Positions 1 through 13,779 of a stretch of 13,779 bases of DNA are shown here, in pieces (position 1 is the first letter of the stretch; every line of letters begins with the position of its first letter). The notes under the pieces are model-generated. The model searched no databases, was not told the DNA's origin, and was given only the letters and a program-made list of their open reading frames with translations. The position numbers and the translations under genes are program-made. Source of the stretch: Candidatus Thorarchaeota archaeon (GTDB lineage Archaea; Asgardarchaeota; Thorarchaeia; Thorarchaeales; Thorarchaeaceae); contig PRDH01000052.1 in the NCBI GenBank assembly GCA_003345545.1, forward strand, positions 1-13,779. Reading direction: 5' to 3'.

Positions 1-60
1 CCTCAATCGGGTTGCTGACCGGAGAAGACATCTTGTCCCATATACATGATGAGCAAGGTT

Positions 61-969
61 TCAGTACCTCGAGGATACATATTCCAATCCTGCACAGATA
101 TCACCAGTAGCGAAACCTGAAACATCTACATCATTATCATGAATCTCGATGACTGCGACAGCATCTCGCACAAAGTCCTCGATCTTCTCTATGTTCGGTC
201 GACCATAACCGAGTGGCACTGTGATTGCAGTGATATTTCCTCTTGTTATTCGATTCCTGACATGACTATGCCCAGAGATTGAGAGAATGATTCTCATGTC
301 CTTCTCCAGGATCAATCCTGTGCTGTTTGCTCCCATGAACGCACTGTGAAAGTCCCACGGGAATTTGTCCCTATAGACAGTAAGCTCCTGAAATGGTAAG
401 TGATGGGAAACATGTACAACCTGAGTCACATGTTTGGGCAGCGTCTTCAAGTCATACTCCAGTTTTTCATTGAGCAGAGATGTTGCTTCTGCATCTGTGA
501 AGGTCCAGTCAATCTTGAAGACATCATACCAGACTGCTCCACGAAACTCTTTCTGTTCATAGTTCTCTATCGGGATGTTTAGCTCCTCTCGCCTGAAAGA
601 GTAATCATACCACCCCATGCTGCCCACAAATGCTGTATTCTCTTGAATATAGGGTGAATCAGGAAGATGAATGAATCCTTTCTCCCTGCAAATCCCTCCA
701 ATACTGTGGGAGTATTTCTCAAGAGATCCAGGCCCTCCCGCATCTTCAAACCAGATGTCGTGATTTCCTGCAACGTAGAGGTTGGTGCAGTCACTTGTAT
801 GTAGTGCTTCCAACGAATCACCTAGGACACTCAGATGGTCACTGATATCTCCTGCAATGATGAAGACATCAGGCTGTATTTCCTGTACTCTCTGTCTGAT
901 GCTCTCCAGAAGTTCGTTATCACTGCCATCTGGAAGGACATGGAGATCAGAAATAGCTGCTATCTTCAA
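61..969 (-). CDS. Calcineurin-like metallophosphoesterase
   Basis: 302-aa ORF with TTG start. Canonical metal-binding motifs appear in order: SDLH, AGDIS, GNHD, HHLP, GHSH. It also has the GWYDYSF motif seen in a putative phosphoesterase subfamily. Confidence 0.9.
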   Translation of the reverse strand: MKIAAISDLHVLPDGSDNELLESIRQRVQEIQPDVFIIAGDISDHLSVLGDSLEALHTSDCTNLYVAGNHDIWFEDAGGPGSLEKYSHSIGGICREKGFIHLPDSPYIQENTAFVGSMGWYDYSFRREELNIPIENYEQKEFRGAVWYDVFKIDWTFTDAEATSLLNEKLEYDLKTLPKHVTQVVHVSHHLPFQELTVYRDKFPWDFHSAFMGANSTGLILEKDMRIILSISGHSHVRNRITRGNITAITVPLGYGRPNIEKIEDFVRDAVAVIEIHDNDVDVSGFATGDICAGLEYVSSRY

Positions 970-1106
970 GTTATATCCCGCGCAATTCGTTGTCTATGAG
1001 GGGACTCTCACGCATTTTAAAGAATTAGCTCTGACTGCTGTACCCAATTATCTATATTGTATAATGGTGGGTCGAGATATCATATTAACTCAAGAATGGG
1101 ATAGTA

Positions 1107-2756
1107 ATGGCTTACCGTATTGCTGCAATTGCACCTACTGATGTTGATCTCTCACGCGTAAAGACTGTGACAGATCAAGCTCAGATTACAGATACATATG
1201 CATTGTATCTAGATGATGAGAGTCATTCTTTCGACGGCGCCGCCGATAAGATAGTCTTCCCAACCAATGAGGCGGAACTCGCATTGCTGATGAAGAATGC
1301 CTATGATTCTGGTACACCTGTGACCATTCAAGGGGGAAGGACAGGTCTCACAGGTGCAGCTGTTCCTCTGGGCGGAATTGCTCTCAATCTCGAGAAGATG
1401 AACCGACTTCTCTATATGAATTACTCAGAGAGTAGTGATCTATACTCAATTGGGGCTGAAGCCGGTGTGACATTGGAAGACCTTGCCCGAGCGGTTTCTA
1501 CCAAGAGCCTCAGTGCACTGGAAGGAGTTGGCACCCCTGAAAAACAGGCAGCTCTCGCTCGATTCATGCGTGAGTCTGCTGACTTCACCTTTCCTGTAGA
1601 CCCCACTGAGATGAGCGCTTGGCTTGGCGGCATCGTTGCATGTAACGCATCAGGTGCTAGGACATTCAAGTATGGCGCGGTCAGGAACTGGGTCATGAGG
1701 ATTCGGGTTGTTCTGTCGAATGGTGATATTCTTGACATCCGTCGGGGTGAGGTTCAGGCAAGAAAGGGCAAGTTCGTCATAGCTCATAGTGATGGCAGTG
1801 AGGTTAAAGTCACAGTTCCATCCTACAGAATGCCTAACACTAAGAACGCTGCTGGATTATTTGCAGAGCCAAATATGGACCTCATTGACCTCTTTGTCGG
1901 GTCCGAGGGTATCCTCGGAGTGATAACTGAGGTTGAGCTAGGACTCACCAAGATGCCAGAGAACATAATGACCGTGATGGCTTTCTTTCCAAGTGAAGAT
2001 GATGCTGTCAATTTCGTATATGACGCTCGTGCTCCAGAAGCAACCATAAGAATGGATTTTCTCGAGTATTTTGATCCAAACGCAATCAAGATGATAAAGG
2101 AGAAAGCAAGTTCTGCTGGGATCAAGGTCCCAGCCATGGGCGCTGATACACAGGCGATTGTCTTCTTTGAGTTCTCTTACAACGAAGCTCAAATGGAAGA
2201 GATGATTATGGCACTTGAGGAGATGCTCAACAAACACAATTCTTCCTCAGAGTCCAGTTGGGCAGGTCTTGATCGGTCGGAACTGGAAAAGATGAAAGCT
2301 GTTCGTCACTTTGTTCCAGAAACTATCAACGCACTCATTGCCCAGCGTAAGGCCGAGTACCATGAGGTTCACAAGATTGGTACAGACATGGCAGTACCTG
2401 ATGAGGCTCTGCGAGACTACTTGAAGTTCTATCGCACGACCTTAGAGAAACAGGGCATGGACTTCGTTGTGTTCGGTCACATCGGGAATAACCATCTACA
2501 TGTGAATATGATTCCTCGCAATAACGAAGAGGTTGAGCAAGGTATGAACAACTACATGCTCTTTGCCAAGAGAGCTGTAGAGCTTGGAGGCACTGTGGCT
2601 GCCGAACACGGAATTGGCAAACTCAAACGTGCTTTCCTTGAAGTCATGTACGGCAAGCAAGGTATCTCTGAGATGCAGGCTGTGAAGAGGGCTCTTGATC
2701 CAAAGTGGATTCTCAACAGAGGCAATATGATTCCTACGCCTGCAGAGATGGAATGA
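1107..2756 (+). CDS. FAD-binding oxidoreductase, GlcD / D-lactate (D-2-hydroxyacid) dehydrogenase family
   Basis: 549 aa. FAD_binding_4 motifs GGRTGLTGAAVP, FPVDP, GGIVACNASGARTFKYG, DLFVGSEGILGVITE. C-terminal GHIGNNHLHVN, AEHGIGKLK, DPKWILNRG carry the His/His/Glu metal ligands of D-2-hydroxyacid dehydrogenases. Confidence 0.9.
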   Translation: MAYRIAAIAPTDVDLSRVKTVTDQAQITDTYALYLDDESHSFDGAADKIVFPTNEAELALLMKNAYDSGTPVTIQGGRTGLTGAAVPLGGIALNLEKMNRLLYMNYSESSDLYSIGAEAGVTLEDLARAVSTKSLSALEGVGTPEKQAALARFMRESADFTFPVDPTEMSAWLGGIVACNASGARTFKYGAVRNWVMRIRVVLSNGDILDIRRGEVQARKGKFVIAHSDGSEVKVTVPSYRMPNTKNAAGLFAEPNMDLIDLFVGSEGILGVITEVELGLTKMPENIMTVMAFFPSEDDAVNFVYDARAPEATIRMDFLEYFDPNAIKMIKEKASSAGIKVPAMGADTQAIVFFEFSYNEAQMEEMIMALEEMLNKHNSSSESSWAGLDRSELEKMKAVRHFVPETINALIAQRKAEYHEVHKIGTDMAVPDEALRDYLKFYRTTLEKQGMDFVVFGHIGNNHLHVNMIPRNNEEVEQGMNNYMLFAKRAVELGGTVAAEHGIGKLKRAFLEVMYGKQGISEMQAVKRALDPKWILNRGNMIPTPAEME

Positions 2757-2757
2757 A

Positions 2758-3042
2758 TCACTCTACAAAGTGGTCATGTGCAATGGCCTCTGCCTGTTTC
2801 ATCTTCTCATACAAATCGGGTTCTTCTTCACGCAATCTCCGTATATTGCGAACTCCTAGTTTGTCCCAGTAATCTCTCGCTGCCTCATCAAATGATAGTG
2901 CTTTCTCATTATGACACTTGACCATGCTCTCTTGTATCCCTATGACCAGCCCGTCAAGTGTACTTTTTCTGATTTTGACTCTAGCCCAGAAATCACACAT
3001 CTTGCCTCTGCAAGGTCCTTTGACCATCACACAGAAGGCCAT
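2758..3042 (-). CDS. Small hypothetical protein with N-terminal Cys cluster (C-x6-C-x4-C-x-F-W)
   Basis: 94-aa ATG ORF filling the gap between the hydrogenase large subunit and the convergent oxidoreductase (stop codons 1 nt apart). Composition is protein-like, with a helical charged C-terminus. Confidence 0.7.
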   Translation of the reverse strand: MAFCVMVKGPCRGKMCDFWARVKIRKSTLDGLVIGIQESMVKCHNEKALSFDEAARDYWDKLGVRNIRRLREEEPDLYEKMKQAEAIAHDHFVE

Positions 3043-3114
3043 ACAAATTCCACTCTTGTTTTCACTTCAGCCTATGTTTTAGTGATTGTGAATGTCTATG
3101 GCACGAAGTCAAGG

Positions 3115-4425
3115 CTACTTGAATTCAACTTCTACGAGATGAGCACTACAGCTGATGCACGGGTCATAGGAACGAGCAATCTTCTCGAACTCCAGTTCGA
3201 TGTTCTCCTTCTGTTTCCTTGCAAGCATGGTCTGCCCGCCAGTACGTATGAACTCTTCAAGGTCATCCAGGAACATGGCTGTGGGTGTAATGAAGTCAGC
3301 TGCAGTTGTTTTTCCATCCTTGATCTTGTAGTGATGGATGAGTGTCCCTCGGGGTGCCTCCACCGCACCTGTGCCGGCACCAGTTTCTTGGGTTGGCAGT
3401 GCAACCTTTGGAGGTTCACTCGCTAGGAGCTTGTCGACAACCTCTATGACACCCTCGAGCGAGAACACTTGCTCAATTGCCTGAGCAAAGTTGTTGTATA
3501 TAGGATTTCGATGCCAACGTTCGTTGTATAGCTTGTCGTATGCTTTCTTGGCTTCTCCCTTGAAACGTTCGCCCAAGAGGAGCACTCTTGCGATGGCACC
3601 CACGGTGAAAGGTTTGCCATTATAGGCACTTCGTTTTGCAAAGCTGTGCCCAACGACGTGTTCCTTGATGACACTCTTGTAGTCCTCAGCGGGATGCTCT
3701 TTGCCGTCGGATGTGAGGAATGAATCACCGTAGTAGTCATATCCGTCATGCAGTGGTTTGCAGCAGAGGAATTGGGTTTCCCTCTCCATATGGTCAGGGA
3801 CATCAAGTGTTGCAAGTAGGTCAATAGTCTCAATGGCAAAGGGCAATAGCTCTAGGGCCTCTTCCTTCAGTTGTATGAGTTCCTCCCTGCTGGGCAACCT
3901 ACCAAAGCCACCTAGGATTGGGTTTTCGCCATGAATCATCCTGCCTCCCATCAGGCGCATAATCTTGTTCCCGAACTTCTTCAGCTTCAGGGCTTTCACA
4001 ACAGTTTCGCCGTGTTTCTCTGCCATGGCAACGGCATTATTGTATCCTAGGAAATCAGGAAGCGCGAGGAAGTAAATGTGCAGACTGTGACTCTCAAGGA
4101 ACTCTCCATGGTGCATCAGATGTCGATATTCCTGTGTTGCCTGAGGTACCTTGACACCCAATGCCTTTTCGAGGCCTCTGAGTGCCGCGTACTTATGGGA
4201 GAGGTTACAGATGGCACATATCCTGGGGACGATACTCAAGTCCTCCTCTGGAGTCTTGCCAACAACTAGAGTTTCAAAGAGTCTAGGCCCTTCAAGTATT
4301 CGGACCTCGACCTTGCTGATTTTATTGTCCTGTATCTCTACCTTGATTCCTCCGTGGCCTTCAACTCTAGCTAATGGTTCAATCGAAATATCTTGTTTAC
4401 CTGGCATCTCTTCTTCCTCCATCAT
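3115..4425 (-). CDS. hydA: Group 3b [NiFe]-hydrogenase (sulfhydrogenase) large/alpha subunit
   Basis: ARVEGHG, EGPRLFE, L1 motif PRICAICNLSH, EAPRG, L2 motif YDPCISCSAH followed by a 7-aa C-terminal extension. The ATG at 4425 overlaps the delta stop (TGATG). An alternative ATG at 4407 has GGAGG 8 nt upstream. Confidence 0.96.
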   Translation of the reverse strand: MMEEEEMPGKQDISIEPLARVEGHGGIKVEIQDNKISKVEVRILEGPRLFETLVVGKTPEEDLSIVPRICAICNLSHKYAALRGLEKALGVKVPQATQEYRHLMHHGEFLESHSLHIYFLALPDFLGYNNAVAMAEKHGETVVKALKLKKFGNKIMRLMGGRMIHGENPILGGFGRLPSREELIQLKEEALELLPFAIETIDLLATLDVPDHMERETQFLCCKPLHDGYDYYGDSFLTSDGKEHPAEDYKSVIKEHVVGHSFAKRSAYNGKPFTVGAIARVLLLGERFKGEAKKAYDKLYNERWHRNPIYNNFAQAIEQVFSLEGVIEVVDKLLASEPPKVALPTQETGAGTGAVEAPRGTLIHHYKIKDGKTTAADFITPTAMFLDDLEEFIRTGGQTMLARKQKENIELEFEKIARSYDPCISCSAHLVEVEFK

Positions 4426-5210
4426 CAGATTTTCTCGATGTACTTGAGAATCTTGTGTCCTCCATAGTTGCGGATACGTCGAATGATATCCTTCTTTGTC
4501 ATTCCAAAGCTCTCCAAGAGCTTCACATGTTCGGTGAAGTTAGCATCATCACTTGGACCCCAACAGCCCACGCAGGGAAGATTGTGGTTTGGACATGCCG
4601 ATCCGCATCCGCCTAAGGTCAGAGGGCCCAGGCAGAATCGCTTGTCTATCAATAGGCATCGGTTTTCGTTAAGTTTACACTCATGGCATACGGGGTGTGG
4701 GTATGGCTCAGGGATTGCACCGTGAACCAATCTTGAAATGAGCGGGAATGCCTGCTTGGCATCTATTGAACAGCCGGGCAGGTAGTAATCCACTGTCACA
4801 TATGCATCAAGAGGCTTTGCTTCGAGTGGCTCACTAACGAACTGGGCGTTTCCATAGACCTGCTCAAGACGTTTCTCGTACTTAGTATCTCCTGCATACA
4901 TTGCCTGAGGTCCGCCGTTGACAGCGCAGTTGCCTATTGCAACAAGGATCTTTGCCCGCTTTCTGATATCCAGAAGGTGTTCCTTCTCCTCCTCCGTGCT
5001 AATACTCCCTTCCACAAATGCAACATCGAGCGCTTCTTCAATTGGTTTGCTTGATGCCATCACAAATGAATGGATGTTCACTGCTCTGAAGAGGTTCAAG
5101 AGCTCGTCCTCAGTGTGTATAAGCAAGAGCTGGTCTCCTGCGCATCCGGTAAATCCATACACTCCCACTCTCGGTTTCGGACCAACGAGGGCCTTTTGCT
5201 TCCAAGCCAT
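4425..5210 (-). CDS. hydD: Group 3b [NiFe]-hydrogenase small/delta subunit
   Basis: 261 aa. GFTGCAGDQL, VEGSI, IGNCAVNGG, LPGCS, then VCHECK...CLL...CLGPLTLGGCGSACP...PCVGCWG (Fe-S cysteines of group 3 small subunits). Lies between gamma and alpha. Confidence 0.95.
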   Translation of the reverse strand: MAWKQKALVGPKPRVGVYGFTGCAGDQLLLIHTEDELLNLFRAVNIHSFVMASSKPIEEALDVAFVEGSISTEEEKEHLLDIRKRAKILVAIGNCAVNGGPQAMYAGDTKYEKRLEQVYGNAQFVSEPLEAKPLDAYVTVDYYLPGCSIDAKQAFPLISRLVHGAIPEPYPHPVCHECKLNENRCLLIDKRFCLGPLTLGGCGSACPNHNLPCVGCWGPSDDANFTEHVKLLESFGMTKKDIIRRIRNYGGHKILKYIEKI

Positions 5211-5211
5211 C

Positions 5212-6066
5212 TTAGATCAACTCCCTGAAGTGCAATGTGTCCCAGTACGTGAACACGGGTCCATCGATACAAGTGTACAGGTTTTCAAGTACGCAGTGTC
5301 CACACTTTCCAATCCCACACTTCATACGTCGTTCTAAAGTCATCTGAATCTGGTTCTTTGGTATCTTGAGCTTTAGCAGTTCTTGAATCACGAACTTGTA
5401 CATCACTGGCGGACCACAGATGACAGCATTGGTCTTCAGAGGGTCAAGTTCTGGCAGGTCCTTGAAGAGTGCAGTGACCATCCCAGTGTGATGAGCCCAG
5501 TCCTTTTCGTCACCGACCTTCTCGACTGCATATAGACATTCGATGTCTCGTCTCTTGGCTAGCTGCAAGAATTCCTCTTTGAAAAGCATCATATCCGGTG
5601 ACCTCGCGCCATACAGGAAGAAGAAGCGATCGAAATCATCACGATTGTCCAACACATAGTATAGGATTGAGCGCAGAGGCATCACACCTAGTCCACCTGC
5701 GACCATGACGATGTCTTTGTGTTTCATCTGGTCTATCTTGAAACAATTCCCGTAGGGCCCTCTCATGAAAATTACGTCGTTGTCTACTTTCTGATACAGT
5801 GCTTCAGTGACTTTGCCAACCTTGCGTATGCCTAATTCGAGAATGCCTGGACGGCTTGGCGTTGATGCGATACAGAACGGTGCTTCGCCGACGCCTGGTA
5901 ATGACAGCATAATGAACTGCCCTGGCATGTATTGAAAAGACATAGCTCTCTGCATGTCTATGTGCCTAATCTGGAAGAATCTGTGGTCCTTGATTAGGTC
6001 ACGCTGATGGACGATTCTTACAGGTTCGGGTATGAATGGATTTTGATACGTTTCAGAAGCGGTCAT
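5212..6066 (-). CDS. hydG: Group 3b hydrogenase gamma subunit (FAD/NAD(P)-binding, [2Fe-2S])
   Basis: 284 aa. PGQFIML, GEAPF, RGPYGN, VAGGLG, LYGARS, CGPPVM, and MKCGIGKCGHC...C.DGPVF. Start overlaps the beta stop (ATGA, 6063-6066). Confidence 0.95.
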   Translation of the reverse strand: MTASETYQNPFIPEPVRIVHQRDLIKDHRFFQIRHIDMQRAMSFQYMPGQFIMLSLPGVGEAPFCIASTPSRPGILELGIRKVGKVTEALYQKVDNDVIFMRGPYGNCFKIDQMKHKDIVMVAGGLGVMPLRSILYYVLDNRDDFDRFFFLYGARSPDMMLFKEEFLQLAKRRDIECLYAVEKVGDEKDWAHHTGMVTALFKDLPELDPLKTNAVICGPPVMYKFVIQELLKLKIPKNQIQMTLERRMKCGIGKCGHCVLENLYTCIDGPVFTYWDTLHFRELI

Positions 6067-7094
6067 TGCTTCGGCACCTCCCTGGTTGTCAAAGCAGTCG
6101 ACACAGTGATGACATTTATATCAACAGGACATGTTTCCACACACCGTCCGCAGCCAACGCAGCCAGGACGGCCGTATTCATGTCCGAATGACTTGAGTTT
6201 ATGAGTATACCATAGTTTTAATCGGTCTTGTCGAGTTCCACGGAAGTTGTGGCCTCCAGCGACCAAGCTGTAGTCCACGAACATACAGCTGTCCCACATT
6301 CGGTTTCGCTTGCCCTTTGCCTCGTTGGTGACATCAAACACATCGGTGACAGTATAGCAATTGCATGTTGGGCAGACCATCGTGCATTGCCCGCACGATA
6401 AGCATTTGCCCGCGAAGTAGTTCCAAATCTCGCTGTTGTAGCTCAGTTCCATGAGGTCTGGCATGTTATTGAAATCGATTTTCTGTTCGAATTTCGCGTT
6501 TCGTTTCTCTCGCCACTCAACATACCTATCAATGTCTTCGTGGCTCACATTCTCTTCAAAGAACTCCTCCCGTTCGCGTATCATGTCATAGCCTCGACTT
6601 GAGCCTACCCAAACAAGGTAGAACTCCTCCAAGTTGACGAAGAAAAGGTCAAAGCCCTCCTCAATCATGTCCGTATCAGTACTCTTGCACAAAGAGGACT
6701 TACTTGGCATGCATGAGAAACCAATGATAGAAGAATTCTCTCTAAGTCCTGTGTAGTAGGGATCTGCTGGTTTTCCCATGAAAATTTCATCCAGTCTGAG
6801 CAGCCCATGTATGTCGCATGGATGGACTCCGATGATGACTCTTCTCTCGATGACCGAGTAGTCCGGACTAAAGCCTCTCTCATCGAACTGAAGCATCGTG
6901 AACTTCATGGGATGAAACAGCTTCTTCAGTGGAATCATTGGGACCTCATCGGAAATCTCTAGGTCTGAGATCTTCTCCAGCTTTTCAAACCTGAGCACTC
7001 CGTTTCTTCTAACCGGCCCATAAAGAGAACCAAACTTCTCAAGGCTCTCAAGGAACACATCCAAGAATTTTGACTGCATCTTCATTATGCGCAT
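6063..7094 (-). CDS. hydB: Group 3b hydrogenase beta subunit (AsrA-like 4Fe-4S ferredoxin)
   Basis: GVHPCDI, DPYY, CLSCGQCTMVCPTCNC, WDSC, AGGHNFR, CVGCGRCVETCP. ATG at 7094 (MRIMKM, like Thermococcales MRYVKL) is preferred over GTG 7103 because AGGTG lies just upstream as an SD. Confidence 0.94.
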   Translation of the reverse strand: MRIMKMQSKFLDVFLESLEKFGSLYGPVRRNGVLRFEKLEKISDLEISDEVPMIPLKKLFHPMKFTMLQFDERGFSPDYSVIERRVIIGVHPCDIHGLLRLDEIFMGKPADPYYTGLRENSSIIGFSCMPSKSSLCKSTDTDMIEEGFDLFFVNLEEFYLVWVGSSRGYDMIREREEFFEENVSHEDIDRYVEWREKRNAKFEQKIDFNNMPDLMELSYNSEIWNYFAGKCLSCGQCTMVCPTCNCYTVTDVFDVTNEAKGKRNRMWDSCMFVDYSLVAGGHNFRGTRQDRLKLWYTHKLKSFGHEYGRPGCVGCGRCVETCPVDINVITVSTALTTREVPKQ

Positions 7095-7150
7095 GTGCGG
7101 CACCTTGCCCAGCGTAGACCTGTGTATTGGCCCGTTGCGAATGCTACTGA

Positions 7151-7166
7151 GTTAAGACTTTTTCCC
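7151..7166 (-). promoter_or_regulatory. Candidate archaeal BRE/TATA promoter for the hydrogenase operon
   Basis: Minus strand reads GGGAAAAAGTCTTAAC, a purine run followed by a TATA-like TCTTAA, about 57 nt upstream of the beta ATG. Motif match only. Confidence 0.35.
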
Positions 7167-7229
7167 TAAACACGCATATTTATCTGATGTGATAGTGAGG
7201 TGGCGAAGAAAACCCGAAGTCAGTTTCTA

Positions 7230-7412
7230 CTATCCTCTCGAGAATCCTGCCATGCTGCAGATTAGAGCACAGTTCACAATATTCTCCTTCTTCATCTCTT
7301 CACAACTTTCGTTCGAGTAGTTTCCACGACATAGCAGAATACTAGCTATCCAATTACCATGCTCATTGCAGCGCTGAAGGGGGTATCCACGAACCTTGAT
7401 GGTAGGTGACAA
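7230..7412 (-). CDS. Putative 60-aa Cys-rich small protein
   Basis: TTG start immediately preceded by GGTGAT. Contains 5 Cys and 1 His in 60 aa. Occupies an otherwise empty ~430-nt gap and is co-oriented with the hydrogenase operon. No family recognised. Confidence 0.4.
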   Translation of the reverse strand: MSPTIKVRGYPLQRCNEHGNWIASILLCRGNYSNESCEEMKKENIVNCALICSMAGFSRG

Positions 7413-7534
7413 ATCACCGTGCCGCTATCGCTCCAATCATGAGAACAACTCTCTGATTGTCTATTGCCGATGCGTTCCTTATTGAATCGACCAGCTTATT
7501 ACAATCCCTTACGATGCTACACCTTGACTAGGCA

Positions 7535-8062
7535 ATGCCATTTACGCCATATCATTTTGGATTTGGATTCTTTCTAGGCATTATTTTCTTTCCCTTCATT
7601 GATTTTACAGTGGTCATGATTGCTAGCGTTGTTTTGGACCTTGAACCATTGACCATAATCATTCTGGACCTGCCGCTCCCCCTTCACGGGTTCTTTCACA
7701 CATACCTTGGCGCGACTATTATCAGTCTGCTATTGACAGTCTGCATTTGGCCCCTGCGACGATATTTGAGCAGGATAGCATCTATTCTTCGTCTGCATCA
7801 ACAATCATCGTTTCGTCATATTCTGCCGGCCAGCCTGATAGGCACATATTCTCATGTGTTTCTTGACTCTATCCTCTATGCTGAAATGAATCCGCTCTAT
7901 CCATTATTGGGAAATCCATTCCTGAATCTAGTCTGGAGTATCTCGATCTACGATTTCTGCGTTGTATTCGGACTTCTAGGATTTGTATTGTATATAGTCC
8001 GTTTCTATCGCTCCCTCTCCTCCCCTACAGAAAAAGAAACTCAAACCAGTCCATTTGATTAA
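7535..8062 (+). CDS. Membrane-bound metal-dependent hydrolase (YdjM-like / DUF4184-like)
   Basis: 175 aa with several hydrophobic segments. Motifs MPFTPYH, DLEP, HGFFHT, SHVFLD...NPLYP. Confidence 0.8.
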   Translation: MPFTPYHFGFGFFLGIIFFPFIDFTVVMIASVVLDLEPLTIIILDLPLPLHGFFHTYLGATIISLLLTVCIWPLRRYLSRIASILRLHQQSSFRHILPASLIGTYSHVFLDSILYAEMNPLYPLLGNPFLNLVWSISIYDFCVVFGLLGFVLYIVRFYRSLSSPTEKETQTSPFD

Positions 8063-8195
8063 CGCGCTTGGCAGAGGGGTTTCGTTTCCGCTTACAGACA
8101 GACTGCCTTTGAGTTGATGTTTCTTATGCAAATCTTTTGATGGCTCAAGAAGCAATCAGGACCAAGATGGTCTGCGTCTTTTCATTTCCTCTTTC

Positions 8196-8211
8196 CACTA
8201 ATTGATTAGTG
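8196..8211. promoter_or_regulatory. Palindromic candidate operator upstream of msrA
   Basis: CACTAAT-tg-ATTAGTG is a perfect 7-2-7 inverted repeat 20-35 nt before the msrA ATG. Confidence 0.45.
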
Positions 8212-8230
8212 TTTCCGCAACAGAATTCAT

Positions 8231-8761
8231 ATGGCATACGCCACATTCGGAACTGGCTGCTTCTGGTGTACTGAGGCTGTATTCCAACAGCTGAAAGGTG
8301 TGACCAATGTCGTATCGGGTTATTCAGGTGGTCACGTGGAGAATCCGTCCTACGAACAAGTTTCAACAGGAAAGACTGGTCATGCAGAGGTCTGCCAGAT
8401 CGAGTTCGATCCTGACAAGATATCCTTTGAAGAGCTTCTTGAGGTCTTCTTCAGGACCCACGACCCCACAACACTAAACCGCCAAGGCAATGATATTGGC
8501 ACTCAATATCGGTCAGTCATCTTCTATCACAGTGAAGAGCAGAGGGAAATTGCTGAGCGAGTAAAACATGATCTTGAAACTGGCAAGACATTCAAGGACC
8601 CCATTGTGACTGAAATCGCTGCGTTCAGCAGATTCTACCCTGCTGAGAGCTATCACCGGAACTACTTCAGAAACAATCCCAATCTGGCATACTGCAGGTA
8701 CGTCATTGCACCAAAAGTGCAGAAGTTCGAGAAAGTCTTCAAGTTGAAGCTTGAAAGATAG
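8231..8761 (+). CDS. msrA: Peptide-methionine (S)-S-oxide reductase MsrA
   Basis: GCFWCTE catalytic motif, GYSGG, PSYEQVSTGKTGHAE, HDPTTLNRQGNDIGTQYRS, FYPAESYH, and C-terminal YC. Confidence 0.97.
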   Translation: MAYATFGTGCFWCTEAVFQQLKGVTNVVSGYSGGHVENPSYEQVSTGKTGHAEVCQIEFDPDKISFEELLEVFFRTHDPTTLNRQGNDIGTQYRSVIFYHSEEQREIAERVKHDLETGKTFKDPIVTEIAAFSRFYPAESYHRNYFRNNPNLAYCRYVIAPKVQKFEKVFKLKLER

Positions 8762-8893
8762 AGCGCATAGCCAGTTTCAAAAACCACCCCATCTGACTTT
8801 CTCGTATTACGTTGCTTAATCCTAAATGCCGCCTTTTGCTTGCTGGCAGAGATATGTGCTCCCCACTTAATGTGATTGAGATGTTGGAGTTAT

Positions 8894-8963
8894 ATTACAT
8901 CAGAATTGTACTAGCATTTTAGGATGTAATCACGTGCTCTTGAACATGATTCAAAATATATAG
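8894..8963 (+). promoter_or_regulatory. Inverted repeats plus TATA-like box upstream of the DHFR-family gene
   Basis: ATTACATC-N21-GATGTAAT (8894-8930), TTGAA-catga-TTCAA (8940-8954), then AAAATATATAG (8953-8963). SD GAGGAGG at 9002-9008. Confidence 0.4.
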
Positions 8964-9014
8964 GGAGGAAGACGCAGTGTCAACCATATATTCAAACGGC
9001 AGAGGAGGAAGTGT

Positions 9015-9569
9015 ATGCGAAAACTGATTTTTTCGATGAACATCTCGCTTGACGGCTATGCCGATCACACAGTGGCAATCGCCGATGATGAATTGCATGA
9101 GTTTGCCAGTGATCTGCTAGATTCCGTAGACATCATTTTGTTCGGGCGCGTGACTTATCAGCTCATGGAGAGCTACTGGCCCAAAGCTCGCAAGGATCCA
9201 GGAGCCACAAAGAGCATGATTGAATTTGCCGACAAGATTAACGCCAAGCCCAAGATTGTGTTCTCGCGAACTCTTCAGAAAGCCGAGTGGAACAATACGA
9301 GGTTAGTGAAAGATAATATTGTTGAAGAAGTTGTAAAGTTGAAACGGCAGCGCGGCAAGAATCTGTCGATAGGCGGGATAGGTATGTGCCAAGAGTTTAT
9401 GAAACTCGGTCTGATTGATGAATACTGGCTCTTGGTTCAACCGGTTATCATCGGCAAGGGTAGACGCCTGTTTGAGAGTCTGCGGAATAGAATCAGTCTT
9501 AAACTGGTCGACACAAAGACGTTTAACTCAGGTGTGGTCGTGCTTCATTATCGGGCTGACAAAGAATAA
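9015..9569 (+). CDS. Dihydrofolate reductase-like / RibD C-terminal domain protein
   Basis: 184 aa. MRKLIFSMNISLDGY, LFGRVTYQLM..YWP, KIVFSRTL, LIDEY.L.VQPVIIGKGRRLF, FNSGVVVLHY. Strong SD upstream. Confidence 0.92.
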   Translation: MRKLIFSMNISLDGYADHTVAIADDELHEFASDLLDSVDIILFGRVTYQLMESYWPKARKDPGATKSMIEFADKINAKPKIVFSRTLQKAEWNNTRLVKDNIVEEVVKLKRQRGKNLSIGGIGMCQEFMKLGLIDEYWLLVQPVIIGKGRRLFESLRNRISLKLVDTKTFNSGVVVLHYRADKE

Positions 9570-9748
9570 CACGGAAAGCAGTCTGAGTCATCAGAAGGTC
9601 TTTTCCATGCATATTATCGGGTCGATAGGGCAAAAAGAGAATTCGTTACATCTCGCTCACGGATTAAGGCATATCCATTGCCCCGATTCCGACATCACGC
9701 AAGAGTCTGACTGTCCAAGGCTTACTGTTTCTGGCTGAAACAACACAG

Positions 9749-10234
9749 CTATCGCATTAGAATGAGCGAGTAGAGAGCCCTCTCAAAGAGGCTCATCTGC
9801 ATCTCGACAGAATATGTGTAGACTATACGGACCACAAACGGACCTTCTGCATTGATCTCTATCACAGTCGTTGCGTGTTCTGCGTTGTAGTTGTATCCTG
9901 CACTCATCGCCTGAATTGATGCAACCAGAACGCTCTCAGTAGACATCCAGGTACCATTCTGGTACAGGAATCGAATCTCTGCAGTCCTATTGCAGAATAC
10001 ACTGACCCAAGTCACCTTTGGCCCACCAAATCCGACTTCAACATGGTCCTGGTCGTCAGAAATATAATATGCAGTCCTAGTTGCATCGACTACCTGAGTG
10101 AAAGGGATGGAACAGAATACAGCTACGATGAGAATGCCAACGACCAAGTAGAACTCCGGTGCAAGACGGGTCAGATTGGTCCGCCTCCTTGATTGCACTT
10201 TCATCATCTCGTCACGTAATGCTCTATTATACAT
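9749..10234 (-). CDS. Hypothetical membrane-anchored protein (one N-terminal TM helix, beta-rich domain)
   Basis: Basic N-terminus, TM segment FYLVVGILIVAVFCSIPF, then alternating beta-strand pattern. The real start may be ATG 10207/10204, since a BRE/TATA-like AAAGACTAAATA lies at about 10246-10257 on the minus strand. Confidence 0.7.
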   Translation of the reverse strand: MYNRALRDEMMKVQSRRRTNLTRLAPEFYLVVGILIVAVFCSIPFTQVVDATRTAYYISDDQDHVEVGFGGPKVTWVSVFCNRTAEIRFLYQNGTWMSTESVLVASIQAMSAGYNYNAEHATTVIEINAEGPFVVRIVYTYSVEMQMSLFERALYSLILMR

Positions 10235-10325
10235 CGCATTTTACGTATTTAGTCTTTGAGAATTGTAATTTGTTGGTAGAAACTACTGAATCGTGGCTCT
10301 GGCCGACCACAGTGGATGGGTCTCT

Positions 10326-10365
10326 AACAAGAGCGAGAGTGGGGACAGGTCCCCACAATCTTGTT
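10326..10365 (-). terminator. Strong stem-loop immediately 3' of the ahcY fragment stop codon
   Basis: Plus strand reads AACAAGA-gcgaga-GTGGGGAC-ag-GTCCCCAC-aa-TCTTGTT: a perfect 8-bp inner and 7-bp outer inverted repeat. It abuts the minus-strand TAG at 10366-10368. The structure is certain, the terminator role is inferred. Confidence 0.6.
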
Positions 10366-10467
10366 CTACGTTCCTTCCTTGTAGGCTCTAGCGTAGACCT
10401 CCTGTTCAGGAGTCCACTTGTCAATCTTGGTGCCCAAGGTTCCAAACGTTACAGCAGCCACTTCTCT
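10366..10467 (-). pseudogene. ahcY: Orphan C-terminal fragment (33 codons) of adenosylhomocysteinase
   Basis: REVAAVTFGTLGTKIDKWTPEQEVYARAYKEGT* matches the archaeal-type AhcY C-terminal pattern (E-V-A-x2-K-L-x3-G-x2-I-D-x-L/W-T-x-E-Q-x2-Y-x6-G-T*). Upstream in-frame residues show no AhcY resemblance and there is no room for a ~420-aa gene. Recognised from memory of the family, not by search. Confidence 0.75.
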
Positions 10468-10628
10468 GCAAAACCCATTGGATTTAGGTTTCTGTTTTGA
10501 TCGGGGCAGGTAAATGGCTTCATCGTCATGAAGAGGCGTGAATGAAAAGAATGAGGGACTCGCCATTGGAAAGATAGATAGGGCAGTTGGATGCAGGTAT
10601 CTCAGAGGTTAGTTGGAGGAAACGAGTA

Positions 10629-11558
10629 ATGAGCCAGATACCATACAGTGGAGAGAAGACTGCCAAGATTGGGCCTGTTGAGGTCGCCTATGACACGTTC
10701 GGAAATCCAATATCCCCGCCTATGCTTCTGATCATGGGACTAGGTGCGCAAATGATCCGGTGGGATGAGGCGTTCTGCAAGGCGCTTGCCGCACAGGGTC
10801 ACTGGGTCATCCGCTTCGATAATCGTGACGTGGGGCTATCAACGAAGTTTGATCAAGCAGGCATTCCTGATATCATGTCGCTAATACAGGGAGAGAAGGT
10901 CGATGTGCCCTACAAATTGAAAGACATGGCCGCTGATGCAGTGGGCCTGCTAGACGTGCTTGGAATCAAATCGGCCGATGTTGTAGGTGTTTCAATGGGG
11001 GGAATGATTGCTCAGACTATGGCTATTCATTATCCTAAACGAGTGAGAACATTGACATCAATCATGTCTTCGACGGGCAACCCTAGTCTTCCACAGACAC
11101 GCCCGGAGGCGATGGAGGTTCTGTTTGCACCCGCTGCTACAAATCGGAAGGACTACATCACCAGTGAGCTGGAAGCCGCGAAGGTACTTCATGGACCAAA
11201 ATACCCCTTGAATGAAGAGTATGTCCGCAACTACTCAGAACGATCCTATGACAGATGCTATCATCCACAGGGATTTCCAAGGCAATTGGCAGCCATTCTT
11301 GGTTCTGGGAGCCGAAGTGAAGCTTTAGCTAAAGTGAAGATTCCAACCCTTGTGATTCACGGGAGCGCGGATCCGTTGGTGCCTGTTGAAGGTGGAAAGG
11401 ACACGGCCAAGAGCATACCCGGTGCTAAGCTGCTCATCATCGAGGGAATGGGACACAGTTTTCCAGTGGAGGTTGTACCACAGATACTTCGAGCGATTTT
11501 GCAGCACACCGCTCCGCAGAAAACTAAAAACAGTCGGACTAAGGATAACGAACGGTAG
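10629..11558 (+). CDS. Alpha/beta-fold hydrolase (esterase/lipase-like)
   Basis: LLIMGLGAQM oxyanion region, RFDNRDVGLS, nucleophile elbow GVSMGG, HGSADPLVP (Asp) and GMGH (His). ATG 10629 with GGAGG at 10615-10619 is preferred over TTG 10587. Confidence 0.93.
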   Translation: MSQIPYSGEKTAKIGPVEVAYDTFGNPISPPMLLIMGLGAQMIRWDEAFCKALAAQGHWVIRFDNRDVGLSTKFDQAGIPDIMSLIQGEKVDVPYKLKDMAADAVGLLDVLGIKSADVVGVSMGGMIAQTMAIHYPKRVRTLTSIMSSTGNPSLPQTRPEAMEVLFAPAATNRKDYITSELEAAKVLHGPKYPLNEEYVRNYSERSYDRCYHPQGFPRQLAAILGSGSRSEALAKVKIPTLVIHGSADPLVPVEGGKDTAKSIPGAKLLIIEGMGHSFPVEVVPQILRAILQHTAPQKTKNSRTKDNER

Positions 11559-11861
11559 GTGGCCTTTTAGTTGATCACACGCCTGCCTGATGTGCTCAGA
11601 GAATCCTGTTTCATAGAGCAAATATGAGGAGTGAGAGTCAAATACCATGGAATGAGAGTAAGCGCATCATTGCAGTATGGTACCTTGATACAGTCAGAAG
11701 TCCAACATGCGAATTAGATTCCTGTTTTCCAGCGTGAATAAACGCGAATTGCCTGTATGAATGATGCATACATTCTCTTTCTCCATGCGCGTGTTCGATA
11801 ACGGATTTCTAACACTTTGACAAAAGATTAGGTCTAACGACTACGTTGTAATCATTGTGAC

Positions 11862-12086
11862 GTGACGATGTCTGGTGATGGTAAATCAGGTAGCAGATCT
11901 CTTGTTCCAAAGATACTCCTCTCTCTCATGCCCACTCTTGTGCCAATCTCGATAGCTGCCCGGATTCCGGCCTTTGCCTCTCTCCTCGATGCCCAGAGGG
12001 CTCCCGAAGATAACGTTCCCTGGAACAGGGTCTTCGTGAAGATCCAATCAGAGATCGGTGAACAGGGGTCTGAACTTGCCGCGTGA
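11862..12086 (+). CDS. Small hypothetical protein with a hydrophobic segment
   Basis: 74 aa (GTG 11862 or ATG 11868). Hydrophobic stretch LVPKILLSLMPTLVPISIAARIPAFASLL. Its stop overlaps the probable TTG start of the next gene. Confidence 0.45.
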   Translation: MTMSGDGKSGSRSLVPKILLSLMPTLVPISIAARIPAFASLLDAQRAPEDNVPWNRVFVKIQSEIGEQGSELAA

Positions 12087-13779
12087 GTTCTCGGAGCATC
12101 GCGAGCGATGGAGGCCTCCTGAGCACAGGGAGAACGATGAAAACCCTGAGATGGAGAAGCACTCTGAGCGGATCAGAGAGCTCGTCGATGATGCAATCAG
12201 AGAGCTGAAGCATGAGGAGTCTATCGAGAGGATGCTGAAGGAGTCTATCGAGGAGCTTAGGGAAAAGGAGGCTCGGGCTGACAGGACTCGGGATCTTGTG
12301 CAGGAAGCGATGAAGGAGCTGCATGTTCTTGAGGAAGATCTGGGGCATAGGCTAGAAGATGCCCGAGAGGATAATCACGAGGAGTTCGTCAATGACATGA
12401 AGAGCCAGCTTGAGAGGCCCTCCCTCAAGGATGCCAAGGAGGAGCCTTCAGAGCCTGACCATGATGGAGAAACCTCGGAAACCACAGAGTCCAGCCAGAC
12501 GTATATCGAAGGTGGTGATGGGACTGTCTACGTGGTCGAAACCGGTGGTACGTCTGAGGGTCGCGCAAGGTCCGAGAACGAAGAAGTAGGAGAGGTGCAT
12601 CAAGAACATACACAGAATCCTGAGGACACAATGGAAGAGGAGGAACCGCATGAGTCCGTAAAGGTCAGGAACTGCATTAGCCATCCTGAGCATACAGAAA
12701 CGGATGAGTCGGAAGAAACCGTGGTTCCTTCTGAGTCCACAAGGAGTCAAGAAAAGACAGGGAACGGGGAAGAGGTCTGCCTAGAAGACTGCAGAGAAGA
12801 GGAGTCCAAAGGGGAATTCCAAGAGAAGAGGGTGCTTGTGCCTTCAGAGGTTGAAGCGACCATCTCACCTGCTGATGACGAAACAATCGAAGAGGTGACT
12901 CAACCTATTGAAGAGTCAGCTCGTGAGAATACGGAGGAGAATCATGAAGAGAGTGAGGCGACACTTGAGCAGGGTACGGATGAGGTAGAGGAAACTCCAG
13001 AGAACAATATAGAAGTCGAGCATGAAGAGTCTTGGGAGGCTGATGAACTTGAGGAGCATGATGAAGAGTCAATAGAGGTTCCTGAGGAGATCATCAGAAA
13101 GATTGCGGAGCTTCTGGAGGAACTTGGCGAGCTCGAAGAGGAGGAGGTCGATGAGTCCCGGGTCATCATCGATGCCATAACAGGAGAGCGATACGTCGAC
13201 CACTCTCTGGAGCCTCGTCCGTACTTCTCTGAGACCGAGGAGGATCGTGAGCGCGAGGAAGAGGAACGCATCCGTGAGAGACTCAGAGAGCTGTTTGCGA
13301 GGCTCACTGAGGAGGAGCGTGAGGAGTTCAAGGAGTCAGTGAGGCCTGAGATTGAGTCTGAGAAAGAACTTGAGGAACTGGCTAGACGATGGTGTTCAAG
13401 AGTCGTGAGCCCCGACTTCAAACAAAACCTGGAACATGCGCGTCAGTACATTCGAAATAAGAAACGCGGAGAGGTCCCGCGGCTCATTCGTGAGTTACGT
13501 GCGCTGGAAGTAGAGCAGCAGTGGATGAAGGCTGTGGGCGCCGTTGCCCGTAAGAAGATGCTGAAACAACTAACGACCATGATGCACCACTCAAGAGAGG
13601 CTGACAGTTCTCTCCTCGATTCCAAATCACGTGAGAAGAGTCTGCTCTCATTGCAGAAGTTCATTCCACCGACCTTCGAGAACTTCAAACACGCTCTCAA
13701 AGAGCGGCCTGAGCTCAAGACGAGGAAGGACTACAGGAAGGGATTGCGACTGGCTGAGGTCTACTACAAGGTCAAGGAC
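12076..13779 (+). CDS. Large Glu-rich hypothetical protein, 3'-truncated by the window (>=568 aa)
   Basis: Hand translation of frame +1 shows no stop from 12040 to the window end. Candidate starts are GTG 12058, TTG 12076 (MPREFSEHRERWRPPEH...) and ATG 12151. It is absent from the ORF track because the stop lies outside the window. The Ser/Leu-rich antisense ORFs are its shadow. Confidence 0.9.
   Translation, partial: MPREFSEHRERWRPPEHRENDENPEMEKHSERIRELVDDAIRELKHEESIERMLKESIEELREKEARADRTRDLVQEAMKELHVLEEDLGHRLEDAREDNHEEFVNDMKSQLERPSLKDAKEEPSEPDHDGETSETTESSQTYIEGGDGTVYVVETGGTSEGRARSENEEVGEVHQEHTQNPEDTMEEEEPHESVKVRNCISHPEHTETDESEETVVPSESTRSQEKTGNGEEVCLEDCREEESKGEFQEKRVLVPSEVEATISPADDETIEEVTQPIEESARENTEENHEESEATLEQGTDEVEETPENNIEVEHEESWEADELEEHDEESIEVPEEIIRKIAELLEELGELEEEEVDESRVIIDAITGERYVDHSLEPRPYFSETEEDREREEEERIRERLRELFARLTEEEREEFKESVRPEIESEKELEELARRWCSRVVSPDFKQNLEHARQYIRNKKRGEVPRLIRELRALEVEQQWMKAVGAVARKKMLKQLTTMMHHSREADSSLLDSKSREKSLLSLQKFIPPTFENFKHALKERPELKTRKDYRKGLRLAEVYYKVKD
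12215..12252 (+). repeat. Short in-frame direct repeat
   Basis: AGGAGTCTATCGAG occurs at 12215-12228 and 12239-12252 (24-nt period), encoding ESIE twice. Confidence 0.6.

Follow-up and report, generated by a model that had tools for sequence, protein, structure and literature searches.

Organization of the locus

The window analyzed here is a 13,779-nt stretch that makes up the whole of contig C52 in a Thorarchaeota MAG (G000; 92.9% complete, 5.4% contamination), and it ends within a very large gene (Table 1). The right end of the contig is the reverse complement of the end of contig C15 over 125 exact bases, and it is on this assembly overlap that the two contigs are placed side by side. The join puts an intact, co-oriented ahcY, which encodes the functional AhcY of the genome (G000:C15:72422-73678), 5,480 nt to the right of an ahcY relic, counting from the edge of the relic to the stop codon of ahcY (an island of about 5.5 kb). 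The joined locus reads, in order, memb161 and the relic on the minus strand, the hydrolase gene, orf74, and the giant gene on the plus strand, then the intact ahcY on the minus strand and an lrp-like gene. The giant gene and ahcY are convergent, with the giant gene ending 17 nt from the ahcY stop. An earlier note on the window had placed the left boundary of an island at 10467/10468 and proposed that it extends past the window, contains the hydrolase, the giant protein, and the 74-aa ORF, and has an intact minus-strand ahcY at its far end; the joined contigs bear out this layout. A second allele, on contig C62, differs by 10 to 20% of nucleotides across a 2.5-kb stretch and has identical flanks.

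Table 1. Features of the window around the ahcY relic
Feature	Coordinates	Strand	Remarks
memb161, 161-aa membrane gene	9749..10234	-	Backbone; directly downstream of ahcY in G003
Promoter-like A/T box upstream of memb161	10241..10264	-	Conserved and collinear in G000, G007, and G003
Terminator-like hairpin of the displaced ahcY tail	10326..10365	-	-17.5 kcal/mol; z = -2.25 versus shuffles
ahcY relic, codons 386-418 plus stop	10366..10467	-	tblastn E = 5.5e-7; native 3' end by tree position, displaced
Junction spacer, relic edge to hydrolase gene	10468..10586		No AhcY similarity upstream of 10467
Alpha/beta hydrolase, 323 aa	10587..11558	+	Pfam Abhydrolase_1, 3e-23
orf74, 74 aa, overlaps start of giant gene	11862..12086	+	Doubtful as a gene
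Giant gene, N-terminal 574 aa of ~1290 aa	12058..13779	+	Continues on C15 (75969->73696)

The ahcY relic and its flanks

Translated on the minus strand, 10369-10467 gives the 33 C-terminal residues of AhcY, and the stop codon occupies 10366-10368. Over these 33 aa, the relic is 54.5% identical to the genome's own AhcY, and a search of the peptide against the whole genome returned AhcY, followed by next-best matches with E values above 2. The similarity ends abruptly at 10467/10468, and a loose tblastn search of the contig with full-length AhcY recovered no other pieces of ahcY. The hairpin directly after the relic is homologous to the GGGGAC...CCCC terminator hairpins that follow intact ahcY on C15 and C62, and homologous hairpins follow ahcY in relatives too, indicating that the relic comprises a coding tail together with its terminator. 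The orphan AhcY-like C terminus, its sharp boundary, and the strong stem-loop had all been described in the earlier note, and all are real. Compared with the 3' end of the functional ahcY, the relic is 75% identical over 73 nt, indicating that it is not a recent duplicate of that end; with the tail of relative G007, it has an identical run of 31 nt in common. The short ORF covering the relic (10366-10566) should not be annotated as a gene.

To the left, memb161 matches no Pfam family, and its homologues in G003, G007, and G017 adjoin either a relic or the 3' end of ahcY. The A/T box was found by a three-way alignment of the spacer from the relic or ahcY end to memb161, and it may be the memb161 promoter. 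Relative G003 has the empty site that the earlier note predicted: its intact ahcY is followed directly by memb161, and its ahcY end, hairpin, promoter-like box, and memb161 are collinear with the corresponding relic-side sequences in G000 and G007. Neither relic nor giant gene is present in G002 and G011.

To the right, no homologue of the spacer from ~10468 to ~10555 was found in relatives, whose DNA matches begin at ~10555-10570. The hydrolase also has a macrolide-esterase-like NCBIfam match, under the cut-off. It is closest to its homologue in G005 (83.5% aa) and not to that in G011 (74%), the relative that the ahcY 5' tree places with G000. Searches of the close relatives G003, G007, and G017 found no hydrolase, and other species of the genus have it as a backbone neighbour of ahcY; in G000, it is probably cargo. 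The 74-aa ORF has no Pfam match and no homologue in the relatives' loci.

The working ahcY tail is of foreign type

The two ends of ahcY have different affinities. In a tree of codons 1 to 340, G000 groups with G017, G011, and G043, whereas in the 3' tree, the working tails of G000 and G017 group with G012, G015, G003, and G020. The G000 relic clusters not with the functional tail of its own genome but with those of G007, G011, and G043, which are the relatives that the 5' tree or the neighbouring genes group with G000. These trees were built on short sequences (99 to 219 nt). The switch at informative sites is significant (Fisher p = 3e-4 to 7e-6), with the best breakpoint at nt 1044/1045, between codons 348 and 349, in three of four triplets, and a sliding window places it at codon ~345. 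Judged by tree position and informative sites, the relic is the native ahcY tail, whereas the working gene is of foreign origin past the breakpoint at codons 348/349.

The breakpoint falls in a conserved motif, G-H-P-S|V-M-D. Position 10467/10468 stands as the edge of the island; the primary junction lies at codons 348/349 and not at 385. Relics in relatives span 70 to 73 codons, and that of G000 is a shortened version. A Ser/Glu difference at codon 348 was considered as an immunity polymorphism and rejected: it does not track the presence of the giant gene, since G042 and G009 combine Glu with the gene or its remnant.

The giant protein ends in a predicted LAGLIDADG endonuclease

The giant protein consists of an acidic region, HTH-like modules, and a C-terminal double LAGLIDADG endonuclease module, and the database holds a 1290-aa homologue (P0003). 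The AF2 model of the C-terminal module has a pLDDT of 95.4 and a pTM of 0.90, and LAGLIDADG enzymes make up all of its best Foldseek matches (E down to 3e-5). Against I-DmoI, I-Tsp061I, PI-PfuI, and the TliVMA intein endonuclease, VIA Z scores are 17.6, 17.5, 17.2, and 16.0, of which 17.2 belongs to I-Tsp061I (186 of 204 residues aligned) and 16.0 to I-DmoI (168 of 183 residues; rmsd, 2.4). The model is confidently of the monomeric two-domain form, with a predicted double alpha-beta-beta-alpha-beta-beta-alpha core. The catalytic D of the first LAGLIDADG motif (...IGSDGSI) is retained in 111 of 112 family members, and the catalytic D/E of the second (...LIPDEG) in all 112. The structural matches also include WhiA and maturases, which have the LAGLIDADG fold and are not nucleases, a point against reading nuclease activity from the fold.

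No Pfam or NCBIfam family matches the giant protein over threshold, even at E = 10; the sole trace from the family searches is a weak match (0.059) to the intein region of RtcB, and a profile search of the PDB gave weak homeodomain matches only. Because there is no sequence-family match, membership in the LAGLIDADG class is assigned by structure and motif only. The class of this protein came to light only through the predicted structure.

The giant-protein family forms 380 clusters at 50% identity, with lengths of 600 to 1600 aa; its named members are all "hypothetical" and come from Thorarchaeota or Hermodarchaeota. Up to eight paralogues of the gene occur per genome. The predicted endonuclease domain is the only mobility-type gene content of the island.

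Displaced tails recur in relatives and at other genes

About a dozen ahcY tail fragments, distributed over 10 genomes of the genus, start at aa 345 to 352, and alignment sets their 5' edge at the GHP codons. Three of them lie on one contig in G015. The giant gene or a C-terminal remnant of it abuts the ahcY stop in G000, G015, G042, G012, G017, and G009.

The same arrangement occurs at two unrelated genes in G015. On contig C108, an Lsm gene faces a paralogue of the giant gene, and two displaced Lsm tails lie beyond the paralogue; on C134, a class-V aminotransferase gene faces a paralogue, and one displaced tail of 42 aa lies 141 nt past the paralogue start. Displaced tails were absent at 13 of the 16 paralogue loci sampled in relatives, which counts against a homing interpretation, and none was found near the C69 paralogue of G000.

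Interpretation of the locus

We judge it fairly probable that the locus was shaped by a homing-endonuclease element of the "mobile ORF" (mORF) kind, which overwrites the 3' ends of genes. The giant protein would be the agent that cuts DNA, targets ahcY, and drove the insertion. Indirect evidence for site-specific cleavage comes from the junction that recurs at ahcY codons 348/349 and from the 31-nt insertion that G007 has there. A foreign segment would have been copied into ahcY at codons ~348/349, leaving the native tail and terminator beside memb161; it would have brought a replacement ahcY tail (codons ~349-418 plus terminator) and the convergent ~1290-aa gene with its C-terminal double-motif LAGLIDADG module and, in G000, the 74-aa ORF and the alpha/beta hydrolase as well. 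By analogy with the mORFs of fungal mitochondria, the endonuclease would cleave element-free ahcY alleles near codons 348/349, an element-bearing donor would serve to repair the break, and the element's tail would be joined in frame to the resident 5' part, such that ahcY remains functional, while the resident tail would be pushed distally and then decay. The displaced tail of G000 may have been cut from ~70 to 33 codons through resection at insertion or later deletion. Because this relic lies beyond the hydrolase and orf74 rather than directly past the endonuclease gene and starts at codon 386 rather than 349, at least one extra event is needed. Also telling against homing are the relic-bounded inserts of several relatives that lack an endonuclease gene, such as those with a NosD-like gene in G007 and a flavin reductase gene in G013.

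Such inserts, of which there are many without the giant gene, would be expected if the region downstream of ahcY were a hotspot of endonuclease-independent turnover, in which homologous recombination anchored in conserved ahcY brings in foreign DNA, with an illegitimate join at the opposite end, and the LAGLIDADG protein is a bystander, e.g., a domesticated DNA-binding protein. This explanation, which we regard as unlikely, accommodates the variation in gene content between ahcY and memb161 in nearly every species, the up to eight paralogues per genome that mostly have no obvious displaced tail, and the codon-386 edge of the G000 relic next to a spacer without homology to anything, as expected of an illegitimate join. 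It does not predict that ~10 relics of differing sequence type and context all have their 5' edge at the GHP codons, that the working genes have their breakpoint at the same place, or that the same layout of target, endonuclease, and displaced tail occurs at two unrelated genes; moreover, the near-universal retention of the catalytic acids argues against a purely DNA-binding role.

An element with a tyrosine or serine recombinase, integrated at an attB inside ahcY and supplying a new 3' end, would produce the same geometry of a displaced tail, an intact co-oriented gene opposite, and an empty site in a relative. The recurrent boundary of the relatives' relics, some of them in tandem arrays, also fits, and archaeal elements that integrate into protein-coding genes in their 3'-distal part are documented (PMC6563490). 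The earlier note, which saw no integrase in the window, had proposed this origin and expected a recombinase near the far ahcY; a Pfam scan of all ORFs of the complete island found none, nor were integrase, resolvase, or casposase domains found in ~30 ORFs of relic-bounded inserts from eight relatives. The attachment-site scar that it had proposed was not recovered either: there are no att-type identical repeats, and the relic and the functional tail have no exact run longer than 9 nt in common, though an old repeat may have decayed. In addition, relatives often have just one ordinary gene of 1 to 1.5 kb as the insert, and a 31-nt, untemplated-looking insertion at the G007 junction resembles break repair, not conservative recombination. 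Integration followed by loss of the integrase, or with the integrase outside the island, is distinctly improbable. Still harder to credit is that the relic is all that remains of an old, mostly deleted tandem duplicate of ahcY. Its divergence from the resident gene would suit such an origin, but it sits exactly where the tail of the single intact ahcY sits in G003, with terminator and downstream spacer collinear, it is the resident gene that has the foreign tail, and the contig holds no further ahcY remnants.

Relation to known elements

Fungal mORFs carry a foreign C terminus and displace the native one, as in atp6 of Allomyces macrogynus and atp6, atp9, cox2, and nad3 of Glomus (PMC3630166). 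As in mORFs, the target ahcY keeps its 5' core, gains an element-borne, divergent 3' end, and is followed by a LAGLIDADG ORF (predicted in our case), and the native C-terminal segment, which is similar to the tails of close relatives, has been displaced downstream; the inserted tail clusters elsewhere in the tree. A duplicated C-terminal segment, with one copy fused and the other displaced, is found at ahcY in G000 and at the Lsm and aminotransferase genes in G015, and presence/absence polymorphism is seen in the empty site of G003 and in the two genomes without relic or giant gene. Unlike mORFs, the element resides in an archaeal chromosome (Asgard, Thorarchaeia-like) rather than an organelle, its endonuclease gene is convergent with the target instead of in frame or co-directional, a long acidic region and HTH modules precede the endonuclease domain in a protein of ~1290 aa, and additional cargo genes travel with it.

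The free-standing homing endonucleases of phages, such as T4 SegF and MobE ("intronless homing"; PMC2790892), are likewise encoded beside, not inside, a conserved gene; they are thought to cut nearby endonuclease-free alleles and to spread when the break is repaired and the flanks are co-converted, and the divergent allele on C62 would fit a co-conversion tract of this type. These enzymes differ in being mostly GIY-YIG or HNH, in acting between co-infecting phage genomes, and in having no duplicated, displaced 3' end of the neighbour gene. The integrated elements (iMGEs) of Thaumarchaeota resemble the ahcY island in their insertion in the 3' part of a gene, the restored frame, and the empty site recognized by comparison with relatives, but they encode integrases (or casposases) and have att or TSD repeats that are short and identical, and neither feature was found here; the text on these elements does not mention ahcY (PMC6563490). 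HeimM2 of Heimdallarchaeum is an Asgard mobile element whose homing-endonuclease homologue is suggested to have been co-opted for site-specific insertion (PMC8813620). By its description, it resembles the present case in its Asgard host and homing-endonuclease-type gene and differs in its position between a 16S rRNA gene and a tRNA gene, in its cargo, and in that no duplicated gene tail is described. We found no description in the literature of mORF-like, 3'-end-overwriting elements in archaeal chromosomes.

Implications

More tentatively, and with some doubt, we suggest that the giant proteins may represent an unrecognized Asgard family of chromosomal homing elements that overwrite housekeeping genes at their 3' ends (ahcY, Lsm, class-V aminotransferase, and possibly ScpB), leave arrays of displaced tails, and ferry cargo such as the hydrolase between species. 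Such a family would correspond in archaea to the mORFs of mitochondria and would have a new multi-domain endonuclease architecture. It would add LAGLIDADG enzymes that have long targets and carry unusual accessory DNA-binding modules, and it would assign a function to a large protein family (600 to 1600 aa) that is still unannotated. It would also account for a locus that differs in nearly every species of the genus, for assemblies that break at ahcY, and for the accumulation of orphan gene tails. If the endonuclease is active, a site-specific break in a conserved gene would be repaired from a donor, replacing the tail and importing adjacent genes, and Asgard archaea would have a route of gene flow independent of integrases, transposases, and viruses.

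An orphan ahcY 3' end and an intact ahcY bracket the island

The coding part of the displaced ahcY tail (the relic) is the terminal part of the minus-strand frame 10566->10366, and its peptide is 54.5% identical to the C terminus of the intact AhcY from the same genome (E = 5.5e-7 in a search of the whole 2.69-Mb genome, where runner-up matches have E > 2). Similarity to ahcY extends beyond the stop codon into the hairpin, whose GGGGAC...CCCC core is common to the hairpins 3' of intact ahcY copies; this match and the shared core bear out the orphan ahcY 3' end and hairpin that the earlier note placed at 10326-10467. AhcY similarity is absent from all frames upstream of 10467. The window spans the whole of one contig, C52, which has no further ahcY pieces. 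The initial 33 residues of an ATG ORF spanning the relic lack AhcY similarity, and this is likely a spurious ORF, which gene callers may annotate.

The genome (G000) is a MAG in 82 contigs, with a completeness of 92.9% and a contamination of 5.4%. C52 ends in 125 bases that match the reverse-complemented end of contig C15 exactly, and through this overlap the same note's expectation of an intact, co-oriented ahcY at the far end of the island held as well. Joined in this way, the giant ORF comes to about 1290 aa, and one database homologue has exactly 1290 aa; the stop of the ORF lies 17 nt from that of the convergent intact ahcY. On the evidence of the overlap, the order in window orientation would be memb161 (the membrane protein gene, -), relic (-), hydrolase (+), orf74 (+), giant gene (+), ahcY (-), and Lrp/AsnC-type regulator (+), with 5,480 nt between the relic edge and the intact ahcY stop.

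Contig C62 (2.76 kb) carries a partial second copy of ahcY. It is an alternative allele that runs from the C-terminal part of the giant gene to ahcY codon ~264, and a strain bubble or a tract of recent conversion might account for it. Its flanks are identical to the end of C52 (unbroken over 54 of the 125 nt) and to C15 (119 nt). P0003, a 1290-aa database protein that is 84% identical, matches the C62 allele type.

Locations of the ahcY-associated features in G000 and its genus relatives
Feature	Contig (locus)	Position (strand)	Description
memb161	G000 C52	9749-10234 (-)	161-aa membrane protein
Hairpin	G000 C52	10326-10365	-17.5 kcal/mol, z = -2.25
Relic	G000 C52	10366-10467 (-)	33 codons, 10467->10369, then stop
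ORF over relic	G000 C52	10366-10566 (-)	66 aa
Hydrolase	G000 C52	10587-11558 (+)	alpha/beta hydrolase
orf74	G000 C52	11862-12086 (+)	74 aa
Giant gene	G000 C52, C15	from 12058 (+)	574 aa in window, 716 aa after join
Helical region of giant protein	G000 C52, C15	13345-13779 and C15 continuation	precedes LAGLIDADG domain
Intact ahcY	G000 C15	72422-73678	418 aa
Alternative allele	G000 C62 (L023)	1-2760	80-93% nucleotide identity to C15 73212-75971; takes in ahcY 3' third
Insertion in working ahcY	G007 C67 (L016)	~2241-2276	31-nt palindrome
Three ahcY tail relics	G015 C254 (L053)	1323-1541, 6820-6918, 10177-10395	spaced by 5.3 and 3.3 kb
Flavin-reductase-like gene	(L054)	5106-5681	directly after ahcY tail
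Flavin-reductase-like gene	(L055)	2352-2918	directly after ahcY tail
Flavin-reductase-like gene	(L058)	4515-5108	directly after ahcY tail
Lsm locus	G015 C108 (L065)	4132-9213	Lsm gene faces paralogue; two in-frame displaced tail copies
Aminotransferase locus	G015 C134 (L067)	7834-11383	class-V aminotransferase faces paralogue; one in-frame displaced tail

An empty site in the genus and a foreign working tail

A backbone of ydjM - msrA - memb161 - (hydrolase) - ahcY - lrp runs through 28 genomes of the genus, with the ahcY tail pointing toward memb161 and highly variable content between the two. The empty site that had been predicted is present in G003, where intact ahcY is followed by the hairpin, a conserved A/T-rich promoter-like box, and memb161, and the alignment is collinear with G000 and G007 on their relic sides. 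In G002, the hydrolase gene and ahcY lie tail to tail, 50 nt apart, and the relic is absent.

The 5' and 3' parts of ahcY in G000 have different affinities. In a tree of codons 1 to 340, G000 clusters with G017, G011, and G043; in the tail tree, the working tails of G000 and G017 cluster with G012, G015, G003, and G020, and the G000 relic clusters with G007, G011, and G043, sharing an identical 31-nt run with the G007 tail. In sliding windows, G000 and G017 both switch affinity at codon ~345, and counts of informative sites differ between the two parts (Fisher P of 3e-4 to 7e-6, G012 and G015 comparisons), with the best breakpoint at nt 1044/1045 (codons 348/349) in three of four triplets. With such short sequences, topology by itself is weak; the breakpoint test, which is independent of it, points the same way. 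By these comparisons, the relic is the native tail, and the working one is foreign.

Recurrent junctions in relatives

A protein search of the genus recovered about a dozen ahcY tail fragments besides intact genes (in G007, G013, G004, G042, G012, G020, G010, G021, and G015, the last with three on one contig plus one elsewhere), nearly all starting at aa 345 to 352, with a nucleotide 5' edge at the GHP codons (GGNCAYCC). Because the fragments differ in context and in tail-tree position, they likely stem from several independent events. Shorter relics (codons 386 to 418 in G000 and G015 C254b, 385 to 418 in G014, and 399 to 418 in G020B) are read as eroded versions of longer ones.

Several of these loci have features of their own. 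In the working ahcY of G007, an insertion falls precisely at the codon 348/349 boundary, with H-P-S-E before it and V-M-D after it, and puts the gene out of frame. It has the look of imprecise break repair; possible readings are a scar of such repair, two alleles assembled into a chimera, and a very small spliced element. The G007 MAG (83% complete) yielded no additional full ahcY. The three relics on G015 C254 are separated mostly by unannotated ORFs, and relics 1 and 3 are mosaic, since their 3' halves are near-identical and their 5' halves different. In three species, an ahcY tail (functional in G013 and G004, a relic in G020) and a flavin-reductase-like gene look like a linked unit.

A putative LAGLIDADG endonuclease beside ahcY

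No sequence-family match was found for the giant protein, and a PDB profile search gave nothing significant. Its family comprises 380 clusters at 50% identity, and a genome of the genus can have as many as 8 paralogues; every named member comes from a Candidatus Thorarchaeota or Hermodarchaeota MAG and is labelled "hypothetical protein". An AlphaFold2 model of the last 658 residues, which used 112 homologues, is very confident (pLDDT 95.4, pTM 0.90), and residues ~331 to 620 are predicted to form a double LAGLIDADG endonuclease domain. The top Foldseek matches are LAGLIDADG enzymes without exception (VIA-align Z of 17.6 for the TliVMA intein endonuclease, 17.5 for PI-PfuI, 17.2 for I-Tsp061I, and 16.0 for I-DmoI, the last at an rmsd of 2.4 over 168 aa). 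The acidic residues ending the two LAGLIDADG motifs, lost in non-nuclease relatives such as WhiA, are kept in 111 and 112 of the 112 members. The giant gene or a C-terminal remnant adjoins the ahcY stop in six species. The region preceding the domain is helical, with weak homeodomain-like PDB profile matches (E of 0.03 to 0.4), and would fit tandem HTH modules that supply additional DNA binding.

The target gene, paralogue, and displaced tail arrangement recurs in 2 of 16 sampled paralogue loci, both in G015. The displaced Lsm copies hold the last ~31 residues and lie 1 to 1.8 kb beyond the paralogue; the aminotransferase copy (42 aa) lies 141 nt beyond the paralogue's start. ScpB in G023 is a marginal case. 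The other thirteen loci have no displaced tail, nor is there one near the paralogue on G000 C69.

What inserted the block

The earlier note proposed a site-specific element integrated into ahcY, with a recombinase expected nearby; the geometry of that reading stands, and its agent does not. Integrase-bearing archaeal elements are known to integrate into 3'-distal parts of protein genes (PMC6563490, the text of which does not mention ahcY). Neither the island nor about 30 ORFs of the relatives' relic-bounded inserts have a tyrosine/serine recombinase or casposase domain; those inserts contain ordinary genes (NosD-like, flavin reductase, methyltransferase, aconitase X, MR/MLE, and others), and no exact repeat longer than 9 nt is shared by relic and working tail. 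An endonuclease as the agent also meets difficulties: many of the relatives' inserts have no endonuclease gene (remnants persist in G017 and G009); the gene may have been lost, or the insert may have arisen otherwise. G000 fits poorly in that the hydrolase and orf74 separate its relic from the giant gene and in that this relic has just 33 codons. No relatives of orf74 were found. The hydrolase, an unremarkable member of Abhydrolase_1, most resembles the G005 protein (83.5% aa identity, versus 74% for that of G011, though G011 joins G000 in the ahcY 5' tree) and was not found in G003, G007, or G017; we therefore think that it entered together with the island and that ahcY was its neighbour in the donor. 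The right-hand join would then be illegitimate, after resection.

It is highly probable that the native ahcY tail was displaced when a block carrying a replacement tail was inserted; with less assurance, we favor the predicted LAGLIDADG protein as the driver. Our limited literature search found no account of the giant proteins as a family, nor of archaeal chromosomes in which gene tails are replaced in a mORF-like way. The Asgard element HeimM2 has an HE-like gene as the suggested mediator of its site-specific insertion (PMC8813620). In fungal mitochondria, the mobile endonuclease ORF (mORF) comes with a foreign C terminus of its target gene, and the native C terminus is pushed downstream (PMC3630166), as in the ahcY island. 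By this analogy, the island is best fitted by a mORF-type homing-endonuclease element with a putative endonuclease.

Follow-up and report, generated by a model that had tools for sequence, protein, structure and literature searches.

What protein is encoded by the reading frame that runs off the end of this window, and how did its gene come to lie tail-to-tail with the SAH-hydrolase gene ahcY? The window, by which we mean the whole stretch of 13,779 nucleotides, is the entire contig C52. The frame, on the forward strand at 12076-13779, translates into 568 residues with no stop, and is still open at the contig end. The terminal 125 nucleotides of C52 are identical to the end of contig C15 of the same genome, and the joined frame has 1,284 codons when read from the TTG at 12076, or 1,290 from a GTG at 12058: the window holds 44% of the 1,284-residue protein. 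The 568 residues recur unchanged as the N-terminus of P0003, a protein of 1,290 residues encoded on a 100.7-kb contig of another assembly, and in an independent run one contig extends 1.3 kb beyond the window end. Relatives start with MPRESSE, MPREFSE or VPREFSE, which is consistent with the start at 12076 proposed in the preliminary description. That description had also seen the frame leave the contig, as the extension through C15 confirms, and had called the protein giant, which holds as a relative term for 1,284 residues. The parts of the gene are the following:

12076-13779, forward strand: nuclease gene, first 568 of 1,284 codons (open frame, overlap with C15, full-length relatives P0003, P0004 and P0007)
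12076-13380, forward strand: hyper-acidic head, 435 residues, 34.9% D/E (counts, charge profile, identity between orthologues, model pLDDT)
13381-13656, forward strand: basic segment with a degenerate, truncated repeat copy, R0 (comparison by eye with repeats R1 and R2 of P0002; charge switch)
13657-13779, forward strand: start of the HTH-like repeat R1 (KFIPPTFENF...), cut by the contig end (identical to residues 1-41 of P0002)
Contig C15 of genome G000, from 75971 down to the stop at 73696-73698, reverse strand: continuation of the nuclease gene (joined frame)

The protein thus consists of an acidic low-complexity head (residues 1-435), a basic array (436-956) and a double-LAGLIDADG domain (about 957-1247). 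The charge counts first made by hand were exact: the head contains 127 Glu and 25 Asp, for a net charge of -101, and the last 133 residues of the window have 33 K/R versus 16 D/E. Computed in steps of 50 residues, the net charge lies between -4 and -21 as far as residue 450, and between +3 and +8 from residue 451. Among the 1,155 open frames of at least 300 residues in the genome, the most acidic stretch of 300 residues sits in this one, at 36%. Within the head, amphipathic, helix-like motifs recur over residues 1-125, an E/S/T-rich tract with the lowest conservation and the most indels spans residues 126-330, and residues 331-435 are E/R-rich and better conserved. Identity to three more distant orthologues is 17-34% in the E/S/T tract versus 54-69% in the nuclease domain; P0004, a mosaic, is the exception to this regional pattern. 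An Atlas model of exactly the 568 residues has a mean pLDDT of 0.41 and a pTM of 0.16, values that fit a mostly disordered sequence. The head is thus probably disordered and fast-evolving, and such heads recur in the family, where they are usual in the long forms. Tandem repeats were considered as the source of the acidic tract and rejected, only one weak 18-nucleotide array being found. The Atlas feature search gave no usable match, every structure row having a TM of at most 0.21.

The array between head and C-terminal domain comprises the degenerate repeat, two HTH-like repeats, a mixed alpha/beta middle domain and a further small helical module. R0 retains the motifs F..L..A..Y and (V/L)PRLI and has no helix-turn-helix core; at the start of R1, AlphaFold2 models are confident (pLDDT 81-97). 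The R1 region matches homeodomain-like structures weakly (Z 3.8-4.3). For the N-terminal 430 residues of the C15 part, Foldseek yields no match at E<=0.001, the best being an RNase E subdomain at E 0.15, and the best VIA-align match has Z 5.3. Given such weak Foldseek and VIA-align matches, with Z<=4.6 for those that identify the repeats as HTH, we use the HTH and winged-helix labels tentatively.

The C-terminal domain gives a sharper picture. The AlphaFold2 model of the last 757 residues has a pLDDT of 88.8, and its residues 430-720 superpose on the TliVMA intein endonuclease (7qsu) with Z 17.5 and rmsd 2.6 over 191 aligned positions, on PI-PfuI (1dq3) with Z 17.4, on I-Tsp061I (2dch) with Z 16.5 and on I-DmoI with Z 15.7; Foldseek matches the 757-residue model to 2cw7 at E 4.5e-5. 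As modelled, the domain is a monomeric double-LAGLIDADG fold, with two alpha-beta-beta-alpha-beta-beta-alpha halves associated through two LAGLIDADG helices. In motif 1, IGSDG, the aspartate D447 (757-residue numbering) is kept in 19 of 19 aligned members. In motif 2, LIPDEG, 13 of the 19 have E at position 544 and the other 6 have D, and the catalytic position is D or E in all 51 members of the wider family in which the motif was found. A block G512-D513-K514 is invariant in the aligned members. The predicted metal-binding acidic residues are D974 and E1071 in the full-length protein, and the domain appears, from these alignments, catalytically intact. These results bear out the suggestion that the architecture is of a nucleic-acid-binding type, at least at the level of sequence and model: the basic part opens putative HTH-like repeats, and a LAGLIDADG domain follows. 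The proposed structural search for HTH or LAGLIDADG domains found the latter with a high score and the former weakly.

None of this was visible to curated sequence models. Neither half of the protein is matched by any model of Pfam, NCBIfam or PADLOC at the thresholds used, the one weak match being an intein-containing RtcB model at residues 501-545 (E 0.059), and a PDB sequence search returned nothing relevant. The protein shares its one-chain double fold and both acidic residues with the archaeal enzymes I-DmoI and I-Tsp061I from rRNA introns and PI-PfuI and TliVMA from inteins, and the family block resembles the G.P.G.K...IP block of the intein endonucleases. Those enzymes are proteins of 170-540 residues lodged inside an intron or intein, whereas the window protein is free-standing, has 1,284 residues, of which about 950 are extra at the N-terminus, and is encoded by a gene with its own start and stop. 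Matches to intein structures are limited to their endonuclease parts (for example, 192-416 of PI-SceI); no Hint domain or remnant is listed beyond the endonuclease domain, although a remnant may have escaped these matches, and the model of the N-terminal 430 residues has no clear match.

A profile search recovers 1,115 cluster representatives at E<=1e-3, and 254 at E<=1e-30, with lengths of 330 to 1,607 residues and the core always C-terminal. Of 400 genomes in the phylum, 70 carry the family, most of them from two taxonomic families, and its copies are patchy, multi-copy, often interrupted by stops or fragmented, and often at contig ends. In profile and protein searches the named records come from Thor- and Hermodarchaeota alone, so that the gene belongs to a family found, on sequence, only in these Asgard lineages so far; a search of the literature on Asgard archaea or Thorarchaeota together with LAGLIDADG or homing endonucleases found no description of it. 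The idea of a lineage-specific expanded family has thus held.

We now turn to the place of the gene. About 17 nucleotides separate its stop codon from that of ahcY, and on its other side the window contains, in order of position:

9749-10234, reverse strand: far-flank gene, conserved, 161 residues, no Pfam match (synteny)
10369-10467, reverse strand: relic of the last 33 ahcY codons (REVAAVTFGTLGTKIDKWTPEQEVYARAYKEGT, then stop; tblastn E 3.8e-7, 54.5% identity)
10587-11558, forward strand: alpha/beta-hydrolase gene (Pfam, synteny; many strain variants in metagenome contigs)
11559-12075, no strand: spacer between the hydrolase gene and the nuclease gene (tblastn and blastn; contigs of other strains break off at 11498-11836)

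The preliminary description had placed the gene inside a candidate island. We find no multi-gene island: the nuclease gene stands singly at a hot spot for cassettes, flanked by the alpha/beta-hydrolase gene and ahcY, both of them ordinary genes of metabolism. In the relative G347 the far-flank gene directly follows ahcY, the "empty" state of the locus; in G355 the alpha/beta-hydrolase gene is directly beside ahcY, and this gene, judging by its sequence and position, is a cassette that came to the hot spot earlier. The relic in the window matches the ahcY tail of G343 by blastn (85.5% over 76 nucleotides, E 2.5e-19), and its tail type differs from that of the current ahcY. No relic ahcY tail was detected by tblastn or blastn between the nuclease and hydrolase genes (11559-12075), and no integrase or transposase among the open frames of the window and the next 10 kb, 24 kb in all. 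No RNA runs containing the stretch were found.

Among relatives the locus is anything but constant. Within the genus, the family gene is present in G352, G345 and G340, survives as a remnant in G351 and G360, and is absent elsewhere; in another genus, it lies beside ahcY as a full gene in G370 and as a remnant in G372. Remnants of family genes abut the ahcY stop in three further genomes, and the closest relatives of the protein are all linked to ahcY. The relic ahcY tails of G353 and G343 share one starting point, the Pro347 codon, and more decayed relics are found in G356 and in the window. With such empty sites, remnants and relic tails, the locus varies between relatives as had been supposed, and the gene is neither housekeeping nor syntenic. 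Many relatives carry unrelated cassettes behind ahcY and no LAGLIDADG gene. The ahcY gene itself is split into two open frames at the GHPS/EVMD site in about one sixth of the genomes, with predicted products of 349+9 and 68 residues. A 31-nucleotide insertion in the ahcY of G343 and G370 was considered as a BHB-type mini-intron, an interpretation that we rejected: its peptide is conserved with third-position changes, and after a stop codon the reading restarts at Met351. In Hermodarchaeota, members of the family lie tail-to-tail with MTHFR, one of them with a relic MTHFR tail on its other side.

The assembly also holds two versions of the junction. Contig C62 offers a second path: its two ends match C52/C15 exactly, and in between, over nuclease codons 569-1284 and ahcY codons 303-418, the identity is about 85%; the two haplotypes differ, by about 15-19%, only across this half of the nuclease gene and the ahcY tail. 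Up to ahcY codon 303 no difference separates C15 from C62; beyond it they diverge by 19%, with 66 differences, mostly synonymous, in the 348 nucleotides of the ahcY part. A further discordance, between the 5' and 3' parts of ahcY in G340, was set aside as evidence: the protein identity is 88.9% in the tail versus 83.5% in the 5' part, but the signal is weak at the DNA level.

These observations resemble those made on the WHO elements of Torulaspora and Lachancea yeasts, from which the HO endonuclease is derived, and whose mechanism we use as a model (Coughlan et al. 2020, PMC7282813). WHO elements, like the window gene, are free-standing LAGLIDADG-type nuclease genes just behind a conserved metabolic gene; in both systems two alleles of one population are nearly identical upstream of a point and about 85% identical downstream, as in C15 and C62. 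In WHO elements the 3' end of the target is replaced at each event, with old 3' ends and nuclease genes displaced and decaying; behind ahcY, where relic tails and remnants lie, the end of the gene likewise appears to have been replaced repeatedly. It is thus natural to conjecture that the gene is a free-standing LAGLIDADG homing-endonuclease gene that works like a WHO element, a reading to which we assign a probability of roughly 0.55. The conserved GHPS/EVMD codons (347-350), or their vicinity, would be where the enzyme cleaves ahcY in other cells. The break would be repaired with the element-bearing allele as template, so that a new ahcY tail arrives together with the nuclease gene, and the old tail would be pushed away, then decay. 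In G345, against this reading, a family member sits beside an ahcY of the "PSE" type, found also in G353 and G355 and proposed as the sensitive type; the ahcY next to the window gene is of the "PSS" type. The two systems also differ. The target is FBA1 in WHO and ahcY here, and the host is an archaeon, with no meiosis; WHO and HO proteins are intein-derived, with Hint remnants and a zinc finger, whereas the window protein has no match into a Hint domain and has HTH-like repeats instead, together with a 435-residue acidic head that WHO and HO lack. The position of the window relic also runs contrary to the homing reading, since the hydrolase gene separates it from the nuclease gene. The limits of the haplotype tract, which starts 44 codons upstream of the proposed site and ends inside the nuclease gene, are also explained by ordinary homologous recombination.

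In a different account, the ahcY hot spot was made by an unseen site-specific recombinase, or by plain homologous recombination between conserved tails, and the nuclease gene is one passenger cassette. Another mechanism could indeed make the hot spot, because so many relatives have unrelated cassettes behind ahcY, with relic tails and no LAGLIDADG gene; the position of the window relic beyond the hydrolase gene suits this account, and a fixed start of the relic tails would also be expected from an integrase with an att site inside the gene. However, no recombinase was seen in the 24 kb examined, the closest relatives are consistently beside ahcY, in two genera, remnants abut its stop in the three further genomes, and the Hermodarchaeota relatives lie beside MTHFR, with a relic tail. 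We consider this account unlikely. We give about as little credit to the possibility that the gene is the orphan effector of a module that combines a HerA-like ATPase with a LAGLIDADG nuclease and a small inhibitor, serving in toxin/immunity or anti-element defence, that lost its partners and became cargo at the hot spot. A HerA/DUF87-like ATPase of 940-1,060 residues is encoded directly upstream, on the same strand, in 5 of 18 mapped family loci, and the C69 paralogue in the same genome is followed by an overlapping small gene, homologous to the gene behind another family member. In the window, however, the upstream neighbour is the alpha/beta-hydrolase gene, with no HerA-like ATPase adjacent; one query found no homologue of the partner ATPase in this genome; the 17 nucleotides or so before ahcY are too short for a small partner; the nuclease protein has no PADLOC match; and the ahcY-linked clade spans two genera.

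There is also the possibility of a domesticated, non-mobile DNA-binding regulator, whose LAGLIDADG fold and HTH array would only bind DNA and whose head would be a regulatory or recruiting tail. The bacterial transcription factor WhiA is such a protein: it has the LAGLIDADG fold but no longer the catalytic residues, and its gene is conserved in single copy. Like the window protein it joins this fold to HTH modules, and its structure 8dy9 is among the best fold matches (Z 16.5, rmsd 3.2, 187 aligned). This copy, moreover, stands alone, with neither ATPase nor small partner, and its first 2.3 kb are nearly invariant, with 1-3 differences, in metagenome contigs of 2018 and 2022. Yet the catalytic D and E/D, lost in WhiA, are kept in 19 of 19 members, together with the G-D-K block, and the family is patchy, with several copies per genome, often broken and at contig ends; most species of the genus lack the gene or have it in a decayed state, and different sublineages are tied to the 3' ends of certain conserved genes, where relic tails occur. 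A regulator therefore seems improbable to us, and we retain the WHO-like homing endonuclease as the best description of the gene.

Two other kinds of element can be compared with the window gene. In fungal mitochondria, the mORFs of Allomyces and Glomus atp6 are endonuclease ORFs at the 3' end of a gene that bring a replacement end; they are organellar and encode small proteins with no acidic head, unlike the window protein. Closer to the present host, HeimM2 of Candidatus Heimdallarchaeum is an integrase-free Asgard element that encodes a homing-endonuclease homologue and occupies a fixed site next to a conserved gene, that of 16S rRNA; Wu et al. (2022, PMC8813620) propose a co-option of the nuclease for site-specific integration. 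It belongs to another lineage and has another target, and the parts of its published description compared here mention no acidic head, HTH array or tail replacement.

Going further, one may ask whether acid-headed HTH-LAGLIDADG proteins are in general the mobility enzymes of integrase-free queues of cassettes behind conserved Thorarchaeota genes, cutting a fixed site in a housekeeping gene whose repair adds a new tail and cargo, as an archaeal counterpart of WHO and HO among the prokaryotes most closely related to eukaryotes. This extension we propose only tentatively, as one that may well fail. For the head, the preliminary description had suggested a DNA-mimic, autoinhibitory or histone-chaperone-like tail. 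Its likeliest role would be to keep the basic array and the nuclease in check as an intramolecular DNA mimic, or to dock a partner, a step to which we give low confidence. A 435-residue acidic head on a nuclease is in any case unusual for a prokaryote, and would be a clean case in which to test intramolecular DNA mimicry.

If the homing reading is true, the Asgard archaea would harbour a large family of free-standing homing endonucleases that curated models have missed, and an enzyme could be named for the integrase-free cassettes of these genomes. Codons 347-350 of ahcY would be a defined target, and the family a source of new long-site nucleases with extra DNA-binding arrays. The ends of essential metabolic genes would be remodelled, and cargo imported, with no integrase, by a mode of gene flow so far shown in yeasts with WHO and HO.

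The frame that opens at position 12076 translates without a stop up to 13779, and the residue counts made by hand in the preliminary description are exact: 127 Glu and 25 Asp in the first 435 residues, the head of the protein, and 33 Lys or Arg against 16 Asp or Glu in the last 133. The head is 34.9% acidic with a net charge of -101, and the charge profile turns from negative to positive near residue 450; together with the translation and the counts, this confirms an acidic frame that switches to a basic part. The most acidic stretch of 300 residues in the genome, among its 1,155 open frames of at least 300 amino acids, lies in this frame. On a repeat check, tandem DNA repeats were ruled out as the source of the acidic tract.

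The window spans contig C52 completely, in an assembly of 2.69 Mb and 82 contigs. Its final 125 nucleotides recur without a difference at the end of a second contig, C15, and with 99% identity at the start of a third, C62, of 2.76 kb. The extension that had been proposed, from C52 into C15 read on its reverse strand, completes a single frame of 1,284 codons from the TTG at 12076, or 1,290 from the GTG at 12058. The join is supported by P0003, a protein of 1,290 amino acids from another assembly whose first 568 residues are the same as those of the window, by relatives of 1,260-1,268 amino acids with the same layout, and by a contig from an independent run that extends 1.3 kb beyond the window end. 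Relatives opening with MPRESSE, MPREFSE or VPREFSE favour the start at 12076.

Neither half of the protein is matched by Pfam, NCBIfam or PADLOC models. An AlphaFold2 model of the C-terminal 757 residues, built with an alignment of 23 relatives, has a mean pLDDT of 88.8 and contains a monomeric double-LAGLIDADG fold at model residues 430-720 (957-1247 of the protein). The best fold match is the TliVMA intein endonuclease (Z 17.5, rmsd 2.6, 191 aligned residues), followed by PI-PfuI (Z 17.4), I-Tsp061I (Z 16.5), WhiA (Z 16.5) and I-DmoI (Z 15.7), so that the fold search suggested for the region after 13381, with LAGLIDADG among its targets, finds such a domain C-terminally. The two motif helices are LLARLYAMIGSDGSI and LQFAYLEELIPDEGCV. 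In model numbering, their terminal acidic residues, D447 and E or D at 544, are kept in 19 of 19 aligned relatives, and G-D-K at 512-514, invariant in these relatives, sits in a block resembling the G.P.G.K...IP block of intein endonucleases. Since these residues are kept, the nuclease domain is expected to be active, unlike WhiA. In the fold comparison, intein matches are confined to their endonuclease parts, and no Hint remnant is seen.

Residues 1-430 of the part encoded on C15 are also modelled with confidence (pLDDT 91.0), and a structure search returned no clear solved relative for them. Two 90-residue repeats bear a weak likeness to homeodomain-type three-helix HTH units (Z 3.8-4.3), residues 235-318 to winged-helix domains, and residues 335-414 to small HTH domains. 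In the window, the basic segment consists of one truncated copy of the 90-residue repeat and the beginning of repeat 1.

The window's own 568 residues have a pLDDT of 0.41 and a pTM of 0.16 in the Atlas's own model of exactly that stretch. Against the three orthologues at greater distance, conservation is lowest and indels are most frequent in the E/S/T tract (126-330), with 17-34% identity and 26-58 gapped columns, and conservation is highest in the nuclease domain, with 54-69% identity and at most two gapped columns; better preserved than the tract are segment 331-435 and a few islands. Acidic heads are a family trait: among the members listed with an extra N-terminal part of at least 250 residues, the median Asp/Glu content of that part is 27%, and 16 of 28 reach at least 25%. 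Many N-terminal extensions open with a loosely conserved peptide rich in Gly/Glu, aromatic residues and Arg. Identity to P0004, another family protein, is a mosaic: the head is at 59-66%, residues 331-730 at 84-90%, and the middle and nuclease domains drop to 52-65%, which suggests that modules may have been exchanged within the gene.

Only seven relatives, one of them named Candidatus Thorarchaeota, came from a word-indexed search. When the search was made exhaustive with a profile, it yielded 1,115 cluster representatives at E<=1e-3, of which 254 reach E<=1e-30; they have 330-1,607 amino acids, with the core at the C-terminus in every case. The named records are Thor- and Hermodarchaeota, and the suggestion of a lineage-restricted, expanded family is borne out. 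There is a family match in 70 of 400 genomes of the phylum, nearly all of them from two families (49/85 genomes in one, 14/19 in the other), and in 17 of the 27 genomes of the window's genus; many of these matches are fragments, bear stops or lie at contig ends. A count of copies in the window's genome yields a second allele on C62, a fragment on C47, and on C69 a paralogue with 31% identity. In 5 of 18 mapped family loci, the gene directly upstream encodes a HerA/DUF87-like ATPase of 940-1,060 amino acids.

Partner genes of family members (L numbers are loci)
L033, L035, L037, L040, L047, same strand as the family member: HerA/DUF87-like ATPase gene
L079 (window's genome, C69) 8150-10843: paralogue, 897 aa
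L079 10831-11643: small gene behind the paralogue and overlapping it, 270 aa, no Pfam match

The small gene is homologous (30% identity) to one behind the family member of L036. The C69 paralogue is without an upstream ATPase and has a NosD-like beta-helix protein on the opposite strand; the window's copy has neither partner, and one query found no ATPase homologue in the window's genome. Family genes can cluster, with second members or fragments a few kb from the first (L042 455-2140 and 5650-7470; L047 317-727).

The gene is surrounded by ordinary metabolic genes, on its upstream side a NiFe-hydrogenase operon and the genes for MsrA, a RibD_C protein and an alpha/beta hydrolase. The operon (3115-7103, reverse strand) comprises four genes, for the hydrogenase large and small subunits, an FAD/NAD oxidoreductase and a 4Fe-4S protein; it is sulfhydrogenase-like and looks ordinary. 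Downstream, ahcY, the SAH hydrolase gene, is convergent with the nuclease gene, with about 17 nucleotides between the two stop codons, and is followed by an Lrp-type regulator and sugar-nucleotide enzymes. The ORFs of the window and the next 10 kb include no integrase or transposase. Of the earlier interpretation, the nucleic-acid-binding type of protein and the variable, lineage-specific family are supported, and the multi-gene island is not. The hydrolase gene (10600-11465) occurs in contigs from wetland metagenomes in many variants that diverge by about 10%; over its first 2.3 kb (11444-13779) the nuclease gene is nearly invariant there, with 1-3 differences in the 2018 and 2022 samples.

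The proposed comparison among relatives shows that the locus varies, the gene being present, reduced to a remnant or absent.

Content behind ahcY in the window's genus (G numbers are genomes of the phylum)
G352, G345, G340: family gene present
G351, G360: only its last 75-110 codons remaining
G355: hydrolase gene directly adjoining ahcY
G347: 'empty' state, ahcY followed directly by the conserved far-flank gene (window 9749-10234)
Remaining genomes: other content

In a second genus, G370 has a 618-residue member (P0008) beside ahcY and G372 a remnant; with these positions, the closest relatives of the window's protein are all linked to ahcY. The neighbour of two Hermodarchaeota members, again tail-to-tail, is a methylenetetrahydrofolate reductase (MTHFR) gene (L051 5326-7531; L034 4299-7681), and in L051 the nuclease-gene remnant is flanked on its other side by a relic MTHFR tail with 69% identity.

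Relic tails and split copies of ahcY
Window 10369-10467, reverse strand: relic of the last 33 ahcY codons (tblastn E 3.8e-7)
L095 (G343, C67) about 1040-1290: split ahcY
L096-L105 (G383, G331, G337, G330, G327, G317, G370, G389, G386, G382): split ahcY

The window's relic, between the hydrolase gene and the far-flank gene, differs in type from the present ahcY tail and is 85.5% identical to that of G343 (blastn, E 2.5e-19). Better preserved relics in G353 and G343 share a start at codon Pro347, within the conserved GHPSEVMD motif, and a family-wide scan gives many further stand-alone tails starting at codons 345-352. A few bases from these starts, after codon 349, ahcY is split in 11 genomes of eight Thorarchaeaceae genera, where it is the sole ahcY found; we found no published description of this split. 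The first ORF ends in GHPS followed by EKLAFVAAS, or variants, and a stop, and a 68-residue tail restarts at Met351 some 7-11 nucleotides later. Differences between genomes in the added peptide are mostly at third codon positions, so that the peptide is kept; with the stop and restart, this led us to reject a hairpin or mini-intron.

Contig C62 (L005) is an alternative path to C15:73211-75971. Its first 125 nucleotides differ from the end of C52 at one position, its last 119 match C15 within ahcY exactly, and between these ends identity is about 85%. The divergent tract covers codons 569-1284 of the nuclease gene, its DNA-binding and nuclease part, and the last 116 codons of ahcY (303-418), where 66 of 348 nucleotides differ, 9 of them changing residues. 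P0003 joins the window's head to a C62-type end, and the mosaic identity of P0004 is of a similar kind.

In the WHO elements of yeasts, a nuclease gene is located behind FBA1, each homing event replaces the FBA1 3' end, old ends and old nuclease genes decay farther downstream, and alleles are 99% identical upstream of the cut and 85% downstream (PMC7282813, Coughlan et al.). Because the ahcY locus shares all four features, position, 3'-end replacement, decaying relics and allele divergence, we read the nuclease gene as a free-standing LAGLIDADG homing-endonuclease gene that would work on ahcY as a WHO element does, with a putative cut at or near codons 347-350. Against this reading, the relic in the window is separated from the nuclease gene by the hydrolase gene; many relatives carry cassettes without any nuclease gene; plain homologous recombination could be the source of the divergent tract between C62 and C15; and the family member of G345 is paired with the tail type proposed as sensitive.

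The likeness would be one of manner: WHO/HO proteins have Hint and zinc-finger parts, and since neither is seen here, the protein is outside that family. A literature search found no published description of the gene, and an acidic head and HTH array on such a homing endonuclease are unprecedented. There is a published Asgard precedent in a Heimdallarchaeum element, where a homologue of homing endonucleases occurs at a fixed site and its co-option for integration has been proposed (PMC8813620, Wu et al.).
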